DNA of 64,000 nt, from the NCBI GenBank assembly GCA_964385825.1, contig CAYLPX010000001.1, positions 8,124 through 72,123 of the forward strand, written 5' to 3'. This DNA is from an uncultured Candidatus Saccharibacteria bacterium. GTDB taxonomy: Bacteria > Patescibacteriota > Minisyncoccia > Phycocordibacterales > JAKFXT01. The notes beneath the pieces were generated by a model. That model did no database searches and had not been told where the DNA came from. It worked only from the letters and a program-made list of their open reading frames with translations. Of the stretch, positions 1 to 64,000 are shown in pieces. A program made the translations under genes and the position numbers. Numbering within the stretch: position 1 is the stretch's first letter; every line of letters begins with the position of its first letter.

Positions 1-234
1 GCGCTTCTACCAAAGACAGTTAAGGTTGCACATAAGTTTGGAGAGCGAACTATCACTGACTTAAGTGGCACAGTAATGCTTCATCAGTTACATGATTGTG
101 GCGTGGTATATGGTCAGGGGAGAGATGAACCATATGTGTTCTGTATTATGACTGAGGGGAAAAACTTTGAAGATCTTGAGTCTATACTCCAAGAAGTTTC
201 AAATGAGACTTATAAAGAAATGATAGAGGATTAG
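1..234 (+). CDS. partial CDS (5' truncated at window edge); C-terminal fragment of a possible serine-hydrolase / beta-lactamase-fold protein
   Basis: Open frame from nt 1 to TAG at 232-234; ...VAHKFGERTITDLSG...DCGVVYGQGRDEPYVFCIMTEG resembles KTG-box and C-terminal strand region of class A beta-lactamase/DD-peptidase fold; weak recall-based call. Confidence 0.3.
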   Translation, partial: ALLPKTVKVAHKFGERTITDLSGTVMLHQLHDCGVVYGQGRDEPYVFCIMTEGKNFEDLESILQEVSNETYKEMIED

Positions 235-329
235 TATTTTTTCAGTAGTTTTTCTGTATAGATAAGCAAGTCTCCCTTTGGTATACTAGCTTCATAGTAA
301 TTTAATTCGCACTCTATAGCTCAAGCAGT

Positions 330-863
330 ATGGTAAAAAGTATTCTAAGCAAACACAAGCAAACACAAAGGGTAGCAGAAGAAGCTCCAATTGAAAATGA
401 AGTAAGAGAGAACCCCCCTGTGTTTAATGATGTGCGCCCATCATCAATCCCCGTACGGAAGAGGGGGCTTATGGCGCGTATTTTTATAACCTTGCGCTAT
501 CTACTTAAGCGCTCCCCTGGCTCCTTGTTGCTAATTCTGCTCTTAATTGGAGCTATTGGTACCTCAGTGTACTTCTATAAGAAAGCAAATCGTGACCCAC
601 AAGCTGATGCTGCAAAGGAATTGCAAGCTACTATAAAGTTAGTGAGTAGACATATGGTGCTGCCAGCGGATGAACAACCAACTCTTGCTACTGTTTCAGA
701 TCCGGCCAAGTTAAAGGATCAAGCTTTTTTCACTCGAGCTGAAAAAGGGGATAAAGTACTACTTTATAGCAAGAGTGGTAAAGCTATTCTCTATAGCATG
801 AAACAAGACAAGATATTGGAAGTTTCTCCATTCAACGTAAACAATGCACCCGCGACCAATTAA
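330..863 (+). CDS. hypothetical single-pass membrane protein
   Basis: ORF track; basic cytoplasmic N-terminus, one TM helix (LLLILLLIGAIGTSVYF), about 100-aa external domain; directly upstream of dockerin/cohesin genes. Confidence 0.5.
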   Translation: MVKSILSKHKQTQRVAEEAPIENEVRENPPVFNDVRPSSIPVRKRGLMARIFITLRYLLKRSPGSLLLILLLIGAIGTSVYFYKKANRDPQADAAKELQATIKLVSRHMVLPADEQPTLATVSDPAKLKDQAFFTRAEKGDKVLLYSKSGKAILYSMKQDKILEVSPFNVNNAPATN

Positions 864-875
864 CATGAGTCCTAC

Positions 876-1679
876 ATGCTGCACGGAGTTCAAAAGATTT
901 TAATTAGTGCAGGAGTTTCGCTACTTTTTGTTACTCCTATTATTTCTTTTGCCGATGATTATACGGGCACTCAGTTTAAAGTAAAAGATCCCGTTATTGC
1001 CCCAGCTGGCTATGCTTCCTCCACAACCTTTCAACTTCAGGGGGTACTTGCGCAACCTTCAATAGGGGAGAGCACCGCTAGTGATTTTGGTGTAAAGACA
1101 GGCTTTTTATACTTCCCATTAGTACGCACGGGAACACTTTCTGCAACACCGGGGGATACCACGGTGGCACTTTCGTGGAGTAGTAGCTCTGGATTTTTGG
1201 GGTGGACGGTCGGTGGATATACGATTGGTAAAAGTACAGTTTCTGGTGGTCCTTATACCTACAGTAGTGTGGGGAATATAACCAGTACGACTATGAGTGG
1301 GCTGACTAACAGTACACCATATTATTTTGTGTTTCGTACGGAGGATTTTTTTGGTAACTATATAGCCACCTCAAGTGAAGTTTCAGCTACACCACTTGGA
1401 GGCACTGGTGGGAGCAATGGTGGTGGATCTAATACTGGAGGGGGAGGTGGTGGGCCACTTATAAATTATGTACCACCGCTTACTAAGCCAGCAGGGGAAT
1501 GTAAAGAAGCTTCAGATCTTAACTGTGATCAGTATATAGATATTGTGGACTTTTCCATTATGTACTACTGGTTCGATAAAGATAATCCACCAACTCGCGT
1601 TGATTTAAATAAAGATGGCAAGGTTGATATCTATGACTTTAGTATCATGGCATATTATTGGCATGAAAAACCACGATAA
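876..1679 (+). CDS. secreted protein: signal peptide + FN3-like domain + Gly-rich linker + C-terminal tandem dockerin (type I-like) module
   Basis: N-terminal signal peptide; FN3-like segment (TVALSWSSS...YYFVFRTEDFFGN); two 22-aa dockerin Ca-binding repeats DLNCDQYIDIVDFSIM and DLNKDGKVDIYDFSIM (D-x-N-x-D-x-x-x-D-x-x-D). Confidence 0.7.
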   Translation: MLHGVQKILISAGVSLLFVTPIISFADDYTGTQFKVKDPVIAPAGYASSTTFQLQGVLAQPSIGESTASDFGVKTGFLYFPLVRTGTLSATPGDTTVALSWSSSSGFLGWTVGGYTIGKSTVSGGPYTYSSVGNITSTTMSGLTNSTPYYFVFRTEDFFGNYIATSSEVSATPLGGTGGSNGGGSNTGGGGGGPLINYVPPLTKPAGECKEASDLNCDQYIDIVDFSIMYYWFDKDNPPTRVDLNKDGKVDIYDFSIMAYYWHEKPR

Positions 1680-1681
1680 CT

Positions 1682-2617
1682 ATGACTACTACCACTTATT
1701 TAAAAATTATCGTACTTAGTTTCTTGTTTTTGCCACAAGTATTGTTTGCTGCGTCTCTTGGATTTAATGAAAACAAGGTAGAGCTGGGGGTGGGAGGAAA
1801 AATCAAAGTTCCTTTAACGCTTAATACTGAAGGCACCCCCATTAATGCCTTTGAAGGATCTTACAGTTTTGATCCAGAGTTTTTGACTCCCACAGCTATT
1901 CTTGATGGGGATTCTATAGTTTCAACATGGATAAAAAGTGCCGACCTACATGATGCCGCTGCAAAGCGGGGAAGTATTTTGTTTTCAGGAATTATTCCAA
2001 AGGGGACTAATGCTGTGGGAAATGTTATCACAATACTGTTCACCGCAAGTAAGGCTGGAAGCACTCATATAGCGGGCGCCGGTATTGCATATAAAAATGA
2101 TGGTAAGGGAACACCAATAGTACTAAGTCCACTACAAATGAATATTGAAGTTAAGGGGACTGTGAGTAAGACTGAAGAAGATAAAGCTTCAAAGGATACA
2201 ACACCGCCCATTATTACTCGACTAGATATTGTTCAAAATGAAGCCATGTTTGATGGAGCATATTTTATTGTATTTGCGGGGAAGGATGAGGGGAGCGGAA
2301 TTGACCACTTCGAGTTACTTGAAAAGTCGTCACGGGAGTCTATAATTGAAGTTGAAAAAGATAGTGACTTTAAGGTGATAAAAAATCCAAGCCCTCTCTC
2401 TGATCAAACATTAGCCTCCTATGTATATCTAAAAGCAGTCGATAGAGAAGGTAATTTCTCAATTAAGGAATTACGTACGCGGGCTGACTTATCACCACAA
2501 GCGAGAAATAGTTGGTTTAAGAATCCATGGACATTAGGTATACTAATTGTAACCGTGTTCGGTATTCTGTTCTTTTTCTATCACCGAAGGCAGGGGTTGA
2601 CCCATGAATCCTACTAA
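1682..2617 (+). CDS. secreted, C-terminally membrane-anchored protein with N-terminal cohesin-like domain and Ig-like domain
   Basis: Signal peptide; region VELGVGGKIKVPLTLNTEGTPINAFEGSYSFDPEFL...ILFSGIIPKG...VITILFTA matches cohesin beta-sandwich pattern; C-terminal TM helix; shares GIDHFEL...REGN module with next gene. Confidence 0.6.
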   Translation: MTTTTYLKIIVLSFLFLPQVLFAASLGFNENKVELGVGGKIKVPLTLNTEGTPINAFEGSYSFDPEFLTPTAILDGDSIVSTWIKSADLHDAAAKRGSILFSGIIPKGTNAVGNVITILFTASKAGSTHIAGAGIAYKNDGKGTPIVLSPLQMNIEVKGTVSKTEEDKASKDTTPPIITRLDIVQNEAMFDGAYFIVFAGKDEGSGIDHFELLEKSSRESIIEVEKDSDFKVIKNPSPLSDQTLASYVYLKAVDREGNFSIKELRTRADLSPQARNSWFKNPWTLGILIVTVFGILFFFYHRRQGLTHESY

Positions 2618-4691
2618 CACTCACTCGATAGCCACAAGGGTACTACATAGGTATGTTTTCTCTTTTCTAGGAGGCTTATTTTTCTTTTTTGGTTTTGCGG
2701 GCTCTGTAAGCGCAGGGTCGCTTATGCTTAGCCCAACTTCAGGGGCTTTTACTGTGGGTAGCACCTTTGATGTGCAGATATTACTTAATACTGAAGGTAA
2801 ATCAGTAAATGCACTTGATGTAGATTTGCGATTTCCTCCGGATAAGCTCCAGTTAGTTACTCCCAAGACCAATCTCTCTGTTATTTCTGTTTGGACGAGT
2901 CAACCACAGTTTAACAATGCAACGGGGCAGGTAAGACTTCAGGGGGGGATTCCACGGGGAATTAATGTGAACAATGCCCTTGTGGCAACGCTTACCTTCA
3001 GGGTCCGTTCGGTTGGAACGGCCATAGTTCGTTTCTCGACCGATAATTCAAAAGTGCTCCTCAATGATGGGCAGGGGACTAATGATTTGCGTCACCAGGA
3101 AGACGCACTTTATACACTTATTTTGCCTCCCCCAGCAGGTCCTCAAGTAGTGTCAGAAACACATCCGAACCAGGGTATCTGGTATGCGAATCCCTCAGCT
3201 ATTTTAAGCTGGGCCAACAGTGAAGAAGTGCAGAATTATAGTTATATTTTTAATGAGGATCCTGTAACGGTGCCGGATGATAGTGGGGATGGTAAGCGAG
3301 GACAAATAGTCTATAAGAATATTCCCGATGGGCGACATTACTTCCATATCAAAGCTTTGCGTGATGGAGTGTGGGGTGGTGTGACGCATTTTGCAGTAAG
3401 TATAGATAGCGAGCCACCAGCACAGTTTCCCATAAGTATTTTGCCAGCCGCTCGCACGAGCACCCGAGACCCAATTATTAAGTTCGGTACTACTGATCAA
3501 AGTTCAGGGATAGATCACTATGAGCTGAAGATTGTACCGCTACAACCACAGGGTACTGAGAAGAAAGACGATCAATCCCTTTTTATAGAAGTAGATAGTC
3601 CGTATGTAGCACAAAAGATGGAGCCTGGATCGTATGATGTATTTGTACGAGCGTATGATAAGGCTGGGAATTATCAGGAAGTTATAAAGCGTCTCACGAT
3701 TTCGGATGCGGTTATCGGCTTTACTAGTGAAGATGGTTTGGTGGTTGGAAGCATAGCACTTCCATGGACAGTAACGGTACTTCTTTTGCTTGTACTTATA
3801 GCTCTCCTTGCGTACGGAGTGGTTTACTTTAAGCGTCGTCACGATCATGCAGAGGGGCGCCGTGTATCAAAAGAATTACCAGACCATATTAGGAGTCAGC
3901 TTGAGGAGCTTAAGCGGTATAAGAGTAAGTATGGAACGGTTGCCATTGCTTTCGCTTTTGTTGGGCTCACAATACTTTCACTAATTGCAGGAGGCAAGGT
4001 GTATGCAGCGGAAGATAGGGGTGGAACGGTAGAATTGGCTCCTCCCTATGTTACGACTATTTCGCGTAATGTTTCAAATAATGAAATATTCTACATAGGC
4101 GGCAAAACAGAAAACAAAGATACTGCTGTCACGATTTTCTCACAGAACCTTTCAACCGGCGAAACAACAAGCTATGAAGTCACTTCGGATAAGAAGGGTG
4201 AATGGTTCTATAGGCACAACACCTTCCTCTCTCCTGGAAAATATATTCTTTGGACACAGGCGCGTCTTGGGGATATAAGTAGCCCACCATCGTCCCAAAT
4301 AGAAATGACAGTGGCTCGCGCGGCATTAGTTTTCGGAGTAACCCGCATTAGTTATGAGACATTGTATTTGATTACTGTGTTCATTCTAATCATGATTGTG
4401 ATCGGCCTCTTCTTCCTTATGGTTTACCACGCACTTCGTGCTCGCAGGAAGCATAAGCTTGTACTAAAAGAAGTTGGCGAAGCACAGGAATCAGTACGCC
4501 GTGGTTTTGCAGTACTTCGTAGAGACATAGAGCGCGAAATAGAAATGTTAAAGCGCGATCGTATCACTAAAGATCCTACTCAGGAAGAGCGCCAAAGAGA
4601 AGAAGAACTTCGTCGTGACCTTAAGGATATTGAAGATAGGATTGGTCATGAAATCTGGGATATTGAAAAGCTGGAAATGTCAGCACAGTAA
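2604..4691 (+). CDS. large secreted/multi-TM protein with N-terminal cohesin-like domain, Ig/FN3-like domains, three TM segments and a charged coiled-coil C-terminal tail
   Basis: Signal peptide; LMLSPTSGAFTVGSTFDVQILLNTEGKSVNALDVDLRFPPDKL...LVATLTFRV cohesin-like; GIDHYEL...DKAGN Ig-like module paralogous to previous gene; TM helices; C-terminal E/R/K/D-rich predicted coiled coil; 14-nt overlap with previous gene. Confidence 0.6.
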   Translation: MNPTNTHSIATRVLHRYVFSFLGGLFFFFGFAGSVSAGSLMLSPTSGAFTVGSTFDVQILLNTEGKSVNALDVDLRFPPDKLQLVTPKTNLSVISVWTSQPQFNNATGQVRLQGGIPRGINVNNALVATLTFRVRSVGTAIVRFSTDNSKVLLNDGQGTNDLRHQEDALYTLILPPPAGPQVVSETHPNQGIWYANPSAILSWANSEEVQNYSYIFNEDPVTVPDDSGDGKRGQIVYKNIPDGRHYFHIKALRDGVWGGVTHFAVSIDSEPPAQFPISILPAARTSTRDPIIKFGTTDQSSGIDHYELKIVPLQPQGTEKKDDQSLFIEVDSPYVAQKMEPGSYDVFVRAYDKAGNYQEVIKRLTISDAVIGFTSEDGLVVGSIALPWTVTVLLLLVLIALLAYGVVYFKRRHDHAEGRRVSKELPDHIRSQLEELKRYKSKYGTVAIAFAFVGLTILSLIAGGKVYAAEDRGGTVELAPPYVTTISRNVSNNEIFYIGGKTENKDTAVTIFSQNLSTGETTSYEVTSDKKGEWFYRHNTFLSPGKYILWTQARLGDISSPPSSQIEMTVARAALVFGVTRISYETLYLITVFILIMIVIGLFFLMVYHALRARRKHKLVLKEVGEAQESVRRGFAVLRRDIEREIEMLKRDRITKDPTQEERQREEELRRDLKDIEDRIGHEIWDIEKLEMSAQ

Positions 4692-4696
4692 ACAAA

Positions 4697-4728
4697 AAAC
4701 CCGCAGGCACAGCCTGCGGGTTTTTTGT
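4697..4728. terminator. bidirectional rho-independent terminator between convergent genes
   Basis: aaaaaaCCCGCAGGCacagGCCTGCGGGtttttt hairpin flanked by A-run and T-run. Confidence 0.7.
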
Positions 4729-6672
4729 TTACTTAACCAGTTTTAAATCTATCATACGGCGCTCCACATCGGTGCCGACTATTTGGAACTTAACACTGTC
4801 GCCAAGTGAGTATGTTTTCTTGGTACGCTCCCCGATGAGACGATAGTTCTTTTGGTCGAGTGAGTAGTAGTCGTCCTGCATATCCTTAAGACGAATCATG
4901 CCTTCGCTTTTGGTCTCTTTCTCTTCTATGTACATACCCCATTCAGTTACTCCAGAAATAGTTCCATCAAAGGTTTGACCAACTCGGCTACTCATGTACT
5001 CAACTTGTTTCATTTTAATACTCTCACGTTCTGCTTCGGCGGCGCGGATTTCAGCTTCGGTGGTAGTGGCAGCTAATTTTTCAAGGCGAGAGAATTCTTG
5101 TTGCGGCACATCTTTACCTTCTAGGTACTGCGCAAGTAATCTGTGTACCAACACATCAGGATAGCGACGGATAGGGGAGGTGAAGTGAGTGTAGTAATCA
5201 AAAGCTAGTCCATAGTGACCAATATTGTTGACCGAGTAGATAGCTTTGGCCATAGAACGTACGGCAGCAGTCTTAATCATCATTTCCTCAGGCTTCCCCT
5301 CAACTTGTTTAAAAAGTGCATTGAGCTCTTGTCCGGTAACATGGTTATCTTTCATGTGTAAATCGTAGCCAAGTGCTTTCACAAAAAGTGCTAAGTCACC
5401 GATTCGCTCGGTGTTGGGTACGTCGTGGATACGGTAAAGGAAAAGAGGATTCTCTTTTTCACCATGTTTCTTCTTATGATGTTCATTAATAAAGAATGCT
5501 ACTTCACGATTAGCGAGAAGCATAAACTCCTCAACGAGTTTGTGGGCATCAAAGCGTACCTTTCGGATAACTTTGATAGGTACTCCCTTTTCATCAAGTA
5601 CAAATTTAACCTCATCTTGTTCAAAAGAAATGGCTCCTTTGCGGGTTCGCTCAACACTGAGCTTTTTCGCTATGTTGTTGAGAATAGTAAGTTCTGTGCG
5701 GTGGAGCTCGCTGCTACCTACTATGCTTTCCTGAGCTTCTTCGTAAGTAAAACGTTTGGTGGAGTTAATAACCGTGCGTCCAAACCATTTGGTATATACC
5801 TTCCCCATATCATCCATTTCAAAAATAGCGGAAAAGGCGAGTTTGTCTTCGTTTGGGTTGAGACTACAAAGATCGTTCGAGAGCACCTCAGGGAGCATAG
5901 GGATAGTACGGTCTACAAGATATACAGAAGTAGCGCGCTTCACTGCTTCCTTGTCTAGATATGATCCATGGCGAAGGTAGTGGGAGACATCGGCGATATG
6001 GATACCGATTTCATAGTGGCCATTCGGTAGGCGTAGGAAGGATATAGCGTCATCAAAGTCTTTGGCATCAAAGGGATCTATGGTCATGGTGAGTACACCA
6101 CGCATATCACGCCGCTTTGCTATTTCAGCTTGTAGATCAGTGTCTGCCCCTTTTTTAATTTCATCGGCCTCGGCTTCAACTTCAGGTGAGAAGGTGGGGG
6201 AGAAACCACGGTCGAGTACTATAGCTTCCATTTCGGCATTATTTTCTCCCTTTTCACCTATTACCTTGAGGATATGCACCTGTGGAGCGTCAGTTTTTTT
6301 CTCCCAAGAAACTAACTCAAAGTACACCTTGGTGTTTGGGGTTACTACGTCTTTAGTCTGAAAAGTGACATGAACCTTGCGGTTGTCAGCCACGATAAAC
6401 GTACTGCCTTTTTCGCTAACTACCGTTCCGGAAAAGCGAGTCTTGCGGCGGGAGATTAATTCAGTAACGACTCCAACAGTACGGTTGTAATAGTTTTTGC
6501 CAGTTATATTGATTTTAACTGTGTCCCCATGCAGCGCTACCCCCGTCTTGTCCGCGGGGATTTCTACATCATCTTCTCGCCCTTCTATAGAGACATACCC
6601 AACTCCTTTGCTGGTGATTGAGATGGTGCCTTCTGCCGATTCTGGGGACTTACTAGCCGTCTTAGCATTCAT
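4729..6672 (-). CDS. rnr: ribonuclease R / RNase II family 3'-5' exoribonuclease
   Basis: 647 aa; RNB-domain motifs (HIADVSHYL, DRTIPMLPEVLSNDLCSLNPNEDKLAFS), C-terminal S1 domain. Confidence 0.9.
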   Translation of the reverse strand: MNAKTASKSPESAEGTISITSKGVGYVSIEGREDDVEIPADKTGVALHGDTVKINITGKNYYNRTVGVVTELISRRKTRFSGTVVSEKGSTFIVADNRKVHVTFQTKDVVTPNTKVYFELVSWEKKTDAPQVHILKVIGEKGENNAEMEAIVLDRGFSPTFSPEVEAEADEIKKGADTDLQAEIAKRRDMRGVLTMTIDPFDAKDFDDAISFLRLPNGHYEIGIHIADVSHYLRHGSYLDKEAVKRATSVYLVDRTIPMLPEVLSNDLCSLNPNEDKLAFSAIFEMDDMGKVYTKWFGRTVINSTKRFTYEEAQESIVGSSELHRTELTILNNIAKKLSVERTRKGAISFEQDEVKFVLDEKGVPIKVIRKVRFDAHKLVEEFMLLANREVAFFINEHHKKKHGEKENPLFLYRIHDVPNTERIGDLALFVKALGYDLHMKDNHVTGQELNALFKQVEGKPEEMMIKTAAVRSMAKAIYSVNNIGHYGLAFDYYTHFTSPIRRYPDVLVHRLLAQYLEGKDVPQQEFSRLEKLAATTTEAEIRAAEAERESIKMKQVEYMSSRVGQTFDGTISGVTEWGMYIEEKETKSEGMIRLKDMQDDYYSLDQKNYRLIGERTKKTYSLGDSVKFQIVGTDVERRMIDLKLVK

Positions 6673-6708
6673 ATATATAGAGCACTAGATTAGCACGAAA
6701 AAATGGCA

Positions 6709-6744
6709 TTGACTATGATGACCATGTGTTTTAAGGTAAGTGTG
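6709..6744 (+). promoter_or_regulatory. putative sigma70-like promoter in rnr/rpsP divergent region
   Basis: TTGACT - 17 nt - TAAGGT; weak -10. Confidence 0.3.
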
Positions 6745-6795
6745 CAACCGCGCTCTTGCTCGTTTAGCCCGAGCATAGTTCTCTTGAGCCGGCTT

Positions 6796-6834
6796 GGCGA
6801 CAGCCCCTTCGTGGGACTGTCGCCTTTTTATTTT
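6796..6834 (+). terminator. intrinsic-terminator-like hairpin upstream of rpsP
   Basis: GGCGACAGccccttcgtgggaCTGTCGCC followed by tttttatttt. Confidence 0.5.
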
Positions 6835-6910
6835 GCGGGTAGGGTTTTTGGCGTTATAGTATTGCCGGCGCTACTCATGTGCCCAGTCGGGCATTGCAAC
6901 ACGCGCCTTT

Positions 6911-6940
6911 GAGGCTGCCTCCGAAGGGTGGCCTCTTTTT
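6911..6940 (+). terminator. second intrinsic-terminator-like hairpin upstream of rpsP
   Basis: GAGGCTGCCtccgaagGGTGGCCTC followed by ttttt, 40 nt before rpsP start. Confidence 0.45.
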
Positions 6941-6981
6941 ATGATTTGACCTAAACCTCCTTTTTTGGTAAGGTTCCCTTT

Positions 6982-7413
6982 ATGTTACGAATACGACTAC
7001 AACGCGTTGGCCGCAAGCACGAATCTAATTTTCGTGTGGTTTTGACTGACCGCCTCAACTCAACAAAGAGCGGTAAGGTGCTTGAGGTGCTTGGGAACTA
7101 TGACCCACGTTTTAATAAGCCAGTTATGCAAGCTGACCGCATTAAGTATTGGATGAGTGTTGGGGCTATGCCAACTGACACCGTACATAATCTCCTTGTG
7201 TCTGAGAAAATTATAGAAGGCAAGAAAAAGAACGTTCTTCCTAAGAAGACCCCTCCAGCTAAGGAGGTTAAGGATGAACCAAAGCAAGAAGCTCCAGCTG
7301 CAAAAGCTCCTGAAGCTCCAGTAGCAGAAGAAGCAGTAGCCCCAGAAGTAGTAGTAGAGGAAGCTCCAGCAGAAACTACAAAAGAGGCTCCAGTAGCAGA
7401 AGTAGTTGCTTAA
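6982..7413 (+). CDS. rpsP: 30S ribosomal protein S16 with about 55-aa low-complexity (E/A/P/K/V-rich) C-terminal extension
   Basis: MLRIRLQRVGRKHESNFRVV...GNYDPR canonical S16 N-terminus; tail EAPAAKAPEAPVAEEAVAPEVVVEEAPAETTKEAPVAEVVA. Confidence 0.9.
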   Translation: MLRIRLQRVGRKHESNFRVVLTDRLNSTKSGKVLEVLGNYDPRFNKPVMQADRIKYWMSVGAMPTDTVHNLLVSEKIIEGKKKNVLPKKTPPAKEVKDEPKQEAPAAKAPEAPVAEEAVAPEVVVEEAPAETTKEAPVAEVVA

Positions 7414-7549
7414 ATTAAAATTAAGGCACCCGCTCTCCCGTAAGGGAGAGCGGGATTGTCTTTTGGGCTAATTTTCATATAATGAGGGTTATTGATGAGC
7501 CTCCATTGTCACTCATCGTATTAACACTATAATTTGACAATACATACCT

Positions 7550-7870
7550 ATGACAGAACAAGATGCAGCATTTCTAGAACACGTTGTTAAGTCGTTAGTT
7601 GATAACCCAAGTGCGGTTAAGATTAATAGAACAGTGGATGAGATGGGGGTACTCCTCACCCTTGATGTTGATCCTAACGATATGGGTAAGGTGATTGGGC
7701 GCTCGGGCAATACTGCCAAGGCAATCCGCACCCTCCTACGTGTTGTTGGTATGAAGAACAATGCCCGCGTTAATCTCAAGATTAATGAGCCAGAAGGCCG
7801 CCAAGTTGTTGGCGCTTCCGCCTCAAGCGTAGATGAAGTCATTGAGGGGCTCAAAGAGGGGACTATCTAA
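7550..7870 (+). CDS. KH-domain RNA-binding protein (UPF0109/YlqC-like)
   Basis: KH motif region VIGRSGNTAKAIRTLL; position between rpsP and trmD as in ylqC. Confidence 0.8.
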   Translation: MTEQDAAFLEHVVKSLVDNPSAVKINRTVDEMGVLLTLDVDPNDMGKVIGRSGNTAKAIRTLLRVVGMKNNARVNLKINEPEGRQVVGASASSVDEVIEGLKEGTI

Positions 7871-7946
7871 AATAAGAAAACGACTGAGCGAGAGTGAAGA
7901 AGTACTGAGCCTACTAAGGCGAATGTATAAAGACAAATATAAAAAA

Positions 7947-7976
7947 CCGTGGTATGGTGATTCCACGGTTTTTTAT
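7947..7976 (+). terminator. terminator/attenuator-like hairpin between KH gene and trmD
   Basis: aaaaaaCCGTGGtatggtgattCCACGGtttttt immediately before trmD ATG at 7977. Confidence 0.4.
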
Positions 7977-8681
7977 ATGCATTTTCATATTATTACACTT
8001 TTCCCCGAAAGCTTTGATTCATATCTACATGAGTCTATTTTGGCGCGGGCACAGAAAGAGAAGAAGATAAAAGTCTCGTTCTATAATCCTCGTGAGTTTG
8101 TGAAGGGTAAGTACCGAAAGGTGTGGCCGGATGGCAATGTTTCTAAAATTGTGGACGACCGCCCGTATGGAGGAGGGCCTGGTATGGTTATACGTGCCGA
8201 GCCAGTGCTCTTGGCAGTAGAAAAAGCGTATAAAAAAATAAAAGATAGCAAAAAAGCAAAGGTCTTTTTCTTCTCGCCCTCTGGCATACAGTTTTCATCC
8301 GACATAGCAGAGAAAACGGTAAAGAAGTATACCGACATCATTTTGATTTGTGGGCGTTACGAGGGGATAGATGCACGAGTGCAGAAAATACTAAAAGCAG
8401 AAGAACTTTCGGTGGGCCCTTATGTCCTTACAGGAGGGGAGTTACCGGCCATGATTGTACTTGATAGTATTTCTCGAAGGGTAAAGGGGGTACTCGGTAA
8501 CCTTGAGTCAGTAGAGGAGTATCGGGTTTCAAGTTCTGAAGTGTATACCCGCCCCGAAGCTTTTGTATATAAGGGTAAGGGGTATGTGGTGCCCAAGGTG
8601 TTGGTTGAGGGAGATCATAAGAAAATAGAGGCTTGGAAAACGGGAAAAACTACTAGTAAGGACGGGAAGAAGCATACTTAA
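7977..8681 (+). CDS. trmD: tRNA (guanine37-N1)-methyltransferase
   Basis: ORF track gives 7833..8681, but conserved N-terminus MHFHIITLFPE begins at ATG 7977; motifs DDRPYGGGPGMV, ICGRYEGIDARV, LTGGELPAMI; upstream part of track ORF overlaps KH gene. Confidence 0.85.
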   Translation: MHFHIITLFPESFDSYLHESILARAQKEKKIKVSFYNPREFVKGKYRKVWPDGNVSKIVDDRPYGGGPGMVIRAEPVLLAVEKAYKKIKDSKKAKVFFFSPSGIQFSSDIAEKTVKKYTDIILICGRYEGIDARVQKILKAEELSVGPYVLTGGELPAMIVLDSISRRVKGVLGNLESVEEYRVSSSEVYTRPEAFVYKGKGYVVPKVLVEGDHKKIEAWKTGKTTSKDGKKHT

Positions 8682-8733
8682 AGCAGTGTTAGTGAAGTAA
8701 TAGGGAATTATCCCCAAATTTGGCAAAAAATGC

Positions 8734-8761
8734 TTGACATAGCCATTTTTCCGCGTATAAT
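8734..8761 (+). promoter_or_regulatory. consensus sigma70 promoter for rpoB-rpoC
   Basis: TTGACA (8734-8739) - 16 nt - TATAAT (8756-8761); about 210-nt 5'-UTR to rpoB ATG at 8975. Confidence 0.6.
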
Positions 8762-8883
8762 CTGCCCTAACCTACTGATTGTGTTATGGATAAAGGTTAC
8801 TCCATAAGTCGTCAGGTGGAAGCTCAACTTTCATCTGCAAAACAAAGTGCAACGTTGTAAATAACAAAAAGTGAGAACAAAAA

Positions 8884-8918
8884 GCCCCTATTGGAGGACG
8901 GGGCAGTTTTCTTTTTTT
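8884..8918 (+). promoter_or_regulatory. terminator-like hairpin (possible attenuator) within rpoB leader
   Basis: GCCCCtattggaggacGGGGC followed by agttttcttttttt, about 55 nt upstream of rpoB start. Confidence 0.4.
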
Positions 8919-8974
8919 GTGTGTGAGGAAGGAGAAAGCCATAATAATTTTCAATAATATATTTCCCAAAAACC

Positions 8975-11900
8975 ATGGAGAAAAAGTATTTCGGGCGCTT
9001 TAAAAAGCCGCTCACCACGCTTCCGAATCTTGTAGAGCCTCAGGTACTGTCATATAAATGGATGGTAGAAGAGGGACTCAAAGAAATTTTCAAAGAATTC
9101 TCTCCTATAAAAGACTACTCTGACAAAAAGTTTATGTTGGAGTTCGTTAGCTTTGAGCTAGGGACACCAAAGTATGATGAGCACTACGCGAAAGCCAACA
9201 AGCTCTCCTACGAGGCACCACTTCGCACTATCGTGCGTCTCACTAACAAGAGCATTAACTCCAAGAAAGAGCAGGAAATCTTCATGGTTGATTTCCCACT
9301 CATGACTGATCACGGAACATTCGTTATTAATGGTGTTGAGCGTGTTATTGTGCCACAGCTTGCTCGTTCTTTCGGTGTGCTCTTCACGCTTGAAGAAGTA
9401 AAGGGGCGTGGTTACTTTGGTGCTCGTGTTATTCCTTCTCGCGGCGCATGGATTGAGTTTGAATCAGATCCAGATGGTGCTATGTATGTACGTATCGATC
9501 GTAAGCGCAAGTTCCCAGTAACCTCACTCCTTCGTGTTATGGGAGCTGAAACAGATTCTGATATTTTGGCTTTGGCTCAAGGGGATGAGCATTTCAAGAA
9601 AGTGCTTGAACTCACTCTTGCTAAGGATACTGCTAAGACAAAGTCAGATTCATATATTGAAATCTACAAACGCATGCGTGATGGAGATTTGGCTACTGCG
9701 GACAATGCGCGTGATTTCGTAAATTCTATTTTTGAAACTGAACGCTACGATATTTCACCAGTTGGCCGTTTCCGTTTTAACAAGCGTTTTAACTTAGGGC
9801 TTGATGAAAAAACACTCGCTATCCGCACACTTAATCTTACTGACATTTCACTTATCACTAAGCATGTAGTAGAGCTCAACAACACTCCTGGTGCGCTTCC
9901 TGATGATATTGATCACCTAGGAAGCCGCCGTGTTCGTTTTGTGGGAGAAATGCTTCAACAGAAAATGCGTGTTGGTATGGCTCGTATGAAGCGCAACATC
10001 CAGGACCGCATGTCTACTATTGATGCAACTTCAACTTTACCTATTCAGTTCATCAACCCTCGTCCATTTCAAGCGTCAGTGAAAGAATTCTTCACTACGA
10101 ACCAGCTCTCACAGTTTATGGCGCAGGAAAATATCTTGCAGGAGCTCGAACATCTCCGCACACTTTCAGCCCTCGGTCCCGGTGGACTTACTCGTGAGCG
10201 TGCAGGTTTTGAAGTGCGTGATGTGCACCCTAGTCACTACGGACGTCTCTGTCCTATTCATACACCAGAAGGACCAAACATTGGTCTTATTCTTCGTCTT
10301 GCAACCTATGCTCGTATTAATGATTTCGGAATGATTGAAACTCCATACGCTAAAGTAGTGAATGGAAAAATCACCAAAGAAATCCTCTACCTTAATGCGC
10401 TTGAAGAGGAGAAGTACAACATCGCTCATGCCGCAACACCATATGACGATGATGGCGCTATTACCGTTGAAAGCGTAGAAGTTCGTAAAGAGGGAAGTCC
10501 ATCTATTGTGCCAAAGAAAGATGTGCACTTTATTGATGTAGCACCGGATCAAGCTTTCTCTATTGCGACATCCATGATCCCATTCCTTGATCACGATGAT
10601 GCTAACCGTGCGCTCATGGGAAGTAACATGCAGAAGCAAGCAACGCCTTGTATTATCCCGGAAGCTCCACTTGTAGCTACTGGTATTGAAGAAGCTGCAG
10701 CACGAGACACTGGACGTCTTATTCTCGCTAAAGAAGAAGGAGAAGTTATCGCCTCTGATGCTCGTAAGATTGTCGTTGAAGGTAAGAAGGGTAAGACAGA
10801 ATACCCACTCGTAAACTTTGTTCGTACTAATGGATTTACAGCTTTTCATCAGCGCCCTGTCGTGAACGTGGGAGATAAAGTTAAGCGCGGTGATCTCCTT
10901 GCTGATACGTCTACCTCAGATAAGGGTCAGATGGCTATTGGTCAGAATACGCTTGTTGCCTTCATGAGTTGGTCAGGAAACAACTATGAAGACGCTATTA
11001 TTCTCTCAGAGCGTCTCGTAAAGAATAGTAAGTTTACTTCTATTCACATTGAAGAGTTCGAAGTTTCTGTTCGTGATACTAAGCTTGGACCTGAAGTTAC
11101 CACACATGACATACCAAACGTATCAGAAGGAAAGCTTAAGAACTTGGATGAAGACGGTATCATCCGCATTGGAGCAGAGGTGCGACCAGGAGATATTCTT
11201 GTTGGAAAGATTACTCCAAAGGGAGAAACTCAATTAACTCCTGAAGAGCGACTACTTCGTTCTATCTTTGGAGACAAGGCACGTGACGTGAAGGATACTT
11301 CACTCCGCATGGAGAACGGTAAGCGTGGACGCATTATTGGAGTGAAGGTATTTTCTCGCGAGAAGGGCGACAACCTTGATTCAGGAATCATTAAGAAAAT
11401 TTATATTGAAATAGCTCAGCTTCGTAACATCTCAGTTGGTGACAAGCTTGCAGGTCGCCACGGTAACAAGGGAGTTATCTCTCGCATCTTGCCAGTTGAA
11501 GACATGCCATACACTAAGGACGGTACACCGATTGATATGATCCTAACCCCACTTGGAGTACCGAGCCGTATGAACTTGGGACAAATCCTTGAAATGCACT
11601 TGGGTCTTGCAGCTAACACACTTGATTATCAAGCCATTGTGCCGCCATTCATGGGAGCAACTGATGTTGAAATCAAAGAAGAGCTTAAGAAAGCTGGATA
11701 CCCTGAGAACGGTAAGATTCCACTTTATGATGGACGATCGGGAGAGAAATTTGGACAGGATATCGCTGTTGGATATATGTATATCTTGAAACTGCATCAC
11801 ATGGTGGAAGACAAGATCCATATGCGTTCAATTGGTCCCTACTCGCTCATTACTCAGCAACCACTTGGTGGAAAGGCTCAGAGTGGAGGTCAGCGCTTCG

Positions 11901-12151
11901 GAGAAATGGAGGTGTGGGCACTGCTTGGATATGGAGCGGCACATACGCTTCGTGAAATCCTTACTATTAAGTCAGATGATATTGTCGGACGCTCTGCTGC
12001 CTTTGACGCTATAGTGAAGGGCGCGCGTATTAATCAGCCAAATATTCCTGCATCATTCAATGTGCTTCTAAGTAACCTTAAGGGTCTTGCTCTTAATGTT
12101 GACTTAACCCACAAGAAGTTGGGAGCAGGGGATGAGGAGTTTACTAACTAA
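8975..12151 (+). CDS. rpoB: DNA-directed RNA polymerase subunit beta (short, 1058 aa)
   Basis: Conserved N-terminus (LPNLVEPQVLSYKW), motifs NMQKQA, GDKLAGRHGNKGVISRILP. Confidence 0.95.
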   Translation: MEKKYFGRFKKPLTTLPNLVEPQVLSYKWMVEEGLKEIFKEFSPIKDYSDKKFMLEFVSFELGTPKYDEHYAKANKLSYEAPLRTIVRLTNKSINSKKEQEIFMVDFPLMTDHGTFVINGVERVIVPQLARSFGVLFTLEEVKGRGYFGARVIPSRGAWIEFESDPDGAMYVRIDRKRKFPVTSLLRVMGAETDSDILALAQGDEHFKKVLELTLAKDTAKTKSDSYIEIYKRMRDGDLATADNARDFVNSIFETERYDISPVGRFRFNKRFNLGLDEKTLAIRTLNLTDISLITKHVVELNNTPGALPDDIDHLGSRRVRFVGEMLQQKMRVGMARMKRNIQDRMSTIDATSTLPIQFINPRPFQASVKEFFTTNQLSQFMAQENILQELEHLRTLSALGPGGLTRERAGFEVRDVHPSHYGRLCPIHTPEGPNIGLILRLATYARINDFGMIETPYAKVVNGKITKEILYLNALEEEKYNIAHAATPYDDDGAITVESVEVRKEGSPSIVPKKDVHFIDVAPDQAFSIATSMIPFLDHDDANRALMGSNMQKQATPCIIPEAPLVATGIEEAAARDTGRLILAKEEGEVIASDARKIVVEGKKGKTEYPLVNFVRTNGFTAFHQRPVVNVGDKVKRGDLLADTSTSDKGQMAIGQNTLVAFMSWSGNNYEDAIILSERLVKNSKFTSIHIEEFEVSVRDTKLGPEVTTHDIPNVSEGKLKNLDEDGIIRIGAEVRPGDILVGKITPKGETQLTPEERLLRSIFGDKARDVKDTSLRMENGKRGRIIGVKVFSREKGDNLDSGIIKKIYIEIAQLRNISVGDKLAGRHGNKGVISRILPVEDMPYTKDGTPIDMILTPLGVPSRMNLGQILEMHLGLAANTLDYQAIVPPFMGATDVEIKEELKKAGYPENGKIPLYDGRSGEKFGQDIAVGYMYILKLHHMVEDKIHMRSIGPYSLITQQPLGGKAQSGGQRFGEMEVWALLGYGAAHTLREILTIKSDDIVGRSAAFDAIVKGARINQPNIPASFNVLLSNLKGLALNVDLTHKKLGAGDEEFTN

Positions 12152-12171
12152 GTGTAATCTAAAACAAGTAT

Positions 12172-15100
12172 ATGCAACCTACAAAAAGAGAACAGCAGAA
12201 TGACTTCGACCTTGTGAAGATTACACTTGCGTCGCCTGATATGATCCGTGATTGGTCATTTGGGGAAGTTACCAAACCAGAAACCATTAACTACCGTACA
12301 CAAAGACCAGAAAAGGCCGGTCTTTTCGATGAAAAAATCTTTGGACCAGAGCGAGATTATGAGTGTTACTGTGGAAAGTATCGCGGTATTCGTTACAAGG
12401 GAATCGTTTGTGAGAAGTGTGGAGTAGAGCTTACTCGTTCAATCGTTCGTCGCGAGCGCATGGGACATATCGAGCTTTGCACCCCAGTATCACACGTGTG
12501 GTTTCTTCGTGGTGTACCAAGCCGAATCTCACTGCTTCTTGGTATCGGAGCATCAGACATTGAAAAGGTAGTTTATTTCGCGGGCTATATTGTAACTAAG
12601 GTTATTAATGATGAGCGCGAGCGTATTCTCCGTGACCTTGATACTGAATATAAGAATAAGATAAAGGGTCTTCAGGATGATAAGTCTAAAGAGAAGGTAA
12701 AGGAGCTACTCCTTGCAGCAAAGGCTGATATTGAGGCTATTGCGCTTGGACGTGTGCTTGATGAAGCGACATTTCATCGTTTTTCAGTTCGTTATGGAAC
12801 GATGTTCGAAGCTTCTATTGGTGCTGAAGCCATCTACAATCTCTGTAAGTCTATTAACCTTGAAAAGCTTCGTGTTGAAGTAGCTGCTCTTCTTGAGAAG
12901 TCAGGGGCAGCTGATCGCGAGAAGCTTCAGAAGCGCACTAGCCTTATCCAATCCATGATTCGCTCAGGACTTCGTCCAGAGTGGATGTTCCTCACCCGTC
13001 TTCCAGTTATTCCACCAGCACTTCGTCCGATGGTAGCTCTTGAGGGAGGGCGTCATGCAACAAGTGATCTTAACGATCTCTATCGTCGCGTGATTAACCG
13101 TAACAACCGTTTGAAGAAGCTTAAGGAAATTAATGCACCAGACGTTATCCTTCGTAATGAAAAGCGTATTTTGCAAGAAGCAGTGGATGCGCTCATTGAT
13201 AACTCAATTAAGCATGGAGGGGGATCAGGGGGAGCTATTTCTGCGGCACAACGCCGACCGCTCAAGTCACTTGCTGATAACCTTAAAACTAAACAGGGTC
13301 TTTTCCGTCAGAATCTTTTGGGTAAGCGTGTAGACTATTCTGCTCGTTCAGTGATTGTGGTGGGACCGGATCTTAAGCTTAACCAGTGTGGGCTTCCCAA
13401 GCACATGGCGCTTGAACTTTTTCGCCCATTCGTTATCGCCGGACTCCTCAAGAAAGAACTTGCGTTTAACATTCGTGGAGCCAATCGTCTTATTGACGAA
13501 GGTATTCCAGAAGTGTGGGCTATTCTTGAAGAAGCTATCCATGGAAAGTATGTACTCCTCAACCGTGCGCCAACACTTCACCGTCTCGGTATTCAGGCTT
13601 TCATGCCGATACTCATTGAAGGAAACGCTATTCAGGTGCACCCACTTGTGTGTCCTGCCTTCAATGCTGACTTCGATGGAGACCAGATGGCTGTTCACCT
13701 TCCACTTGGTGAGGAGGCACAGGCAGAGGCTCGTAACTTTATGTCAGCTGACAAAAACATTCTAAAGCCTGGAAACGGTGAGCCGGTAGTTATCACTAAG
13801 CTTCTCGATATTGTGCTTGGTTCATATTGGATGACTAAGATTGTTGAAGGAGAAGCAGGGGAAGGAAAGATTTTTGCAAATCCTAATGCTGCTATTACTG
13901 CAGCTGATTTCGGTGAAGTCTCATTCCATTCAAAGGTGAAGATTCTGCCTACTGATACTCCCAAGTATGCTCAGTTTGAGGGACGCGTATTTGAAACAAC
14001 CGTTGGACGTTTGCTTTTCAATAGCACACTTCCATCGGACTACCCATTCATTAATAAGGAAATAGATCGTAAGAGTATCACGGCTATTATTGATGATCTT
14101 ATTGATCGTTATGGAGTAAATGCGGTACCTGGCATATTGGATAAAATAAAAACTTTCGGCTTCAAGTATGTAACTAATTCAGGTATTACGTGGAGTATTG
14201 ATGATATCCGCGTACCAGATGCTAAGAAGAAACTTATCGAGGATGCTAAGAAGAAATCAGAAGATGTACTTAATGAGTACAATGAAGGATTGCTCTCAGC
14301 TGAAGAAAAGGCTCGTCAGAATATTGAAATCTGGCACGCAGCTAAGAATGATGTTGAAAAGGCTACTCCTGAAGCGCTTGAGAAGAATAGTTCTGTATGG
14401 GACATGTTGAAGAGTGGTGCTCGTGGATCAACCGGAAACCTCGCTCAGATGGCAGGTATGAAGGGGCTTATTCAGAACACTGCGGGAGAAACTATTGAGT
14501 TCCCGATCCTCTCATCCTACAAGGAGGGACTAACTCCACTTGAATACTTCATTACTACTCACGGTGCTCGTAAGGGTCTTTCCGATACCGCGCTTAACAC
14601 TGCGAAAGCGGGGTACCTTACACGACGTCTCTTTGATGTGGCGCAAGATATTGTAATCGGTGAACAGGACTGTGGTGTTAAAGAAGGAGTTATTATCGCT
14701 AAAAAATCAGCATCAGGAATTGAGATTCCTCTTGCTAAGAACATTAAAGGTCGCCACCTTGCTGCTGATGTTGTTGATGCGTCTGGCGCTGTTCTCTTTA
14801 AGCGGGGACACTTCATTCTCCATAAGGATGCTGAGGCTATTGAAAAGGCAGGAGTTGCAGAGGTAAAGGTACGCTCTCCAGTTACTTGTAAGAGTCTCGT
14901 AGGTATTTGTGCTGCTTGTTATGGTACAGACCTTGGAACTGGAGTGCTTGTAAACTTGGGTGAAGCCGTTGGAACGGTAGCTGCTCAAGCTATTGGAGAA
15001 CCTGGAACCCAGCTTACTATGCGTACTTTCCACGCTGGTGGAACTGCGTCAGTTGGTGGAGACATTACTCAAGGTTTGCCACGTGTTGAAGAAGTATTTG

Positions 15101-15852
15101 AACGTCGTGAGCCAAAGAACCCAGCTATTGTTGCAACAGTTGATGGAGAAGTTGTTGAGATTCGCAATGAGGGCAAGGAAAAGATTCTTGTAGTGATGCC
15201 AGAAGTAGAGTCACGTAAGGGTAAGGGTCGCGAGGCTATTGAGTACACGGTTAACTTCCGTCGTATGCCACTTGTTTCTCCTGGAAGTAAGGTAAAGAAG
15301 GGAGACCTTCTAACCGATGGATCAGCTGATATCTCAGACCTCTTTAAATATGGAGGACGTGAGCGAGCAGAGGATTACATTATTCAGGAAATTACGAAGA
15401 TTTATGAATTGCAGGGTGCTTCCATTTCACGTAAGCATATTGAGGTTATCATTCGTCAGATGTTCTCACGACGCAAGGTAAAGAGCCGAGGGGATACAAC
15501 CTTTGTAGTTGGAGATATTGTAAGTGAAGGAACACTTCAGATGGAAAATAATCGTGTGAAGGAAACTGGCGGTGAAGAGGCTAAGGTAGAACCTATGGTG
15601 ATGGGTATTCAAGAAGTATCCCTTACTCGTGAAAGCTTCCTTTCTGCGGCTTCATTCCAGCATACAACCAAAATCCTTATTGGTGCATCCGTGAAGGGAA
15701 GTGTGGATGATCTACGCGGACTTAAGGAAAACGTTATTATCGGACGCCTTATTCCTGCTGGATCTGGATTCAAGGGATCTCCCAAGCATGCATTAGTAGC
15801 AGAAGTAGCTAAAGAAGCCGACCGAGCTCATCAACCTGTAGATATTCTTTAG
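12172..15852 (+). CDS. rpoC: DNA-directed RNA polymerase subunit beta'
   Basis: 1226 aa; zinc-binding CYCGKYRG...CEKCG, catalytic NADFDGDQMAVH. Confidence 0.95.
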   Translation: MQPTKREQQNDFDLVKITLASPDMIRDWSFGEVTKPETINYRTQRPEKAGLFDEKIFGPERDYECYCGKYRGIRYKGIVCEKCGVELTRSIVRRERMGHIELCTPVSHVWFLRGVPSRISLLLGIGASDIEKVVYFAGYIVTKVINDERERILRDLDTEYKNKIKGLQDDKSKEKVKELLLAAKADIEAIALGRVLDEATFHRFSVRYGTMFEASIGAEAIYNLCKSINLEKLRVEVAALLEKSGAADREKLQKRTSLIQSMIRSGLRPEWMFLTRLPVIPPALRPMVALEGGRHATSDLNDLYRRVINRNNRLKKLKEINAPDVILRNEKRILQEAVDALIDNSIKHGGGSGGAISAAQRRPLKSLADNLKTKQGLFRQNLLGKRVDYSARSVIVVGPDLKLNQCGLPKHMALELFRPFVIAGLLKKELAFNIRGANRLIDEGIPEVWAILEEAIHGKYVLLNRAPTLHRLGIQAFMPILIEGNAIQVHPLVCPAFNADFDGDQMAVHLPLGEEAQAEARNFMSADKNILKPGNGEPVVITKLLDIVLGSYWMTKIVEGEAGEGKIFANPNAAITAADFGEVSFHSKVKILPTDTPKYAQFEGRVFETTVGRLLFNSTLPSDYPFINKEIDRKSITAIIDDLIDRYGVNAVPGILDKIKTFGFKYVTNSGITWSIDDIRVPDAKKKLIEDAKKKSEDVLNEYNEGLLSAEEKARQNIEIWHAAKNDVEKATPEALEKNSSVWDMLKSGARGSTGNLAQMAGMKGLIQNTAGETIEFPILSSYKEGLTPLEYFITTHGARKGLSDTALNTAKAGYLTRRLFDVAQDIVIGEQDCGVKEGVIIAKKSASGIEIPLAKNIKGRHLAADVVDASGAVLFKRGHFILHKDAEAIEKAGVAEVKVRSPVTCKSLVGICAACYGTDLGTGVLVNLGEAVGTVAAQAIGEPGTQLTMRTFHAGGTASVGGDITQGLPRVEEVFERREPKNPAIVATVDGEVVEIRNEGKEKILVVMPEVESRKGKGREAIEYTVNFRRMPLVSPGSKVKKGDLLTDGSADISDLFKYGGRERAEDYIIQEITKIYELQGASISRKHIEVIIRQMFSRRKVKSRGDTTFVVGDIVSEGTLQMENNRVKETGGEEAKVEPMVMGIQEVSLTRESFLSAASFQHTTKILIGASVKGSVDDLRGLKENVIIGRLIPAGSGFKGSPKHALVAEVAKEADRAHQPVDIL

Positions 15853-15873
15853 TTTGGTTTTAACCAACAAAGT

Positions 15874-17616
15874 GTGTCAACAACAACCGATACCATCAAA
15901 GAACGTCTCGGCATTGCAGATGTCGTAGGTTCTTACATAAAGATTGAAAACGCGGGGATTAACTTTAAAGCGCGCTGTCCTTTTCATAATGAAAAGACAC
16001 CTTCGTTTTTCATTTCCCCCTTGCGTAATACTTTTTATTGTTTTGGCTGTGGAGCTAAGGGTGACATCTTTGAGTTCGTACAGCGCTTCGAGGGACTAGA
16101 CTTTAGCGGCGCCCTTAAGGTGCTAGCAGAGAGGGCAGGTGTAGCGCTGACGTTTGAAAAATCAGATGAGAAGGATGAGAAGAAGGAACTTTTCGTTATT
16201 CTTGAAGAGGCAGCAAACTACTATAGATCAAATCTTAGGGAACACCCCGAAGTACTGAAGTACCTAACAGATCGAGGTCTAACCGCAGAAACCATTGAAA
16301 AGTTCGGACTTGGTTATGCGAAGGCTTCCTGGCGAGCACTTTCTGAGTATTTGGTAAGTCGCAATATGAGCCCAGCTCTTATTGAGAAGGCGGGACTTAT
16401 CAAGATGGGACCAAAAGGTGCTTATGATAGGTTTCGTGGCCGCATCATGTTTCCGCTCTTTGATAGTAGTGGCAGAGTTGTAGCTTTCTCGGGACGTATC
16501 TTTGATGAAAGTTTGGAAGGCGAGGGGAGTACACCGGCTAAGTATGTAAATAGTCCAGAAACTCCGCTTTACCATAAGTCGAGTCTCTTGTATGGCTTTG
16601 ATAAGGCTAAAGAGGGGATTCGTAAATGGACTTTTGCCATTATTGTAGAAGGTCAGATGGATCTCCTTATGAGCCATCAGGCTGGATTTACCAACACCGT
16701 AGCGCTCTCCGGTACTGCACTCACCAAAGAACAGCTAACACTTCTCAGTCGTCTCACCGAGCGCCTCGTACTTTCACTTGATGCCGATACAGCAGGACTT
16801 ACTGCGTCCGGTAAAAGTGCAAGTTTGGCCCTTCGTGAGGGCATAGACGTTAAGGTAGCGCATATAGTGGGTGGTAAAGACCCAGCCGATATTGTGAAGG
16901 AAAGCCCTGAGCATTGGAAGGAAATAATTCGTGGCGCTAAGCATGTGGTGGAGTTCTATCTTGATGTACTAGGTGAGCGAGAAAGTGATAAGCGAAAGTT
17001 TCGTATGGCGGTGACGAGTAGCGTGCTCCCCTATGTTGCAGAGATAAAGAGCTCAGTAGATCGAGAACATTTTTTGCAGGTAGTGGCTGAGCGTCTCGGT
17101 GTTCCGCGAGGAGCACTGCTTGAAGAGATGAAAAACTTACCGAAAGATATAGTTAGTTCAGTAAAAGCCGAAGAAAAGAAGCAGGTTGGGGGAACAACCT
17201 TCCTCACGCGAAAGGACATGATAGCAAGCCACTTGCTGGGTTTTCTAGAGAGTAGAAAAGAGAGTAAGGAAATTGATAAGGAAAAGGTTTTACTTGAAGT
17301 AAGGGGTTTACTCGGGGATGAGGTGGTAGATCGATTCTATGGATCACTCGCAGTAACCGAGGCTTCGTTTAAGGCCGATATGATGATAGACCCGAGACCG
17401 GGAGGCGAAGTACTTTCAGAATTACTTTCTGAACTGCGGCTTGAAGTAAAAAGGGAAAAAGCCAAAAATATTCAACAAACAATAGGCGAATATGAGAGCG
17501 AGGGAGACAAGGAGGCACTAGAGGGTGCCATGAAGGAATACCAAATCTTAAGTAAGGACATAGCGAAGTTAGAAGATGAACTGAAAAAAACTAATCACGA
17601 GTTACCAAAAACATAA
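15874..17616 (+). CDS. dnaG: DNA primase (GTG start)
   Basis: Zinc finger CPFHNEKTPSF...CFGCG, TOPRIM region (AIIVEGQMDLL...LDADTAG); 22-nt gap after rpoC. Confidence 0.9.
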   Translation: MSTTTDTIKERLGIADVVGSYIKIENAGINFKARCPFHNEKTPSFFISPLRNTFYCFGCGAKGDIFEFVQRFEGLDFSGALKVLAERAGVALTFEKSDEKDEKKELFVILEEAANYYRSNLREHPEVLKYLTDRGLTAETIEKFGLGYAKASWRALSEYLVSRNMSPALIEKAGLIKMGPKGAYDRFRGRIMFPLFDSSGRVVAFSGRIFDESLEGEGSTPAKYVNSPETPLYHKSSLLYGFDKAKEGIRKWTFAIIVEGQMDLLMSHQAGFTNTVALSGTALTKEQLTLLSRLTERLVLSLDADTAGLTASGKSASLALREGIDVKVAHIVGGKDPADIVKESPEHWKEIIRGAKHVVEFYLDVLGERESDKRKFRMAVTSSVLPYVAEIKSSVDREHFLQVVAERLGVPRGALLEEMKNLPKDIVSSVKAEEKKQVGGTTFLTRKDMIASHLLGFLESRKESKEIDKEKVLLEVRGLLGDEVVDRFYGSLAVTEASFKADMMIDPRPGGEVLSELLSELRLEVKREKAKNIQQTIGEYESEGDKEALEGAMKEYQILSKDIAKLEDELKKTNHELPKT

Positions 17617-17662
17617 CATAAAGAGCTTTTAAAATTATAAAAAGTAACTTACTATACACACT

Positions 17663-18976
17663 ATGCCCAAAAAAGTCGCTAAAGGAGCTAAGAAAAAAAC
17701 AATATTAAAGAAGGGGAAAAAAACTCCCTCTAAAACAACCAAAAAGGTTGCTAAGACTAAGGCTAAAAAGCCTACTAAGTCACTTTTCAAAAAACTTAAA
17801 AAGGCGAATGTTAAAAAAGTACTCGCCAAAAAGCCAGCTGCGAAAAAGGCGGCTACAAAACCAGCGAAAGTGGTTGCAGTGAAGCTTGGTAAAAAAGAAC
17901 AGGAACTTCAGAAGAAGTCAGATATTTTGATTGCAAAGGGACGCGAGCGCGGTTTCGTCACCTATGATGAAATCCTCAAGGAGTTTCCAACTATTGAAGA
18001 AAATATTTCTTACCTTGATGTACTCTACGAGAAGTTCCAGACTGCAGGTATTGACGTGCTTGAAGGGGGAGGGATGCTCAATATTGAACCAGCGCCAGAC
18101 GAACACAAGCGTTACAGTTACAAAAGTGGTTCCTCATCTGATACCTACGACTCTATCCAAATGTATCTTAAGGAAATTGGACAGTACCCACTGCTTAATG
18201 CTGCAGAAGAGCGCGAACTTGCAAAGCGTATTGTGGAGGAGGATATAGAAGCTAAGAACCTCCTTGCTCGTGCAAACCTTCGTCTTGTGGTGTCTATTGC
18301 CAAAAAATATGTAGGACGGAGTCCCGACCTTACCCTCCTTGATCTTATACAAGAAGGGAACCTTGGACTCTTTAAGGCGGTAGATAAGTTCGACTACACT
18401 AAGGGATTTAAGTTTTCTACCTATGCTACTTGGTGGATTCGTCAGGCTATTACGCGTGCGCTTGCTGACCAGAGTCGCACCATCCGTATTCCAGTGCACA
18501 TGGTAGAAACTATCGCTAAGTACAAGCAAGTAGTGCGTCGTCTCTCACAAGACTTGGGACGAGACCCATTGCCAGAAGAAATCGCTGTTGAAATGGGAGT
18601 TGAGGTAGATAAGATCTATACGATTGAACAAATCAATCAAGATACTGTTTCGCTTGAAGCGCCAGTAGGAAGTGAAGATGATGATGGGCGTTCAGTACTC
18701 GGCGACTTTATCGCGGATGATAAGATCATTTCGCCAGATCAGGAAACTTCACAGCGCATTTTGGCTGATCAAGTCAAAGAAATATTAGATGATCTCTCAC
18801 CAAAGGAGCGCAAGATTCTAGAAATGCGTAACGGGCTTATGGACGGCATTACCCACACCCTTGAAGAAGTGGGACGTGAGTTCGGAGTAACGCGCGAGCG
18901 TATCCGTCAGATCGAGGCAAAGGCGCATCAAAAGATTCGCGAACACCAGAAATCAAACAGACTTCAAAACTATTAG
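17663..18976 (+). CDS. rpoD: RNA polymerase sigma-70 factor RpoD with about 85-aa Lys/Ala-rich histone-H1-like N-terminal extension
   Basis: Region 2 [55 protein letters not shown]; region 4 HTH at C-terminus; N-term [35 protein letters not shown]... Confidence 0.9.
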
Positions 18977-19022
18977 TTTTGAAGTGAGTAAAGAGTGGTG
19001 AGTATAGAGTAAAGATGGGGAA

Positions 19023-19062
19023 GAAAATAAAAATACTACGATATATCGTAGTATTTTTATTT
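19023..19062. terminator. bidirectional terminator (perfect 40-nt AT-rich palindrome)
   Basis: aaaataaaaatactacgatatatcgtagtatttttatttt between convergent rpoD and 19078 gene. Confidence 0.6.
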
Positions 19063-19077
19063 TCTCCCTAGAAGTTT

Positions 19078-19728
19078 TTATGGTGTATTTTCTATCATAT
19101 AGGCCCAGAGCTCTTTTATGTTTTTTCCCCTATTCCAAAAAATAGTTATTTTTTCGCGCAGCTTTTTATGCTGAGGGTAGCCATTATCCAAAATGCCATC
19201 AGGTAGTAATTCGTTGCATTCAACGTTGAGTAATACAGTGAGTGCTTCATTTAGCATATTATACTTTTCTTCGCCCAAAGTTTCCTTTTGATTTTTACCA
19301 AATGCATGCCATGTATAGAAGTGCCATAATTCATGGAGTATGGGTCTCCGCATACTTTGACTAGGGACGGTAAGGAAAAAATAATCTTCTTTTAGATTAT
19401 AAGGGCGTCTTGAGTTGATAGTTAGGTAGGCAGTAATTGGTCGAGGTAGGGAAGTGTTAAAAATTCTTTCCGCTATTTGCCTGTATTCTAGGGAGACGGT
19501 TTCCCAGTCATCTTTATATTTCTTTATATAAGTTTGGATACCAATATTACTATTTGCTAGATAGGAATCAATAAATTGAGAAGTGTTTTCAGGGGTTGGG
19601 TTTCCAGCAGTTTCTTTTAAGAGGGCTTCGTATTGAGTTGTGATATGTGAAGTATTTTGAGCTCCCTTACCATAGGTAAGGACGCACCAAATGTCTTTTT
19701 CTCGATCATAATCAAAAAGAAGGGTCAT
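19078..19728 (-). CDS. hypothetical protein with HExxH motif (putative zinc metallopeptidase-like, SprT/WLM-like?)
   Basis: HELWHFYTWH motif; start moved to internal ATG at 19728 (MTLLFDYD) because track ORF 19078..19824 overlaps upstream GNAT gene by 40 nt. Confidence 0.5.
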   Translation of the reverse strand: MTLLFDYDREKDIWCVLTYGKGAQNTSHITTQYEALLKETAGNPTPENTSQFIDSYLANSNIGIQTYIKKYKDDWETVSLEYRQIAERIFNTSLPRPITAYLTINSRRPYNLKEDYFFLTVPSQSMRRPILHELWHFYTWHAFGKNQKETLGEEKYNMLNEALTVLLNVECNELLPDGILDNGYPQHKKLREKITIFWNRGKNIKELWAYMIENTP

Positions 19729-19784
19729 TCGAAAAGTATACCAGAAAACAAAAACCGCCGCGGTACTCCGCGGCGGAATGCTTT

Positions 19785-20396
19785 CTACTGCTTTTTCTTT
19801 TGGCTTGCTTGATACTTTTCCCAAAGCGGGATGAAAGTATCACGAAAAACAGCAAGGAGTACTACATCATGAAATTCACCATTTTTGAAAACTTCTTGTT
19901 TCATGACCCCCTCAACTTCGTAGCCAGTCTTTTTGAGATAGGCAATGCTTCGCTCATTGAAGGCAAAAGCTCTTGATCGGATTTTGCGTAGGTTGAGTTC
20001 CATGAAGGCGTAGTGGAGGAATAACATTTTAGCCTCTGTCCCGTAGCCCTTACCACGAAACTTGCCTTCACCGATTTGAGCCCCTGTTGTTGCTGAGCCA
20101 GTTTTGTGATCGATGCCATGAAGCCCCATAGTGCCAATTAATTGGCCCGTATGGGTGGCGATACCGAGAACAATATTTTTCTCATTGTCCCCAAGTTTCT
20201 CAATCCACTGCTCTTCGCTCAAAATAGTCATGGGGCGATCTATCATGAGGAATTGCGTTACTTCACGATCATTCATCCACTTGGCGAGTGACGGGGCGTC
20301 GGTTTTCACGAGAGGGGTAAGTACAACTTTTTCCCCCCTCCAAAAAACAACACGATTATGTTCCATACCCACTTTTTTGTTCATGATTTTCTCCAA
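19785..20396 (-). CDS. GNAT family N-acetyltransferase (RimJ/RimL-like)
   Basis: GNAT core IGEGKFRGKGYGTEAKMLFLHYAF and RimL-like N-terminal region. Confidence 0.75.
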   Translation of the reverse strand: MEKIMNKKVGMEHNRVVFWRGEKVVLTPLVKTDAPSLAKWMNDREVTQFLMIDRPMTILSEEQWIEKLGDNEKNIVLGIATHTGQLIGTMGLHGIDHKTGSATTGAQIGEGKFRGKGYGTEAKMLFLHYAFMELNLRKIRSRAFAFNERSIAYLKKTGYEVEGVMKQEVFKNGEFHDVVLLAVFRDTFIPLWEKYQASQKKKQ

Positions 20397-20631
20397 AGAA
20401 ATTAGTCATTAGAAAGAACTGTGCTGAATAAAAAAACCGACTTTCATTCAGCCGGGATTTCTGTAAGGAGAATTTCGGAGTAGATTACGAAATAGTAGAG
20501 AAGTCACGGCTAAATACAAGAGTTTGGCGTAGCACACCAAAAGAGGCCCACATAGTAGAGGGCTGGCAACTTGTATTAATCTGATAACTTCTGTTATTCA
20601 TACTTTTTTACATAAACATTTATAATAAAAA

Positions 20632-23600
20632 GTGTCAAGTACTCATAAAATACACATGTTATACTTCTTTCTACCTATGGAAGATGTGTTTTTAAAGCAG
20701 TATACAAGGCTCAATAGTGAGCAAAAGGAGGCGGTGGATACTATTGAGGGGCCGGTGATGGTTATTGCGGGTCCTGGGACAGGGAAGACGCAGATACTGA
20801 CGCTGCGCATTGCCAATATCCTGAAGAAGACGGATACAGCACCGGAGCAGATACTAGCGCTTACCTTTACGGAGTCAGGCGTTTTCGCTATGCGAAAACG
20901 CCTGTTCTCTATCGTTGGCTCTCTGGCATACCGTGTGAACATCTACACCTTTCATGGTTTTTGCAATGACGTTATAGCTCGCTATCCAGAATATTTCCCA
21001 CGTATCATTGGCCGCACCGTACTCACTAAGGTGGGTAAAATTGCACTCATGGAAAAGATTATAGACACGGAGCCCCTTGATCTTCTTCGTCCCTACGGAG
21101 ATCCGTACTACCATGTGCGTTCCCTTCTCTCCACTATTTCTGATCTTAAGCGTGAAGCGATAAGCCCCTTTGAATTAAAGCGAGTGATAGAAAAAGAGGA
21201 AAAAGATTTTAATGACATACCAGAGAAAGTGCATGTGAAGGGTGCACATAAAGGCAAAATGAAGGGTGAGTACCTTGATCTCCAAAAGCATATTGCAAAG
21301 CAAAAAGAACTTCTCATAGTTTATGAAGCTTATGAGAAAAAAATAGCCGAGCTAAAAAAGTTTGATTATGAGGATATGATTCTGGAAGCCGTGTCTGCTA
21401 TTCGTGAACACGAGGATCTACGCCTCATACTCCAAGAGTCGTATCAGTACCTACTTGCGGACGAGCATCAGGATGCCAACGCTTCACAGAATGCGGTGCT
21501 TGAACTACTCTCTTCATATCATGAAAATCCTAACCTTTTTATTGTAGGAGATGAGAAACAAGCCATCTTTCGTTTTCAGGGTGCGTCGCTTCAGAACTTT
21601 CTCTACTTTAAAGAGCGATATAAAGAGGCGAAAGTTATAACTCTCGTGGAAAATTTTCGCTCTGCTCAAAATATTCTGGATCTTTCGCATAACCTTATAA
21701 CTACCAATAATGGAGAAGATCTACCACTACCTCGTCCGGAGCTTCGGGCTGAAGGGGTAGAAAAGGGTAGTCTTGCCCCAATCACCTATACTGAACTTGC
21801 TAATACTGAAGAGGAGGTTCGCTTTGTGGCAGAGCGAATTGTGGAGCAGATCAAGGGAGGGCAAAGTCCACGAGAGATTGCAGTATTATATCGAGAAAAT
21901 AAGGATGCTGAGCTCTTGAGTGAAATCTGCGCTCGGTACAACATTCCCTTTGTGGTGCATTCAGAAAGTGACGCTCTGCTTGATGTAGAAATAGCAAAAC
22001 TACTGTTATTGCTCCGTGCAGTAGTTACCCCAGAGAGTAATGAGCTTGTGGGGAAGGTGCTGTTTCTAGATTTTCTCTCTATCCCGATACTTGATGTCTA
22101 TACGGTGTTTGCTGCTCTTAAGCGGGGAGAGGGGTCACTGATAAAACTTATAAGCAAGGAGCATACCTTAAGCAGTTTAGAATTGAAAGACAGGAAGGCG
22201 ATTTTAACTTTTGGGAATAAACTTCTAGAGTGGCACCGAGCTGCTAAGAATAAAAGCCTTAGTGATACCGTGGAACTCGTCATGAAGGAGTCCGGTTTTC
22301 TGACATACATTATAGGGTTGCCACACGCACTTTCGGCACTTAACAAAATAGATGCACTGCTCGATGAGTTAAGGGTGGTACTTGAAAGCAATCGTTCGAG
22401 TAAACTTGCTGACTTCTTAGTCCATATTGATACACTTATTTTGTATAACATGGGTATTCCTGCACGAGAAAGCGTGGGGAGTGAAGAATGTGTTTCTCTC
22501 ATGACAGTGCATAAGGCCAAGGGGCTTGAGTTTGAGCATGTCTATGTAACTGGGCTAAATGATAATAAATGGGGGGGTAAACGTTCCCGAGACTCATTCC
22601 ACCTGCCTGTTGGTGGAGCTATACGGGGTGAGGAGGATGATGAGCGCAGGCTTCTCTATGTAGCACTCACTCGCGCTAAAAAGAGTTTGACGCTCACGCG
22701 GGCTTTTAGTACGAGTGAGGGCAAAGAGCTAACCCCCTCACGTTTTATAGAAGAAATAGATCAGAAATACATTACTCAAGAAATGCACACAAAAGAAAAC
22801 GTATCGCGGCCACATGTACTGACGTTGGCTAAGGAAAGTAGTGGAGCCAAGCTACTCGATAAAACGTATCTTAAGGAGCGGTTTTTTGCGCAGGGACTTG
22901 CAGTGACCGCACTCAATAATTATTTAGACTGTGTGTGGCGGTATTTTTTTGTGAACCTTATTCGTTTGCCACAATCACAGACTAAGCATCAGCTCTATGG
23001 TATTGCGGTTCACCACGCACTTAAAGAGGCTATAGATAGGGTTAAGGCACTTGAAGAAGTAACATCTGAGAGTTTTATGGCTGGTTTTTTGGGCAAGCTC
23101 TCCAGTCTGCCATTTTCAGAATTAGACTATGAGGAGTCACTTAAAAAGGGGGAGCGCACATTGCCTGGTTATTTTAAAAAGGTTAGTCCGCTATGGGACC
23201 CAACTATGCGAGCAGAGGTTGAAATAAAAGGAGTATCACTCATACTAAAAAGTGGAGAAGAACTGCAACTTAAGGGTAACTTGGATAGGGTAGATAAACT
23301 AGAGGGAAATTATGTTCGGGTTATTGATTATAAGACTAAGAAACCAATGAGCCGTAATGAAATAGAAGGGAATACCAAAAGTAGTAATGGTAATGAAAAA
23401 CGTCAGCTCATGTTCTACAAGTTGCTTGTAGATGCGCACGGCGAAGGAAAAGAAATAATGAAAGAGGGAACTATTGAGTTTATAGAGCCAACCGAGAAAG
23501 GGAATTATATCTCTGAAAGTTTTGCTATTACTAATGAGGAAGTAGAAACATTAAAAGAAACCATACGTACGGTAGCAGAAGAAATAACCACGCTCGCCTT

Positions 23601-23676
23601 TGTAGAAAAAGGAGGATGCCAAAAGAAAGATTGTGAGTATTGCCAGTTAGCGAAGATGATTGAGCTTGAAAAATAA
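20632..23676 (+). CDS. UvrD/PcrA-like superfamily 1 helicase fused to C-terminal RecB/Cas4-like PD-(D/E)xK nuclease with Cys cluster
   Basis: Walker A AGPGTGKTQ, motif II LADEHQDAN, helicase motifs through TVHKAKGLEF; C-terminal GNLDRVD...VIDYKTKKP...QLMFYKLL (RecB nuclease motifs) and GGCQKKDCEYCQ; true start may be ATG at 20677 (MEDVFL). Confidence 0.8.
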   Translation: MSSTHKIHMLYFFLPMEDVFLKQYTRLNSEQKEAVDTIEGPVMVIAGPGTGKTQILTLRIANILKKTDTAPEQILALTFTESGVFAMRKRLFSIVGSLAYRVNIYTFHGFCNDVIARYPEYFPRIIGRTVLTKVGKIALMEKIIDTEPLDLLRPYGDPYYHVRSLLSTISDLKREAISPFELKRVIEKEEKDFNDIPEKVHVKGAHKGKMKGEYLDLQKHIAKQKELLIVYEAYEKKIAELKKFDYEDMILEAVSAIREHEDLRLILQESYQYLLADEHQDANASQNAVLELLSSYHENPNLFIVGDEKQAIFRFQGASLQNFLYFKERYKEAKVITLVENFRSAQNILDLSHNLITTNNGEDLPLPRPELRAEGVEKGSLAPITYTELANTEEEVRFVAERIVEQIKGGQSPREIAVLYRENKDAELLSEICARYNIPFVVHSESDALLDVEIAKLLLLLRAVVTPESNELVGKVLFLDFLSIPILDVYTVFAALKRGEGSLIKLISKEHTLSSLELKDRKAILTFGNKLLEWHRAAKNKSLSDTVELVMKESGFLTYIIGLPHALSALNKIDALLDELRVVLESNRSSKLADFLVHIDTLILYNMGIPARESVGSEECVSLMTVHKAKGLEFEHVYVTGLNDNKWGGKRSRDSFHLPVGGAIRGEEDDERRLLYVALTRAKKSLTLTRAFSTSEGKELTPSRFIEEIDQKYITQEMHTKENVSRPHVLTLAKESSGAKLLDKTYLKERFFAQGLAVTALNNYLDCVWRYFFVNLIRLPQSQTKHQLYGIAVHHALKEAIDRVKALEEVTSESFMAGFLGKLSSLPFSELDYEESLKKGERTLPGYFKKVSPLWDPTMRAEVEIKGVSLILKSGEELQLKGNLDRVDKLEGNYVRVIDYKTKKPMSRNEIEGNTKSSNGNEKRQLMFYKLLVDAHGEGKEIMKEGTIEFIEPTEKGNYISESFAITNEEVETLKETIRTVAEEITTLAFVEKGGCQKKDCEYCQLAKMIELEK

Positions 23677-23716
23677 CCACAAAAAAACCCTTGTTTTATA
23701 AGGGTTTTTTTTGTGG
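23677..23716. terminator. bidirectional terminator
   Basis: ccacaaaaaaacccttgttttataagggttttttttgtgg palindrome between convergent genes. Confidence 0.7.
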
Positions 23717-23719
23717 TTA

Positions 23720-24460
23720 TTATTTTCCTTTGAGAAGCCCCTCAATGATTGGCTTTAGGGTTGCGTAAGGGTATGCACCCTCTATGGGGTAAGTGTTACC
23801 TTTTTTATCTATAATAACGCTAAAGGGTGTTGCTTGTGTCCCCGCGGCTATGGTTCCGTCCTCAATACTTTTCTTAATTGCTGCTGTGTATTTACCACTT
23901 CCAAGACACTTTTCAAAAGCTGCTTTATCAACCCCCGCCTGTACTGCAAGAATAGGAAGCTCGGCAGGGTCTAGGCTGTCATTGGAATTGGTAGTGTCAT
24001 AAATACTATCTAGGTAGGTCCAGAATTTGTTTTCTCCGCCAAGCTCCGCTACACACTCAGTTGCTTCAGCTTCTCGTGGGGCGCGGCTGTGGAGCCCTTC
24101 AAGGGGCATGTGGCGGTAGACCCATGCTACTTTTCCATCCTTGCCATAATCATTCATGATTTGGTGCATTGTGGCTTGAAAACGCTTACAAAATGGACAT
24201 TCGGTATCTGAGTATTCAACAAGTATGAGGTCAGCTTGTGGGCTGCCCAAGATGTGATCTTTGGCACTAATTGCAGGGAGGCTAGTTTCTTTAGCTACCC
24301 CAGCTTGTGCCCCAGCTGTGTTTTTGCTTGTATCACCGCGCAGGTACACGGCACCGGCTATAATGAGGCCTGCTATAACAATGGCAATAGGAATACCAAG
24401 ATTACTACCTCGTGACTGTTGGTTCTCTGGGGAAGGGTTAGATTGAATTTCTGGCTCCAT
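23720..24460 (-). CDS. membrane-anchored thioredoxin-fold thiol:disulfide oxidoreductase (DsbA-like)
   Basis: N-terminal TM, CPFC active-site motif, DsbA-like length. Confidence 0.75.
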   Translation of the reverse strand: MEPEIQSNPSPENQQSRGSNLGIPIAIVIAGLIIAGAVYLRGDTSKNTAGAQAGVAKETSLPAISAKDHILGSPQADLILVEYSDTECPFCKRFQATMHQIMNDYGKDGKVAWVYRHMPLEGLHSRAPREAEATECVAELGGENKFWTYLDSIYDTTNSNDSLDPAELPILAVQAGVDKAAFEKCLGSGKYTAAIKKSIEDGTIAAGTQATPFSVIIDKKGNTYPIEGAYPYATLKPIIEGLLKGK

Positions 24461-24546
24461 AAAAGAAAAATAAGAAAATAATGTACCTATTGTAAGTCAC
24501 AGACTATACTCTCTGCAATGGCTTAGAAGTGGTATGATATTTACTA

Positions 24547-25305
24547 ATGAATGCGAGTGTACTTAGTATTATTGCAGTTAGTATAACGAGCGCTATTTCC
24601 CTAGTTGGTGTTTTCGCACTTTTTGTAAATGAGGTGAAGCTCCGTCCCTACCTTTTTTTCTTAGTTAGTGTTTCAGCGGGGGCACTTTTTGGGGATGCTT
24701 TTATTCACCTTATACCGGACGCCCTCGGAAATAGTGGGGATATGGCTAGTATGGCCCCCTTTTATATATTGCTTGGTATCTTTTTCTTTTTTGCACTTGA
24801 GAAATTCCTACACTGGCATCATCACCATGGAGACGAGGGGGCAGAGTATGATGCGCATATTCACCCAGTAGGTCCCATGGTGCTTGTCGCCGATCTCATC
24901 CATAACTTTATTGATGGTGTGCTCATTGCGGCCAGCTTTTTAGTATCTGTTCCAGTTGGAGTAGCTACAACTATTGCAGTTATCCTTCATGAAATACCGC
25001 ATGAGATAGGGAATGTGGCACTTCTTCTTCATGCAGGTTTTACCAAAAAGAAGGCGGTACTCTTTAACTGTTATGCAGCGCTTACTTCAGTTTTAGGTGC
25101 GTTACTTTTTGTTTTTGGGGCAGGCGCTATTGCTAATCTTTCACAGATAATGATCCCTTTTGCGGCGGGTGGTTTCATCTATATTGCTGGTTCAGATTTA
25201 GTCCCTGAACTTCATAAGGATGTGGGGGTAGAGAAAGCACTTATTCAAAGCCTCGGTATGATCCTTGGAGTCCTTGTTATGGTAGGACTTCTCTTTGTGG
25301 AATAA
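24547..25305 (+). CDS. ZIP family metal (zinc) transporter
   Basis: His-rich loop HWHHHHGDEG; HNFIDGVLIA and ILHEIPHEIGN motifs; multiple TM. Confidence 0.8.
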   Translation: MNASVLSIIAVSITSAISLVGVFALFVNEVKLRPYLFFLVSVSAGALFGDAFIHLIPDALGNSGDMASMAPFYILLGIFFFFALEKFLHWHHHHGDEGAEYDAHIHPVGPMVLVADLIHNFIDGVLIAASFLVSVPVGVATTIAVILHEIPHEIGNVALLLHAGFTKKKAVLFNCYAALTSVLGALLFVFGAGAIANLSQIMIPFAAGGFIYIAGSDLVPELHKDVGVEKALIQSLGMILGVLVMVGLLFVE

Positions 25306-25893
25306 TCAAAAGGGGAGTGAGAAGGTCATGGCTTTTTCCTCCTTTTTTTCCCAGTTTTTAATATCAAGCGGTATATCAAAGGTTTTGCCTGCTTCCTTAA
25401 ATTTCAGCATTTTATTTTCTAGCGCATAGTCATAAATATCTTTGGTGATGCGCACATCTTCAAGACAGTATTTGCGTATACTTTCTATATCGCCCTGTTT
25501 CCACCATTGTATAGCTTGGAGTCCGTGGCCAGTTTTCTTGCGTCCCAACGTCCCTTCAGCTACTTGGTCAAGTGAGACGCGTCGGCCTAGTGATTTTCTG
25601 ATTTCAACAAGCAGATCCAGGCTTTTAATGGAGTTAAGGTCGCCGTTATAGTATTTATTGAGAAGCGGTATATCAAAATGATCTGAGTTATATCCCACAA
25701 GCATATCGGCACGCTCTAGAATAGGCCAAAGTTTGGGAAGATCCTCCTCTAAGAAACTAGAGTAAGTATCCGTAGCACTTTCGTAGATGCAGGCGATAGA
25801 CATGGAAAGCGCCGCAGGGTCACTCGACCCAACTTCTTGGAAAAGATTCTTAGTTTCAAGGTCAAAAACTACTTTGTTCAACTTTTTACTCAT
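25306..25893 (-). CDS. DEDDy-type 3'-5' exonuclease (RNase D / proofreading-exonuclease-like)
   Basis: Exo I VVFDLET, Exo II YNSDHFDIPLL, Exo III YCLEDVRITKDIY. Confidence 0.65.
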   Translation of the reverse strand: MSKKLNKVVFDLETKNLFQEVGSSDPAALSMSIACIYESATDTYSSFLEEDLPKLWPILERADMLVGYNSDHFDIPLLNKYYNGDLNSIKSLDLLVEIRKSLGRRVSLDQVAEGTLGRKKTGHGLQAIQWWKQGDIESIRKYCLEDVRITKDIYDYALENKMLKFKEAGKTFDIPLDIKNWEKKEEKAMTFSLPF

Positions 25894-25952
25894 AAAAAAT
25901 ATAGTGGCAAGTGTAACACAAGAGAAGCCTTCACTCTAGTTGCAGGCCGGAA

Positions 25953-27260
25953 TTATTTATTGAGAGCTGTAATTATTTTTTTAATATCACCCTTGATTTC
26001 TTTACCAGTAGCGAGCTCTTTGAGAGTAAAGATCTGTTCCTTTGTTTCTTCTTCTCCAATACAAATAACAAAAGGTATATGTTGTTTATCAGCTAGTTTG
26101 ATCTGATCGCCTAGTTTTTTGGTACTAAGATCAACTCCTACAGTGACACCACTCTCGCGTAAAACACGAGCAAGGTTTGTAATAAAGGGAATGTGGGCAG
26201 TATCCGTTTTGCAAAGGTATAGCTTTACTGGAGATATGTAAGGAGTGAGTAGTTTGTGGGTCTCGAGGAAATCTAGTGCGGTGACATCTCCCATGCCAAA
26301 ACCGATTGCGGGAACAGTTTCCTCATCAAAAATGGCAAGGAGCTCATCATAGCGGCCACCCCCAAAAAGTGACCGGCTATTGGCAGGGTTGGTGTCGAAG
26401 AACTCAAAGACTATACCGGTATAATAATCGAACCCACGCATGAGAGTTGGGTCGAAAATCACATTAGTGATACCAAGTGTTTTAAGTCCTGAGAGCACAC
26501 TTTCCATATCTACAAAGGCCTTTTGGTTTTGAAGGTTATCGGGAATGTTTTTACAAAAGCTGGCTAAATCCTGACTATTTAAAAGTGTCATAATCTCTTC
26601 GAATTTGTGTGGGGCAACCTTCGATAGTTCTTGCCGAAACACCTCCACAGATATCTTAGCTTTTTTGTCTATCAATTTACTTAATTTATAAGCTTCTTCT
26701 TCGTTGAGTCCCCAGTGCACAATGAGAAGTTCGAATGCTGCGCGATTATTTATTTTTATTTTAAAATCTTTTTCTTGGGCACCTAAATTAAGCAATAAGT
26801 TATGTCCAAGAGAAATCACCTCAATTTCTCCTTCAAGGCCCTTAACCCCAAAGATGTCTACATTGAGCTGGTAGTGTTCTCGAAGTCTTCCGCGTTGAGG
26901 CTGTTCGTAACGAAATAGGTTGGGTATAGAGTACCACCGCAGTGGGAAGGGTAGCTCACGTTTTCGAGCAGCTACCATACGGGCTACGGTCGGTGTCATT
27001 TCTGGGCGTAGTGTTACATTGCGTCCACCACGATCAATAAAAGAATATGTTTGTTCGTTTACGATTTCCTCACCGGATTTGGCAGCATAGAGTTCAGTAG
27101 ATTCTAGGGGGGAAGCTGTATATTCTACATAACCGTACAATTCGCAGGTTTCGCGCATTTTTTGGAAAAGCCATTTAAGGCGGGCCATATCTTCTGGATA
27201 GAAGTCGCGCGTACCCTTATATGGGTCACGGGAGAGGGGTTTTTTAGTACTGTCGCTCAT
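25953..27260 (-). CDS. hisS: histidine--tRNA ligase
   Basis: Class II aaRS motifs KGTRDFYP, RYEQPQRGRLREHYQ, GGGRYD; start set at ATG 27260 (MSDSTKK) rather than track start 27311. Confidence 0.9.
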   Translation of the reverse strand: MSDSTKKPLSRDPYKGTRDFYPEDMARLKWLFQKMRETCELYGYVEYTASPLESTELYAAKSGEEIVNEQTYSFIDRGGRNVTLRPEMTPTVARMVAARKRELPFPLRWYSIPNLFRYEQPQRGRLREHYQLNVDIFGVKGLEGEIEVISLGHNLLLNLGAQEKDFKIKINNRAAFELLIVHWGLNEEEAYKLSKLIDKKAKISVEVFRQELSKVAPHKFEEIMTLLNSQDLASFCKNIPDNLQNQKAFVDMESVLSGLKTLGITNVIFDPTLMRGFDYYTGIVFEFFDTNPANSRSLFGGGRYDELLAIFDEETVPAIGFGMGDVTALDFLETHKLLTPYISPVKLYLCKTDTAHIPFITNLARVLRESGVTVGVDLSTKKLGDQIKLADKQHIPFVICIGEEETKEQIFTLKELATGKEIKGDIKKIITALNK

Positions 27261-27440
27261 AAAGGTTGTTGTAGAGCCATTGTACCAGATTTGTAGGAAT
27301 CTCCTATACAAAGGTGGTAAAGTGTGCTAAACTGCAAATAAGTAGTAAGTTTGAGCTAGAGTAGTACGTAAAGGAGTTTTCCACCAAGTGCCACGTTTCT
27401 CAAGGTCGACTACCGGTTTTAAAAGTTTGATTGAAAGAAA

Positions 27441-27716
27441 ATGGCTAAAAAATTATATGTTGGTGGTTTGCCTTACAGCACAACTATTGACGATTTGAAG
27501 CAGTATTTCTCTGCAGCAGGTGTTGTAGAAGATGCTGCCGTTATCATTGATAAGATGACTGGTCGCTCACGCGGATTCGGTTTCGTAACAATGACTAACG
27601 ACGAAGAGGCTGATGCTGCAGTTGCTAAGTTCAACGGCGCAGATATGGGTGGTCGCAAGATCCTCGTAAACGAAGCTCGTCCTATGGCAGAGCGTCCAGC
27701 TCGCGGAAACTACTAG
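27441..27716 (+). CDS. RRM-domain RNA-binding protein
   Basis: RNP-2 LYVGGL and RNP-1 RGFGFVTM. Confidence 0.85.
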   Translation: MAKKLYVGGLPYSTTIDDLKQYFSAAGVVEDAAVIIDKMTGRSRGFGFVTMTNDEEADAAVAKFNGADMGGRKILVNEARPMAERPARGNY

Positions 27717-27721
27717 TTTCC

Positions 27722-27763
27722 AAAAACAAAAATCGCACCACGAAAGTGGTGCGATTTTTGTTT
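27722..27763 (+). terminator. rho-independent terminator
   Basis: aaaaacaaaaATCGCACCACgaaaGTGGTGCGATttttgttt. Confidence 0.7.
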
Positions 27764-27849
27764 ACAGAGTGTAGCAACGCCCGGAGGGGATAGTGGGGGT
27801 GGAAGTAGTGCCCATTATTCTATATACTGATATAAACTAATCAACAGCT

Positions 27850-28266
27850 ATGGAAAAAGAAGAGGATAAACGAAAATTTAGTATTACGACCATGGAGGAC
27901 GGAGCCATTTACCTTTCACTCGGCGGCCGCCTTGAAGGGCTCAACCTTGTAGCTCTTGAAAAGTGGACTCATGAGGTGCATAACCTTATTAAAGATCGCT
28001 ACGAAAATACTTATACCGCGGTAAAGGTGATTATTGATATTGAAGCTGTAACTGGTTATGCCCCAGAGGCAGTGACCATCCTTACCAATCTTTTGATAGA
28101 AGATAAGGAAATGGTGCATCGCTCTGCAACGTACGGAGGTAGTGACTATATTTTAATGGCGCAAGACATGTTAGCATCACTCTCTGGTAGATCAAACTTT
28201 AAGTCATTTAAAACAAAGGAGGAGGCAGTTATTTGGGTTAATGGTACTGGTAAAGAAGGAGAATAG
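27850..28266 (+). CDS. hypothetical protein, possible STAS (anti-sigma-factor-antagonist-like) domain
   Basis: Length and pattern (LSLGGRLEGLN...VIIDIEAVTGYAPEAV...FKTKEEAVIWV) reminiscent of SpoIIAA/STAS; weak. Confidence 0.4.
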   Translation: MEKEEDKRKFSITTMEDGAIYLSLGGRLEGLNLVALEKWTHEVHNLIKDRYENTYTAVKVIIDIEAVTGYAPEAVTILTNLLIEDKEMVHRSATYGGSDYILMAQDMLASLSGRSNFKSFKTKEEAVIWVNGTGKEGE

Positions 28267-28319
28267 AAATAACACCAACAAAAAAGAGGACTAAGTCCTC
28301 TTTTTTGTTGGTGTTATTT
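28267..28319. terminator. bidirectional terminator; 53-nt near-perfect palindrome
   Basis: aaataacaccaacaaaaaagaggactaagtcctcttttttgttggtgttattt. Confidence 0.7.
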
Positions 28320-28796
28320 CTTCGTGACTCTTTTTTTAATTGGTTTTACTTTTCTCTCTTCTTCTTTTGCTTTTGGTTCCAAAATATTGTCATTCTCATC
28401 TATAATTTCCGTGATTTCATCCACATCCTCCTGAATATCTTCCACATCTTCTTGGATCTCGTCAACGTCTTCCTGGATTTCACCAATATCTTCTTGAAGT
28501 TCCTCCATATCTTCTTGAATTTCTCCAACGTCAGCTGATACTGATTGTAGGTGGGCAGTATTGATATTGACTGTCATTTGAATGAGTAGCGAGAGGTAAA
28601 TGGCTTCAAGGGATACTACGGTTGTGAGAAATAGAAAGATGTCACTGATTGCAATACCGAAAAAACGCAAACCAAAAATACCAATGAAAAATATGGTATG
28701 GATGACTATTGACTTAGGTGAGCCAATTGAGCGGGTAACGCGAAAGGCCCAAGAATCAAAGTGATTATGTGGATCGGGTAACTTTGTAGGTGGCAT
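28314..28796 (-). CDS. hypothetical membrane protein with C-terminal acidic heptad tandem repeats (EIQEDxx)x6
   Basis: N-terminal 2-TM region; EIQEDMEELQEDIGEIQEDVDEIQEDVEDIQEDVDEITEI; basic C-terminal end. Confidence 0.6.
   Translation of the reverse strand: MPPTKLPDPHNHFDSWAFRVTRSIGSPKSIVIHTIFFIGIFGLRFFGIAISDIFLFLTTVVSLEAIYLSLLIQMTVNINTAHLQSVSADVGEIQEDMEELQEDIGEIQEDVDEIQEDVEDIQEDVDEITEIIDENDNILEPKAKEEERKVKPIKKRVTKK
28410..28540. repeat. 21-nt tandem repeat (about 6 units) encoding acidic heptads
   Basis: ttcttggatctcgtcaacgtc / ttcctggatttcaccaatatc / ttcttgaagttcctccatatc ... units visible in sequence. Confidence 0.7.
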
Positions 28797-28826
28797 ACGC
28801 GGATTGTATCACAAGGCTTTTAAAAA

Positions 28827-29522
28827 TCATGCGTTGGTGAGCACAAAAGTGCCAAGAATAGCAGCTGTTTCTGCCCGCAATGTTGTTGTGCCAAGCGAGA
28901 GCAGTTTAGCGCCATGTTCAAGGGCAAATTTTTTCTCTTCATCAGTAAACCCTCCTTCTGGTCCTATAAAAAGTGCTACATCTTTCTGTGGAGAAGATGC
29001 GCTCTCCATACCATCTTTGTCGGCAATATAAAAAGGAATATTTTGTTTTGCTACTTCTAGAATGGCTTCAGTATAGGATATGGTTTCATGTAATTTGGAA
29101 AGTTTAATACGTCCTGATTGTTCAGTAGCTTCATGCATTATTTTGAGGATTCGATCGTAATTGAGCCCCATTTTAATTGTACGAGAAGAGGAGATTGGTG
29201 TTATGCTGCGAGCTCCACATTCAATAGCCTTTTGAGCTACCCATTCAAAATTATCTCGCTTTAGTATTGAAACAAAAAGATGAACGGTGTGAGGAAACTC
29301 TTCGGTACGACTACCATTACTTTGTACGCTAAACTCAGCTAGGCTTGGGGTAAGCGCAGTTAGGGTTACTAAAGCTTCCTGGTCTATACCGTCTCCCAAG
29401 ATAAGTTGCTCCCCAATCTTTATTTTGAGTACCCCCCGTAATTGATGAATAAGCTCAGGGTCTTTGGAGGTGATATGAGTCTTTCCCCATGTGAAATCCC
29501 CAATAAAACGATGTATTTTCAT
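28827..29522 (-). CDS. rsmE: 16S rRNA (uracil1498-N3)-methyltransferase RsmE family
   Basis: RsmE SPOUT motifs ...ALFIGPEGGFTDEE...LSLGTTTLRAETAAI. Confidence 0.8.
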   Translation of the reverse strand: MKIHRFIGDFTWGKTHITSKDPELIHQLRGVLKIKIGEQLILGDGIDQEALVTLTALTPSLAEFSVQSNGSRTEEFPHTVHLFVSILKRDNFEWVAQKAIECGARSITPISSSRTIKMGLNYDRILKIMHEATEQSGRIKLSKLHETISYTEAILEVAKQNIPFYIADKDGMESASSPQKDVALFIGPEGGFTDEEKKFALEHGAKLLSLGTTTLRAETAAILGTFVLTNA

Positions 29523-29569
29523 AGCGCTGGTCTTTTAGGAATACTTTAAACCGAGTATACTAGAAACTA

Positions 29570-30478
29570 ATGAATGCGCAAAAAGTATTCGGCTTTGAGG
29601 CCCTCATCCCATCTTTTCTGTTTTTCCTTGGTGGTTTAGCGCTCGGGGCACTTAACTACTACAAAGACGATGTAACCCTCTACATTACGCGTTTTTACCC
29701 AACTCTTCCGGAGTGGGCGATTCCTGGTGTATCACTTGCTCTACTCATTATTATTGTTTGTGCAGTATGGGTTCGTGAACGGGGGTTTGAGGTTTCTAAG
29801 TATGAGTTTGTGAACATTGTCACACATAAGTTTCGTACCCCGCTTACCTACATCACCTGGTCGGTTGAGAATCTGAAGAAAAACCAAACAGCAGAGGAGC
29901 GTTTACAATCTATCGGGCAAATAGAAAGCGCTGCGGCAAGGCTTACTGAAATGACCGATATTTTGATTGATATGGCGCGTATAGACGAGGGATACGCTTA
30001 TGTTTTTAAGGCGGAGAGTATGCGTGAGTTACTTGAGCATGTGATCGCGGCATATGGACCGCAGATTACGGAGCGGAAAATCAAGTTTACGATTGATGCG
30101 GCTCAAGGGTTACCACTTATTGCTGTTGATGTGAAGCGGATGGAGTTTGTGATTCGCATTTTGCTTGAAAATGCCATTACGTACACACCTGTTGGCGGCT
30201 CAATTGATGTGGGGATGTATTTGTATAAGGATAAGTATATTCGTTTTGCTATCCGCGACAGCGGTATTGGGATACGCCATAGTGATCTTTCCCATCTTTT
30301 TACAAAGTTCTTTCGCTCGCGTGAAGCAACGGGAGCTGATACTGAAGGTATGGGGCTTGGGCTTTATATTGCGCAAAATATTATCAAACGCCATGGAGGG
30401 CGTATCTTTGCTGAGTCAGAGGGTCTCACAAAGGGGTCTACTTTTACTTTTGACCTACCGGTAGCTCATAGAGGTTAG
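29570..30478 (+). CDS. sensor histidine kinase (2 TM, orphan)
   Basis: H-box HKFRTPLTYI, N/G boxes, GGRIFAESEGLTKGSTFTF. Confidence 0.8.
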   Translation: MNAQKVFGFEALIPSFLFFLGGLALGALNYYKDDVTLYITRFYPTLPEWAIPGVSLALLIIIVCAVWVRERGFEVSKYEFVNIVTHKFRTPLTYITWSVENLKKNQTAEERLQSIGQIESAAARLTEMTDILIDMARIDEGYAYVFKAESMRELLEHVIAAYGPQITERKIKFTIDAAQGLPLIAVDVKRMEFVIRILLENAITYTPVGGSIDVGMYLYKDKYIRFAIRDSGIGIRHSDLSHLFTKFFRSREATGADTEGMGLGLYIAQNIIKRHGGRIFAESEGLTKGSTFTFDLPVAHRG

Positions 30479-30480
30479 CA

Positions 30481-31146
30481 TTAATCGTACTCTTTCAGCA
30501 CATTGGCTTTAAGTTCAATAGGGTCTACTCTGCGTAGATTTTTTTTATGTTTTGGTAGTACGGGGGAGTGGGGTAGTGAGTCCAAATATTCTGAAAGCTC
30601 CCAGAGGTTTTCACGACTACTTACCCAATTTATTTTTTTAACTTTTCTTAGGTCGAGTGGTTGTGAGTATTCCCGCAGGGTCTTCTTTCCTGTGGGGAGA
30701 AAATATTCATGCACATAACTCATCATTAGTTCTCTAATAGTTTTGTATACGGCATCGCGGAAGCGGAGTACAGATCGGTTAGATTTGCTTATAACCCCCC
30801 AGTACCCCCTCTCTTTAAAGAGGGTGACCACATGATCATCGTCTTCATTGTTGGCGCGCATATCAAGAATAAGAGGAGGCTCTCCATGAAGATAGAGTGC
30901 GAGCGCTGCAATAAGTGCTCCTTCAATACAGTGAAAGTTCTTTTTATTCAACGACTCACGGACTGAACGAAGTGTCTCCTCTTCCTTTTCTAAGTTGTTA
31001 GGCAGTGAGTTTAAGAAGTCTTGGATTTTTTCGGGAGAGTTTAGTTTCTTAAAAAGCTTTGTTTCAAGCGTAGTTAGCCCGAGTTTGTGTGCGAGCTTAG
31101 TATCAAAGCGTCGGTAGGTTTTATGTACTTTTTTGGAAGCGGACAT
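30481..31146 (-). CDS. hypothetical protein with Cys...His...Asp arrangement (possible papain/transglutaminase-fold enzyme)
   Basis: FHCIEGALIAALAL ... DDDHVVTLF ... YWGVIS; 3-nt gap to upstream surface-protein gene. Confidence 0.35.
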   Translation of the reverse strand: MSASKKVHKTYRRFDTKLAHKLGLTTLETKLFKKLNSPEKIQDFLNSLPNNLEKEEETLRSVRESLNKKNFHCIEGALIAALALYLHGEPPLILDMRANNEDDDHVVTLFKERGYWGVISKSNRSVLRFRDAVYKTIRELMMSYVHEYFLPTGKKTLREYSQPLDLRKVKKINWVSSRENLWELSEYLDSLPHSPVLPKHKKNLRRVDPIELKANVLKEYD

Positions 31147-31148
31147 AC

Positions 31149-32576
31149 TTACTGCGCAAGAAGTTCATTAAGCTTTGCACGAGTCTTGGGTCCTACTTGG
31201 CCGTAACCCACCACTCCTTTCTTAGCTAATTCATATTTTATCTGGAAGCGACCTACAGCCTTTTCTGCTGCTGGTCCGAACATTCCGTTGACTACACCTT
31301 CAGGGTAGAGGGCTTTGTCGGTTTTAAGATATGTTTGGAGGATTTTTACTTCGTTATTCTGTGAACCACGAAGAAGTTGTTTGGTAAGAAGCGTAACAGC
31401 TTTTTTAGGAGCTGCGCTTTGAACTGTTGCTTTACTGGATGTTGCTTGGGGAGTATTTATTACTTGGGTTGTGGAGGTAGGGTACACGAGCAGGTTTAAG
31501 ATTTTGCTGTGCGTAGCATCATAAGAATTATCAACGAGTTTGGGTAAGGCTGTAATGCTAATCGGGATTGGGGTAGTTACCGAGGAATAAAAAAGAAGAT
31601 TCACTGAACCATTTGTTGAAAGGGCGGGATCAAATGCAGTGGTGGAGCAGGGAAGTGGAGAAGTGCTACTGCCAGTTACGGCGCCCGCTACAATCGCATC
31701 ATCGCAGGATATTTTGAGGTTAAGACCAGTTGCTTCTCTGGTGTTCCATGAAAGTGTTACGGGTTTACCAGACTGGGGTGTTAATGAGCTTGATGTAAAA
31801 CTACTCACACCTGGAGTTAGTTTAAGTGGCGGGTTGATAGTAAGGTTCAGCGTTTGGCTGTGTATACCATCAAAAATCTGCTCACCGGGCGCAGGAAGAA
31901 GTACTACTGGAATGGTAATGGGGTCAGTTGTCTTATTCCAAAAAGATATAGAAACTGAACCTGGACTATTTAGGTTGGTAGCAAAAATCGGAGTGTTGCA
32001 GGGGAGCGGTAATATACCACTTTCGTAACTACTAGAGGTTGCGATGAGATTTTCTTGGCAGCCGATTTTAATATTAGCCGCAGTTAAACTAGCTATACTA
32101 GTCCAAGAAAGTGTTACGGGAACAAAGGAATACTCGCTGCTGGTGGCACTGCTCGTAAAAGAATTGATGGGGTAGGGGGCAGATAGAACAGTTATAGAGC
32201 GGGTTTGTCGTAGATCCGTTGCTACAGTGTTGCTCTCGTCTATCGGGGTAATGGCGAATGTAACTGTCTGGGTTGACCCATATACGTTGTCTATAAGTAG
32301 ATCAAGTGAATCTGAAGCTCCGCTTGTTCCGGTTATGGTGTTGCCGCAGGGAATGGCTCCACCATCAAGTTTACGGATGGTAATACCCACGCCACAGGTG
32401 GGGGAGAGTGTATAGCTACTCGCGTTACTAATATTCCAAGTGAGGCTTACTGGTTGGCCGCTGTTTGCTGTTGAAAGGGAGGCAGTAAAAGTGTTAATGA
32501 TGGGACTATCAGCAAAGGCCGTTTTTGCCATAAAAAGGAGGACATATATGAATAGTACGCCAGTTCTTTTTTTCAT
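31149..32576 (-). CDS. secreted Ser/Thr-rich surface protein with Ig-like repeats and C-terminal peptidoglycan-binding domain
   Basis: Signal peptide; internal repeats (...SLTWN.S.ASSYTLSPTCG / ...TLSWNTREATGLNLKISCDD); C-terminal PG_binding_1-like KILQTYLKTDKALYPEGVVNGMFGPAAEKAVGRFQ. Confidence 0.65.
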   Translation of the reverse strand: MKKRTGVLFIYVLLFMAKTAFADSPIINTFTASLSTANSGQPVSLTWNISNASSYTLSPTCGVGITIRKLDGGAIPCGNTITGTSGASDSLDLLIDNVYGSTQTVTFAITPIDESNTVATDLRQTRSITVLSAPYPINSFTSSATSSEYSFVPVTLSWTSIASLTAANIKIGCQENLIATSSSYESGILPLPCNTPIFATNLNSPGSVSISFWNKTTDPITIPVVLLPAPGEQIFDGIHSQTLNLTINPPLKLTPGVSSFTSSSLTPQSGKPVTLSWNTREATGLNLKISCDDAIVAGAVTGSSTSPLPCSTTAFDPALSTNGSVNLLFYSSVTTPIPISITALPKLVDNSYDATHSKILNLLVYPTSTTQVINTPQATSSKATVQSAAPKKAVTLLTKQLLRGSQNNEVKILQTYLKTDKALYPEGVVNGMFGPAAEKAVGRFQIKYELAKKGVVGYGQVGPKTRAKLNELLAQ

Positions 32577-32665
32577 AGTCTTGTAGGTGTGCTAATGACT
32601 TGTTACAATAGGTCGCGAGCTTGCAGGTTGCATAGCTCTTTTTAATTGTAACATTTGAGCTCATT

Positions 32666-33166
32666 ATGCCGCAGAGTAAAACTAACAAGAAGGTGGGAAA
32701 GTCTAAAGAGGGCCAAAAAAAGACTAAAAAAACCAAAAAAAATAAGATTAAGGTTGATTTTAATAATTTGATGCCAGCGGGGGTAAAGATTATTCGCTCG
32801 TATGCAGGTCTTGGCTTAGCCGCTAAAGAGCCAATAAAGCGGGGGGATTTTGTTATTGAGTATGTGGGTAAGATACTAACGACTAAGGAAGCGGAGAATC
32901 ATCTAGGGAAGTATCTTTTTGAGGTAAATAGTAAATGGACTATTGACGGGGCAACACGCACTAACACAGCGCGCTATATTAATCACTCTTGTAAACCAAA
33001 CTGTGAGGTTGAGATAAAGAAAGAGCGGGTACTTATTTTTGCTAAGCGTGATATAGCAGTGGGGGAGGAGTTGTCGTACGACTACGGAAAGGAGTATGTG
33101 GATGAGTTCATCAAACCGTATGGTTGTAGGTGTGGAAAGTGTAAGCCAGCAAAAGTTAAGAAGTAA
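32666..33166 (+). CDS. SET-domain protein-lysine methyltransferase with N-terminal poly-basic tail
   Basis: SET signature NHSCKPN, EELSYDYG, post-SET Cys CRCGKCK; N-terminus KKVGKSKEGQKKTKKTKKNKIK. Confidence 0.8.
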   Translation: MPQSKTNKKVGKSKEGQKKTKKTKKNKIKVDFNNLMPAGVKIIRSYAGLGLAAKEPIKRGDFVIEYVGKILTTKEAENHLGKYLFEVNSKWTIDGATRTNTARYINHSCKPNCEVEIKKERVLIFAKRDIAVGEELSYDYGKEYVDEFIKPYGCRCGKCKPAKVKK

Positions 33167-33215
33167 AATATTTTCCGTAGTTTTGTAAGCCTGTTATTAC
33201 TGGTACTATAATCAA

Positions 33216-33497
33216 ATGGAAAACTACATTTATATAGGTAATCTGCCTTTTAAAACAACAGAAGAAGAACTTCGTCAAAAATTCGCTACGATGGGCGAAG
33301 TTCTAGATATACGGATGGCTCTCGATGACGGACATTTTATGGGGTTTGGCTTCGTGAAAATGGGTAGCAGTGAGGAGGTTAAAAGCGCTATTGCTACATT
33401 CCACAATACTGATTTTGGGGGAAGAAATGCACATCTTTACTTCGGTAAAGACTTCATCTCCATGTGGGATAAATATATTGAGAAAAAAGGGGATTAG
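33216..33497 (+). CDS. RRM-domain RNA-binding protein (second copy)
   Basis: RNP-2 IYIGNL, RNP-1 MGFGFVKM. Confidence 0.8.
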   Translation: MENYIYIGNLPFKTTEEELRQKFATMGEVLDIRMALDDGHFMGFGFVKMGSSEEVKSAIATFHNTDFGGRNAHLYFGKDFISMWDKYIEKKGD

Positions 33498-33568
33498 TGT
33501 ATTTGACTTTTACAAAAAAATAGTTATAATAAAAAACAGTAAAATCCCTCAACTACAAGGAGATTAAG

Positions 33569-33874
33569 ATGTCTTCAACCGCACGGCGCCAATTTTGGCG
33601 TGATATTGTTGCACACCCCTACTCATGGATTGTGGTCATGATCGTGATAGCAGGTGCGTACATGATCGTAAGTTTTCCGGGGTTTGCGGCGTCATATCGG
33701 GCTCATCAGAAAAACTCGGCGCAGTTAGCTGAAGAAGCAGTTAAGGGATTTCAGTACCTCCGCGGTGGGAGTACGGGCCTATGTTTTGCCGTAAATCCCT
33801 ATCGAGATATGGCAGTTGGGATTTCGTGCGAGACAGTGCCTCCGGCGATGCTCATTCAGGTTCCAGGGAAATAG
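33569..33874 (+). CDS. small hypothetical membrane protein (GC-rich, SD-bearing)
   Basis: about 52% GC vs about 42% flanks; AAGGAG 7 nt upstream of ATG; one TM helix. Confidence 0.45.
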   Translation: MSSTARRQFWRDIVAHPYSWIVVMIVIAGAYMIVSFPGFAASYRAHQKNSAQLAEEAVKGFQYLRGGSTGLCFAVNPYRDMAVGISCETVPPAMLIQVPGK

Positions 33875-33928
33875 GGTTGTGAGTGCAGGACGTCCTCGAG
33901 CTTCCTCGGCTTTTCGGCCGCGGTTTTT

Positions 33929-35794
33929 TTATACCAATGCTCTTAGGGCGTTGAAGATAACTACCACATCTATTATTTCTTGAAGTATTGCTCCGTAGAG
34001 TGGTGGTACTCCTCCCATGATAGCTAAAAACATGAGAGCAACGCTTAGTCCGATACCTATCAGCATGGATTCTTTCGCAATACGGACTGTTTTGTGACTT
34101 ATAGTGAGTAGTCGTGGAAGTTTGTACAGATCATCACTACTTATAACAGCATCAGCTGCATCAGTTAAGGCTGTTTCCCCATGAGTCCCAAGAGCGATAC
34201 CAACGCTGGCTGATTTGAGTGCAGGACTATCATTAATCCCATCTCCCACCATTACTGTTGTTTTGTTTTCTGTTGTTGCTTCACTAACTACAGTAACTTT
34301 ATTTTCAGGAAGGCAGTTAGCGTGGATTTCGCTAAAGGGTAGTCCCTTGGCTACTTCATGGGCTCTAATCTCACTATCTCCGGTTAAAAGCATAAGGGTA
34401 CTGTTTGGATTTGTTTTCTGTATACTTCGGAGAACAGGACCACTATTTTCACGGAGTTTGTCGGAGAAACTAATCGATCCAAGGAAAGTAGTTCCTTCTG
34501 CTAGATGAATGAGAGTGTTTCCGGAATTACGAATAGTTTCTTCGAGTGCTTCGCTGTGGGCTGGAATTTGTACACCAGCTTCCTTTATAAACTGCAGTGA
34601 TCCTAGGGTATAGGTTTTGTCATTAAGTTGCCCGACGATACCTTTACCGACAGTCTCTTTCATATGTAGGATGGGAATAAGTTGGATATGTTCTTTTTGT
34701 ACTTCACGCATAAGACCACCTGAGAGAATGTGAGTGCCATATTGTGAAAGCGAAGCTGCAAGGGTAATAATGTCTCTTTTTAGTAATCCCTTTTTTTCTA
34801 CGAACACAGTTTCTAGGGTGGGAGCTCCCTCGGTAATAGTTCCTGTCTTATCAAAGAAAAAGGTATCAACATCAGTAAGTACTTCAAATACGCCACCATG
34901 TTTTACAATTATGCCTTCTTTTGCACTGCGACTCATTCCTGCGATAAAGGCTATGGGAGCTGCAAGTAGTAGGGGACAAGGAGTTGCCACCACAAGAACT
35001 GCTGCAACAAGGCGTGGGTCGATACTGTACGCAACAGCGGCCATAGCAAGGGTAAAGATGGTGAATCCTACGCTATAACGATCGGCTAAGCGAACAAGTG
35101 GAGCTTTATTTTTCTCTGCCTCAGTTACTAGCTGCAGAAGTTTAGCAAAGCTGCTGTGGGCGTAGTCACTTTGAGCTCGTATCAAGCATACCGCGCTTAG
35201 ATTTAAGGTTCCCCCGCGTATTCTGTCGTGTACAGTAACTTCTCGTGGGACTGGTTCACCGGTTAGTGTTGATTCGTCAAGCGTTGTTGTTCCGGAAATA
35301 ACAACGCCATCAACAGGGACAACCTCGTGTGGCTTTATAAGGAGGATAGTCCCTTCACGAATCTCATGTATTGGTATATCGCAAACTTCCTTGCCCTCCT
35401 CTTTGTGAGCTATGGTTGGTGCAGTATCAAGAAGTTTTTTTAAAGCACTTTTGGCACGTCCTTCGGCATAATCTTCAAGATACGCACCACCTGAAACCAT
35501 GAGAAGGATAATGAGGGCGGCGAGCCATTCACCAAGTAGTGCAGTCGAAATAAGCGCAAGGAGAGCAATTATATCTACCGCAAAGTGTTTCAGAAGTATA
35601 TTTTTTACAATGCGCAGAAAAAGTGGGAGGCTCCCCAAGATAATAACCATGAGCACAAAGGTTCGTACCAGTGCCAAATCACCCACGAATACCTTTTGAG
35701 TGAGGGTTAGTCCATAGACAAGTATGGTACAGAGTGTGAGTATGGCAACTCCACTATCCAGAGTTTTTTTGTTTAAAAAATGAGACTCAGTCAT
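33929..35794 (-). CDS. P-type ATPase, P1B-like heavy-metal/cation transporter (TPCP motif)
   Basis: DKTGTIT phosphorylation motif, TGDSEIRAHEVAKGL, VGDGINDSPAL; TM6 motif VATPCPLLLAAP; no obvious N-terminal HMA domain. Confidence 0.85.
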   Translation of the reverse strand: MTESHFLNKKTLDSGVAILTLCTILVYGLTLTQKVFVGDLALVRTFVLMVIILGSLPLFLRIVKNILLKHFAVDIIALLALISTALLGEWLAALIILLMVSGGAYLEDYAEGRAKSALKKLLDTAPTIAHKEEGKEVCDIPIHEIREGTILLIKPHEVVPVDGVVISGTTTLDESTLTGEPVPREVTVHDRIRGGTLNLSAVCLIRAQSDYAHSSFAKLLQLVTEAEKNKAPLVRLADRYSVGFTIFTLAMAAVAYSIDPRLVAAVLVVATPCPLLLAAPIAFIAGMSRSAKEGIIVKHGGVFEVLTDVDTFFFDKTGTITEGAPTLETVFVEKKGLLKRDIITLAASLSQYGTHILSGGLMREVQKEHIQLIPILHMKETVGKGIVGQLNDKTYTLGSLQFIKEAGVQIPAHSEALEETIRNSGNTLIHLAEGTTFLGSISFSDKLRENSGPVLRSIQKTNPNSTLMLLTGDSEIRAHEVAKGLPFSEIHANCLPENKVTVVSEATTENKTTVMVGDGINDSPALKSASVGIALGTHGETALTDAADAVISSDDLYKLPRLLTISHKTVRIAKESMLIGIGLSVALMFLAIMGGVPPLYGAILQEIIDVVVIFNALRALV

Positions 35795-35822
35795 TCAGGT
35801 ATTGGTGCTTCTAAGTTATAGA

Positions 35823-37475
35823 TTAGGAGATATCTACGTGTTCTTTGGCAAAGGCAAGTGAACCAAATACCTTTTTGCCCGGGTTGAAAATATTGAGCGG
35901 ATCAAAGATGTTTTTAACTTCTTCAAATAGTTTGTAGATGGTGGGGCCGAACATTTCTTCAAGGTACGGAGTTCGCATAAGTCCATCATTATGTTCGGCA
36001 GTGATTGAGCCCTTGTATTTAAAGACAAGGTGATAGACCTTCTCGGTAATTTCGTAGATAGTAGCGCGAGCTGATTCTTTGGAAAGATCCATAAGTGGAA
36101 TGATATGAAAGTTAGCATCCCCCATATGACCTGCAATAGTATAGGTAAGGTTGTAGCTATCAAGTAGAGAATAGAGTTCAGGAATAAATTGTGGTAGGTC
36201 AATAGGTTTTACGATGAGGTCATCTATAAAACAGGCGGTGCGCATGTTTTTTACGCGTTGACGAAGAAGGTTGAAGCTTTCACGACGTACTACCCAGTAC
36301 TTCTCAGCCTCAGCTTCAGTTGAAGTAATAAGAGTTTTGATATTGAAGGAAAGAACACTTTTCTGTGCTTCCAGTGCTTTTTTATACGCTTCTTCATCCG
36401 AATCTCCTGTGAACTCAGCTAGCATAACAAGCTTCGGTATGCCTCCGGTTACAATGGCCCAGAATTCTGGCAGGAACTGGAAACCAAGCGAAATCATACT
36501 GCCACCCAATCGCTTTACGATCTGGGGGAACATTTTGAGCGCAATTTTGAAGGTGTGATCATCATATGATTCAAAACTTTCTGGTTTGAACTCGAGGACG
36601 TGGTTTATGAGGCTAGGGAGTATATCTGTTTTCTTGAGAAAGAGAACAAGGAGGCGAGAGTGAGTTTTAGGTTTAACTAAGTGGAAAGTAGCAGAGGTAT
36701 GAAGGCCGAGTGTTCCTTGAGAGCCAACAAAAAGACGGGTGAGGTCAAAGGTCCCTTTTTCCTTATTGAGTATATTCCAAAGCATGTAACCAGCTGAATT
36801 CTTACTAACCCTTGGTTTAGCTGCTTGCAGTGCATCATAATTTTTCTCAATGAGTTCATGGGTTCTTCTGTAAATTTCCCCCTCGAAGTCTTGCTGCTGC
36901 TCTTTTGCTCTAAGTTCTTCCATTGTGAGGGCTTTAAAGGTATGGAGTTTTCCATCTGAAAGTACTACATCAAGTGCTTCTACGTAGTCTTCAGTTTTTC
37001 CATAGGTAAGGGTTTTTTCACCTCCAGAGTTGTTGGCAACTATTCCACCAATCGCACAAAGCTCACGTGAAGCTGGATAGCTTGGAAGGAGTAAATCTTT
37101 CTTTAGGGTTTCCTTTTCAAAATCACGATAGAGCATTCCCGGCTCGGCCGTAGCACTAGAGCCGATAATATTGCCCATGTGGTTCATGTATTTGGTAAAG
37201 ACTATAACAAGCGAAGTGGTAAGTGGTCCTCCGGTCATGTCAGTTCCAGCAGAGCGGCCAGTAATACTGATATCAAACCCTTCACTTTTTTTCTTGGCCA
37301 CAAACTCAACTACTTTCTCTACGTCGTGTGCAGATTTTGGGAATATAACTGCAGATGGGGGAACCTTAAAAAGGCTCGTATCGTGACTATAGGTGGTAAG
37401 ATCAACCTCGCTTATAGAAACATCTCCTTCTAGGAGCCCTTGTAGCTCGGTAAGTAGTTCTTTTGATAGTGTCAT
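35823..37475 (-). CDS. FAD-linked oxidase (GlcD/D-lactate dehydrogenase-like, PCMH FAD-binding domain)
   Basis: FAD_binding_4-like ITGRSAGTDMTGGPL...AIGGIVANNSGG; start chosen at ATG 37475. Confidence 0.75.
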   Translation of the reverse strand: MTLSKELLTELQGLLEGDVSISEVDLTTYSHDTSLFKVPPSAVIFPKSAHDVEKVVEFVAKKKSEGFDISITGRSAGTDMTGGPLTTSLVIVFTKYMNHMGNIIGSSATAEPGMLYRDFEKETLKKDLLLPSYPASRELCAIGGIVANNSGGEKTLTYGKTEDYVEALDVVLSDGKLHTFKALTMEELRAKEQQQDFEGEIYRRTHELIEKNYDALQAAKPRVSKNSAGYMLWNILNKEKGTFDLTRLFVGSQGTLGLHTSATFHLVKPKTHSRLLVLFLKKTDILPSLINHVLEFKPESFESYDDHTFKIALKMFPQIVKRLGGSMISLGFQFLPEFWAIVTGGIPKLVMLAEFTGDSDEEAYKKALEAQKSVLSFNIKTLITSTEAEAEKYWVVRRESFNLLRQRVKNMRTACFIDDLIVKPIDLPQFIPELYSLLDSYNLTYTIAGHMGDANFHIIPLMDLSKESARATIYEITEKVYHLVFKYKGSITAEHNDGLMRTPYLEEMFGPTIYKLFEEVKNIFDPLNIFNPGKKVFGSLAFAKEHVDIS

Positions 37476-37564
37476 ATGCCCTCTAGTATAGCGCATCTAA
37501 GGCAAGCTTTTGTGGGGACAATACAGGGGAAGTATGGGTATTCTTGCAGTATACTTAGGGTACT

Positions 37565-37966
37565 ATGGATATTCCTTTAGAACACGAAGGTGAGCTACGC
37601 AAGAAGCTTGGCGAGGAGGCTTATCATGTGCTGCGCGAGAAGGGGACAGAAATGCCTTTTAGTGGGGCATATGTCCACGAAACTCGGGAGGGGACATATA
37701 ACTGTAAGGTTTGTGGTAATCCGCTTTTTTCTTCTACAACCAAGTTTGACTCAGGTACTGGCTGGCCCAGTTTCGATGAGGCGCTTCAGGGTAGTATAAA
37801 AATGGTAGTTGATAGTAGTCACGGGATGGAACGTACAGAGGTAGTATGTGCTAAATGTGGCTCACACCTCGGTCACGTATTTGATGATGGACCAACTGAG
37901 ACAGGTAAGCGTTACTGTATGAATTCAGTTTGCCTTGATTTAGAGACAAAGGACGAAGACATGTAA
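37565..37966 (+). CDS. msrB: peptide-methionine (R)-S-oxide reductase
   Basis: CKVCGNPLF...GWPSF...CAKCGSHLGHVFDDGP...RYCMNS. Confidence 0.9.
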   Translation: MDIPLEHEGELRKKLGEEAYHVLREKGTEMPFSGAYVHETREGTYNCKVCGNPLFSSTTKFDSGTGWPSFDEALQGSIKMVVDSSHGMERTEVVCAKCGSHLGHVFDDGPTETGKRYCMNSVCLDLETKDEDM

Positions 37967-37976
37967 GTCTTTTTTG

Positions 37977-38882
37977 CTAATCAAAAAGTTTGACTAGGTA
38001 CGTATCAATATCTCGCTCCGGCATATCGTAGAAGTGCAGGTTTTGGGCATGTAGGTAGGTGGCAAGCGCAACCCCCACAAAACGCCAGTGCCACGGTTCA
38101 AAAATATAGTATTTATTATTTGGCGGATATGAAAGTATAAAACCATATTTGTAAGCATTTTCGGTGAGCCAGGGATAGGCGGGTGTTTTATCAAACCCGT
38201 CCAAAGTTGCTCCACCCTTGTTTGTGGTGAAATCAAAAGCAGAACCCAACTGATGCTCAGAATATCCTTGGTCTGCGGAGAAAGTGTTCGTAGTATTGGC
38301 ACCATAGATAACGGTGTATTTGTTTCGGATAGCTTTTTGGGTTTCAAATGAACGATAGCCAGAGAGCACAGAAAGATCGACGCCATCAGCTCTCGCAGCA
38401 TTAATAAGTGAATTAAGAAATGGTTTAACTTGAGTATGTACTTGAAGCGGGATATTTTTGCGGTAGAGATATTGTTCATCTATAAGTGAGAGAGTACTCG
38501 GTATATAGTTTTCATTTAGAAAATACACTTTTGAATACTTTTTGAGGAGCTCCGGGTCTGTAGTGGTTAGTTTAACGAGGGTTGCAACCTTTTGATCTTT
38601 TTCGACTAATTCATTTTGGAAGTCAGTGTTACGTGCCTTAAGAATGGTGAGAAGATCATTGAGACTTTGATTCTCAACGGTTGTACTCGCTAAGTGTCCC
38701 TGCAGCTCATTAATCACATTGCCAAGATCTTTGGTTGTTTCTTGATAACTCAGTTTAACTGCAGCAAGTTCCTTGCTCGTTTCATGGTAGCGATAATAGA
38801 GAAATGAGAAAGAGGCAAGTATGAGTATAGCAATACTGATTGAGGCAAAAGAGAGGCGTGAGGCTGATTGTGTTGGTTCCAT
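37977..38882 (-). CDS. membrane-anchored D-alanyl-D-alanine carboxypeptidase (VanY/M15B) with N-terminal coiled coil
   Basis: VanY core SGYRSFETQ...YSEHQLGSAFDFT; N-terminal TM. Confidence 0.75.
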   Translation of the reverse strand: MEPTQSASRLSFASISIAILILASFSFLYYRYHETSKELAAVKLSYQETTKDLGNVINELQGHLASTTVENQSLNDLLTILKARNTDFQNELVEKDQKVATLVKLTTTDPELLKKYSKVYFLNENYIPSTLSLIDEQYLYRKNIPLQVHTQVKPFLNSLINAARADGVDLSVLSGYRSFETQKAIRNKYTVIYGANTTNTFSADQGYSEHQLGSAFDFTTNKGGATLDGFDKTPAYPWLTENAYKYGFILSYPPNNKYYIFEPWHWRFVGVALATYLHAQNLHFYDMPERDIDTYLVKLFD

Positions 38883-38885
38883 AGT

Positions 38886-39440
38886 TTAATTATTAGTTGC
38901 TATGAGTCCGAGTCCGTAAATAACGAAAAAGTTCATCACAAATGAAATGAGGACTATATAAATTGGTCGTATTTTAAATATTCCCATGATGGTAAGGGCG
39001 ATTTCATCAGGTAGTGGGGAGATGATAACGAAAGCTCCAACCACCGCACCGAGCCAGCGCACAAATCCAAGGTGGGTGTAGGAGAGATATTTTTTGTACT
39101 CAGTTTTTTGCAATATGCGGTCGGTATTATCAACAACCGTTTTACGAATGAAAAGAAAAATAACAAGGTCACCAATCATTGATCCTAGGGAACCAAGGAC
39201 AGCAACTATTGCTATGGGATAGGAACGAGTCATGAGGGCTAATATGAGCGCGGCAGGACTGGCAGTAAAAACAGAGGTAAAGAAAAGGCCAACAAGAAAT
39301 ATGCCCCAGTATCCAAAGTTTTTTAGATAGGCAAGAAATTCTCCTACAACTCCAATTTTCAAAAGAAACAGCACAAAACCGATTCCAAAACTGACGATAA
39401 CTATTTCTTTAAAGACACTTTGTATGGTTGTTTTTTTCAC
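38886..39440 (-). CDS. DedA/SNARE-associated-like integral membrane protein
   Basis: 4-5 TM; ISPLPDE motif. Confidence 0.45.
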   Translation of the reverse strand: MKKTTIQSVFKEIVIVSFGIGFVLFLLKIGVVGEFLAYLKNFGYWGIFLVGLFFTSVFTASPAALILALMTRSYPIAIVAVLGSLGSMIGDLVIFLFIRKTVVDNTDRILQKTEYKKYLSYTHLGFVRWLGAVVGAFVIISPLPDEIALTIMGIFKIRPIYIVLISFVMNFFVIYGLGLIATNN

Positions 39441-39460
39441 GTGTATGCTAAGTATAGCAA

Positions 39461-40072
39461 CTATTTATGAAGCTTCGCATCATCAGCTACTCTCCAGAAA
39501 TACCAAGCAGCATAACTAGCTACTTCGCGCCATGGTTTAGCGCGTCTTTCCATGGCTTTTTTATCTGGTAATTCTTTTAGTTTGTATACGATTTGGAATC
39601 CTTTGCGCACTCCAAGGTCACCGGTAGGGAGAATGTTTGGTCGGTTTAGGGTGAAAATAAGGAACATATGTACCGACCATTCGCCAATCCCTTTAATCTG
39701 CAGAAGGTGTTCCACAATGTCTTCATTGGTCATACGCCTTAACTTCTTTGATTCTATGGTTCCATCACTAAATTTCACTGCTAGGTCATGAAGGTAGGTA
39801 CACTTTTGAGTAGAAAGTCCAACAGAGCGAAGTTTTGCAAGGTTTATACTCAAAACATCTTCTGGGGTGGGGAACGTGTCAGTATTTTCAAATAACGCTA
39901 AGAATCGGTTGTAAATGGTGAGCGCTGCTTTGCCAGAGAGTTGTTGATATACGATAGAGCGCACTAGTGCTTGAAAAGGATCAGTTCCACGCCCTAGTTT
40001 TGGTTTGCCGTATTTTTGTATGAGCGAGGGAAAATGCTTATCGGCACTAAGTATGTTTAGATACGTCTCCAT
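39461..40072 (-). CDS. HhH-GPD DNA glycosylase (AlkA / 3-methyladenine glycosylase II-like)
   Basis: LQIKGIGEWSVHMFLIF...PTGDLGVRKG helix-hairpin-helix GPD with catalytic Asp. Confidence 0.75.
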   Translation of the reverse strand: METYLNILSADKHFPSLIQKYGKPKLGRGTDPFQALVRSIVYQQLSGKAALTIYNRFLALFENTDTFPTPEDVLSINLAKLRSVGLSTQKCTYLHDLAVKFSDGTIESKKLRRMTNEDIVEHLLQIKGIGEWSVHMFLIFTLNRPNILPTGDLGVRKGFQIVYKLKELPDKKAMERRAKPWREVASYAAWYFWRVADDAKLHK

Positions 40073-40075
40073 GGG

Positions 40076-41440
40076 CTAGTTGATATGGAGGAATCCTTTT
40101 TGATTGAGAAGTAGGGGGATAATACCGATTGCTATTCCACCAATTCCAACAATAACGGTAATGGTGTCAAAGGTGTGTATGCTGTAAAGGGCTATGAAAA
40201 AAAGGAACAACCCACTACCAGCTGGCCAAAAAATATGAGTAATAGATTGCCAAAAACCTTTGGTTAAAAGGTTGCGAAAATGCCATGCACAAGCAAGGCC
40301 AGTAAGGCCGAGGTAGAAACAGATTTGAAATCCAAGCGCTGTTATAGAGTCTTCTAGAATAATATTAATGGTTGGCAAGTAAGAGGAAATAAAAAGGAGT
40401 AAAAGCCCAGCTGCCCAAATAAACAAAATCGCAATATACGGTGTCTGCCATTGTGGGTGGAGTCGTGAGTAACGAGGATGAAGGGCGCCGGCACGTCCTT
40501 TTGCAAAGAGAGTACGGGTAAATTGAAGAATTTGAGTCTCCACTGTCCCAACGGTACTAAGTAGCACGGCAATGATAGCAACATATCCCCATGTTTTGCC
40601 AAATAGTTTTTCCGCAATAGCAAAGATGATGTTGGTGTTGTAATGCTGTATTTCAGCATCTGTTAATCCAAGGAGGGTAATGACGATGAATAATAGAAAG
40701 AAACAGATGAGGAAGATCATGGTCCAAAAAGTTGCGCGGCCCGGAGTTCGTTCTCTGTCTTTAGTCTCTTCACTTAAGTTCATAGTAACGTCCCAGCCAT
40801 AGTAGAAGAAAATAGCAATAAGAGCCCCGCTCGCAAATAATTGAGGTGAAAAATTAAAGGGGGAGAACCATTGCCAAGAAAATGTGTGGGTAGCAATATG
40901 TGGGAATACCATAAAGCTACCTACCATAATGGCAAGTAAAATAATGCCCTCAATGATAGTCATGAGTACTTGAACAAAACTAGTTAGTTTTATTCCCTTG
41001 ATAACCACTGCGCAGATAAAAGTAAGCCATAGTGCAGCGATAGCTGTTACCCAATGCACGTTGTTCATGAGATCTGGTTTTATGATAAGGAGTGTTGCAT
41101 TTGCAGCAGGAATCATAGCTGAAACCATGAAGATACAACAAAGAACTAGGAGTGCCCAACCTGCGAAGAATCCCCATGTTTTACCGAAGACCATAGAGAC
41201 CCAGGCAAAGGAGGTACCCGCATTGGCAGAAGCTTTATTGAGATTAATAAAGGCAAAAGCAATACCGAACATAATAAGCCCGCAAAGCAAAATGCTTGCG
41301 GGGGAGAATATACCGGCCGTTGCAATAATGGTAGAAGTAGTGATTTCAATACTATAAGCCGGAGCAGTACCGGCTATACCCATAATGATTGACTCAGTGA
41401 GCCCTAGTGCATTTTTTGCCAGCTTGGGGGTGTTTTCCAT
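40076..41440 (-). CDS. APC-superfamily amino acid permease
   Basis: 454 aa, about 12 TM helices. Confidence 0.7.
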   Translation of the reverse strand: MENTPKLAKNALGLTESIIMGIAGTAPAYSIEITTSTIIATAGIFSPASILLCGLIMFGIAFAFINLNKASANAGTSFAWVSMVFGKTWGFFAGWALLVLCCIFMVSAMIPAANATLLIIKPDLMNNVHWVTAIAALWLTFICAVVIKGIKLTSFVQVLMTIIEGIILLAIMVGSFMVFPHIATHTFSWQWFSPFNFSPQLFASGALIAIFFYYGWDVTMNLSEETKDRERTPGRATFWTMIFLICFFLLFIVITLLGLTDAEIQHYNTNIIFAIAEKLFGKTWGYVAIIAVLLSTVGTVETQILQFTRTLFAKGRAGALHPRYSRLHPQWQTPYIAILFIWAAGLLLLFISSYLPTINIILEDSITALGFQICFYLGLTGLACAWHFRNLLTKGFWQSITHIFWPAGSGLFLFFIALYSIHTFDTITVIVGIGGIAIGIIPLLLNQKGFLHIN

Positions 41441-41518
41441 ACAGAAGCGAATGTTCTAAGTATACAAAACATTTAAAACAAGGGAAGCATAATGATTTTG
41501 CACTTCAAAATAATATGA

Positions 41519-42655
41519 TTATGTTGCTTGGTAACCCATTTTTTCGTGCTTGCGTGCTGTAAGTGTTGGGAAAGAAACTCGGACCGTGGTTCCACTTCCT
41601 AAGGCACTTTTTATAAATATTTTCCCGTTATGAATTTTGACTAATTCATTAACTATGGCGAGCCCTAAACCACTACCACCATGGACTCTGGCTCGCGATG
41701 GGTCTGCGCGGTAAAAAGGTTCAAATACATGAGTCAGATCTTTTTCAGAAATTCCAACACCCGAATCTTCGATCCTTAGTTCCACGAAATTATCATAGGT
41801 TGGCTCTATAATTATTTGAATAGACCCATTTTTTGGCGTGTACTGAATTGCATTTTTAAGTAAGTTAATAATGATTTGTCCAACTCCAACCGGCTTTCCT
41901 TCAATTATATTATTACCATTCTTTTTAATAGTAATCTGTAAATTCTTACTTTTTATAAGTTCGGATAATTTTTCTACAATATCATCAATAATGAAACCCA
42001 AGTCAACGTGTTCAAACTTAATATGTTCCGCCCGTACGAGGACATTAAAAGAAAGTAAGTTGTTAATGGTATCCGAAATGCGCTCCAACTCCTCAATGTT
42101 ACTTAAAAGGGTCTTTCGCACGTACCAATCTTCAAAGTTTTTCTGCATTAAAGAAACCTCCATACTGGTTTTCATAACTGCAAGTGGGGTGCGAAGCTCA
42201 TGAGCAATGTTGCCAATAAATTGTTTCTGCATTTTAAGACTGTTGCGCGCGGGTATAAGGGTGACACGGGCCACGAGATAACCAAAAAGTGCTGTGATAC
42301 CAACAATAATTCCTGCTATTTTAAAAAGGTTTCGTGTTTTTAGATAGGTGTATCCACTTGCAATTGAGTTGAGAGCTGTTGGAGTAGTGACTCCGTTTTT
42401 GTTCACATTATTGATAATTTCTTCAAACAGAACTTTACTGATGTCGTGGTAGAGATAGTCAAAGGCAAAACCAATTGTGATTAGTATGAATATGATAAAA
42501 GATATCTGAAGCGCTATCACATTGCATTCAGTGCGAAAGAAAAAATCAAAGCGGTATCTATTGGCGAAGTCGGTAACCCAACCCTCTAACCGTTTCAAAA
42601 ACGTCTTCGTATTTATTAAGCTGTAGTTTTTTTCTAAGATTTTTAACATGTACAT
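41519..42655 (-). CDS. sensor histidine kinase
   Basis: H-box IAHELRTPLAVM, G-box GGSGLGLAIVNELVKIHNGKIFI; overlaps upstream RR by about 98 nt, so true start may be a downstream non-ATG codon. Confidence 0.85.
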   Translation of the reverse strand: MYMLKILEKNYSLINTKTFLKRLEGWVTDFANRYRFDFFFRTECNVIALQISFIIFILITIGFAFDYLYHDISKVLFEEIINNVNKNGVTTPTALNSIASGYTYLKTRNLFKIAGIIVGITALFGYLVARVTLIPARNSLKMQKQFIGNIAHELRTPLAVMKTSMEVSLMQKNFEDWYVRKTLLSNIEELERISDTINNLLSFNVLVRAEHIKFEHVDLGFIIDDIVEKLSELIKSKNLQITIKKNGNNIIEGKPVGVGQIIINLLKNAIQYTPKNGSIQIIIEPTYDNFVELRIEDSGVGISEKDLTHVFEPFYRADPSRARVHGGSGLGLAIVNELVKIHNGKIFIKSALGSGTTVRVSFPTLTARKHEKMGYQAT

Positions 42656-43232
42656 CTATTACATTACTAAAAGATTCATAATTGAAATCCCATAGGTTAC
42701 TTAATAATTCTTCACGATTAATGACCCGTGTTGGTCTTCGCATAAAGTATTCCAGCAAATAAAACTCTTTGATGGTAAGTGGTATTTCCTTACCCCCACG
42801 AGTCACAGAGTGTGCTGCTGTGTCTAGGGAGATACCAGCAAACTCAAGGGTGGCTGGTGTTATGGTGGCTGGTCTTCTTGATAAAGCCGTAATACGAGCA
42901 AGGAGCTCATCAAAAGAAAACGGTTTTACTAAGTAATCATCAGCTCCACTTAACAGGAGTTTTACTTTAACTTCAATTTCATCCCGAGCGGTGAGGATAA
43001 GAACGGGAACGGTAATATTTAGTGCTCTAATATTTTTGCAAATAGTTTCTCCATCCATGGTTGGCAACATGAGGTCAAGAAGGATAAGGTCATAATCTTT
43101 TGGACGATTAACAATACGTGTTTCAGCTATCTTTCCATCAGAGATTATGTCGGTAATGTACCCCTTGAGTTTCAAACCTTCAGCCAACGTTTCAGCTAAT
43201 TTTGTTTCATCTTCAACGATCAGTATTTTCAT
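42558..43232 (-). CDS. OmpR-family response regulator
   Basis: MKILIVEDE, DLILLDLMLP receiver; winged-helix C-terminus. Confidence 0.9.
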   Translation of the reverse strand: MKILIVEDETKLAETLAEGLKLKGYITDIISDGKIAETRIVNRPKDYDLILLDLMLPTMDGETICKNIRALNITVPVLILTARDEIEVKVKLLLSGADDYLVKPFSFDELLARITALSRRPATITPATLEFAGISLDTAAHSVTRGGKEIPLTIKEFYLLEYFMRRPTRVINREELLSNLWDFNYESFSNVIDVHVKNLRKKLQLNKYEDVFETVRGLGYRLRQ

Positions 43233-43554
43233 TAGATTTGGGGCATAGTGGTTCGTAATAGTCCCCAGAGACCGCTCGAGCTAATTGGGATCTATAAGAT
43301 AGAGATATTTAGTGACTATCACAGTAAGACTACCATAGTTAAATGAAGTTTGGATGAAGATATGGGGTTCAGGGCTTCATCTTCGCTACATCATTGAATT
43401 GTTAAAGTTTTACTAGTGAGCAGAAGGGTAAGGAGTATGTCGTGTAATTTACATAATATAAAAGTCGGTTCCGAATAGTAATACTGTCGGAAAAAATTAA
43501 AGAAAACTACTTATCTTAATGCTCACCTAAATTACAAATTATTATTTAAAATAT

Positions 43555-44226
43555 ATGAAAATTATTACAACAAAGAAGATATTTATGGATATAGGGTTAA
43601 TTCTTGCTTTTGCTTTTGGAATCATGAGTATCCCTTTTCTAGTAAGTGCCGCAACCCTTGATCGTGAGTTACAGATGGGTATGTCAGGATCGGATGTTTC
43701 TTCACTTCAGACGTTTCTTGCACAAGACAACACTATTTACCCACAGGGACTAGTAACAGGATATTTCGGTTCTCTTACTAAGTCAGCAGTTTCAAACTTC
43801 CAGGCTCGCAATGGTATTGCAACGGTTGGTCGTGTGGGACCCCAGACACTTCCTGTTATCAATGCTCAAATGGCAAATGGTATGAATGGTGGAAGTACTA
43901 GTGTAGGTGGAGACATTTATGCCCCTGTTATTTCAAACACAAGTGTAAATACAACTGGTAATACTGCAAATGTGTCTTGGAATACAAATGAATATGCTCG
44001 TGGAGTTGTCTACTATGGAACTAGTTATCTGATGGAATATGAACTACCACATTCAGTGACTATAACAGGTGGTAATACAGCTTCATCTGACAACAATCTT
44101 CGAACTTCACAAAATGTGTCTATAAGTGGTTTGCAGTCAAACAGTACATACTTTTACATTGTGTATGTGACTGATGGATCAGGAAATGTGAGTTTAACCC
44201 TCCCTGCTACCTTCCATACAAACTAA
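43555..44226 (+). CDS. secreted protein with N-terminal peptidoglycan-binding domain and FN3-like domain
   Basis: Signal anchor; PG_binding_1-like SSLQTFLAQDNTIYPQGLVTGYFGSLTKSAVSNFQ; FN3-like ANVSWNTNEYARGVVYYG. Confidence 0.65.
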   Translation: MKIITTKKIFMDIGLILAFAFGIMSIPFLVSAATLDRELQMGMSGSDVSSLQTFLAQDNTIYPQGLVTGYFGSLTKSAVSNFQARNGIATVGRVGPQTLPVINAQMANGMNGGSTSVGGDIYAPVISNTSVNTTGNTANVSWNTNEYARGVVYYGTSYLMEYELPHSVTITGGNTASSDNNLRTSQNVSISGLQSNSTYFYIVYVTDGSGNVSLTLPATFHTN

Positions 44227-44235
44227 TAAACTCAT

Positions 44236-44280
44236 AAAAAAAACCGCTCATTGTTATAACAGTAGAGCGGTTTTCTTTTA
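44236..44280 (+). terminator. rho-independent terminator
   Basis: aaaaaaaaCCGCTCattgttataacagtaGAGCGGttttctttt. Confidence 0.65.
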
Positions 44281-44300
44281 GAAAAATAACTAATAAAAAA

Positions 44301-44789
44301 ATGTCAGAAAATAATACAATTATCGGTGTCATTGTGGTATTAATCATAGTTGCAGGTGGTTTCTTGTGGTGGGTTAATGGGGATACTTCTAAGGGAGCTG
44401 TGGTTGTGACGGCCACAACAACCGTAGCAACAACTACTACTAACTCTACCGATACGGAAGTAGATCCTGTTGAAAAGGCATACACGCAAACAAGAGTACT
44501 TGAAAAGGGGGTATATGTAACTATAGTAAATCTTACGGAAGAAGGTTTTGTGCCACCGATTGTGTACATCAACAAGGGCGAGGCTGTTCGCTTTATCAAC
44601 AAGGCTACAGATTCTATGAGAGTTGCTACCAATGAGTTCCAGAGTATCCCTCTCTACGCAGGATTCGGGCAGGAAAAGAGTGTTGGTAAGGGGGGAACCT
44701 ACGCTTTCACCTTTATGCAAAAGGGGGTTTGGGGATACAACAATATGAATGGCACTCCAAAGGTATATGGAGTGGTATATGTAAGATAG
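44301..44789 (+). CDS. hypothetical membrane-anchored protein with Thr-rich linker and beta-rich ectodomain
   Basis: N-terminal TM, TATTTVATTTTNSTDT linker. Confidence 0.45.
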   Translation: MSENNTIIGVIVVLIIVAGGFLWWVNGDTSKGAVVVTATTTVATTTTNSTDTEVDPVEKAYTQTRVLEKGVYVTIVNLTEEGFVPPIVYINKGEAVRFINKATDSMRVATNEFQSIPLYAGFGQEKSVGKGGTYAFTFMQKGVWGYNNMNGTPKVYGVVYVR

Positions 44790-45009
44790 TGTAAAGACTA
44801 TGCTTACTACCATCGCGGTCGTATTACTTCTCTTGTGGTTCCTTGGTATTGTAACTTCCTATACTGTATATGGTTTTATCCATATTCTGTTGGTAGTTGC
44901 AGTGATACTATTTCTTCTAAGAATTATTAGGGGAGACAGACTCTCTTAGATAAGGACAGGTAGTTATAACATAAAACCCCTCTTTGGTTAGCCAATGAGG
45001 GGTTTTATG

Positions 45010-45858
45010 TTAGCGGTTAAGTATGGTAACAAAATCCTCAAAATTATCACTCACAAGATAGCCACGGGATTTAAAAATATCATCAGCGCTATGGTACACA
45101 CCTTTATAGGTTGTTCGACTGGTTATGTACCCGGCTTCCTTAACTAGGGCTTCAAGTTCAGGACTAGTATATCCAAAGGGAGAAGCGAAATGGTTAACAG
45201 GCTTACCAAGCTTCTCCTCTAAGATTCTTTTGCTTTCGAAAACCTCTGCTTTCATTTCTGCGGGTGTTAGCTTACTGAAGTAGGGATGGGAAACACTGTG
45301 GCTCTCAATAGGCATTCCAGCATCACTCATTTCTTTCACCTGATCCCAAGAGAGAAAATGTTTTTTGCCGATTGGGTTGGTGTAAATATAAAAAGTAGCT
45401 ATGAAATGATATTTTTTAAGTAAGGGAAAGGCGTAGGTGTATTGGTTGTGCCATCCATCATCAAAACCTAGGACAACCGGCTTTTGTACAGGTGAGGTAG
45501 TACCTGTCGCTATATAGTGTGCCACATCATCCATGGTAACAGGGGTGTAATCATTAATCGCAAGGTAGGCTAGTTGTTTGCGGAAAAGTTCAGGAGTGAT
45601 GTCGTAACGGTCTTGTGATGCAGATTCTCCTTGCTCATATGGCTTAACGCTATGATAGATAAAAATGGGGATTTTGACCGCCCCGATAGTGACAGTGTTT
45701 TCTGGTTCTGCCTGGAAAAGAAACTCTTCAAGGAGCGCTCCCTCAGGAATAGTATCTTCGTCGGCAATAATATTTTGTTTTGCATCAAGGTGCCCAATAA
45801 AAAGAGCACTACCAAGTAGTACTAAAATTGCAATAATAAGCGCTATATTTCTTCGCAT
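45010..45858 (-). CDS. polysaccharide deacetylase (CE4 / NodB homology)
   Basis: VVLGFDDGWHNQ ... ESHSVSHPYF motifs. Confidence 0.85.
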   Translation of the reverse strand: MRRNIALIIAILVLLGSALFIGHLDAKQNIIADEDTIPEGALLEEFLFQAEPENTVTIGAVKIPIFIYHSVKPYEQGESASQDRYDITPELFRKQLAYLAINDYTPVTMDDVAHYIATGTTSPVQKPVVLGFDDGWHNQYTYAFPLLKKYHFIATFYIYTNPIGKKHFLSWDQVKEMSDAGMPIESHSVSHPYFSKLTPAEMKAEVFESKRILEEKLGKPVNHFASPFGYTSPELEALVKEAGYITSRTTYKGVYHSADDIFKSRGYLVSDNFEDFVTILNR

Positions 45859-45916
45859 ATTAAATATGTGAATATAATATCACGAGTCGTCTTTTGTGGT
45901 GGCTATGAGGCTTAAT

Positions 45917-46288
45917 TTATTCATCCCCAACAACCGTCCATTCACTGTAACGAAGCCTCCCTCCAATTTGTAAGTTCAAGTGATGTATAGCACTACCTCT
46001 TTTGAAATAAGCTACACAAATCATGTCTATGCCCGCTCCACAATCTGTAATTTCTGGATAGTCAGTATCTATCACTATTCGCTCAGCTGCTTCTGGGGGA
46101 GTTGGTGGAAGATACACATCCCAACCTTTTTCTAATAGAGCCTCTTTGGTTTCTCGGTAGGTTTGGCCATGTATAAATGAAAAACTTTTTTCATTACCTA
46201 TTACATAGGAGAGACTGAATACCACAATAACTATTATAGCCAACGTTAGTTTTGTAGTATGTCGTGTAATAGGCAGTAATTGAGACAT
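45917..46288 (-). CDS. hypothetical secreted/anchored protein
   Basis: Start set at ATG 46288 (MSQLLPITRHTTKLTLAIIVIVVF signal anchor); track ORF extends to 46420. Confidence 0.35.
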   Translation of the reverse strand: MSQLLPITRHTTKLTLAIIVIVVFSLSYVIGNEKSFSFIHGQTYRETKEALLEKGWDVYLPPTPPEAAERIVIDTDYPEITDCGAGIDMICVAYFKRGSAIHHLNLQIGGRLRYSEWTVVGDE

Positions 46289-46311
46289 GTCGTTTTGTAT
46301 TCCATTTTTAT

Positions 46312-46647
46312 TTAATTCGCAAACGGATAATAGAAACGGACAAGAAAATATATAACGGCAAATGGGATTGGTAACAAGAGCCAGCGGTAGACATACTGCC
46401 AATGCAAGAAAAATCCACAAGCCATAAGTATGCCAGCCAATACGGTGATAGCAGGGAGGGCGAGAAGTGAGAAGTTGATAAACCGTTCAAGTCCAGCAGG
46501 CAAATTAACTCCCGGGCCACTGAAGGCGACAAGTGCAAAATTAAAATAGAACATTGAAGCGGTTGCCACCACCCCCATAAAAAGATATATGTATTTCATT
46601 AGAATATTGTACTTTGTTTTTAGAAGCTGGAAAAGAAGATTAAGCAC
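46312..46647 (-). CDS. small multi-TM membrane protein (paralog of 48823..49152)
   Basis: Shared core LAGxLMxCGFFLxWxxVYxWLLxPIPF with 48823..49152. Confidence 0.5.
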   Translation of the reverse strand: MLNLLFQLLKTKYNILMKYIYLFMGVVATASMFYFNFALVAFSGPGVNLPAGLERFINFSLLALPAITVLAGILMACGFFLHWQYVYRWLLLPIPFAVIYFLVRFYYPFAN

Positions 46648-46705
46648 AGTATTTTCAATAAGTTGTAGTTTTTAAAACCATTTATTTAATTTTGTTGTTT
46701 TTAGT

Positions 46706-46735
46706 ATAAAAAAGCCCCCGCGGAAGCGGGGGGGT
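46706..46735 (-). terminator. GC-clamp intrinsic terminator of 46747..47064 gene
   Basis: minus strand: cacccCCCCGCttccGCGGGGGctttttt. Confidence 0.6.
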
Positions 46736-46746
46736 GGAGTGGACCA

Positions 46747-47064
46747 TCACCTGCGGTAGATGAAAATCCTTTGTTGCGGGGGAGCCCATTGCGGCGCCGG
46801 CTGATAGATCGGCCCGGGGTACATTCCCGTGGCGCCGGCCACTTGCGGCACCTGTGGGTAGTACAGCTGTCCCGGAGCCCGATAAAGCGGCTGCCCTGCG
46901 TACCCTTGCCCAGGATACATGGGCGTGGTGCCGGCGTACGGCTGGTACATCGGCCCATTCGGGATGAACCGCGAGCCTTGATAGTAACGATAACCCTGGG
47001 CTTCCGCGATACTTGCCACGGAAAGCCCGAGGCAGGCGACAGCAACAGCGAGGAACTTGTTCAT
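46747..47064 (-). CDS. small secreted Tyr/Pro/Gln/Gly-rich low-complexity protein (GC-rich gene)
   Basis: Signal peptide MNKFLAVAVACLGLSVASIAEA; YYQG/PMYQPYAG/QGYAGQPLY repeats; AAGGAG SD 7 nt upstream; own promoter and terminator; about 65% GC. Confidence 0.65.
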   Translation of the reverse strand: MNKFLAVAVACLGLSVASIAEAQGYRYYQGSRFIPNGPMYQPYAGTTPMYPGQGYAGQPLYRAPGQLYYPQVPQVAGATGMYPGPIYQPAPQWAPPQQRIFIYRR

Positions 47065-47111
47065 GGAACTCTCCTTTCAAGAGAGTTGGTTTCGAGGGTG
47101 ACCTGTAATTT

Positions 47112-47140
47112 ACAATACGAGTTAGGTGACTTCGTGTCAA
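47112..47140 (-). promoter_or_regulatory. sigma70-like promoter for 46747..47064
   Basis: minus strand TTGACA - 17 nt - TATTGT about 45 nt upstream of ATG. Confidence 0.4.
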
Positions 47141-47186
47141 GACAGTAAAGTGGCTCAAGTTTAGCGAGCTTGGTATAGTACTTATT

Positions 47187-47435
47187 ATGACCGCGAAAAT
47201 TTCAAATGGCGTAGTGCACAAAGTACCCCTCGATTTAGAAAAGGCGATTATTGGAGCGCCTAAGGTAAGAGCTTTGTGGGAAAGTATTACCCCGCTTGCG
47301 CGCAATGAGTGGATTTGTTGGGTTACCTCTGGCAAAAAAGCCGAGACGAGAAATATTCGTATAGAAAAGGCACTTTCAAAAATGAAAGGCGGCATGCGCC
47401 GCCCCTGCTGCTGGGCGGGGTGTACACATCGGTAG
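47187..47435 (+). CDS. YdeI/OmdA (DUF1801-like) family small protein
   Basis: ...WICWVTSGKKAETRNIRIEKALSKMKGG... matches OmdA pattern (WI..AK..ETR.RRI); C-terminus RRPCCWAGCTHR. Confidence 0.5.
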   Translation: MTAKISNGVVHKVPLDLEKAIIGAPKVRALWESITPLARNEWICWVTSGKKAETRNIRIEKALSKMKGGMRRPCCWAGCTHR

Positions 47436-47437
47436 AG
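47402..47437 (+). repeat. 36-bp direct repeat copy 1 (3' end of YdeI-like gene)
   Basis: cccctgctgctgggcggggtgtacacatcggtagag; 34/36 identical to copy at 48258. Confidence 0.8.
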
Positions 47438-47465
47438 GTCCGGCAGTTTTACTTATATAGATACT

Positions 47466-48236
47466 ATGGTTAATAAAAAGATCATACTTAGCCTTATCTT
47501 CATTCTAGTTGTGGGAACATCTATTTTTTTGTATGCGAAAACAACTAGAGTGGTAAAGGAGGAAACTCTTGAAGGGAAAATTTATAAAATTTTTGAAAAA
47601 TACTCAAGTCGAAATTTTGATCCTGTTACTCAAAATAATTTGAACTTTTTTTGGTTGAGCGAATCGGGTGTCACGATTTTTACCAATAAGGGAAGTGGGG
47701 TGGTAATGAAGCTAGTAAAGTATTGTAAAGAAGAGAGTAAGACAAATTATAAAGAAAGTGAGATTGAGGCGCTTTTTAAGGAAGTGGAGAAGGTGATGAT
47801 AGAACAGGGGTATAAGGTGGATGCTGCTAATTCTTCTAATTCATTTAATGATGAAAAGTTTGAGGAGCTGTATGTTCGCGGCTTTGAGAAAAATGGAATT
47901 AAATATACTTTGACATTCAACCCAAGCTGCATTTCCTATACTCCTGACGAACCTCTTTTTCAAGAGGTTGAGTTTGTTACAGACCCTAGTTATTCTCAGC
48001 ATTATCTTGAGCAGAAAGAATATCTCGTTGATTTGGGGTTGTTTAAGAATGGAATTTTAGTTGATAAGGTTATTAATAGCTTTGCTGGTTTACATATTGT
48101 GAGTAGGAATTCTGGCGGTTATTACATGATAGTAAAAAAGGTTGATGGAAAGTGGCAAAAAATTGTAGCAGGTCAAGATGCTGATTGTAGTTATTTAAAA
48201 GAAAGGGGTGTACCAAAAGAGTTTGGATGTAATTAG
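47466..48236 (+). CDS. hypothetical membrane-anchored protein (AT-rich inserted gene)
   Basis: 256 aa, N-terminal TM; markedly AT-rich relative to flanks; bracketed by 36-bp direct repeats. Confidence 0.55.
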   Translation: MVNKKIILSLIFILVVGTSIFLYAKTTRVVKEETLEGKIYKIFEKYSSRNFDPVTQNNLNFFWLSESGVTIFTNKGSGVVMKLVKYCKEESKTNYKESEIEALFKEVEKVMIEQGYKVDAANSSNSFNDEKFEELYVRGFEKNGIKYTLTFNPSCISYTPDEPLFQEVEFVTDPSYSQHYLEQKEYLVDLGLFKNGILVDKVINSFAGLHIVSRNSGGYYMIVKKVDGKWQKIVAGQDADCSYLKERGVPKEFGCN

Positions 48237-48257
48237 CTATTGTAGTTTAATACATCA

Positions 48258-48293
48258 CCCCTGCTGTTGGGCGGGGTGTACGCATCGGTAGAG
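48258..48293 (+). repeat. 36-bp direct repeat copy 2
   Basis: cccctgctgttgggcggggtgtacgcatcggtagag; both differences synonymous in the PCCWAGCTHR* reading frame. Confidence 0.8.
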
Positions 48294-48298
48294 AGAGA

Positions 48299-48763
48299 TT
48301 ACTTTCCATCAAATGCAGCTTGCAGGGTGGCGATATCAAACCTCTTCATTTTTAGAAAGGCTTGCGTTACTCGTCCAATTTTTTCTTTATCGCCAGAAGA
48401 CATCATGGTATCCATTACGGTTGGGACAATTTGCCATGAGAGGCCATATTTATCTTTGATCCATCCACACTGCTCGGCTTCTGGCACCGCTGATAGTTTT
48501 TCGGTGTAGTAGTCAATTTCTGCTTGATCTTCACATCGTATGACAAATGATATTGCTTCGGTGAATTTAAATAGTGGCCCTGCGGTCATGAGACTTAGTT
48601 CCTGGCCAAAGATTTCTAGGGTTGCCATTTCGACATTTCCTGATGGGGTATCAGAAAGAGCCCCGTTGCTGTGCAGTTTTGCATTAGGGAAGACGGATAT
48701 ATAAAAATCAGTAATCTCTTTCAGGTTTTTATCAAACCAGAGGAATGGTGTTATTTTTTTCAT
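48299..48763 (-). CDS. VOC/glyoxalase-superfamily protein (PhnB-like)
   Basis: ITPFLWFDKNLKEITDFY...WGLSWQIVP PhnB-like pattern. Confidence 0.7.
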   Translation of the reverse strand: MKKITPFLWFDKNLKEITDFYISVFPNAKLHSNGALSDTPSGNVEMATLEIFGQELSLMTAGPLFKFTEAISFVIRCEDQAEIDYYTEKLSAVPEAEQCGWIKDKYGLSWQIVPTVMDTMMSSGDKEKIGRVTQAFLKMKRFDIATLQAAFDGK

Positions 48764-48822
48764 ACTATGAGTATAGCAAATTAGAGGTTAAGACTAATTT
48801 TCTTATGTAAGAGTGGAGAAGT

Positions 48823-49152
48823 TTAGTTGAAGGGGAGTGTTAAGCGTAAAATAAGAAATAAAATAATGAACGGGATTGGTGCTAGGAGCCAGCTGTAGAC
48901 ATGTTCCCATTTAAGAAAGAATCCACATACCATCAAAACTCCCGCTAGAATTGCTATACCACAGAGTCCATACAGTGATATGTCTAAAAAACGTGAAAGA
49001 CTACTTGATATGTCACGGCCAGGAATACTAGTTGCAACCAAGAAAAAAGAAATAAAAAATTCGCCAGCGGCTGCAAGAATTCCTAAATATAAATGTAAAA
49101 ACTTCATAAATTTATTTTGCACAATTATACCGTGAGTTGATGGGCCTACCAA
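48823..49152 (-). CDS. small multi-TM membrane protein (paralog of 46312..46647)
   Basis: See paralog; 41-nt overlap with upstream SRPBCC gene. Confidence 0.5.
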   Translation of the reverse strand: MVGPSTHGIIVQNKFMKFLHLYLGILAAAGEFFISFFLVATSIPGRDISSSLSRFLDISLYGLCGIAILAGVLMVCGFFLKWEHVYSWLLAPIPFIILFLILRLTLPFN

Positions 49153-49588
49153 CTATTCTTTTTAATTCATCTATCACCGCCCTTTCCCAGAACTTCATGG
49201 AATACCAGCCAATGAGGGGGCGGGCAACTATACGGAGCCAACGCTTGTGAATCGTGACTTGATAAGTGTAATCAATAGTAGTTCCCTCGGGGTGCGGCGA
49301 GAGTAGAAATTCTTCATGACCCGAAGTTCCAAATTTCGGACTCTCATTATCTGAAATATAGCCTCTTTGGGGGAGGATTTCAGTTTTCATATATACCGGG
49401 AAATTACTTCCAAACGATTTTACCGTTGCATGTATTTCTAACTTATTTCCCTCACATTTTGTGATTTCTAGGGCACTGGCAACTTTTGGGAAATACTCTG
49501 GGAATTTTTCAAAGTCAGTCATTATGTTAAACACCTCAGGTAGTGGTGCTTTAACAAGCCAGGTGGCATGAAGGGTAATATCTTTCAT
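49112..49588 (-). CDS. SRPBCC-superfamily protein (polyketide cyclase/START-like)
   Basis: Length and ...LVKAPLPEVFNIMTDFEKFPEYFP... pattern. Confidence 0.5.
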   Translation of the reverse strand: MKDITLHATWLVKAPLPEVFNIMTDFEKFPEYFPKVASALEITKCEGNKLEIHATVKSFGSNFPVYMKTEILPQRGYISDNESPKFGTSGHEEFLLSPHPEGTTIDYTYQVTIHKRWLRIVARPLIGWYSMKFWERAVIDELKRIVGRPINSRYNCAK

Positions 49589-49703
49589 GTAGGAAGTATA
49601 GCAAAGGAGGGTGGGGGGGGAGAAAAAGAGGTAGGGGCTTTCTATGTTTATTACTGTGGGTAGATGTGAAATGTTTTTTTTAAAATCTTGATATACTTGC
49701 AGT

Positions 49704-49970
49704 ATGCCAGTTGCGAGCTACATTTTTATAATACTTTCTTTATTAGCTCTATTTCCATCAGTAGTTCTATATGGATTTGCGGATGAAGCTGCTCGCGGTG
49801 ACTCAATTAACCTATTCACCGTACTTGTGATTTTTTCACCTCAAATTTTAACTATTGTATCTGTAGTTCTTATCTGTTTTAAAAAAACATCTAAAATTAT
49901 AGTATTTTTGCCGCTTTTTTGTATACCCCCACTATTAGGAACTTTAATCTTTGCCTATTCTTATTATTAA
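49704..49970 (+). CDS. small hypothetical membrane protein
   Basis: ORF track; 2-3 TM helices. Confidence 0.35.
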   Translation: MPVASYIFIILSLLALFPSVVLYGFADEAARGDSINLFTVLVIFSPQILTIVSVVLICFKKTSKIIVFLPLFCIPPLLGTLIFAYSYY

Positions 49971-50023
49971 AAAAGAGCATAGAGATTTTTGGAAATATTC
50001 CTCTGATATGAAGAGATCTTTAG

Positions 50024-50106
50024 AGGGGTAGGGATCTCGACTACCGTCGCGGGTGCTTTTCGATCCCTAACATAAAGGTGTCCCACACCTTTACTCCCGC
50101 GGAGCT
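50024..50106 (-). pseudogene. degenerate tRNA-like remnant (partial duplicate of the adjacent tRNA ends)
   Basis: minus-strand reads AGCUCCGCGGGAG...GUAGUCGAGAUCCCUACCCCUCU; first 10 nt and T-arm-like 3' part resemble the adjacent tRNA 5' and 3' ends; acceptor stem does not close. Confidence 0.3.
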
Positions 50107-50111
50107 TAAAA

Positions 50112-50146
50112 ACAAAAACCACTGGCGTAAGCTAGTGGTTTTTGTT
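50112..50146 (-). terminator. terminator hairpin immediately 3' of the tRNA (centre of about 80-nt palindrome)
   Basis: aaaaaCCACTGGcgtaagCTAGTGGtttttgttttttt; flanked by inverted cccgcggagct / agctccgcggg. Confidence 0.55.
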
Positions 50147-50200
50147 TTTTTGTTTTCTTAGCTCCGCGGGTAGGGATCGAACCTACGACCGACTCGTTAC

Positions 50201-50759
50201 ACAAATTCCTCTATTACTAAAGGGGTGGACTATATCATCATCCTTTTCTTTTTCAAGACTATTGGATGCGAGGCGCTTCGACCTTGTAATTTTACAAGGG
50301 CTACTCCCACTAGGGGATAGTCTCTACACCTTCCGAAATGTTTCTATTTCGGCTTGGCTCGGGATTGCCCGCGCTTTCGCACTAGGGTTTCCCCGAGTTC
50401 ACCTCGTTTTTCAACCAAAATTCCTTTTGGAAGCTGCGTGATGCCGCCATGTATTTCTCTATGACAATTTGCACATATCAGAATGCACTTATCAATTTCT
50501 TGCTTGATTTTTTCTCACGATCGCGTAAGTCCTTTTACGGAAAGACCAAAATCTTTTTTCTTTGGATCAAGGTGGTGAAAATCAAGTGCACCTGAATAGC
50601 GCTTATAGCCACAAATCATACATTTACCGCCCTTATACTCACGGGCCATTTCCCGAAGTCTCTTGCGTCGTTCGGAAACAGCTTTTCGTAAGTATTCAGC
50701 ACGGTCAGCATAGGTTCGTTTTTCTGGCATACTTGCTTAAGTATACCACAAACCTCTCC
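50201..50759 (-). mobile_element. group I intron (IC3-like, tRNA-Leu-intron-type core) carrying an HNH ORF in an expanded P1 loop
   Basis: Core matches cyanobacterial tRNA-Leu(UAA) intron: GGGAAACC, GGCAAUCCCGAGCCAAGCCGAAAUAG, UCGGAAGGUGUAGAGACUA, GGGAGUAGCCCU, AUAGUCC; IGS ACGCAGC just before UUCCAAAAGGAA (P2) can pair with exon GCUGU (G.U at splice site); intron ends in G. Confidence 0.65.
50515..50730 (-). CDS. intron-encoded small HNH endonuclease (putative homing endonuclease)
   Basis: 71 aa; ...GGKCMICGYKRYSGALDFHHLDPKKK... HNH signature; lies within intron. Confidence 0.6.
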   Translation of the reverse strand: MPEKRTYADRAEYLRKAVSERRKRLREMAREYKGGKCMICGYKRYSGALDFHHLDPKKKDFGLSVKGLTRS

Positions 50760-50933
50760 ACAGCGAGCTGCTCTACCGCTGAGCTACCGCGGAGCTAAAA
50801 AAACAATACTTTCTAATTTCAAAGTTCTCTTGGAACGGGGTTATAGTAGCAAAAAAAGGCCAGGGAGGCAAAGGTTGTAATGGAGCCCTATGTGGTAAAA
50901 TATGAGAGTATCCACTAGCTAATTGTATTCATT

Positions 50934-51182
50934 ATGCTCACACTTTTTACAAAAACAGGTTGTCCCTACTGCGCTATGGTTATCCACAAATTAGAAGATC
51001 TCGGCCTTTCATGGGAGGAGAAAAATATAGCTAATGATGAGGTAGCAAGTGAGCTTATTTCACTAGGCGGGAAGCGGCAAGTACCATATTTTATAGACCA
51101 TGATCGCGATACAAAAATGTATGAATCGGGTGATATTGTAGATTATCTAGAGCGAACGTTTGGAGGTAAGAAGCAGGGCTAG
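50934..51182 (+). CDS. glutaredoxin-like protein (NrdH/Grx)
   Basis: CPYC active site, about 80 aa thioredoxin fold. Confidence 0.75.
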   Translation: MLTLFTKTGCPYCAMVIHKLEDLGLSWEEKNIANDEVASELISLGGKRQVPYFIDHDRDTKMYESGDIVDYLERTFGGKKQG

Positions 51183-51202
51183 ATTCCTCTAATTTTCACA
51201 TC

Positions 51203-51439
51203 ATGTACGTTAAGGTGCAGGCAGTAACGAAGGCAAAGGAGGAGAAATTGGAAGAAGTAAAACCTCTATATCTGAAAATATGTGTTAGGGAAAAGCCGGA
51301 GCGTAACCTAGCGAACACTCGTATAGTTTCTATGGTAGCCAGTTTTTACGGGGTGGGGGAGGAGAAGGTTCGCATTATCTCTGGCCATCACCATCACTCT
51401 AAAATGCTGAGCATTTCGGTGAAAAAGGATGAGAAGTGA
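51203..51439 (+). CDS. DUF167/YggU (UPF0235) family protein
   Basis: ...KICVREKPERNLANTRIVSMVASFYGVGEEKVRIISGHHHHSKMLSI matches YggU pattern. Confidence 0.5.
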   Translation: MYVKVQAVTKAKEEKLEEVKPLYLKICVREKPERNLANTRIVSMVASFYGVGEEKVRIISGHHHHSKMLSISVKKDEK

Positions 51440-51479
51440 TCGTGATAGAATGTAAGTATTAAAGGCTAACGGTAATCCT

Positions 51480-51845
51480 ATGCGTATACAAACAAAAGCA
51501 ACCAATACTACTCTTACACCAAGTATTGAGAACTATATTGCAAAGAAAGTTGAAGGATTGGAAAGATTGATCAGACAGAGTGATAGCAGTGCTAGTCTTT
51601 CCGTTGAAGTTGCGCGCACAACCGAGCATCATAAAAAGGGAGACATTTTCCGGGCAGAGTTTAACCTCCACACTAAAGAGGGAGATTTCCATGCTGTGTC
51701 AGAACGTAAGGATATTTACACAGCATTAGACGAGGTAAAAGATGAGTTGCTTGATGCCTTTAAAACAAAAAAGGGAAAGAAAATGCGACTTATACGCAAA
51801 GGGCAGTTGAAAGTTAAGGAAGTTGTGCGACAATTCTATCAATAA
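51480..51845 (+). CDS. hpf: ribosome hibernation promoting factor / RaiA (S30AE family)
   Basis: MRIQTKATN...LTPSIENYIAKKVEGLERL...FRAEFNLH typical. Confidence 0.85.
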   Translation: MRIQTKATNTTLTPSIENYIAKKVEGLERLIRQSDSSASLSVEVARTTEHHKKGDIFRAEFNLHTKEGDFHAVSERKDIYTALDEVKDELLDAFKTKKGKKMRLIRKGQLKVKEVVRQFYQ

Positions 51846-51865
51846 TAGCTTAATCCAATTTCTTC

Positions 51866-52531
51866 ATGTTAAAAAGTAAGGTTTCTTTTATTGCTGCATG
51901 GTCCGCTATTGCCGCCGCATCAGCATTCTGTCTTTATACGGCTGGTCTCTTGTATTTTTTCAGTCAGACATTAGTATACGCGGATGACATCACTTATAAA
52001 TCACATGTGGCCTCCGGTCCACTCAAAACATTCACAGGTATGGTTACAGTAGAAACAAATTACGGTACGATTAAGTTTGAATTACTTCCTGCAGATGCAC
52101 CAAACACGGTACAGAACTTTACTCGCCTTGCAACACAGCAATTTTTTGATGGGACACGCTTCCACCGTGTTATTAAGGGCTTTATGATTCAGGGCGGTGA
52201 TCCACAAAGTAAGGACGCATCACTCATAGAACGCTGGGGAACCGGTGGTCCTGGATATGCTTTTGCGGACGAGATTAATAAGGGAAGTGCGCTCTATGCA
52301 AACGGATATCCTCGAGGAACTGTAGCTATGGCTAATTCAGGGCCAAACACTAATGGTAGCCAATTCTTTATCATGCAAGCTGATAATATGTTGCCCCCAC
52401 TTTACACCATCTTTGGTAAGGTAGTTTCTGGACTTGAGGTGGTAGATAAAATTGCATCAGTCAAAACAACTGGTCAACCAAAAGACCGACCACTTACTGA
52501 TGTACTCGTGAAGAAGGTAACAGTGGAGTAA
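51866..52531 (+). CDS. cyclophilin-type peptidyl-prolyl cis-trans isomerase with N-terminal membrane anchor
   Basis: HRVIKGFMIQGGDP, GTVAMANSGPNTNGSQFFI. Confidence 0.9.
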   Translation: MLKSKVSFIAAWSAIAAASAFCLYTAGLLYFFSQTLVYADDITYKSHVASGPLKTFTGMVTVETNYGTIKFELLPADAPNTVQNFTRLATQQFFDGTRFHRVIKGFMIQGGDPQSKDASLIERWGTGGPGYAFADEINKGSALYANGYPRGTVAMANSGPNTNGSQFFIMQADNMLPPLYTIFGKVVSGLEVVDKIASVKTTGQPKDRPLTDVLVKKVTVE

Positions 52532-53416
52532 TTAGTTACCGCGTAGAAAATCAGTATAATCCATCTCGCGTCCTCCCTCTGGGAGGACGCGTTTGATTTG
52601 GAAACTGTTATTTTCCCAAAAAGCCTGTTTGACTATGACGCGCACAGGTTTGTCTTTGCGCGTGGTGAAGAAATAGGTGCCAGGCCAGTCTTGATAGGCA
52701 AGGTATTTCAAATAGTTTTTCCGGCCATCATCTTCGAGTTTTATTTCACCATCTTCTTTTTTAATCATTTTGCAAATAGTAGCTTTATCGCTGTTCTGTG
52801 GCTCTGGCGTGAGTTCACCAGAAATGTAAGGGTTGATACTGTGAGCCAGAAGTCTGCCGCCAATGTCAGCCAAGAGTCGCATGAGGACTGGAGCGGGCAT
52901 GGGGAGCGCTCTTTCGTGGATTTTCTCTTGTGCAAGAATCGGCCCACTGTCCATTCCTTCATCAAGGAGCATAATTGAGACGCCAACTTCCTTATCGTCA
53001 TGCAAGATCTGCGCCTCAATGGGGGAGGGGCCGCGATACTTCGGGAGGAGGGATGGATGCACATTGAGAACCCCGTGCTTTGGGATGGAGAGCACCGCTT
53101 TTGGTAGAAGTTTTCCGTAGGAGGCTACTACAAAAAAGTCATATGATTTTTTCTGTAGCTCTGTTCTGGCTACTGTATCTAATTTTTCTGGTTGGAAAAC
53201 GGGAATTTTATTTTCGAGCGCCCAGAGTTTAATGGGTGGGGGAGTCATTTCTTGGTTTCTACCTTTTGGCCGGTCTGGTGGACAGACTACTAACTCCGGG
53301 GTTAGTCCCTCACGTTTAAGCTCGGTAGCAACACCAACTGAGAAGGTATCGGTGCCGAAGAATACCCATGGCAGGTTAACAGGAATAGGCTCGTCTAAGG
53401 TATCAAAGTCGTACAT
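52532..53416 (-). CDS. fmt: methionyl-tRNA formyltransferase
   Basis: VVASYGKLLPKAVLSIPKHGVLNVHPSLLPKYRGPSPIEAQIL. Confidence 0.9.
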   Translation of the reverse strand: MYDFDTLDEPIPVNLPWVFFGTDTFSVGVATELKREGLTPELVVCPPDRPKGRNQEMTPPPIKLWALENKIPVFQPEKLDTVARTELQKKSYDFFVVASYGKLLPKAVLSIPKHGVLNVHPSLLPKYRGPSPIEAQILHDDKEVGVSIMLLDEGMDSGPILAQEKIHERALPMPAPVLMRLLADIGGRLLAHSINPYISGELTPEPQNSDKATICKMIKKEDGEIKLEDDGRKNYLKYLAYQDWPGTYFFTTRKDKPVRVIVKQAFWENNSFQIKRVLPEGGREMDYTDFLRGN

Positions 53417-53419
53417 AGA

Positions 53420-53980
53420 TTATGAGCGTTTAGTTCTAACTTCTCGTACTTTTTCTGGTGGAATCTCTTCTATATCTTTGGCCTTGTCTATAAAAAGAAC
53501 ACCATTCAAATGATCTGTTTCGTGCTGGAAAACTTGTGCAAGTAGGCCCGAAGCTCCCATAACAAAAGGAGTACCATGTTCGTTATAGGCTTTTATCTTT
53601 GCTTTTTTAGAACGAGAAACTTTGCCGTAGAGCCAGCGCACCGAAAGGCATCCCTCTTCCACCCATTTCTTATCGCGGGAAAGTTTTAGTATTTCAGGGT
53701 TGATAAAAACAAGATCATCTTTAGAGTCCCCTGTTTCAAGCGGTCTTTCATTGTCTCCTTCGTCATCAAAAAGTTCAAATACTTTGTGAGATACCACGAA
53801 AATGCGAAGCGACACGCCGATTTGAGGCGCAGCTATAGCCACCCCATCATCTTGTGTGGCTAGAGCCTTTTTCATGTCACTGATTATCTTTTGGATAATA
53901 GGGCTTTCTATCTCACTTACCTTCACCTCTTTAGCTGTGTCTCGTAGAAGGGCAGTGTCTTTACCGACTATTTTAACCAT
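53420..53980 (-). CDS. def: peptide deformylase
   Basis: GIGLAAPQ-like GVAIAAPQIG, EGCLSV, QHETDHLNG. Confidence 0.9.
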   Translation of the reverse strand: MVKIVGKDTALLRDTAKEVKVSEIESPIIQKIISDMKKALATQDDGVAIAAPQIGVSLRIFVVSHKVFELFDDEGDNERPLETGDSKDDLVFINPEILKLSRDKKWVEEGCLSVRWLYGKVSRSKKAKIKAYNEHGTPFVMGASGLLAQVFQHETDHLNGVLFIDKAKDIEEIPPEKVREVRTKRS

Positions 53981-54026
53981 TGTGGGTATTATATTTCTTT
54001 TTAGGCCTTTTTGGAATTAGGAGTTT

Positions 54027-55907
54027 TTACAAAATACTTTCAGGATCAATTTCAATGCGGTATTCCCGTGGGAGTTCGGCGAGAGTTTTAAGTATTTTTT
54101 CGCTCACCTGGGAGTGTCCCTTAAGGCGCAGAAGCATATGGAGAATGTGAGTACCTTGCTTACCGGGCACAAAGGCGGGAAATACTTCAGGTTCTACGTC
54201 ACTGAAGGTTTGCATAAGTGTTTCCATACTTGCAATAGCCTTATCTTTCACAGCTTCAACGCTAATTTTTACAATCGTGTAGTACGGTGGCCACTTGAAT
54301 AGTTCGCGCATTTTTAATTCTTCACGGTAGAAGTTCATCGTGTCACCCCGTACAGCATTACCAAAAACAGAAAGTTCTGCACGTCTCGTTTGGATAAGGA
54401 ATCGGTAGCGAGTAAGTTGTTTGATATACGAGAGTAACCAAAACACCCGTTCATTAATCTTGAAATCGGGCAGGGCGAAAAAGCTATCGAGTGATACGAT
54501 GGCCGAGCGTTCTATTTTCTTGTGAAGATAGGTGAGAGCGAATTCGGTACCGATAAGTATTCCTGCAGGGCTATGCATGTATTGAGTGACAAGCTCTCGC
54601 GCTACTTTACTGTTTTTAGCCGTGTCGCTGGTGAGGACATAGACGTTAGCCTCTGGGAAAAGTTTTTTCACTTCCTCTTCTACTCTTTCAACCCCGATAC
54701 CGAGGGGTTTGAGATTCCAGCCGGTACAAGTTCGGCAGCCTTCTAGTGCAGTACGACGTTCGCCACAATGGTGACATAGGAAGTGTGCCTTTTCTTGTTC
54801 GCCATGAAGCACTACAGGCGCTCCACAATGAAGGCAGAGTACTACTGCTCCACAGTCATTACATACAGTAAGTGGGGAGAGGCCACGGCGACTGGCAAAG
54901 AGGAACGTGCGTTCGTTATTTTCTAACCCCTCACCTATAAAGCTTTTCAACTCTTTGCTGATAATAGCGAAATCTTTTTTCTCACCATTTTGTTCGTGGC
55001 GCATGTCCACAAGCATGCTTTCAGTGCTGGCCCCCACACGCATTTTAGTTGCCCCAATACGTTCAAGGGTGTGATCCTCCTCTCTCTTTAGGGTCTCAAC
55101 ACGCACAGCAGTATCACTTAAAATAAAAGTAGCCCCATAACTCTCTGCGAGTAGTTCGGCTGCGATACGCGCATCAGGGTAGGGGCGCTGAAGTTGTTTA
55201 TAAAAGCGTGAACTCTCGTGCTCGATGATGATGAGGCTAAGGTCGTGGCGCGGAATAGTAAGGAACAGTGGTGTTCCCACTATGAGAATGGGATGCGCGA
55301 TATGAAGTGCTTCTTTCCATGTTTGCTGCAAATGCTTTTTGGTTAAAGCGCTTTCAAAAAGAAACGCGAAATCTTCTATGCCGCGAGACAATTCTTCAAA
55401 GAAGTAAGTACTTTCTTCAATGGTTGGAAAACAAATGAAGACCGACTCTCCGCGAGCGAAACGCTCGCGGATAAGCCCTCGGTATTCAAGGAGTCGATCT
55501 TCTTCACTTGCTTGGAAAAAGTATTTCTCACTATAAACTTTCTTTTTGAATACATGAGCTTTGGTACCGTGTCCCTCCTCAAGTACGAAGCGAGGGGTGA
55601 AAAAGGGGAGGAGCGAGCCTACAGAGCCGAGTGAGCGCTCAGCTACACGGTTAGCCGCTTCAAGGGTTTCTTCAAAGTACAGCATTTCAGTTTTTACTGC
55701 TCCTAATTTCTTTAACGCGAAGTTTGCGTCTTTAAGAGACAGTTTACTTTCAACGAGTAGTGAAGTGTTTGTGATAAGGGCTGGTATTTTCTGTGAGCGG
55801 ACAGGGACTGATACTAGTGACCCGATTTTGATACCTTTAGCACTAAAATAAGAAAGTGTTTCTCGCTCTAAGCCTTTTTTGAGGGGGATACAATCAATGC
55901 GAAACAT
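54027..55907 (-). CDS. priA: primosomal protein N' (PriA)-like with Cys4-Cys4 zinc region; Walker A/B motifs appear degenerate
   Basis: C-terminal CNDCGAVVLCLHCGAPVVLH...FLCHHCGERRTALEGCRTCTG; N-terminal 3'-binding-like domain; no GxGKT; DEEH position reads IIIEHES. Confidence 0.65.
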   Translation of the reverse strand: MFRIDCIPLKKGLERETLSYFSAKGIKIGSLVSVPVRSQKIPALITNTSLLVESKLSLKDANFALKKLGAVKTEMLYFEETLEAANRVAERSLGSVGSLLPFFTPRFVLEEGHGTKAHVFKKKVYSEKYFFQASEEDRLLEYRGLIRERFARGESVFICFPTIEESTYFFEELSRGIEDFAFLFESALTKKHLQQTWKEALHIAHPILIVGTPLFLTIPRHDLSLIIIEHESSRFYKQLQRPYPDARIAAELLAESYGATFILSDTAVRVETLKREEDHTLERIGATKMRVGASTESMLVDMRHEQNGEKKDFAIISKELKSFIGEGLENNERTFLFASRRGLSPLTVCNDCGAVVLCLHCGAPVVLHGEQEKAHFLCHHCGERRTALEGCRTCTGWNLKPLGIGVERVEEEVKKLFPEANVYVLTSDTAKNSKVARELVTQYMHSPAGILIGTEFALTYLHKKIERSAIVSLDSFFALPDFKINERVFWLLSYIKQLTRYRFLIQTRRAELSVFGNAVRGDTMNFYREELKMRELFKWPPYYTIVKISVEAVKDKAIASMETLMQTFSDVEPEVFPAFVPGKQGTHILHMLLRLKGHSQVSEKILKTLAELPREYRIEIDPESIL

Positions 55908-55916
55908 ACAAAGGAA

Positions 55917-56660
55917 TTACCATGAAAGCTCCATTAACGTACCGAAGTCTTTGATAAGGAGAGTGTGGTTGGCTGAGAGGGTGAAGGTGGGTGATAAGCC
56001 TTTGTATAGGGGTTGGAAGTTCGGAGTTTTATCATCTGTGAGTTCTAATGCATAAATCCCATTGTCTGAAGCAATGATGGCTACATCTGCGTACTCAGGG
56101 AAAAAGGAAAAGGCCCGGATAGGATATATGCCCTTGTAGACAGGAGTACTCTCTTTGGTATTTAGATAGAGTGCATCACCTTCTTTGTAGAGGGTGGTGC
56201 TAGCGACGTTACTCATCGCCACATCTTTGTAACTTGCTGCACTGATTAGATCATCAATCTTGTAATATTCTGGATCTGCATCGGTGATAATAGAACCACT
56301 TGGATTTTTATTGATAGTGAATGGATGAAAGGTGAGTCTCTCGCCACTTTTGATAGTAATAGTTTTAGCCCATGGCCAGTAGCCATTCTTTTCAACAGCA
56401 AGTAGGTGATTGCCTGGTGCTACCCCCTTGCGAACAAAAAGTTCTTGTTCTTTGGTTGTTTTGCCGATAAAGGTTTTGTCGAGGTAAAGGTTGGTTTCGG
56501 CATGCGGGACTATGACAGTAAGTGTGCCGGGCCTTAAGACGTGTAGCGAAGAAGTGATTCTAAATCCAAAATAGAAAAATATCGCTCCTACAATGAAAAA
56601 TAAGGGAAGTATTCGGGTAAGTACTAGTGATATTAGGTGCTTTAAAAAAGGGGTATCCAT
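55917..56660 (-). CDS. membrane-anchored PEGA-domain protein
   Basis: N-terminal TM; LYLDKTFIGKTTKEQELFVRKGVAPGNHLLAVEKNGYWPWAKTITI PEGA-like. Confidence 0.5.
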   Translation of the reverse strand: MDTPFLKHLISLVLTRILPLFFIVGAIFFYFGFRITSSLHVLRPGTLTVIVPHAETNLYLDKTFIGKTTKEQELFVRKGVAPGNHLLAVEKNGYWPWAKTITIKSGERLTFHPFTINKNPSGSIITDADPEYYKIDDLISAASYKDVAMSNVASTTLYKEGDALYLNTKESTPVYKGIYPIRAFSFFPEYADVAIIASDNGIYALELTDDKTPNFQPLYKGLSPTFTLSANHTLLIKDFGTLMELSW

Positions 56661-56870
56661 AGAAAAGTGATACCTCTATACTCTCAAAAAAATCTAGGTA
56701 TGTAAAATTAACGATATTTAGGTTTTGAAGTAAAATCCATGCTTCATACTATAGCGAAGGAAGTTTGCAGTAGTTCAAGGCGTAAGCGAGGCTTACGATT
56801 AAGCGGTAGGAAGTACTACTGCGCAGGAGTAAATGAGCGAAACAACGCAGAAATACTGCAAACTAACAAG

Positions 56871-58202
56871 CTAGAGAAGTGAAACTTTGGCGCCGAGGCT
56901 ATTTAGGCGGGTAATTAAGTCTTCATATCCACGGTTGATACTGTAGATGTTGCGGAGGATTGAAGTGCCAGAAGCTCCCAACATAGCAATAAGGATGATG
57001 GTGGCAGGGCGGAGTGCCGGTGGGCAGACCATTTCAGCTGAGGTGAGCTTTGAGGGCCCGGTGACAAAGAAACGATGTGGGTCAGCGAGTACGGTTGAAG
57101 CCCCGAGCCTATCTAGCTCGGTATAGTAGAGAGCTCGCTTTTCATAGACCCAATCATGAATGAGGGTTTGGCCACGCGCTTGAGTTGCGATGACAGCAAA
57201 GAAGGGGAGGTTGTCTATGTTGAGTCCTGGGTAGGGCATCGGATGGATCTTATCAAGTGGGGCTACAAGGCGAGAGGGTAGGGTTGTAATATCTACAAGT
57301 TTTGTTTTACCGTTGTGGGAGAGATATGGTTTACTCATCTTGTATTTAAAATGCATTTCATGGAGTGTGGCGAGTTCCAGTTCTAGGAACTCAATAGGGC
57401 AGCGTGTGATTGTGATTGAAGAGTTAGTGAGAATAGCGGAAGTTAAAAAGAACATAGAGTCGGTCGGGTCCTCGCTTACCGTGTAGGTAATTGGTTCATT
57501 GATGTCGCTTACTCCAGTTATAGTGAGTGTGCTGGTGCCAATACCTTCTATCTTGACCCCGAGGGTGTGGAGGAAGTTACACACTTCTTGTACTTGGTAG
57601 TTAGCTGAAGCGTAGCGGATGGTTGTGGTACTCGGTATTTTGGAGGCGCCTAGTATGGCATTCACCGTAGCTGTGTCTCCCGCTTCCATCATAACTATGT
57701 TGGCTTTGTGAAGTTTTTTTGAGGTGACTACAAAGGCGTCTGAGGTTGTCTTGATATTGACCCCGAATTCTTTGAGGGCAAAGAGGTGGGGGAAGATGGT
57801 ACGACTACCTAGTTTACAACCACCGGACTGGGGAATGGAAAAATGCGGAAAGAAGTGCATAAGGCTGCCAATGAACATAATGATGCTACGCGTGCGCTTG
57901 GCGGAAACGGCATTGATAGTCTTTAGATTTATTTTCGTGGGAGGAGTAATGAGGAGATCGTGTCCTTTCCATTCAGCTTTAACATCAATGCTTTTGAGAA
58001 CTTCAATAAGACGATTCACCTCCTCAATTTTCGGCATTCGTTTTAGGAGTGTTGGGCTACTATTGAGGAGCGATGCGCAGATGAGTACTACCGCACCGTT
58101 TTTAGACGTATTAGTTTCTATGGTGCCATGGAGCTTGTGGCCACCTTCAATTTTAATATTGAGACTCTCGGTAATTTTCTTATTTCCTACTGATTTTGCC
58201 AT
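56871..58202 (-). CDS. murA: UDP-N-acetylglucosamine 1-carboxyvinyltransferase
   Basis: EPSP-synthase fold; KNGAVVLICASLL, active-site loop GGCKLGSR (Cys retained), HDWVYEKRALY. Confidence 0.85.
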   Translation of the reverse strand: MAKSVGNKKITESLNIKIEGGHKLHGTIETNTSKNGAVVLICASLLNSSPTLLKRMPKIEEVNRLIEVLKSIDVKAEWKGHDLLITPPTKINLKTINAVSAKRTRSIIMFIGSLMHFFPHFSIPQSGGCKLGSRTIFPHLFALKEFGVNIKTTSDAFVVTSKKLHKANIVMMEAGDTATVNAILGASKIPSTTTIRYASANYQVQEVCNFLHTLGVKIEGIGTSTLTITGVSDINEPITYTVSEDPTDSMFFLTSAILTNSSITITRCPIEFLELELATLHEMHFKYKMSKPYLSHNGKTKLVDITTLPSRLVAPLDKIHPMPYPGLNIDNLPFFAVIATQARGQTLIHDWVYEKRALYYTELDRLGASTVLADPHRFFVTGPSKLTSAEMVCPPALRPATIILIAMLGASGTSILRNIYSINRGYEDLITRLNSLGAKVSLL

Positions 58203-58242
58203 TACTAGAGTATACAGGGTTCCCTAAAGAACTAGAAGAAAA

Positions 58243-58275
58243 TGAAAAACCGGCGCCCTTGTGGGGCGCCGGGGG
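58243..58275 (-). terminator. GC-clamp terminator module (family copy) after small zinc-ribbon gene
   Basis: minus: caccccCGGCGCCCcacaaGGGCGCCGGttttt. Confidence 0.55.
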
Positions 58276-58287
58276 TGACGGGAACGG

Positions 58288-58464
58288 TCAGTCGCGACAA
58301 TCGTTGTCCTCCGGAGGTTCGCGGCTGTCGGCGATGTCTGTCGCCAGCTGACTCGGTTTGCGTGGCTGCCGCTCTCCACTGCAGGTTGGGCAGTCCGTGT
58401 TGCCAGGGCGCAAGACGGTTCCGCAGCTATCGCAGCGCACCGTCTCCCGTACGTCGTGGGGCAT
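58288..58464 (-). CDS. 58-aa zinc-ribbon protein (not in ORF track, under 60 aa); GC-rich
   Basis: Hand translation: MPHDVRETVRCDSCGTVLRPGNTDCPTCSGERQPRKPSQLATDIADSREPPEDNDCRD; AAGGAGA SD 6 nt upstream; about 65% GC. Confidence 0.5.
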   Translation of the reverse strand: MPHDVRETVRCDSCGTVLRPGNTDCPTCSGERQPRKPSQLATDIADSREPPEDNDCRD

Positions 58465-58501
58465 GGCTATCTCCTTGTGTCAGGACGATCTTGTCCAGTG
58501 G

Positions 58502-58531
58502 TATTTAATATTGGATTTGCAATTCAGTCAA
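58502..58531 (-). promoter_or_regulatory. sigma70-like promoter for the 58-aa gene
   Basis: minus: TTGACT - 18 nt - TAAATA. Confidence 0.35.
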
Positions 58532-58532
58532 T

Positions 58533-58566
58533 AAAAAAACGACGCCCTTGCGGGGCGTCGGGGGTG
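58533..58566 (-). terminator. GC-clamp terminator module (family copy)
   Basis: minus: gcaccccCGACGCCCcgcaaGGGCGTCGttttttt; near-duplicate of 58243 module. Confidence 0.5.
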
Positions 58567-58581
58567 CGACAAAGAACTGGT

Positions 58582-58959
58582 TCAGCCGACAGGTTGGTCG
58601 CCGAGAGGTCCGAACAGAACTTCGTAGAGATCGGGATGGTTCCTGGCGAATTTTGCTTTCTGGATAATCAGCTGCTTTTCGTTGTACTTGAAGAGGGTCC
58701 AAATCCCAGCCACCAGAATGCACATGCCAATTCCGTTGGTGGCAAACTCCCCAAGGCTTGAATTCCTTGTGGCGAAGATGAGGGCTACTAGCAGTGCCAT
58801 GACTACAAACATCCAGATGGCGGCTGTTCGGGGAAGTACTTCGCAGTAGCTTTCCCAGGCCACTTGCGCTTTTGCTCGCTTCCTCTTCATCTCGGATTTT
58901 TTCTGGAGGGCTACCTCCACTTCGGATGACAAGGCTTGTCCACACTTTTCGCAATGCAT
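58582..58959 (-). CDS. zinc-ribbon + 2-TM small membrane protein (GC-elevated)
   Basis: Start set at ATG 58959 (MHCEKCGQAL...) preceded by AAGGAG SD; CxxC...C; two TM helices; track ORF extends to 59037. Confidence 0.5.
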   Translation of the reverse strand: MHCEKCGQALSSEVEVALQKKSEMKRKRAKAQVAWESYCEVLPRTAAIWMFVVMALLVALIFATRNSSLGEFATNGIGMCILVAGIWTLFKYNEKQLIIQKAKFARNHPDLYEVLFGPLGDQPVG

Positions 58960-59087
58960 CGATGACTCCTTCGCGTTTGGTTGGTTGATGGGTACTCTGC
59001 TAGGCATTATATTGTAATTATTTTTATAGTTTGTCAATAAGTTTGGGTATTACCACAAACACCTGTAAAATGGGCACACTAACTTCT

Positions 59088-60104
59088 ATGAAAAGCTTTT
59101 TTTCTCGCAAACTCGGTATTGATTTAGGCACTGCTAACACGCTCGTTTTTGTGCCTGGAAAGGGGGTGGTACTGAATGAGCCGTCGGTAGTAGCGGTATC
59201 AGAACAAGATAATAAAATTCTAGCAGTAGGGGCCGAAGCCAAAGAAATGATCGGGCGCACCCCTGACTCAATCATTGCGTATCGCCCGATGAAAGATGGA
59301 GTGATCGCTGATTATCGTGTGACTGAAGTTATGCTCCGCTACTATATGAGTAAGGCACTTGGTAAGTGGAATATGATTAAGCCAGAAGTAATGATTTCAG
59401 TGCCCGCTGGTGTTACTTCAACAGAGCGCCGAGCGGTGGTTGAAGCTGCGATAAAAGCAGGGGCTAAGAGTGCATACGTGGTGAAGGAACCAATATTGGC
59501 CGCGATTGGTGCTGGCATTCCTATTCAAGAAGCGCTCGGGCATATGATCGTTGATATAGGAGGAGGGACAACTGATGTGGCGGTGATTTCGCTCGGTGGG
59601 ATAGTTGCGAGTAAGTCGGTGAAGTGTGCGGGCAACAAAGTTGATGCAGCCATAGCTGACTATGTGAAAAAGAATTTTAACTTAGCGATAGGGGACAAGA
59701 TGGCAGAGGATATAAAAATAAAAGTAGGGTCAGCAGTGCCAGTAGAGGAGGAACTCGTCATGACCATTAAGGGGCGCGATTTTATTACCGGACTTCCACG
59801 CAGTGTTGAGATCCGTACGAACGAAGTGGTGAAGGCGATAGCTAGGGAGCTCCGCGATATGATCAAAGCTATTAAAGACGTACTCCAAGAGACACCACCG
59901 GAACTTGCGTCAGATATTATTGATCAGGGTATTACTATGACTGGTGGGTCCTCAATGCTCCGCAATTTTCCTGAACTGGTGTTTCGTCGCACGGGAGTGA
60001 AGGCACAACTTGCCAAAGACGCCTACTATTGTGTCGCTAAGGGTACGGGTATTGCTCTTGAGCATTTGGATATTTATAAGAAGAGTATTATTGCGAAGAG
60101 GTAA
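59088..60104 (+). CDS. mreB: rod shape-determining protein MreB (actin-like ATPase)
   Basis: GIDLGTANTLVFV, VPAGVTSTERRAV, DIGGGTTDVAVIS; start set at ATG 59088. Confidence 0.9.
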   Translation: MKSFFSRKLGIDLGTANTLVFVPGKGVVLNEPSVVAVSEQDNKILAVGAEAKEMIGRTPDSIIAYRPMKDGVIADYRVTEVMLRYYMSKALGKWNMIKPEVMISVPAGVTSTERRAVVEAAIKAGAKSAYVVKEPILAAIGAGIPIQEALGHMIVDIGGGTTDVAVISLGGIVASKSVKCAGNKVDAAIADYVKKNFNLAIGDKMAEDIKIKVGSAVPVEEELVMTIKGRDFITGLPRSVEIRTNEVVKAIARELRDMIKAIKDVLQETPPELASDIIDQGITMTGGSSMLRNFPELVFRRTGVKAQLAKDAYYCVAKGTGIALEHLDIYKKSIIAKR

Positions 60105-60110
60105 TAAAAA

Positions 60111-60773
60111 ATGGATAAGGTTACTAGGAATCATCACGCATATGTAGTGGAGGGTGAGAGAACGGGCTCACTACTTTTACTAAAGTCCCATCTTGAAAAG
60201 GGGTGGGGGATGACCTTACTCGCCAATCCTGATGTTATAGAACTATCGGTTGAAACGCTTTCAGTTGATGATGCACGTAAGTTAAAACAACAAGCAAGTA
60301 CTAAACCGCTCGGTAAAGAAAAAATCTTCATACTATCGTGTAACTTTCTGGGACGTGAAGCACAGAATGCATTACTCAAGGTACTTGAGGAGCCGGTAGC
60401 TGATACGTATTTCTTTATACTAGTTTCAAGTAGCGAAGTGCTGTTGCCTACAGTGCGCTCACGAGTAATGATTATTTCACTTGGTGGAAAGAGTTCAGAG
60501 GGTATTATTCCCGCTAAAAAGTTTTTAAAAGAAAGTGCTGAAGGCAGGCTTAAACTTCTAAGTACCTTCCTTAGTCATGAAAGTGAGAGTAAGAAAAGCG
60601 ACCTTATTCATTTCCTAAACAGTATAGAGCTTGAACTTGCTGAGCATAAGGAGAAAAAGGAGGTGCAAGAGGGGTTAAAAAATCTTCTCATGTATAAACA
60701 GTATCTTTTTGATCAGTCACCTTCTATTAAAATGATTGCCGAGTTTTTGGCGCTCACTCTGCCCTTGGTGTAG
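60111..60773 (+). CDS. holB: DNA polymerase III delta'-like clamp-loader subunit (short, no P-loop)
   Basis: EAQNALLKVLEEP ... LLPTVRSRV (sensor motifs). Confidence 0.6.
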   Translation: MDKVTRNHHAYVVEGERTGSLLLLKSHLEKGWGMTLLANPDVIELSVETLSVDDARKLKQQASTKPLGKEKIFILSCNFLGREAQNALLKVLEEPVADTYFFILVSSSEVLLPTVRSRVMIISLGGKSSEGIIPAKKFLKESAEGRLKLLSTFLSHESESKKSDLIHFLNSIELELAEHKEKKEVQEGLKNLLMYKQYLFDQSPSIKMIAEFLALTLPLV

Positions 60774-60816
60774 GGCATGCAGAGCATCATAAAGTTTGCT
60801 AGAATGACGCGTATAT

Positions 60817-61368
60817 ATGGCATATAATTTTCTACCATTAAAGAATAGTGTGAAGGAAACAGAAGACTGGCTTCATCGTGAGTACGGCGCTATCCGCACT
60901 GGCCAAGCTAGTCCAGTCTTGCTTGATAGTGTGATGGTTGAAGCGTATGGAGCAAAGATGCCGCTTAACCAAGTAGCTAATGTAGGTATAGAAGGAGCGC
61001 GAACACTTCGCATTACTCCCTATGACCCGACGCTTGTGAAAGAAATTGAAAAGGGGCTCCTCGTGGCTGATATGGGAGTTGGGGTTTCAACGGATGATGT
61101 GGGGCTCCGAGTGCAGTTCCCAGAGCTTACAGGAGAGCGCCGTACACAACTTATAAAACTCGCCAAAGAAAAATTAGAGCAAGCGCGCATTGCGCTCCGC
61201 AATGAACGCGAGGCGGTGTGGAATGATATTCAAAAACAGGAAAAAGATGGAAGCATGAGTGAAGATGAAAAGTTCCGCGGTAAAGAAGACATGCAAAAGG
61301 TAATAGATGAAGGAAATAGAAAACTAGAAGAACTGTTCGAAAAGAAAGAAAAAGAAATACAAGGATAA
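60817..61368 (+). CDS. frr: ribosome recycling factor
   Basis: 183 aa, conserved RRF sequence throughout. Confidence 0.9.
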   Translation: MAYNFLPLKNSVKETEDWLHREYGAIRTGQASPVLLDSVMVEAYGAKMPLNQVANVGIEGARTLRITPYDPTLVKEIEKGLLVADMGVGVSTDDVGLRVQFPELTGERRTQLIKLAKEKLEQARIALRNEREAVWNDIQKQEKDGSMSEDEKFRGKEDMQKVIDEGNRKLEELFEKKEKEIQG

Positions 61369-61370
61369 TT

Positions 61371-61399
61371 AAAAAAGCCGCCCCAGGGGGCGGCTTTTG
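61371..61399. terminator. bidirectional GC-clamp terminator
   Basis: aaaaaaGCCGCCCCagGGGGCGGCtttt. Confidence 0.65.
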
Positions 61400-61411
61400 C
61401 AAAGGGCGTGG

Positions 61412-61630
61412 TTACGCCATTTGCTTCAGGTCGTACCACAGGCCGATTCCGATGAGCCCAGCGTAGAAAATGGATCCCCCGAAAATCCCGAGCAGCCATT
61501 GCTCAGAGGGAATGGGGAAGATTTGGTTGACCTCCCACACGAATCCGCCGTGCACGGTGGTCATGACGAGCACGAGCCACAACACGTTGGCGATGAGTGC
61601 TCGCACAAAGCTGAAACGAAGATATTTCAT
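61412..61630 (-). CDS. small 2-TM membrane protein (GC-rich cassette, downstream gene)
   Basis: 72 aa; AAGGAGGG SD; 4-nt ATGA overlap with upstream gene. Confidence 0.5.
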   Translation of the reverse strand: MKYLRFSFVRALIANVLWLVLVMTTVHGGFVWEVNQIFPIPSEQWLLGIFGGSIFYAGLIGIGLWYDLKQMA

Positions 61631-61869
61631 TTCGACCCCCCCTCCTTTTTTGAAGGAACATGACTGACGTCTAGGAAGGCGCCGTAGAGGATCAATAGGG
61701 CGGAAATCACGAACCCTAGCTCGAGCACAATATCTCGGGGAACAGTAAGGTCGATCCAGGGAAATCGATTATTGGGTCCGAGAAAATCGGTACAGAGTGA
61801 AACTATGGTCAGGGTGCACCAAAGGTAAAACGCAATGACCGCCTTGGTAAAATTTTTGCCGAAGTACAT
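61627..61869 (-). CDS. small 2-TM membrane protein (GC-rich cassette, upstream gene)
   Basis: 80 aa; GGAG SD 8 nt upstream. Confidence 0.5.
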   Translation of the reverse strand: MYFGKNFTKAVIAFYLWCTLTIVSLCTDFLGPNNRFPWIDLTVPRDIVLELGFVISALLILYGAFLDVSHVPSKKEGGSK

Positions 61870-61967
61870 GATCTTACTCCATTGTTGTCCGAATTACTTT
61901 ATAACATGTAATATACATATTGTCAAAGTTTGTTTGAGCCCCGGTCTTAGTACGTTAGAATAGACAT

Positions 61968-63059
61968 ATGTCTATTCTAATTTTTATTCTTGTTTTAGGT
62001 GCGCTGGTTTTTGTCCACGAGTTCGGGCATTTTATTGTTGCCAAAAAAAGCGGTATACGGGTAGATGAGTTCGCGCTTGGGTTTCCACCAAAACTTTTTT
62101 CTAAAAAGGTGGGAGAGACAAAGTACTCACTAAATCTTTTACCAATTGGCGGGTTTGTGAAGATTTTTGGTGAGAATCCGGATGACGAAAGTATTCATGG
62201 GCCGGATAAGAAAAGAAGTTTCGTACATAAGCCGCGCTATATTCAAGCTGCTGTTTTGGTAGCGGGGGTTGCTATGAATATAGTGTTCGCATGGTTTCTT
62301 TTCTCTATCGCCATAATGATTGGTCTCCCAGCCCCATCGGGCTATGCGGGGGACAAAGCATTGCTTAATGGTAAAACGGCAATTGTCGGCGTGTATCCGG
62401 ACACACCGGCCGTTAAGGTGGGACTTATGGCGGGTGATACTATTTTGAAAATAACTTCAGGGAGTGAAGTACTAAGTGGTATTAACACCGAAGCGGTGCA
62501 GAACTTTATTGCCGAGCATGGTAGTAAAGAACTTACAGTATTAATTGAGCGAAAGGGTGAACAAAAAGAGTTTAAAGTAACTCCAACAAATAGTTTTATA
62601 GAAGGACGAGCAGCACTCGGTGTGTCTCTCGGGCAAGTAGGAACTCTGAAGCTTCCTTTTTTCCAAAGTATCATTGAGGCAGGGAAGATCACCTACTATA
62701 TGACAGGTACGGTGGCTATAGGATTATATGATCTTGTGCGAACGGCGCTTGTTGGCAAGGCTGATCTTACTGGAGTAACGGGGCCCATTGGTATTGTGGG
62801 ACTCGTGGGGGATGCGACCAAGGTAAGCTTCACCTATCTTCTAGGATTTGTAGCCATGATTTCTATCAATCTAGCTGTTATTAATCTTCTTCCTTTTCCA
62901 GCACTTGATGGCGGGAGACTTTTATTTGTAATTATAGAAGGTATTTCAAGGCGGCGTATTAAACCGGCTATTGCGAATGCATTAAACTTGGGAGGCTTTG
63001 CGGTGCTTATGGTGTTAATGGTGGTGGTGACCTACCATGATATTAGTAAATTTTTCTAG
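61968..63059 (+). CDS. rseP: RIP metalloprotease RseP (site-2 protease, M50) with PDZ domain
   Basis: HEFGHF zinc motif, PDZ region, LLPFPALDGGRLL. Confidence 0.85.
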   Translation: MSILIFILVLGALVFVHEFGHFIVAKKSGIRVDEFALGFPPKLFSKKVGETKYSLNLLPIGGFVKIFGENPDDESIHGPDKKRSFVHKPRYIQAAVLVAGVAMNIVFAWFLFSIAIMIGLPAPSGYAGDKALLNGKTAIVGVYPDTPAVKVGLMAGDTILKITSGSEVLSGINTEAVQNFIAEHGSKELTVLIERKGEQKEFKVTPTNSFIEGRAALGVSLGQVGTLKLPFFQSIIEAGKITYYMTGTVAIGLYDLVRTALVGKADLTGVTGPIGIVGLVGDATKVSFTYLLGFVAMISINLAVINLLPFPALDGGRLLFVIIEGISRRRIKPAIANALNLGGFAVLMVLMVVVTYHDISKFF

Positions 63060-63133
63060 ATTGTTCACTCACCAAAATTTTCTTCCTAACATAAGGTAGA
63101 GGTGATTATTCTGTCCGTAGAAAATTTAGGTGG

Positions 63134-63166
63134 GTAAAAAAAGGCCGCGCTCGGGTGAGCGCGGGG
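63134..63166 (-). terminator. GC-clamp terminator module after second small-membrane-protein cassette
   Basis: minus: aaccCCGCGCTCacccGAGCGCGGcctttttttaccc. Confidence 0.5.
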
Positions 63167-63176
63167 TTGGGGGCGA

Positions 63177-63383
63177 TCAGGAGTCATGTCGTCGCCATTC
63201 TTGCGGGATGGTAACGATAGTCATGGCGAACCCGACGGCGAACAGACCCATGGCGAGGAGTGTCACATACGACTCCTTGAAGCATCGTGAGTCCCCACCA
63301 CAGGCGGAGTTCTCAAAGATGCCAATTGATAGCCCGACGGCCACCACAGCAATCCAAAACATCGGATGTTGCCAGAATTTCAT
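63177..63383 (-). CDS. small 2-TM membrane protein (GC-rich cassette 2, downstream gene)
   Basis: Start at ATG 63383 (MKFWQHPMFWIAVVAVGL...) with AAGGAGG SD; ATGA overlap with upstream gene. Confidence 0.45.
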   Translation of the reverse strand: MKFWQHPMFWIAVVAVGLSIGIFENSACGGDSRCFKESYVTLLAMGLFAVGFAMTIVTIPQEWRRHDS

Positions 63384-63562
63384 GGTTCCTCCTTGATCGA
63401 CGGGTTGATCGGTTCGCTCTTTGCAAGTCCCGCTACGGCGAGGACAGCAAAGAGGGCAATCAAAACGGCTACAGGGAACGGGAGTGGGGTGACCCAGCTC
63501 ACTATCCCTGCTACGACTCCGATCGCAATGAGTGCGAGGAGTACTGCGGTAGTGTGTGGCAT
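63380..63562 (-). CDS. small 2-TM membrane protein (GC-rich cassette 2, upstream gene)
   Basis: Start at ATG 63562 (MPHTTAVLLALIAIGVV...) with GGAG SD. Confidence 0.45.
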   Translation of the reverse strand: MPHTTAVLLALIAIGVVAGIVSWVTPLPFPVAVLIALFAVLAVAGLAKSEPINPSIKEEP

Positions 63563-63659
63563 ACACTTCTCCTGTTGAACAACGGTCTTCTTTATACTAT
63601 GAAAAGTGTAAAAAGTCAAAACTTTGGTGAATGAGAAAGCATTTAGTACAATAGTCCTA

Positions 63660-64000
63660 ATGCTGCAATCAAAACTCTTTACCAAAACAAAAAAGGAAGT
63701 GCCAACGGACGAGGTTTCAAAGAACGCTATTCTCCTTATTCGTGCTGGGTATATCTATAAAGAAATGGCGGGGGTGTACTCTTATCTACCTCTTGGGCTT
63801 CGAGTACTTAACAATATTGTCAGAATTATTCGTGAGGAGATGAATGCTATTGGTGGACAGGAGATGGTGATGACTGCACTGCAGGATAAGACTATTTGGG
63901 AAAAAACGGATCGCTTTGATGATGCTAAGGTAGATAATTGGTTTAAAACAACACTTAAGAATGGTGGAGAAACTGGTCTTGCCATCACTCACGAGGAACC
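63660..64000 (+). CDS. proS: proline--tRNA ligase, N-terminal part (runs off window)
   Basis: MLQSKLFTKTKKEVPTDEVSKNAILLIRAGYIYKEMAGVYSYLPLGLRVLNNIVRIIREEMNAIGGQEMVMTALQ matches ProRS N-terminus; no stop before window end. Confidence 0.8.
   Translation, partial: MLQSKLFTKTKKEVPTDEVSKNAILLIRAGYIYKEMAGVYSYLPLGLRVLNNIVRIIREEMNAIGGQEMVMTALQDKTIWEKTDRFDDAKVDNWFKTTLKNGGETGLAITHEE

What the first reader, a model, noticed from the sequence alone, without database searches (positions are those of the whole stretch)
47402..48293. 36-bp direct repeats bracketing an AT-rich inserted gene at the 3' end of a YdeI/OmdA-like gene
The last 36 nt of the YdeI-like gene, encoding ...PCCWAGCTHR*, recur 856 bp downstream after an AT-rich 256-aa membrane-anchored ORF. 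The two copies differ at 2 positions, both synonymous in that frame. The second copy has no upstream coding context, with a stop 20 codons upstream. This looks like a site-specific cassette insertion with duplication of the attachment site, or replacement of a tandem YdeI paralog. No integrase is nearby.
Basis: seen in the sequence. Interest (0 to 1): 0.55.

Follow-up and report, generated by a model that had tools for sequence, protein, structure and literature searches.

The report
Stranded gene tip beside an inserted gene
In this candidate-phyla-radiation bacterium, the last 36 bases of a small conserved gene (ydeI) occur a second time 856 bases downstream as a dead fragment, which is most simply the scar of a single recombination event that placed one extra gene there; I found no sign of a new mobile-element system.

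Summary
A 36-nt direct repeat lies at 47402-47437 and 48258-48293. It matches at 34 of 36 positions and both differences are synonymous. There are only two copies in the window, and none of 100 shuffles gave two.

Copy 1 is the true 3' end of an intact 82-aa YdeI/OmdA gene. Its PCCWxGCxHR* tail is present in all 81 homologous loci examined. Copy 2 is non-coding and lies 5 nt from the stop of a convergent VOC gene.

The 256-aa gene between the copies is not an ORFan. It belongs to an uncharacterised Patescibacteria family (131 remote homologues; AlphaFold2 model pLDDT 93, no fold match). It is complete and is only mildly AT-rich.

None of the 81 other ydeI loci has a family member next to it or a second tail copy. 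The two copies resemble each other more than either resembles any other sampled ydeI end. So the arrangement is derived, recent and unique to this lineage.

I found no integrase, attC-like structure, terminal inverted repeats, further copies or viral match.

Best reading: a one-off insertion that displaced the old ydeI tip, probably by homology-anchored illegitimate recombination. Site-specific integration cannot be excluded, because no close relative with an empty site exists in the databases. Interest is low to moderate.

The parts
47187..47435 (+). Intact ydeI/omdA-like gene (82 aa) ending in the family's conserved ...RRPCCWAGCTHR* tail.
   Evidence: Pfam PF13376 at E=1e-16. There are 8000+ homologues at 62-85% identity, all where named from Patescibacteria and of the same 81-85 aa length. 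The tail is present in 81/81 loci.
47388..47403 (.). GC-rich palindrome GGCGGC-ATGC-GCCGCC inside ydeI (codons G-G-M-R-R). The left edge of the repeat (47402) falls in its 3' arm, so it is a possible breakpoint hotspot.
   Evidence: Read from the sequence. It was picked up as a minus-strand hairpin at 47385-47406. The link to the breakpoint is inference only.
47402..47437 (+). Repeat copy 1: the coding 3' tip of ydeI (last 11 codons, the stop and 2 nt).
47438..47465 (+). 28-nt spacer between copy 1 and the start of the inserted gene. With copy 1 it can form a hairpin followed by TTTT.
   Evidence: MFE -30.7 kcal/mol, z -1.5, not significant.
47466..48236 (+). Complete 256-aa gene: N-terminal membrane anchor plus a folded alpha/beta domain. 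It belongs to an uncharacterised Patescibacteria protein family. This is the 'cargo' between the repeats.
   Evidence: The word-indexed search found only itself. Exhaustive phmmer found 131 homologues, 50 of them at E<=1e-10, with 21-36% identity. No Pfam, NCBIfam or PHROG assignment. AlphaFold2 with an alignment gave pLDDT 93.3 and pTM 0.84. No Foldseek hit at E<=0.001 in PDB or BFVD.
48237..48257 (+). 21-nt tail of the insert. It is part of a weak AT-rich hairpin (48226-48256) that ends exactly at copy 2.
   Evidence: inverted repeat I8.
48258..48293 (+). Repeat copy 2: a stranded, non-coding ydeI 3' tip. There is no ydeI-like sequence upstream of it, and it ends 5 nt before the stop codon of the convergent VOC gene.
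48299..48763 (-). Convergent VOC/PhnB-like gene (154 aa). VOC genes are recurrent neighbours of ydeI in other Patescibacteria.
   Evidence: Pfam PF06983 at E=2.6e-34. VOC-ydeI adjacency seen in L017, L111, L115, L169 and L098.

Best explanation
The repeat is the scar of one recent recombination event in this lineage. Before the event, ydeI(+) ended a few bases from the convergent VOC(-) gene. The event placed a complete gene (the 256-aa membrane-anchored protein of a widespread but uncharacterised Patescibacteria family) directly after an intact ydeI. The old last-11-codon tip of ydeI was left stranded, non-coding, next to VOC.

The mechanism I consider most likely is homology-anchored illegitimate recombination, also called 3'-tip displacement. 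In this model, incoming DNA from a close relative carried ydeI followed by the 256-aa gene. It paired with the resident ydeI on the left. On the right it was joined illegitimately, inside the resident ydeI just after a GC-rich palindrome. The resident body of ydeI was replaced and its tip survived.

Copy 2 probably has no function of its own beyond possibly contributing a small hairpin in the 62-nt convergent intergenic gap.

What is shown: the repeat, its coding identity, the sharp edges, the uniqueness of the arrangement and the completeness of both genes. What is inferred: the direction of the event and the recombination mechanism.
For: 1. Copy 1 is the genuine conserved C-terminus of the family: PCCWxGCxHR followed by a stop, or by a stop within 3 codons, in most of the 81 loci. 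Copy 2 encodes the identical peptide but has a stop 20 codons upstream and no ydeI-like sequence before it.

2. The two copies differ at 2/36 positions. The 81 other ydeI 3' ends differ from copy 1 at 5 or more positions (mean 11.1). The copies therefore share a very recent origin, either within this lineage or from a very close relative.

3. Identity ends 2 nt after the stop codon and both differences are synonymous. That is expected if both copies were once ends of functional ydeI genes. It is not expected for an arbitrary staggered-cut duplication.

4. The adjacency is derived. No member of the 256-aa family (profile HMM) lies in any of 81 ydeI loci or 80 VOC loci. Homologues of the 256-aa gene sit in unrelated contexts: after dnaJ, between secY and adk, and after a PEGA gene.

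5. VOC next to ydeI is a recurrent neighbourhood elsewhere, which fits copy 2 beside VOC being the older tip.

6. The surrounding region is a compositional mosaic. The gene immediately upstream of ydeI has GC3 of 0.71 against a window mean of 0.39 +/- 0.07. This interval has therefore taken up foreign DNA more than once.

7. No recombinase, terminal inverted repeats, attC-like fold or extra copies were found.

8. Precedent: orphan 3' tips left by displacement through homology-facilitated illegitimate recombination are described for rhs, cdiA and T6SS effector loci (PMC5361080, read).
Against: No empty site, donor or intermediate was found, so the direction and mechanism are inferred only.

The model needs a donor in which ydeI was followed by the 256-aa gene. 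No such arrangement exists in the 81 sampled ydeI loci.

The insert is strikingly minimal: 28 nt before and 21 nt after a complete ORF. That looks more cassette-like than a random illegitimate joint would predict.

The synonymous-only pattern has p of about 0.1 under neutrality, and two nucleotides of identity after the stop can be chance.

A site-specific integration that rebuilds the gene end predicts the same pattern.
Confidence: 0.5

Rival explanations
1. Site-specific integration. A small circular element or cassette carried a 36-bp copy of the ydeI 3' end as its attachment site. A recombinase encoded elsewhere integrated it, duplicating the core site and rebuilding the gene end. This is how integrative elements that target the 3' ends of tRNA or protein genes behave.
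For: Direct repeats bracket a compact single-gene insert with sharp edges. The repeat reaches to the end of the target gene, and its differences are silent, as expected if the element must restore the gene. The insert has only 28 nt and 21 nt of non-coding sequence around a complete ORF.
Against: No integrase or transposase lies from about 6 kb upstream of ydeI to about 5.7 kb downstream of the 256-aa gene; the only mobile-element gene is an HNH ORF inside a group I intron 2 kb away. There are only two copies in 64 kb. None of 54 ydeI loci with at least 1 kb downstream has a duplicated tail. The degenerate 36-mer and ydeI are absent from 2.9 million viral contigs. Homologues of the cargo gene elsewhere are not repeat-flanked. 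The hairpin in the repeat is not better than shuffles.
Confidence: 0.2
2. Decayed tandem paralogue. The genome once had two ydeI copies. The body of the second copy was deleted or overwritten, perhaps when the 256-aa gene arrived, and only its last 36 nt remain.
For: Copy 2 is in-frame ydeI coding sequence with only synonymous differences, and similarity ends at the stop codon. One other locus, L027, does carry two adjacent ydeI-like segments.
Against: No other ydeI-like remnant exists anywhere in the window, even at tblastn E<=10. The left edge is sharp rather than a decay gradient. 80 of 81 other loci have a single ydeI. This rival overlaps the best explanation in treating copy 2 as a dead gene tip; it differs only in what preceded it.
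Confidence: 0.15
3. Transposase-type insertion with a 36-bp target-site duplication produced by staggered cuts, followed by neutral drift.
For: Direct repeats bracket an insert.
Against: The insert has no terminal inverted repeats and no transposase. From general knowledge, 36 bp is far longer than usual target-site duplications of 2-14 bp. The repeat ends essentially at the stop codon and both changes are silent; under this model that is a coincidence, with joint probability roughly 0.01-0.02 (my estimate: the 0.08-0.13 times about 0.14, an assumed chance that a randomly placed repeat boundary falls within a few nt of the stop codon).
Confidence: 0.03
4. Copy 2 is kept because it is functional, for example as a bidirectional terminator or RNA hairpin between the convergent 256-aa and VOC genes. 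On this reading its resemblance to the ydeI end is maintained by selection or gene conversion.
For: Copy 2 fills 36 of the 62 nt between two convergent stop codons. In its context it can form a hairpin (CACCCC...GGGGTG) of about 9 bp with one bulge.
Against: Fold energies are not significantly better than shuffles: z is -1.8 on the plus strand and -2.3 on the minus strand for 81-nt contexts, and -0.45 to -1.3 for the 36-mers. There is no T-run, and the terminator scan did not call it on either strand. There is no Rfam match. The hairpin is a by-product of the codons for PCCWAG. Function would not explain 34/36 identity including the stop codon.
Confidence: 0.05

Closest known systems
C-terminal (3'-tip) displacement leaving orphan gene ends, as in rhs, cdiA and T6SS effector-immunity loci, attributed to homology-facilitated illegitimate recombination (PMC5361080; the papers by Jackson 2009, de Vries & Wackernagel 2002 and Prudhomme 2002 are cited there)
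   Same: A conserved gene serves as the homologous anchor. New DNA is inserted directly after or within its 3' part. The previous 3' end is pushed downstream and survives as a non-coding orphan fragment. No dedicated recombinase is needed.
   Different: In those systems the displaced tips are long, variable toxin domains with immunity genes, and they accumulate in arrays. Here the displaced piece is only 36 nt, encodes the same peptide as the new tip, occurs once, and the cargo is a single gene of unknown function. No toxin or immunity signature was found (PHROGs was searched; PADLOC was not run). The mechanism itself is inferred, not shown.
Integrative elements (prophages, ICEs, genomic islands) that target the 3' end of a tRNA, tmRNA or protein-coding gene and carry a copy of that end in attP (general knowledge)
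   Same: Direct repeats consist of the 3' end of the target gene. The gene stays intact after insertion. The repeat ends near the end of the gene.
   Different: Such elements are kilobases long and encode an integrase next to one repeat. Here the insert is 820 bp with one non-recombinase gene. No integrase lies from about 6 kb upstream of ydeI to about 5.7 kb downstream of the 256-aa gene, and ydeI ends show no recurrence as a target.
Integron gene cassettes (general knowledge)
   Same: A single, tightly packed ORF of about 0.8 kb that may lack its own promoter, with a recombination-site-like repeat at its 3' end.
   Different: There is no IntI, no attI, no attC structure (R''-L''/L'-R' imperfect palindrome of 57-141 nt) and no array. 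Integron cassettes are not bracketed by 36-bp direct repeats of a neighbouring gene's coding end.

Membership tests
YdeI/OmdA family (Pfam PF13376), for gene 47187-47435 | Significant match to the OmdA profile above the gathering score. | tested here: met
   61 bits against a cut-off of 25.6, E=1e-16, residues 12-67.
YdeI/OmdA family (Pfam PF13376), for gene 47187-47435 | Full length and C-terminal tail as in the short Patescibacteria subfamily. | tested here: met
   The gene is 82 aa against 81-85 aa in the top 120 homologues. The PCCWxGCxHR tail is in 81/81 loci.
Integron cassette / attC site | An attC of about 57-141 nt with paired R''/L'' and L'/R' cores forming a bulged hairpin. | tested here: not met
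   The repeat holds only a 7-bp hairpin, z -0.45 and -1.3 against shuffles. GTTGGGC occurs in copy 2 only and its inverse core GCCCAAC is absent upstream (sequence).
Integron cassette / attC site | IntI integrase and attI nearby, or an array of cassettes with attC sites. | tested here: not met
   No integrase is annotated in window 41186-53957. There are only two copies of the repeat in 64 kb.
Integrase-mediated integrative element at the 3' end of a gene | Direct repeats (attL/attR) made of the target gene's 3' end. | tested here: met
Integrase-mediated integrative element at the 3' end of a gene | A tyrosine or serine recombinase encoded inside the element, next to an att site. | tested here: not met
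   The 820-bp insert holds one ORF with no recombinase similarity in Pfam, NCBIfam or PHROGs.
Integrase-mediated integrative element at the 3' end of a gene | The same site is used repeatedly in related genomes, and empty sites exist. | tested here: inconclusive
   0 of 54 more distant ydeI loci with at least 1 kb downstream show a duplicated tail. No close relative of this lineage is available to show an empty site.
Transposable element with target-site duplication | Terminal inverted repeats and a transposase; a short duplication. | tested here: not met
   No inverted repeat pairs the insert ends. No transposase was found. The duplication would be 36 bp.
3'-tip displacement by homology-facilitated illegitimate recombination | An orphan fragment that is homologous to the 3' part of the upstream conserved gene, is non-coding and lies downstream of newly acquired DNA. 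| tested here: met
3'-tip displacement by homology-facilitated illegitimate recombination | A donor arrangement (conserved gene followed by the new gene) exists in another lineage; there is microhomology at the illegitimate joint. | tested here: not met
   No sampled ydeI locus has the 256-aa family downstream. The joint cannot be analysed without donor and recipient sequences.

The most novel reading that the evidence does not exclude
The sequence encoding the invariant YdeI tail (PCCWxGCxHR*) could be a dedicated landing site for very small, integrase-less single-gene cassettes in Patescibacteria. These would be moved in trans by an unrecognised recombinase, making the 856-bp unit (36-mer plus one gene) a new kind of minimal mobile cassette. 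This is not excluded. Only 64 kb of this genome and no close relatives could be examined, and the insert is unusually compact.
Probability: 0.05. Interest if true: 0.7.

Novelty: new member of a known kind. Interest (0 to 1): 0.22.

Why it matters
If the best reading is right, this is a clean small example of how reduced Patescibacteria genomes gain single genes. A highly conserved gene serves as a recombination anchor and a short datable scar is left behind. It also flags two things that are uncharacterised: a widespread, confidently folding, membrane-anchored protein family with no Pfam entry and no fold match, and the invariant Cys-rich CCWxGCxHR tail of the short YdeI proteins. It does not open a long-standing question. 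It would do so only if the 36-mer proved to be a reused attachment site.

Tried and rejected
**Empty-site search**
- A GTDB-representative scan with the adjacent VOC protein returned 80 loci. Only L017 shares any synteny (SRPBCC-VOC-YdeI), and there ydeI is in the opposite orientation.
- Exact-protein look-ups for YdeI, the 256-aa protein, VOC and the neighbouring membrane protein returned only contigs of the same population. They are identical apart from 2 SNPs and 2 small indels (1-2 nt), all outside the repeats.
- The lineage-specific neighbour memB has no homologue other than itself in 5.8 billion proteins.

**Recurrence test**
- 80 metagenomic ydeI loci plus L017 were screened at protein level (2 or fewer substitutions in the tail) and at DNA level (9 or fewer of 36 mismatches, both strands). 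There were no second copies.

**Viral origin**
- The degenerate 36-mer and the YdeI protein have no match in viral contigs.
- The family alignment A1 was too divergent for a locus scan.
- The only PHROG match of the cargo protein is a marginal one at E=0.0065.

**RNA element**
- Rfam at gathering threshold found nothing at the repeats.
- Folds of both copies and their contexts are not significantly better than shuffles.
- The terminator scan does not call copy 2.

**Cargo function**
- Pfam, NCBIfam and PHROGs gave nothing.
- Foldseek against PDB and BFVD gave no hit at E<=0.001.

**Other checks**
- Island at the nearby tRNA: the tRNA 3' end is not duplicated anywhere in the window.
- 'ORFan' status of the 256-aa gene: suggested, then rejected by the exhaustive search.
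- Flanking repeats around five homologues of the cargo gene: none were found. The only shared motif is a TATAGT promoter-like box.

Full report
**1. The observation**

It matches at 34 of 36 positions with 856 nt spacing. Allowing 3 mismatches on both strands, these are the only two copies in the 64-kb window, and no dinucleotide shuffle produced two. It is the only long, high-identity repeat in the window.

Copy 1 is the last 11 codons, the stop and 2 further nt of ORF 47187-47435 (82 aa), which matches Pfam OmdA/YdeI (PF13376) at E=1e-16. The two differences are TGC/TGT and ACA/ACG, both silent. Copy 2 read in the same frame gives HHPCCWAGCTHR*, with a stop 20 codons before the Pro and no ydeI-like sequence ahead of it. 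Identity stops abruptly at both edges.

The same arrangement, base for base in the repeats, is present in 14-17 contigs assembled independently from several JGI and SRA samples. It is therefore not an assembly artefact.

**2. The organism and the ydeI gene**

The 82-aa protein has thousands of homologues at 62-85% identity. All have the same length, and those that carry a name are labelled Patescibacteria, Parcubacteria, Kaiserbacteria and similar. The window (43% GC) therefore comes from a candidate-phyla-radiation bacterium.

In 80 metagenomic ydeI loci plus one genomic locus, the tail PCCWxGCxHR is present in every case. It is normally followed at once by the stop. So copy 1 is the genuine, strongly constrained C-terminus. 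It lies outside the Pfam model, which ends at residue 67.

**3. The gene between the copies**

ORF 47466-48236 looked like an ORFan in the word-indexed search, but an exhaustive phmmer search found 131 cluster representatives at E<=0.001 and 50 at E<=1e-10. Their identity to the window protein is 21-36% in the 46-sequence alignment, and most align over nearly the full length.

The family has no Pfam, NCBIfam or PHROG assignment. With a 46-sequence alignment AlphaFold2 gives a confident model: pLDDT 93, pTM 0.84, an N-terminal transmembrane helix and a mixed alpha/beta domain. That model has no Foldseek match at E<=0.001 in PDB or BFVD. It is a real, complete gene of unknown function.

Its composition is only mildly unusual: GC is 0.34, but GC3 of 0.32 compares with a window mean of 0.39 +/- 0.07.

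Homologues sit in unrelated chromosomal contexts:
- after grpE-dnaK-dnaJ;
- between secY and adk in the ribosomal-protein operon;
- after a PEGA/SH3 gene.

None of them is flanked by repeats.

**4. Is the arrangement ancestral or derived?**

A profile HMM of the 256-aa family finds no member in any of the 81 other ydeI loci or the 80 VOC loci. No other ydeI locus has a second copy of its own tail. This was tested at protein level and at DNA level (9 or fewer of 36 mismatches, both strands). 54 of the loci have at least 1 kb of downstream sequence.

The two window copies differ at 2 positions. The 81 other ydeI ends differ from copy 1 at 5 or more positions, with a mean of 11.1. The duplication is therefore recent, lineage-specific and derived.

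VOC/PhnB-like and SRPBCC genes are recurrent neighbours of ydeI in other Patescibacteria: L017, L111, L115, L169 and L098. This fits the idea that the tip abutting VOC (copy 2, 5 nt from the VOC stop codon) marks the older position of the gene end.

The interval is a compositional mosaic. The gene just upstream of ydeI (46747-47064, minus strand) has GC3 of 0.71 and a perfect terminator, so it is clearly foreign. The whole block lies between two paralogous small membrane-protein genes with 47% aa identity.

**5. What kind of event?**

I found nothing that marks a dedicated mobile system:
- No integrase or transposase in window 41186-53957, according to the Pfam annotations of the called genes.
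- No terminal inverted repeats on the insert.
- No attC-like fold. The repeat holds a 7-bp hairpin that is a by-product of the PCCWAG codons, with z -0.45 to -1.3.
- No Rfam hit.
- No viral-contig match to the degenerate 36-mer or to YdeI.
- No duplicated tRNA end, although a tRNA gene lies 1.9 kb away.

A transposase-type 36-bp target duplication is unlikely. The repeat ends essentially at the stop codon and both changes are silent. The silent changes alone have p of 0.08-0.13. Combined with an assumed chance of about 0.14 for the boundary position, my rough joint estimate is 0.01-0.02.

Those two features are expected in either of two cases. In the first, both copies were once ends of functional ydeI genes (donor and resident alleles, or paralogues). 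In the second, a site-specific element carried a gene-restoring att copy.

The left edge of the repeat falls in the 3' arm of a perfect GC palindrome (GGCGGC-ATGC-GCCGCC, 47388-47403). This is a plausible breakpoint for an illegitimate joint, but that is inference.

The best precedent is 3'-tip displacement through homology-facilitated illegitimate recombination. That process leaves orphan gene ends downstream of newly acquired DNA in rhs, cdiA and T6SS loci (PMC5361080).

I therefore favour a one-off, homology-anchored insertion (0.5). The alternatives are site-specific integration in trans (0.2), a decayed tandem paralogue (0.15), a functional hairpin (0.05) and a transposon-type duplication (0.03).

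The compactness of the insert (28 nt and 21 nt around a complete ORF) and the absence of any sampled donor-type arrangement of ydeI followed by the 256-aa gene count against my preferred mechanism. They keep the cassette reading alive.

**6. What could not be done**

The decisive empty-site comparison failed for lack of relatives. The GTDB-representative scan with the adjacent VOC gene gave one partly syntenic locus only (L017), and there ydeI is inverted. The lineage-specific neighbour has no homologue but itself. All contigs carrying the exact proteins belong to one near-clonal population. Only 64 kb of the genome could be scanned for further copies of the 36-mer.

**7. Verdict**

Copy 2 is a stranded duplicate of the ydeI coding tip beside a later-arriving gene. 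There is no positive evidence for an attachment site or cassette system. This is a new instance of a known kind of recombination scar and is of low to moderate interest. The by-products are more useful than the scar itself: an uncharacterised, well-folding Patescibacteria protein family, the invariant Cys-rich YdeI tail, and an intron-split tRNA.

Noticed in passing
window 50159-50800 (- strand): A tRNA gene is split by a group I intron (Rfam RF00028, 70 bits, 50207-50492). An HNH homing-endonuclease ORF (50515-50730, PHROG HNH at E=1e-13) lies between the tRNA 5' half and the Rfam intron core. The tRNA 5' half (GCTCCGCGGTAGCTCAGCGGTAGAGCAGCTCGCT...) and 3' half (...GGTCGTAGGTTCGATCCCTACCCGCGGAGCTA) can be read by eye. 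ARAGORN reports no tRNA in the whole window. The anticodon was not resolved. A long hairpin follows at 50096-50170.
   Followed up: partly
window 46747-47064 (-), terminator 46715-46732: A 105-aa secreted, P/Q/Y/G-rich low-complexity protein gene has 62% GC and GC3 of 0.71 in a 43% GC genome (more than 4 SD above the mean GC3). It is followed by a perfect GC hairpin and T-run. It looks like a recent acquisition from a GC-rich donor, immediately upstream of ydeI.
   Followed up: partly
window 46312-46647 (-) and 48823-49152 (-): Two paralogous small membrane-protein genes (47% aa identity) flank the whole ydeI/VOC block. Neither has a Pfam hit. The second (memB) has no homologue other than itself in the 5.8-billion-protein search.
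   Followed up: partly
L192 3001-3948; L182 4001-4801; L179 4001-4780: Homologues of the 256-aa protein are wedged into otherwise highly conserved operons in other Patescibacteria: between secY and adk, directly after grpE-dnaK-dnaJ, and after a PEGA/SH3 gene. The family is unannotated, folds confidently (pLDDT 93) and has no fold match at E<=0.001 in PDB or BFVD.
   Followed up: partly
window 47388-47435 and 81 loci (L017, L093-L172): The short Patescibacteria YdeI proteins all end in an invariant Cys-rich tail, RRPCCWxGCxH(R)*. The tail lies outside the Pfam OmdA model. It could be a metal-binding or redox motif. No solved structure matches the protein by sequence.
   Followed up: no
L017 1-2800; L111, L115, L169, L098: There is a recurrent neighbourhood of small SRPBCC, VOC/PhnB-like and YdeI genes in Patescibacteria, usually VOC followed by YdeI on the same strand. 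In the window ydeI is inverted relative to this pattern.
   Followed up: partly
window ~48619-48661 (inside the VOC gene): Several independent assemblies (L003, L005, L007, L176) break their contigs within about 40 nt of each other inside the VOC gene. This hints at a co-occurring variant or paralogue in those samples. It is unexplained.
   Followed up: no
window 47524-47530: One assembly (L186, SRR23702459) has a 1-nt length difference in the T-run near the 5' end of the 256-aa gene. This gives the shorter 235-aa gene call (P0001).
   Followed up: yes

What the first reader, a model, noticed from the sequence alone, without database searches (positions are those of the whole stretch)
50162..50793. 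tRNA gene split by a group I intron carrying an HNH homing-endonuclease ORF
The tRNA halves are about 560 nt apart on the minus strand. The exons reconstruct a canonical cloverleaf with acceptor 7 bp, D 4 bp, anticodon 5 bp and T 5 bp, and a UUCGAUC T-loop. The intervening sequence contains the conserved catalytic core of the cyanobacterial/plastid tRNA-Leu(UAA) IC3 intron family (GGGAAACC; GGCAAUCCCGAGCCAAGCCGAAAUAG; UCGGAAGGUGUAGAGACU; GGGAGUAGCCCU; AUAGUCC), a terminal G, and an internal guide able to pair with exon ...GCUGU. The intron also carries a 71-aa HNH ORF (CMICG...FHHLDP) in an expanded P1 loop. With this splice site the host tRNA is Asn(GUU), intron between positions 35/36. An alternative junction would give Thr(UGU). 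U1:A72 and G73 favour Asn. A group I intron in this tRNA, with an embedded HNH, in a CPR-like genome is uncommon.
Basis: partly seen in the sequence, partly recalled or inferred. Interest (0 to 1): 0.8.

Follow-up and report, generated by a model that had tools for sequence, protein, structure and literature searches.

The report
Intron-split tRNA-Asn with broken HNH gene
This is a real asparagine tRNA gene interrupted by a self-splicing group I intron that carries a (here inactivated) HNH homing-endonuclease gene, but this arrangement was described and shown to splice in Patescibacteria in 2025-2026, so it is a new example of a known kind.

Summary
On the minus strand, tRNA exons 50793..50760 and 50199..50162 flank a 560-nt group I intron (Rfam RF00028, 70 bits, E 1e-15). 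Comparison with 76 related introns fixes the splice site at 35/36, giving tRNA-Asn(GUU). The terminal G is conserved 76/76 in that register and 45/76 in the Thr(UGU) register that ARAGORN calls. P2, P3, P4, P5 and P7.1 covary.

The intron has the P7.1/P7.2 helices of subgroup IA, not IC3. The "71-aa HNH ORF" is the front of a 127-codon HNH gene cut by one TGG>TGA change (50517..50515). All aligned relatives have Trp there, 74 of 76 relatives are intact, and the TGA recurs in four independent assemblies.

The class is published: Nakagawa et al., mSystems 2026 (PMC13011429). That paper covers 35/36 introns in Patescibacteria tRNA-Asn, in vitro self-splicing, HNH genes in four of them and the ARAGORN Thr miscall. 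The window's ribozyme is 72% identical to their spliced intron.

Additions here: relatives in at least 553 species genomes, a decaying endonuclease copy, and a conserved promoter-like/hairpin element at the HNH start.

The parts
50760..50793 (-). tRNA-Asn(GUU) 5' exon, positions 1-35, ending C32 U33 G34 U35
   Evidence: Read directly. The spliced form is called tRNA-Asn(gtt) by ARAGORN. The 5' exon ends in CTGT in all 78 related loci.
50200..50759 (-). Group I intron, 560 nt, subgroup IA architecture, ending in the terminal G (omega-G) at 50200
   Evidence: RF00028 at 70 bits, E 1e-15. The last intron base is G in 76 of 76 unique relatives. Covariation supports the core helices. The MFE fold has z = -5.3. 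The ribozyme is 72% identical to the experimentally spliced intron of GCA_016700035.1.
50162..50199 (-). tRNA-Asn(GUU) 3' exon, U36 to G73; no CCA is encoded
   Evidence: The 3' exon starts with TAA preceded by G in all relatives. Intronless tRNA-Asn genes are up to 92% identical to the spliced sequence.
50434..50438 (-). Internal guide sequence, the 3' strand of P1 (CGCAG). It pairs with C32-U33-G34-U35 (U35 with G as a wobble pair) and with the first intron base.
   Evidence: GCAG is invariant in the 64 aligned ribozyme cores and was located in about 70 of the 76 unique introns. Pairing between intron base +1 and the base 5' of GCAG: G-C 55, A-U 5, U-A 1, G-U 2, mismatch 7. The alternative guide GGCGG needed for the Thr junction is not conserved.
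50415..50430 (-). P2 hairpin (CCAAAA GGAA UUUUGG)
   Evidence: Five of its 6 pairs show changes on both sides; 97.9% of cells are paired.
50269..50406 (-). P3 (50406..50400 with 50275..50269), enclosing P4 (50397..50391 with 50364..50358), P5/P5a and P6/P6a
   Evidence: P3 is 98% paired with 4 pairs changed on both sides. P4 is 94-100% paired, with G-C to C-G or U-A swaps in 21-29 sequences. P5 is 95% paired.
50227..50324 (-). P7 (50324..50318 with 50232..50227; the inferred guanosine-binding helix, with a bulged A), enclosing P7.1 (50317..50305), P7.2 (50299..50282), the 3' strand of P3, and P8 (50268..50239)
   Evidence: P7 is invariant in 64 sequences. P7.1 has 3 of 4 pairs changed on both sides. 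Two hairpins lie between P7 and the 3' strand of P3 in 55 of 61 relatives.
50208..50223 (-). P9 hairpin (CCUUUA GUAA UAGAGG)
   Evidence: Present in the MFE fold. Changes on both sides are seen, but the alignment is poor here and only 62% of cells are paired.
50515..50730 (-). Truncated HNH ORF, 71 codons plus a TGA stop at 50517..50515
   Evidence: It scores only 13 bits against Pfam HNH. The same 71-aa product is called on 7 contigs, and four loci from four samples (L209-L212) are 100% identical to the window over 409-801 nt.
50347..50730 (-). Ancestral HNH gene, 127 codons if codon 72 were TGG. Its 3' end overlaps the guide sequence and P2 through P6 of the ribozyme.
   Evidence: The read-through translation passes Pfam HNH (26.3 bits) and matches PHROG HNH families (7e-31). 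All 18 aligned relatives have Trp at codon 72. The tails of relatives (VEKRGEFGET..GQSRAKP) are translations of the P3-P6 core.
50740..50748 (-). TGGTATACT, an element resembling an extended -10 promoter, 9 nt upstream of the HNH ATG. Bases 50747..50740 can also pair with 50732..50725 and hide the AUG.
   Evidence: TGGTATA[CA]T or a close variant is present in 63 of 76 introns, with a 9-10 nt spacer in 54. Its function is inferred, not shown.
50108..50149 (-). Terminator-like hairpin downstream of the tRNA (19 pairs, T-runs on both strands)

Best explanation
The locus is a tRNA-Asn(GUU) gene of a Patescibacteria (CPR) bacterium, interrupted between anticodon positions 35 and 36 by a 560-nt self-splicing group I intron of subgroup IA architecture.

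**Splicing (inferred from the anatomy and from published experiments on a homologue).**
- The precursor folds so that exon bases C32-U35 and the first intron base pair with the guide sequence CGCAG to form P1, with a U35-G wobble pair at the cleavage site.
- An external guanosine bound in P7 attacks after U35.
- The terminal G (50200) then takes its place, and the exons are joined to give the CUGUUAA anticodon loop.

**The HNH gene.**
- The roughly 320-nt P1 loop holds an HNH homing-endonuclease gene. Its last codons double as the guide sequence and P2 through P6.
- In relatives this gene is intact and under purifying selection. It presumably cuts intronless tRNA-Asn genes so that the intron is copied in during repair.
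- In this organism a single TGG>TGA change at codon 72 removes the second half of the catalytic and zinc-binding motif.
- So the endonuclease is most likely dead and recently inactivated, while the ribozyme, which the cell needs to make tRNA-Asn, is intact.
For: **Intron.** RF00028 scores 70 bits against a cut-off of 50. Homologous loci score 59-73 bits.

**Structure.**
- Across 64 related cores, 92.2% of cells are paired, against 78.6% in shuffles and 33-51% with slid partners.
- 362 cells show changes on both sides, against 112 in shuffles.
- The MFE fold reproduces the same helices.

**Splice site.**
- The terminal G is conserved 76/76 in the Asn register and 45/76 in the Thr register.
- The exon always ends in CTGT, and GCAG of the guide is invariant in the 64 aligned ribozyme cores.
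- The +1/-1 pair of P1 covaries.

**tRNA identity.**
It returned 99 Asn, 22 Lys and 1 Thr.
- Intronless tRNA-Asn genes are up to 92% identical to the spliced product.
- One (L143) is identical to the spliced exons of L003, L008 and L009.

**Experiment on a homologue.** The intron of GCA_016700035.1 is 72% identical over 213 aligned columns. It self-splices at 35/36 in vitro, and a G-to-C change of the terminal G blocks exon ligation (PMC13011429).

**HNH gene.**
- The read-through protein passes Pfam HNH and PHROG HNH families.
- It has 2875 relatives, and all 18 aligned ones have Trp at codon 72.
- 74 of 76 relatives are intact.
- TGA is a genuine stop in this genome: 5 long ORFs end in TGA, with only 5-35 codons to the next stop.
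- The TGA is present in four independent assemblies.
Against: - No RNA data exist for this organism, so splicing of this particular copy is inferred.
- P1 has only about 5 pairs, and no P10 pairing is evident.
- The HNH frame has no lesion other than the TGA. All 7 codon differences from the closest intact relative downstream of the stop are synonymous. Low-level UGA read-through giving a working enzyme therefore cannot be excluded.
- The loci used to estimate how many copies are intact were selected by protein similarity, which favours intact copies.
Confidence: 0.87

Rival explanations
1. The host gene is tRNA-Thr(UGU), with the intron between positions 33 and 34. The 5' exon would end ...GCUCGCU and the 3' exon would start UGUAACGAG.
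For: ARAGORN with intron search calls exactly this for the window and for about half of the related loci. In the window a G precedes UGUAA, and a GGCGG stretch could pair with exon UCGCU.
Against: - The base that would be the terminal G in this register is G in only 45 of 76 relatives, against 76 of 76 in the Asn register.
- GGCGG lies in a variable coding stretch and is not conserved (GCCGG, GATGG, GCAGG in relatives).
- Intronless tRNAs with this body are Asn 99 to Thr 1.
- The same ARAGORN and tFind miscall is documented. For a homologue, the 35/36 junction was confirmed by sequencing the spliced product.
Confidence: 0.02
2. The HNH gene is still functional. The in-frame UGA is read through at low frequency, for example by near-cognate tRNA-Trp. 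That would give a deliberately low dose of a potentially toxic endonuclease.
For: - The stop is a single transition from the conserved Trp codon.
- The downstream frame is open for 55 more codons and keeps every conserved HNH residue.
- All 7 differences from the closest relative downstream of the stop are synonymous.
- The allele is fixed in four assemblies.
- UGA is the rarest stop in the window, closing 5 of 59 long ORFs.
Against: - 74 of 76 relatives use a plain TGG and need no such device.
- The synonymous-only pattern is equally expected if the stop is recent, since most of the divergence from L001 would predate it.
- TGA works as a normal stop in the same genome.
- No read-through context or structure was identified.
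Confidence: 0.1
3. The intron-containing copy is a dead tRNA pseudogene, disabled by a mobile element that no longer splices.
For: The endonuclease gene is broken, so the element shows some decay. Default tRNA finders see no tRNA here.
Against: - Every core helix and all invariant P7 and J8/7 bases are intact in the window.
- The exons form a perfect cloverleaf.
- The locus is syntenic with intron-containing tRNA-Asn genes in many lineages.
- The published survey reports that such genes are usually the only copy for their anticodon.
Confidence: 0.03

Closest known systems
Group I introns at position 35/36 of tRNA-Asn(GUU) in Patescibacteria (Nakagawa, Amikura, Omae, Suzuki; mSystems 2026, PMC13011429; preprint 10.1101/2025.07.03.662931)
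   Same: - Same host tRNA, same 35/36 insertion site and same CUGU|UAA junction.
- Same ARAGORN miscall as Thr(UGU) 33/34.
- The ribozyme is 72% identical to their in vitro-spliced intron (GCA_016700035.1) and 76% identical to their endonuclease-free Paceibacteria intron (GCA_016699245.1).
- The HNH protein is 58-68% identical to the three HNH ORFs readable in their Table S3.
   Different: - This copy's HNH gene carries a premature TGA.
- The paper found HNH genes in only 4 tRNA-Asn introns among 95 complete genomes and stresses low endonuclease prevalence and limited horizontal transfer.
- Here, relatives of the HNH-bearing form turn up in at least 553 species-representative genomes and 2875 protein clusters.
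Cyanobacterial/plastid tRNA-Leu(UAA) and Azoarcus tRNA-Ile group I introns (subgroup IC3)
   Same: - Self-splicing intron in a bacterial tRNA anticodon loop.
- Short P1.
- Very similar P4/P6/J6-7/P7 sequence motifs (GGCAAUCCNGAGCCAAG, AGGUGNAGAGACU). The comparison with IC3 sequences is from memory of those introns, not tested here.
   Different: - Different tRNA and insertion site (34/35 or 36/37).
- IC3 introns lack P7.1 and P7.2, which this intron and its relatives have.
- The published classification puts the Patescibacteria introns in IA and none in IC.
I-Ssp6803I in the Synechocystis tRNA-fMet group I intron
   Same: A homing endonuclease encoded inside a bacterial tRNA group I intron that targets the anticodon region of the intronless gene. 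This rests on general knowledge; the published survey lists PD-(D/E)XK endonuclease genes in cyanobacterial tRNA-fMet introns.
   Different: PD-(D/E)XK fold rather than HNH, a different tRNA and a different insertion site (33/34).
Phage T4 td/nrdB/sunY introns (subgroup IA) with their endonuclease genes
   Same: Subgroup IA architecture with P7.1 and P7.2, and an endonuclease ORF looped out of the ribozyme. The T4 endonuclease genes have their own promoters, and a hairpin hides the translation start in read-through transcripts (general knowledge). The conserved TGGTATACT-N9-ATG element here could play both roles.
   Different: The host genes are protein-coding and the endonucleases are GIY-YIG or other types. 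The regulatory parallel is a hypothesis only.

Membership tests
Group I intron (Rfam RF00028) | Covariance-model score at or above the curated gathering score | tested here: met
   70 bits against 50, E 1e-15, covering the full model 1-253.
Group I intron (Rfam RF00028) | Conserved P3-P9 core helices, including the P3/P7 pseudoknot, supported by compensatory changes | tested here: met
   92.2% of cells are paired. 24 of 41 pairs show changes on both sides. Shuffled and slid controls are far lower. P7 is invariant.
Group I intron (Rfam RF00028) | [quoted passage not shown] | tested here: met
   The exon ends CUGU. The guide GCAG is invariant in the 64 aligned ribozyme cores and places G opposite U35. 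The terminal G is conserved 76/76.
Group I intron (Rfam RF00028) | Guanosine-dependent self-splicing | not testable with these tools
   Shown in vitro for a homologue that is 72% identical in the ribozyme (PMC13011429). Not shown for this copy.
Patescibacteria tRNA-Asn(GUU) 35/36 intron class (PMC13011429) | Host gene is tRNA-Asn(GUU), with the intron between positions 35 and 36 | tested here: met
Patescibacteria tRNA-Asn(GUU) 35/36 intron class (PMC13011429) | Sequence homology to published members | tested here: met
   Ribozyme 72% and 76% identical. HNH 58-68% identical to three published intron ORFs.
Patescibacteria tRNA-Asn(GUU) 35/36 intron class (PMC13011429) | Host is a member of Patescibacteria | tested here: inconclusive
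   The window's own taxonomy was not determined. The closest loci and syntenic neighbours come from MAGs labelled Paceibacterota, Parcubacteria and other Patescibacteria.
Group I intron subgroup IC3 | Compact core with no extra helices between P7 and the 3' strand of P3 | tested here: not met
   A 39-nt segment forms two hairpins, P7.1 and P7.2. This holds in 55 of 61 relatives, and P7.1 covaries.
Group I intron subgroup IA | P7.1 and P7.2 between P7 and the 3' strand of P3 (the Michel and Westhof criterion, from general knowledge) | tested here: met
   The published subgroup covariance models class 25 of 28 introns at 35/36 as IA. Those subgroup models were not run here.
HNH endonuclease (Pfam PF01844) | Domain score at or above the Pfam cut-off | tested here: inconclusive
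   The 71-aa ORF as encoded scores 13 bits (cut-off 21.4), so not met. The read-through translation scores 26.3 bits, so met. PHROG HNH families match at 7e-31.
HNH endonuclease (Pfam PF01844) | Complete catalytic/zinc motif in one open frame (CxxC ... HH ... N ... CxxC-H) | tested here: not met
   The TGA at codon 72 separates C37/C40/H52-H53 from C86/N88/C89/H90/H94. The stop is reproduced in four assemblies.
Homing endonuclease (functional definition) | Cleaves the intronless allele and promotes intron insertion | not testable with these tools
   Only indirect support. Intronless alleles with identical exons exist (L143). Relatives are 74 of 76 intact, with mostly synonymous change.
tRNA-Thr(UGU) with a 33/34 intron (ARAGORN call) | Terminal G and guide pairing conserved in that register, and intronless homologues that are tRNA-Thr | tested here: not met
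   G in 45 of 76 relatives. The candidate guide is not conserved. Intronless homologues are 99 Asn to 1 Thr.

The most novel reading that the evidence does not exclude
The HNH-bearing form of this intron may be an actively homing element that moves between divergent Patescibacteria lineages. That would contrast with the published inference that tRNA introns in this phylum have limited mobility.

Observations pointing that way:
- Relatives are found in at least 553 species genomes, and 74 of 76 copies examined are intact.
- The endonuclease is 65-95% identical across loci whose neighbouring host proteins are only 27-60% identical.
- Intronless alleles with identical exons exist.
- One contig (L212) has a 100% identical exon-plus-intron next to flanking genes only about 70% identical.

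In the same reading, the conserved TGGTATACT-N9-AUG element would be an internal promoter and/or a hairpin hiding the start codon. It would keep endonuclease expression separate from ribozyme folding. The window would then capture the decay phase of the homing cycle.
Probability: 0.4. Interest if true: 0.45.

Novelty: new member of a known kind. Interest (0 to 1): 0.25.

Why it matters
**Annotation.** Default tRNA finders miss this gene entirely, and intron-aware ARAGORN names it tRNA-Thr. A genome like this would therefore be scored as lacking tRNA-Asn. That problem and its remedy are already published.

**What this locus adds is modest:**
- a naturally inactivated endonuclease inside an intact ribozyme, which is a snapshot of homing-endonuclease decay;
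- evidence that the HNH-carrying form is far more widespread in draft genomes and metagenomes than the four cases found in complete genomes;
- a conserved candidate regulatory element at the endonuclease start that could be tested.

Tried and rejected
1. **Alternative genetic code (UGA as Trp or Gly).** Rejected. Removing TGA as a stop lengthens ORFs no more than removing TAA or TAG does. Long ORFs that end in TGA run only 5-35 codons further if read through.

2. **TGA as a sequencing error.** Rejected. The same sequence appears in four independent assemblies.

3. **Thr(UGU) junction.** Rejected.

4. **A fifth exon pair in P1 (N31 with the base after GCAG).** No covariation was found. P1 instead extends one pair into the intron.

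5. **IC3 assignment.** Rejected on the presence of P7.1 and P7.2.

6. **P9 covariation.** Inconclusive. The MAFFT alignment is shifted there and only 62% of cells are paired.

7. **Paper supplement searched for HNH/PF01844.** Nothing found in the stored part. The sequences of Table S3 were used instead.

8. **First check of HNH intactness.** It wrongly flagged 22 loci because a start-codon regex hit an internal out-of-frame ATGCCG. Redone with motif-anchored frames.

9. **NCBIfam.** No meaningful family match.

10. **Conserved synteny at intronless tRNA-Asn loci.** Only L162 showed an S30AE neighbour.

11. **Not attempted.** No structure prediction of the HNH protein was made, because domain assignment by sequence was sufficient.

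Full report
**1. What is there**

On the minus strand the sequence reads as follows.
- 5' exon: TCCGCGGTAGCTCAGCGGTAGAGCAGCTCGCTGT (50793..50760).
- Intron: 560 nt (50759..50200).
- 3' exon: TAACGAGTCGGTCGTAGGTTCGATCCCTACCCGCGGAG (50199..50162).

ARAGORN in default mode finds no tRNA anywhere in the window. Once the exons are joined, it calls a canonical 73-nt tRNA.

Rfam's group I intron model is the only family to reach its gathering score in the 64 kb: 50492..50207, 70 bits against 50, E 1e-15.

**2. Which tRNA, and where is the splice site**

Two junctions give a 7-nt anticodon loop.
- CUGU|UAA gives Asn(GUU), with the intron at 35/36.
- CU|UGUAA gives Thr(UGU), with the intron at 33/34. 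ARAGORN with intron search chooses this one.

I collected relatives through the intron-encoded protein. In 78 of the 87 sequences examined (86 loci and the window) the protein gene lies inside a split tRNA. Among the 76 unique introns:
- the 5' exon always ends in CTGT and the 3' exon always starts with TAA;
- the last intron base in the Asn register is G in 76 of 76;
- the base that would be terminal in the Thr register is G in only 45 of 76.

The guide sequence GCAG pairs with C32-U35 and places G opposite U35. It is invariant in the 64 aligned ribozyme cores. The pair between the first intron base and the base 5' of GCAG covaries: G-C 55, A-U 5, U-A 1, G-U 2, mismatch 7. The alternative guide needed for the Thr junction lies in variable coding sequence and is not conserved.

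As an independent test I scanned metagenome contigs for this tRNA body while allowing the anticodons GTT, TGT, GGT and TTT. The scan returned 99 Asn, 22 Lys and 1 Thr. Intronless tRNA-Asn genes are up to 92% identical to the spliced window tRNA. One of them (L143) is identical to the spliced exons of three intron-containing loci. Another (L162) lies next to an S30AE gene, as the window's tRNA does.

The gene is tRNA-Asn(GUU), with the intron at 35/36.

**3. The ribozyme**

I aligned 64 ribozyme cores and tested a hand-drawn structure on the alignment.
- 92.2% of cells are paired, against 78.6% in shuffles and 33-51% when the 3' partners are slid.
- 362 cells show changes on both sides, against 112 in shuffles.
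- P2, P3, P4, P5 and P7.1 each have several pairs with compensatory changes.
- P7 is invariant.

The minimum-free-energy fold of the window's 244-nt core reproduces P2, P3, P4, P5/P5a, P6/P6a, P7.1, P7.2, P8 and P9, with z = -5.3.

Between the 5' strand of P7 and the 3' strand of P3 there are two hairpins, in 55 of 61 relatives. By the classical criterion (general knowledge), P7.1 and P7.2 at this position define subgroup IA. IC3 introns lack them.

**4. The HNH gene**

The 71-codon ORF (50730..50515) ends at a TGA. The same frame continues with EKIKQEIDKCILICANCHREIHGG, which is the second half of an HNH motif.
- Only the read-through translation passes Pfam HNH: 26.3 bits against 13 for the 71-aa ORF, with a cut-off of 21.4.
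- The read-through protein has 2875 relatives at E<=0.001. The 120 best listed are 68-96% identical to it, and the named ones come from Patescibacteria.
- All 18 aligned relatives have Trp at codon 72.
- 74 of 76 related introns carry an uninterrupted gene. Only the window and L082 are broken.

The genome uses the standard code. The TGA is present in four independent assemblies that are 100% identical to the window. It is therefore a real, fixed nonsense mutation.

Against the closest intact relative (L001), 25 codon differences are synonymous and 6 are not. That indicates purifying selection until recently.

The ancestral gene (127 codons, 50730..50347) starts in the P1 loop and runs through the guide sequence and P2 to P6. 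This is why the C-terminal tails of relatives (ITQLP...VEKRGEFGET...GQSRAKP) are conserved: they are translations of the ribozyme core. Endonuclease-free published relatives have P1 loops of only about 5-28 nt. This confirms that the HNH gene is an insertion in L1.

The closest solved relative by sequence is the HNH domain of a group II intron maturase (6me0, E 5e-4).

**5. Comparison with what is known**

[quoted passage not shown] It reports:
- the same ARAGORN and tFind miscall as Thr(UGU) 33/34;
- in vitro self-splicing, with the ligated product sequenced and a terminal-G mutant as control;
- subgroup IA classification;
- HNH (PF01844) genes in four tRNA-Asn introns.

Using the sequences in their Table S3, I compared the window directly.
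- The ribozyme is 72% identical to the experimentally spliced intron.
- It is 76% identical to an endonuclease-free Paceibacteria intron.
- The HNH protein is 58-68% identical to three of their intron ORFs.

The window's element is a member of this published class.

**6. What goes beyond the paper (incremental)**

(a) Prevalence. The best 80 span many Patescibacteria lineages.

(b) Conservation. The endonuclease is 65-95% identical to the window's copy (median 71.5%). Neighbouring host proteins in the same loci are only 27-60% identical, apart from L001, the closest relative. The upstream gene order (glutaredoxin, PF1765-like, S30AE, PPIase) is shared with several loci. The contrast fits continuing selection for endonuclease function, and so homing, but strong constraint alone is not excluded.

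(c) Decay. This copy shows the decay phase of the cycle.

(d) A conserved element at the HNH start. TGGTATA[C/A]T, which resembles an extended -10 promoter, lies 9-10 nt upstream of the HNH start in most introns. The same bases can pair with the start codon region (GGUAUACU with AGUAUGCC). Whether it is a promoter, a translational hairpin or both is untested.

**7. Verdict**

The finding is real and the core interpretation is correct. The subgroup and the state of the ORF need correcting. The phenomenon is already described and experimentally validated, so interest is low to moderate.

Noticed in passing
window 50740..50748 (-), with 50725..50732 (-): TGGTATACT, which resembles an extended -10 promoter, lies exactly 9 nt upstream of the HNH ATG. 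It or a close variant (TGGTATAAT and others) is present in 63 of 76 related introns, with a 9-10 nt spacer in 54. There is no Shine-Dalgarno sequence in between. The same bases can form a hairpin (GGUAUACU with AGUAUGCC) that would bury the AUG. In a few relatives the changes are compensatory (TATAAT together with TT-ATG), and in others they are not.
   Followed up: partly
L212 (logan SRR23702464_657705), 701..1109, compared with window 50385..50793: In this contig the tRNA 5' exon and 375 nt of intron (409 nt in all, to the contig end, including the TGA) are 100% identical to the window. The upstream spacer has diverged, and the flanking glutaredoxin and PF1765-like proteins are only 72% and 70% identical. 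This is either recent lateral transfer of the intron between lineages or a chimeric short contig.
   Followed up: partly
window 50096..50106 and 50160..50170; terminator-like hairpin 50108..50149: An 11-bp inverted repeat (CCCGCGGAGCT / AGCTCCGCGGG) brackets the terminator hairpin just downstream of the tRNA. One arm is the tRNA's own 3' acceptor strand plus two trailer bases. In the transcript, the trailer could therefore compete with acceptor-stem formation.
   Followed up: no
window 50028..50106 (-): A stretch of about 79 nt downstream of the terminator begins with an exact copy of the tRNA's 5' end and leader (AGCTCCGCGG, also at 50796..50787). It ends in a T-arm-like hairpin (GTAG TCGAGATC CCTAC, 50044..50028). 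Neither ARAGORN nor Rfam calls anything there. It may be a degenerate tRNA remnant, or it may be chance.
   Followed up: no
window 50934..52531 (+); L001, L004, L006, L209: The divergently transcribed neighbours are glutaredoxin, a PF1765-like protein, ribosome hibernation factor S30AE and peptidyl-prolyl isomerase. This gene order recurs next to the intron-containing tRNA-Asn in several distinct lineages. The neighbour proteins are much less conserved than the intron's HNH protein.
   Followed up: partly
L003 1794..2128; also L022 and L082: Some relatives carry extra insertions of 80-150 nt in the P6 or P7.2/P8 regions of the ribozyme. The inserts in L003 and L022 share a GGGGTCCCCATTCTTATGGGGGA-like hairpin. 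These may be small secondary mobile insertions.
   Followed up: no
whole window: TGA is the rarest stop codon, closing 5 of 59 long ORFs. No other tRNA gene or Rfam family is detected in the 64 kb.
   Followed up: yes
L029, L038, L041, L086, L018 (record titles): A few loci with this Patescibacteria-type intron and HNH gene sit in MAGs labelled Burkholderiales, Gammaproteobacteria, Pseudomonadales or Methylomirabilota. These are probably binning or labelling errors rather than true hosts, but this was not checked.
   Followed up: no

What the first reader, a model, noticed from the sequence alone, without database searches (positions are those of the whole stretch)
58240..58990. GC-rich island with two small zinc-ribbon genes and duplicated terminator modules
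A 58-aa CxxC...CxxC protein (below the ORF-track cutoff, about 65% GC) has a perfect SD, its own TTGACT/TAAATA promoter and a terminator. Upstream of it is a 125-aa protein with an N-terminal CxxC zinc ribbon and two TM helices, whose real start at MHCEKCG is preceded by AAGGAG. The two terminators, aaaaaCCGGCGCCCttgtgGGGCGCCGGgggtg and aaaaaaaCGACGCCCttgcGGGGCGTCGggggtg, are near-duplicates. The island is inserted between murA and mreB.
Basis: seen in the sequence. Interest (0 to 1): 0.55.

Follow-up and report, generated by a model that had tools for sequence, protein, structure and literature searches.

The report
Orphan small-gene cassettes upstream of murA
Between two cell-wall genes of an uncultured ultra-small bacterium sit two tiny genes of unknown function, each with its own on and off switches, that look imported and belong to a set of small cassettes that come and go between close relatives.

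Summary
On the minus strand, 58241-59037 holds two separate one-gene units pointing towards murA. The first is a 125-aa two-helix membrane protein (58582-58959). The second is a 58-aa CxxCG...CPxC zinc-ribbon protein with an acidic tail (58288-58464), absent from the public protein collection searched and from the gene calls seen. Each has a TTGAC[AT] promoter, an AAGGAG ribosome-binding site and a GC-rich terminator. The two terminators are paralogous (86% over 37 nt), and the motif occurs nowhere else in the window.

The genome is a Patescibacteria (Paceibacteria-like) MAG. Most relatives keep murA and mreB back to back, but only the closest lineages carry these genes. In those lineages whole units differ, with breakpoints at the terminators.

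Both genes are compositional outliers: GC3 is 0.73 and 0.61 against 0.39 in the host. They also carry ribosome-binding sites in a genome where 46 of 48 long genes have none. At least four more cassettes of this type lie in the window.

p58 is under purifying selection (dN/dS 0.25). Only p58 is a zinc ribbon; p125 has one HCxxC plus a distant Cys, both lost in sister lineages. No function could be assigned. My best reading is a moron-like accessory cassette array that turns over by recombination at its terminators.

The parts
59006..59037 (-). p125 promoter region. -35 TTGACA at 59032-59037; -10 candidates TACAAT 59011-59016 (15-nt spacer) or TATAAT 59006-59011 (20-nt spacer). It lies back to back with the mreB promoter.
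   Evidence: Read from the sequence. The -35 box and its flank are conserved in L091-L094, where the spacer to TATTAT is 16 nt.
58966..58971 (-). p125 Shine-Dalgarno AAGGAG, 6 nt before the ATG.
58582..58959 (-). p125: 125-aa helical-hairpin membrane protein. It has MHCEKCG plus Cys39, a basic cytoplasmic helix, two TM helices, and a conserved C-terminal motif KAKFAxxHPDLYExxFGPLGDxP.
   Evidence: Homologues P0004, P0007 and P0011. AlphaFold model pLDDT 72.8, all helical. Hydropathy scan. GC3 0.61.
58530..58566 (-). Terminator T2 of p125. Stem-loop 58540-58560 plus T run; it is one copy of the 37-nt repeat.
58502..58531 (-). p58 promoter. -35 TTGACT at 58526-58531; -10 TATTAAATA at about 58502-58510.
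   Evidence: Read from the sequence. Both boxes are identical in L008, L091 and L097, although neutral sites are saturated.
58483..58496 (-). Small 5'UTR hairpin GGACaagatcGTCC. The stem is conserved in sister lineages (GGACAAATTGTCC).
58471..58476 (-). p58 Shine-Dalgarno AAGGAG, 6 nt before the ATG.
58288..58464 (-). p58: unannotated 58-aa zinc-ribbon micro-protein (CDSCG-x10-CPTCS) with a conserved acidic tail DIADSRExPExDDxRD.
   Evidence: Orthologues in L008 and L097 are 54% identical, with all four Cys kept and a 3-nt indel. dN/dS is 0.25. GC3 > GC1 > GC2 at 0.73/0.64/0.58. The model has a ribbon core and a disordered tail. The sequence is not in the protein collection.
58241..58277 (-). 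Terminator T1 of p58. Stem-loop 58250-58272 plus T run; it is the second copy of the 37-nt repeat.
   Evidence: Nearly identical in L008.
58200..58214 (-). murA -10 box TATACT (58209-58214), 6 nt before the murA ATG (58200-58202), with no SD. It looks like a leaderless start and marks the right-hand boundary of the islet.
   Evidence: Conserved in L008, L091 and L097.

Best explanation
The islet is a lineage-specific accessory cassette array in the murA-mreB intergenic hot spot of a Patescibacteria (Paceibacteria-like) genome. It is built from two self-contained units of promoter, 5'UTR with SD, small gene and intrinsic terminator, both pointing towards murA.

Shown:
- Both ORFs are real conserved genes.
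- p58 is a cytoplasmic four-Cys zinc-ribbon micro-protein whose most conserved part is an acidic tail.
- p125 is a membrane helical hairpin.
- The units are foreign in composition and in translation signals.
- Only the nearest relatives have them.
- Whole units differ between near relatives, with breakpoints at the terminators.

Inferred:
- p125 most likely has both ends in the cytoplasm.
- The units came in by lateral transfer, probably from SD-using and GC-richer Patescibacteria.
- The array grows and shrinks by recombination between the near-identical terminator hairpins. A loop-out between direct repeats would give loss. A single crossover with a circularised or allelic fragment would give gain.
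- The terminators insulate each unit and stop read-through into the murA start, which looks leaderless.

Functional guess, low confidence: p58 binds a protein partner through its acidic tail, as an adaptor or inhibitor. p125 is an accessory envelope protein. Both belong to a fast-evolving repertoire of small membrane, secreted and zinc-ribbon proteins, not to core cell-wall synthesis.
For: Real genes:
- p58 dN/dS is 0.25 against a near-saturated dS. All four Cys are kept, the only indel is 3 nt, and GC3 > GC1 > GC2.
- p125 has full-length or C-terminal homologues with a conserved C-terminal motif.

Expression signals are conserved between species whose synonymous sites are saturated.

Foreign character:
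- GC3 is 0.73 and 0.61, against 0.39 +/- 0.046 for the background (maximum 0.49). The CAI-like index falls below the background minimum.
- An AAGGAG SD precedes every cassette gene checked, but only 2 of 48 long ORFs have an SD-like motif. Among 28 JGI gene calls, strong SDs precede only GC3-rich small genes.

Distribution:
- murA/mreB adjacency is kept in most of 80 relatives, with other content or none in the gap.
- The p125 family has only 4 clusters among 5.8 billion, and one of them sits in a different gap, def-priA, at native GC.
- p58 was not found outside the genus.

Turnover:
- The window has p125-T-p58-T.
- L008, L093 and L095 add an 84-aa unit flanked by a perfect 28-bp repeat of the terminator.
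- L091, L092 and L094 lack that unit but carry another unit after the p58 terminator.
- L097 has both.

The same design is seen in the L097 priA-def gap: two tandem units whose terminators are 93% identical over 28 nt.
Against: - No function was shown and no donor was found.
- GC3 has stayed at 0.73-0.74 in lineages whose synonymous sites are saturated. An old import should have drifted towards host composition.
- The units are stable across the genus, so 'mobile' may overstate the case.
- Gain versus loss of individual units cannot be polarised with so few lineages.
- No recombinase was found in the 20 window proteins scanned or in the 21-kb gene list.
- p125 has dN/dS of about 1 between two close lineages, which may mean relaxed constraint.
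- Promoters are consensus matches only.
Confidence: 0.6

Rival explanations
1. The genes are native and vertically inherited, not imported. They evolve fast, and their high GC3 is an equilibrium kept by GC-biased gene conversion or selection in a recombination-prone gap. They carry an SD simply because they have a 5'UTR in a genome whose other mRNAs are leaderless.
For: GC3 is the same in W, L008 and L097 despite saturated synonymous divergence. The cassettes are syntenic across the genus, including the tm80/tm72 unit. The distant p125 homologue has native GC in its own genome. gBGC in bacteria is documented (PMC4450053).
Against: The genes are absent from all relatives beyond the genus, although the flanks are conserved. 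Only 4 protein clusters exist worldwide. The p125 homologue sits in another gap. Whole units come and go between lineages about 94% identical.
Confidence: 0.2
2. The hairpins are recombination sites of a site-specific system (integron-like, or a hairpin-targeting element), and the units are true mobile cassettes.
For: Unit indels have breakpoints exactly at the hairpins and T tracts, and one unit is flanked by a perfect 28-bp repeat. Tandem arrays with shared hairpins occur in two different gaps.
Against: No integrase or transposase was found in the proteins scanned or in the neighbourhood gene lists. Each array has its own hairpin sequence, so there is no common site. Each unit has its own promoter, unlike integron cassettes. 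The hairpins are perfect GC stems with a T run, i.e. ordinary terminators.
Confidence: 0.1
3. The region acts at the RNA level, as a leader, attenuator or small RNA that controls murA, and the ORFs are incidental to GC-rich sequence.
For: It lies directly upstream of murA in the same orientation and ends in a terminator. GC-rich DNA gives open frames in several phases. Relatives L010 and L013 have a promoter-to-terminator unit without an ORF in the same slot. The L008 transcript folds with z = -3.8.
Against: dN/dS is 0.25, the Cys ligands are conserved, the indel is 3 nt, and the SD and ATG are conserved. The window transcript folds with z = -1.9 even with the terminator included. There is no Rfam match. 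murA has its own conserved -10 box after the terminator.
Confidence: 0.05
4. The genes are decaying remnants of an old import and now have no function.
For: They are orphans with no known domain above threshold. p125h has dN/dS of about 1 between close lineages. The HCxxC is lost in sister lineages.
Against: The reading frames, SDs, promoters and terminators are intact in four lineages across saturated neutral divergence. The p58 tail and Cys residues are conserved.
Confidence: 0.05

Closest known systems
Phage 'morons': independent promoter-gene-terminator units added between conserved genes (PMC3594210)
   Same: Each unit has its own promoter and factor-independent terminator. GC content differs from the neighbours. 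The unit sits between two conserved genes and is present or absent among relatives.
   Different: The host here is a cellular chromosome between core genes murA and mreB, not a phage or prophage. There are no phage genes nearby and no PHROG match. The units form tandem arrays that share one terminator sequence.
Small CPxCG-related zinc-finger proteins, e.g. Brz of Halobacterium salinarum (PMC2253796)
   Same: p58 is 58 aa, with a CxxCG pattern and a CPxCx pattern 10 residues apart. Like Brz, it is encoded directly upstream of another gene in the same orientation.
   Different: This is a motif class, not a homologous family. There is no sequence similarity to Brz. p58 is acidic (pI 4.75) with a disordered acidic tail, which points to protein binding more than DNA binding. 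No regulatory role was tested.
Integron gene cassette arrays
   Same: Short single-gene units lie in tandem, each ending in a hairpin-forming repeat. Unit content varies between relatives.
   Different: No integrase was found. The hairpins are plain terminators and differ from one array to the next. Every unit has its own promoter.
Chromosomal hot spots of horizontally acquired genes between conserved core genes, including genomic islands reported in Patescibacteria (PMC12455944)
   Same: The flanks are conserved core genes, the content is variable, and composition is atypical. Exchange mostly among Patescibacteria is plausible.
   Different: The scale is very small (0.15-0.5 kb per unit). There is no mobility gene. 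Units are bounded by duplicated terminators, and their translation signals differ from the host's.

Membership tests
CPxCG-related small zinc-finger proteins (motif class of PMC2253796) | Protein shorter than 100 aa | tested here: met
   p58 is 58 aa.
CPxCG-related small zinc-finger proteins (motif class of PMC2253796) | Two Cys/His patterns 7-40 residues apart, at least one of them CPxCG-like (CPxCG, CPxCx or CxxCG) | tested here: met
   CDSCG (CxxCG) at residues 11-15 and CPTCS (CPxCx) at 25-29, with 10 residues between C14 and C25. All four Cys are kept in L008 and L097. Definition read.
CPxCG-related small zinc-finger proteins (motif class of PMC2253796) | Binds zinc and acts in gene regulation | not testable with these tools
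   Needs metal analysis and genetics.
Pfam zinc-ribbon families (Zn_ribbon_3 PF13248, DZR PF12773) | Score at or above the gathering threshold | tested here: not met
   p58 scores 22.3 bits against a cutoff of 27 for Zn_ribbon_3, and 16 against 27.3 for DZR. Fold search gives only generic knuckle hits with E > 1.
Zinc ribbon (for p125) | Two CxxC-type knuckles giving four ligands, conserved in the family | tested here: not met
   p125 has only H2-C3-x2-C6 plus C39. P0007 keeps these residues, but P0004 and P0011 lack all of them. The N-terminus has pLDDT of 49 in the model.
Phage moron | Own promoter and own factor-independent terminator | tested here: met
   Consensus promoter boxes and GC-rich hairpins with a T run are present for both units and conserved in sister species. 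This is a sequence match only, not an expression test.
Phage moron | Base composition differs from the surrounding genes | tested here: met
   GC is 0.65 and 0.52 against 0.43. GC3 is 0.73 and 0.61 against 0.39.
Phage moron | Lies in a phage or prophage genome | tested here: not met
   The flanks are murA, mreB, holB, frr, priA and def. There is no PHROG hit below E = 0.01 and no match in the phage or viral collections.
Integron cassette array | Integron integrase next to the array | tested here: not met
   No recombinase was found among 20 window proteins or in the Pfam lists of the 21-kb neighbourhood. The whole genome was not available.
Integron cassette array | Promoterless cassettes ending in attC sites that share core sites | tested here: not met
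   Each unit has its own TTGAC[AT] promoter. The hairpins are perfect 7-9 bp GC stems with a T run, and their sequence differs between arrays.
Rho-independent terminator | GC-rich stem-loop followed by a T run just downstream of a stop codon | tested here: met
   Stem-loops at 58272-58250 and 58560-58540 start 15 and 20 nt after the stop codons.
Known anti-phage defence or toxin-antitoxin systems | Match to a PADLOC model | tested here: not met
   No hit for p58, p125, the 84-aa unit or P0007 at E <= 1.

The most novel reading that the evidence does not exclude
This Patescibacteria genus may keep a separate class of genes: small, SD-led, GC3-rich, moron-like cassettes that encode membrane, secreted and zinc-ribbon micro-proteins. 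These would sit in intergenic hot spots of a genome that otherwise lacks SDs and looks largely leaderless. Arrays would be built and remodelled by recombination at their own terminator hairpins, without a dedicated recombinase. High GC3 would be maintained and not merely inherited, for example by biased gene conversion or steady re-import.
Probability: 0.3. Interest if true: 0.65.

Novelty: new variant of a known kind. Interest (0 to 1): 0.45.

Why it matters
Ultra-small symbiotic bacteria have tiny genomes, and most of their lineage-specific genes are unknowns. This case gives a concrete picture of how such genomes may gain and lose small genes. The genes come as ready-to-express units dropped into gaps between core genes. 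They carry signals unlike the host's own, and their terminators double as recombination handles.

It also flags a 58-aa zinc-ribbon gene that was not called in the gene annotations seen. Simple rules (SD plus high GC3 plus a terminator) would find more such hidden genes in this group. The proteins themselves remain without a function, so the immediate value lies in genome dynamics and annotation, not in a new mechanism.

Tried and rejected
- Known families: Pfam, NCBIfam, PADLOC and PHROGs give nothing above threshold for p58, p125, the 84-aa unit or P0007.
- Protein database searches: p58 has no candidate. p125 finds only its own cluster. A profile search finds 4 clusters in total.
- The exhaustive phmmer run gave seven TPR-repeat proteins. 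I reject them as matches of the p125 'HPDLYE' stretch to repeated TPR units, where many weak stretches were summed.
- Viral contigs, phage records and plasmid records: no relatives.
- The metagenome scan with the p58 alignment found only the sister species (L095) and one chance C-terminal 8-mer match (L096).
- Rfam: nothing in the islet, nor in L008, L009, L010, L013 or the L097 islet, apart from weak sub-threshold hits.
- RNA folding of the p58 transcript is not convincingly more stable than shuffles in the window.
- Structure: the p58 and p125 models have no significant PDB neighbours. The afdb50 library was not available.
- DNA similarity between the islet and the gap of the next relatives (L009, L010, L013): only the 15-nt post-terminator stretch GGTTTTTCATTTTCT is shared.
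- A second 17-nt repeat (58217-58233 and 58562-58578, 76%) was judged to be chance.

Full report
**What is there.** Everything below reads on the minus strand. The stretch 59037-58241 contains two complete one-gene transcription units in tandem, both pointing towards murA (58202-56871). The neighbouring mreB (59088-60104) is transcribed the other way.

Unit 1:
- -35 box TTGACA at 59037-59032.
- AAGGAG at 58971-58966, 6 nt before the ATG.
- A 125-aa ORF (58959-58582) starting MHCEKCG.
- A hairpin CGACGCCC-cgcaa-GGGCGTCG followed by T7 (58560-58533).

Unit 2:
- -35 box TTGACT at 58531-58526, then TATTAAATA.
- A short 5'UTR hairpin.
- AAGGAG at 58476-58471.
- A 58-aa ORF (58464-58288).
- A hairpin CCGGCGCCC-cacaa-GGGCGCCGG followed by T5 (58272-58245).

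After that come TATACT (58214-58209), six bases, and the murA ATG. murA has no ribosome-binding site. The terminator scan finds both hairpins. GC reaches 0.63-0.69 in 58196-58521, against a window mean of 0.43.

**Is the terminator similarity more than chance?** Yes, on three counts:
- The two terminators form a 37-nt direct repeat at 86% identity, and one of the differences is a compensatory G-C to A-T change in the stem.
- The motif GRCGCCC-N5-GGGCGYC occurs only at these two places in 64 kb, against 0.14 expected.
- Among 12 terminator-like hairpins in the window, this pair is the most alike: 0.81, against a median of 0.45 and a next-best of 0.64.

Across all 98 loci fetched, the motif is confined to this islet in the same genus, apart from two isolated hits.

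**Whose genome.** MurA finds relatives only among Patescibacteria MAGs. They are labelled Paceibacteria, Parcubacteria, Nomurabacteria, Kaiserbacteria and, for some records, Saccharibacteria. The same genome, 100% identical across the islet, appears in several JGI and Logan samples.

**Are the ORFs genes?** p58 has orthologues in sister lineages (L008, L091-L095, L097). The evidence that it codes for a protein is:
- 54% amino-acid identity, with all four Cys, the N-terminal MPHDxRxTxRC and the tail LAxDIADSRExPExDDxRD kept.
- The only indel is 3 nt.
- Nucleotide differences peak at codon position 3.
- dN/dS is 0.25, although synonymous sites are near saturation: pS is 0.61 for p58 and 0.67 for murA.
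- GC3 > GC1 > GC2.

The promoter boxes, the UTR hairpin stem, the SD and the terminator are better conserved than the coding sequence. RNA folding gives z = -1.9 in the window and -3.8 in L008 with the terminator included, and Rfam finds nothing. I therefore read p58 as a protein gene, not an RNA gene.

The gene is absent from the gene calls on the contigs examined. Its exact sequence is not among about 15 billion collected proteins.

p125 has one near-identical cluster (P0001), orthologues in the sister lineages (P0004, P0011), and one distant full-length homologue at 29% identity (P0007).

**What the proteins look like.** p58 matches zinc-ribbon models only below threshold. It fits the published definition of a small CPxCG-related zinc-finger protein: CxxCG and CPxCx patterns 10 residues apart, and a length under 100 aa (PMC2253796). 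Its model has a ribbon core (pLDDT about 76-84) and a disordered tail. It has 12 acidic and 8 basic residues (pI 4.75), and the tail carries 7 of the acidic ones. Fold search gives only generic knuckle matches with E > 1.

p125 is modelled as an all-helical hairpin:
- a cytoplasmic basic helix, residues 12-38;
- two membrane helices, 41-65 and 71-92, the second continuing into a cytoplasmic helix;
- a short C-terminal helix.

Its conserved part is the C-terminal KAKFAxxHPDLYExxFGPLGDxP. The N-terminal HCxxC and Cys39 are kept in the distant homologue but missing from the sister-lineage orthologues. This is not a conserved zinc ribbon. No structural neighbour was found.

**Foreign character.** GC3 is 0.73 for p58 and 0.61 for p125. 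In 26 long ORFs it is 0.39 +/- 0.046, with a maximum of 0.49. The CAI-like index of both genes lies below the background minimum.

- Of 48 long ORFs, only 2 have any SD-like motif upstream. I estimate at most about five once in-frame alternative starts are allowed for.
- 17 of the 48 have a TAnnnT box ending 5-9 nt before the start, which looks leaderless.
- Every small GC3-rich gene checked has an AGGAG or GGAG motif upstream.
- With the independent JGI gene calls the picture is the same. Strong SDs precede only GC3-rich small genes.

**The slot in relatives.** Most of the 80 related genomes keep murA and mreB divergent and adjacent. The gap ranges from 35 to 3645 bp, and many are about 250 bp. 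Larger gaps hold unrelated content: PEP-CTERM secreted proteins, other small ORFs, or a promoter-to-terminator stretch with no ORF. Only the nearest lineages (MurA 93% identical) carry p125 and p58, at the same high GC.

**Turnover of units.** Four arrangements exist:
- The window has p125-T-p58-T.
- L008, L093 and L095 add a third unit between them: a TTGACA-16-TAAAAT promoter, an 84-aa one-helix protein and a terminator. It is flanked by a perfect 28-bp direct repeat, CGACCGGCGCCCGCAAGGGCGCCTTTTT, which is the terminator itself.
- L091, L092 and L094 lack that unit. They carry about 150 bp ending in another terminator, inserted at the T tract of the p58 terminator.
- L097 has both, and there the extra unit has a full TTGACA-17-TATACT promoter and no convincing ORF.

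These lineages are about 93-96% identical in the flanks. With the window as outgroup, gains are the simpler reading. Deletion between 28-bp repeats is easy, however, so the direction stays open.

The same design appears in the priA-def gap of L097. Two tandem units there (a TM plus CxxC...CxxC protein and a 110-aa protein) have terminators 93% identical over 28 nt. Each is preceded by a 19-nt copy of the priA 3' end. That pattern fits either a single crossover with a circularised allelic fragment, or a tandem duplication followed by allele replacement. In another, distant genome (PriA 36% identical) that same gap holds the p125 homologue P0007, at native GC.

Each array has its own hairpin sequence. 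No recombinase turned up in the 20 window proteins scanned or in the Pfam gene list of the 21-kb neighbourhood. I therefore favour homology-driven recombination at the terminators over a site-specific system.

**More of the same in the window.** Four other loci share the same design of TTGAC[AT] promoter, AAGGAG-type SD, small gene or genes, and GC-rich terminator:
- 33495-33930(+): a 101-aa TM protein.
- 46715-47150(-): a 105-aa secreted P/Q/Y/G-rich protein, GC3 0.71.
- 61373-61930(-): TM proteins of 80 and 72 aa, GC3 0.57 and 0.74.
- 63145-63620(-): TM proteins of 60 and 68 aa, GC3 0.59 and 0.64.

GC3 was not measured for the first of these. The 61373-61930 unit is syntenic in L097.

**Rates.** Between close lineages, dS is 0.14-0.22 in mreB and murA. 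The dN/dS values are 0.52 (p58), 0.46 (84-aa unit) and about 1.0 (p125h, from small counts), against 0.12 for murA and 0 for mreB. The cassette proteins evolve fast.

**An unresolved point.** GC3 of p58 is unchanged (0.73-0.74) in lineages separated by saturated synonymous divergence. Among codons with identical amino acids, third positions are 19 same-S, 2 S/S, 9 S/W and 1 W/W. An old import should have decayed towards 0.39. Selection, GC-biased gene conversion in a recombination-prone gap (PMC4450053) or repeated re-import could each explain this. I cannot tell which.

**Verdict.** 'Two zinc ribbons' and 'duplicated modules' need trimming. The closest known concept is the phage moron: a unit with its own promoter and terminator and odd GC, added between conserved genes (PMC3594210). 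Here, though, the units sit in a cellular chromosome and form tandem arrays that share a terminator. Genomic islands and gene exchange among Patescibacteria are already reported (PMC12455944). Function is unknown. My low-confidence guess is that p58 binds a protein partner through its acidic tail and that p125 is an accessory envelope protein. Interest is moderate: the proteins are orphans, but the cassette design and the contrast in translation signals are worth a genome-wide look.

Noticed in passing
whole window; examples 58200-58214, 37540-37567, 48764-48790: Core genes almost never have a Shine-Dalgarno motif (2 of 48). Many have a TAnnnT box 5-9 nt before the start codon (17 of 48), which suggests widespread leaderless mRNAs. 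Only the small GC3-rich cassette genes carry AAGGAG.
   Followed up: partly
window 33495-33930 (+): A cassette with a perfect TTGACT-17-TATAAT promoter, AAGGAGATTAAGATG, a 101-aa protein with one TM helix, and a GC-rich terminator. The gene before it (33217-33495, an RRM-like RNA-binding protein by eye) starts 3 nt after TATAAT.
   Followed up: partly
window 46715-47150 (-): A cassette encoding a 105-aa secreted protein that is low-complexity and rich in P, Q, Y and G. GC reaches 0.69 and GC3 is 0.71. It has TTGACA-17-TATTGT, AAGGAG and the terminator CCCCCCGC-ttcc-GCGGGGG. Pfam gives no match.
   Followed up: partly
window 61373-61930 (-) and 63145-63620 (-): Two two-gene cassettes of small membrane proteins (80+72 aa and 60+68 aa), each with a promoter, SDs, overlapping or adjacent genes and one GC-rich terminator. 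GC3 is 0.57-0.74. The first is syntenic in L097.
   Followed up: partly
window 50150-50660 (-): A group I intron (Rfam, 70 bits) at 50207-50492 is followed by what reads as the T arm and acceptor 3' half of a tRNA (GGTCGTAGGTTCGATCCCTACCCGCGGAGC). It is preceded by an HNH-like ORF with an in-frame TGA. ARAGORN calls no tRNA in the window.
   Followed up: partly
L011:5836-7338 and many other loci (L014, L018, L022, L024-L028, L065, L067, L076-L082): In most relatives MurA carries an N-terminal XRE-type HTH domain fused in frame (Pfam HTH_3, E = 7e-16, plus EPSP_synthase). The domain is missing in the window, L008-L010, L013 and L097, where murA starts right after a -10 box.
   Followed up: partly
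L097:8540-9460: The priA-def gap is 46 bp in the window. In L097 it holds two tandem cassettes with near-identical terminators and a 19-nt repeat of the priA 3' end before each promoter. In L088-L090 the same gap holds the p125 homologue P0007 on the opposite strand.
   Followed up: partly
L010:5560-5900 and L013:5640-5960: In the murA-mreB gap, a conserved TTGACA-17-TATAAT/C promoter points towards murA. It is followed by about 300 nt of GC-elevated sequence with no shared ORF and by a terminator. Rfam gives no match. This may be an unknown small RNA.
   Followed up: partly
L097:4225-4500; L091:1700-1860: An extra unit lies between the p58 terminator and murA: TTGACA-17-TATACT, about 230 nt with no convincing ORF, and its own terminator. 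In L091, L092 and L094 the promoter part is deleted.
   Followed up: partly
window 58510 and 58890: Several independent assemblies of the same genome break inside the islet. L001 ends at window position 58510, and L003 and L004 start at 58890. This hints at strain variation or co-occurring sister lineages in those samples (SRR12487046 holds both L007 and L098).
   Followed up: no
L002:1448-3275: The genome has a second MreB paralogue (354 aa) in a mreB-mreC-PBP2 cluster just beyond the window end. The MreB next to murA is therefore an extra, stand-alone copy.
   Followed up: no
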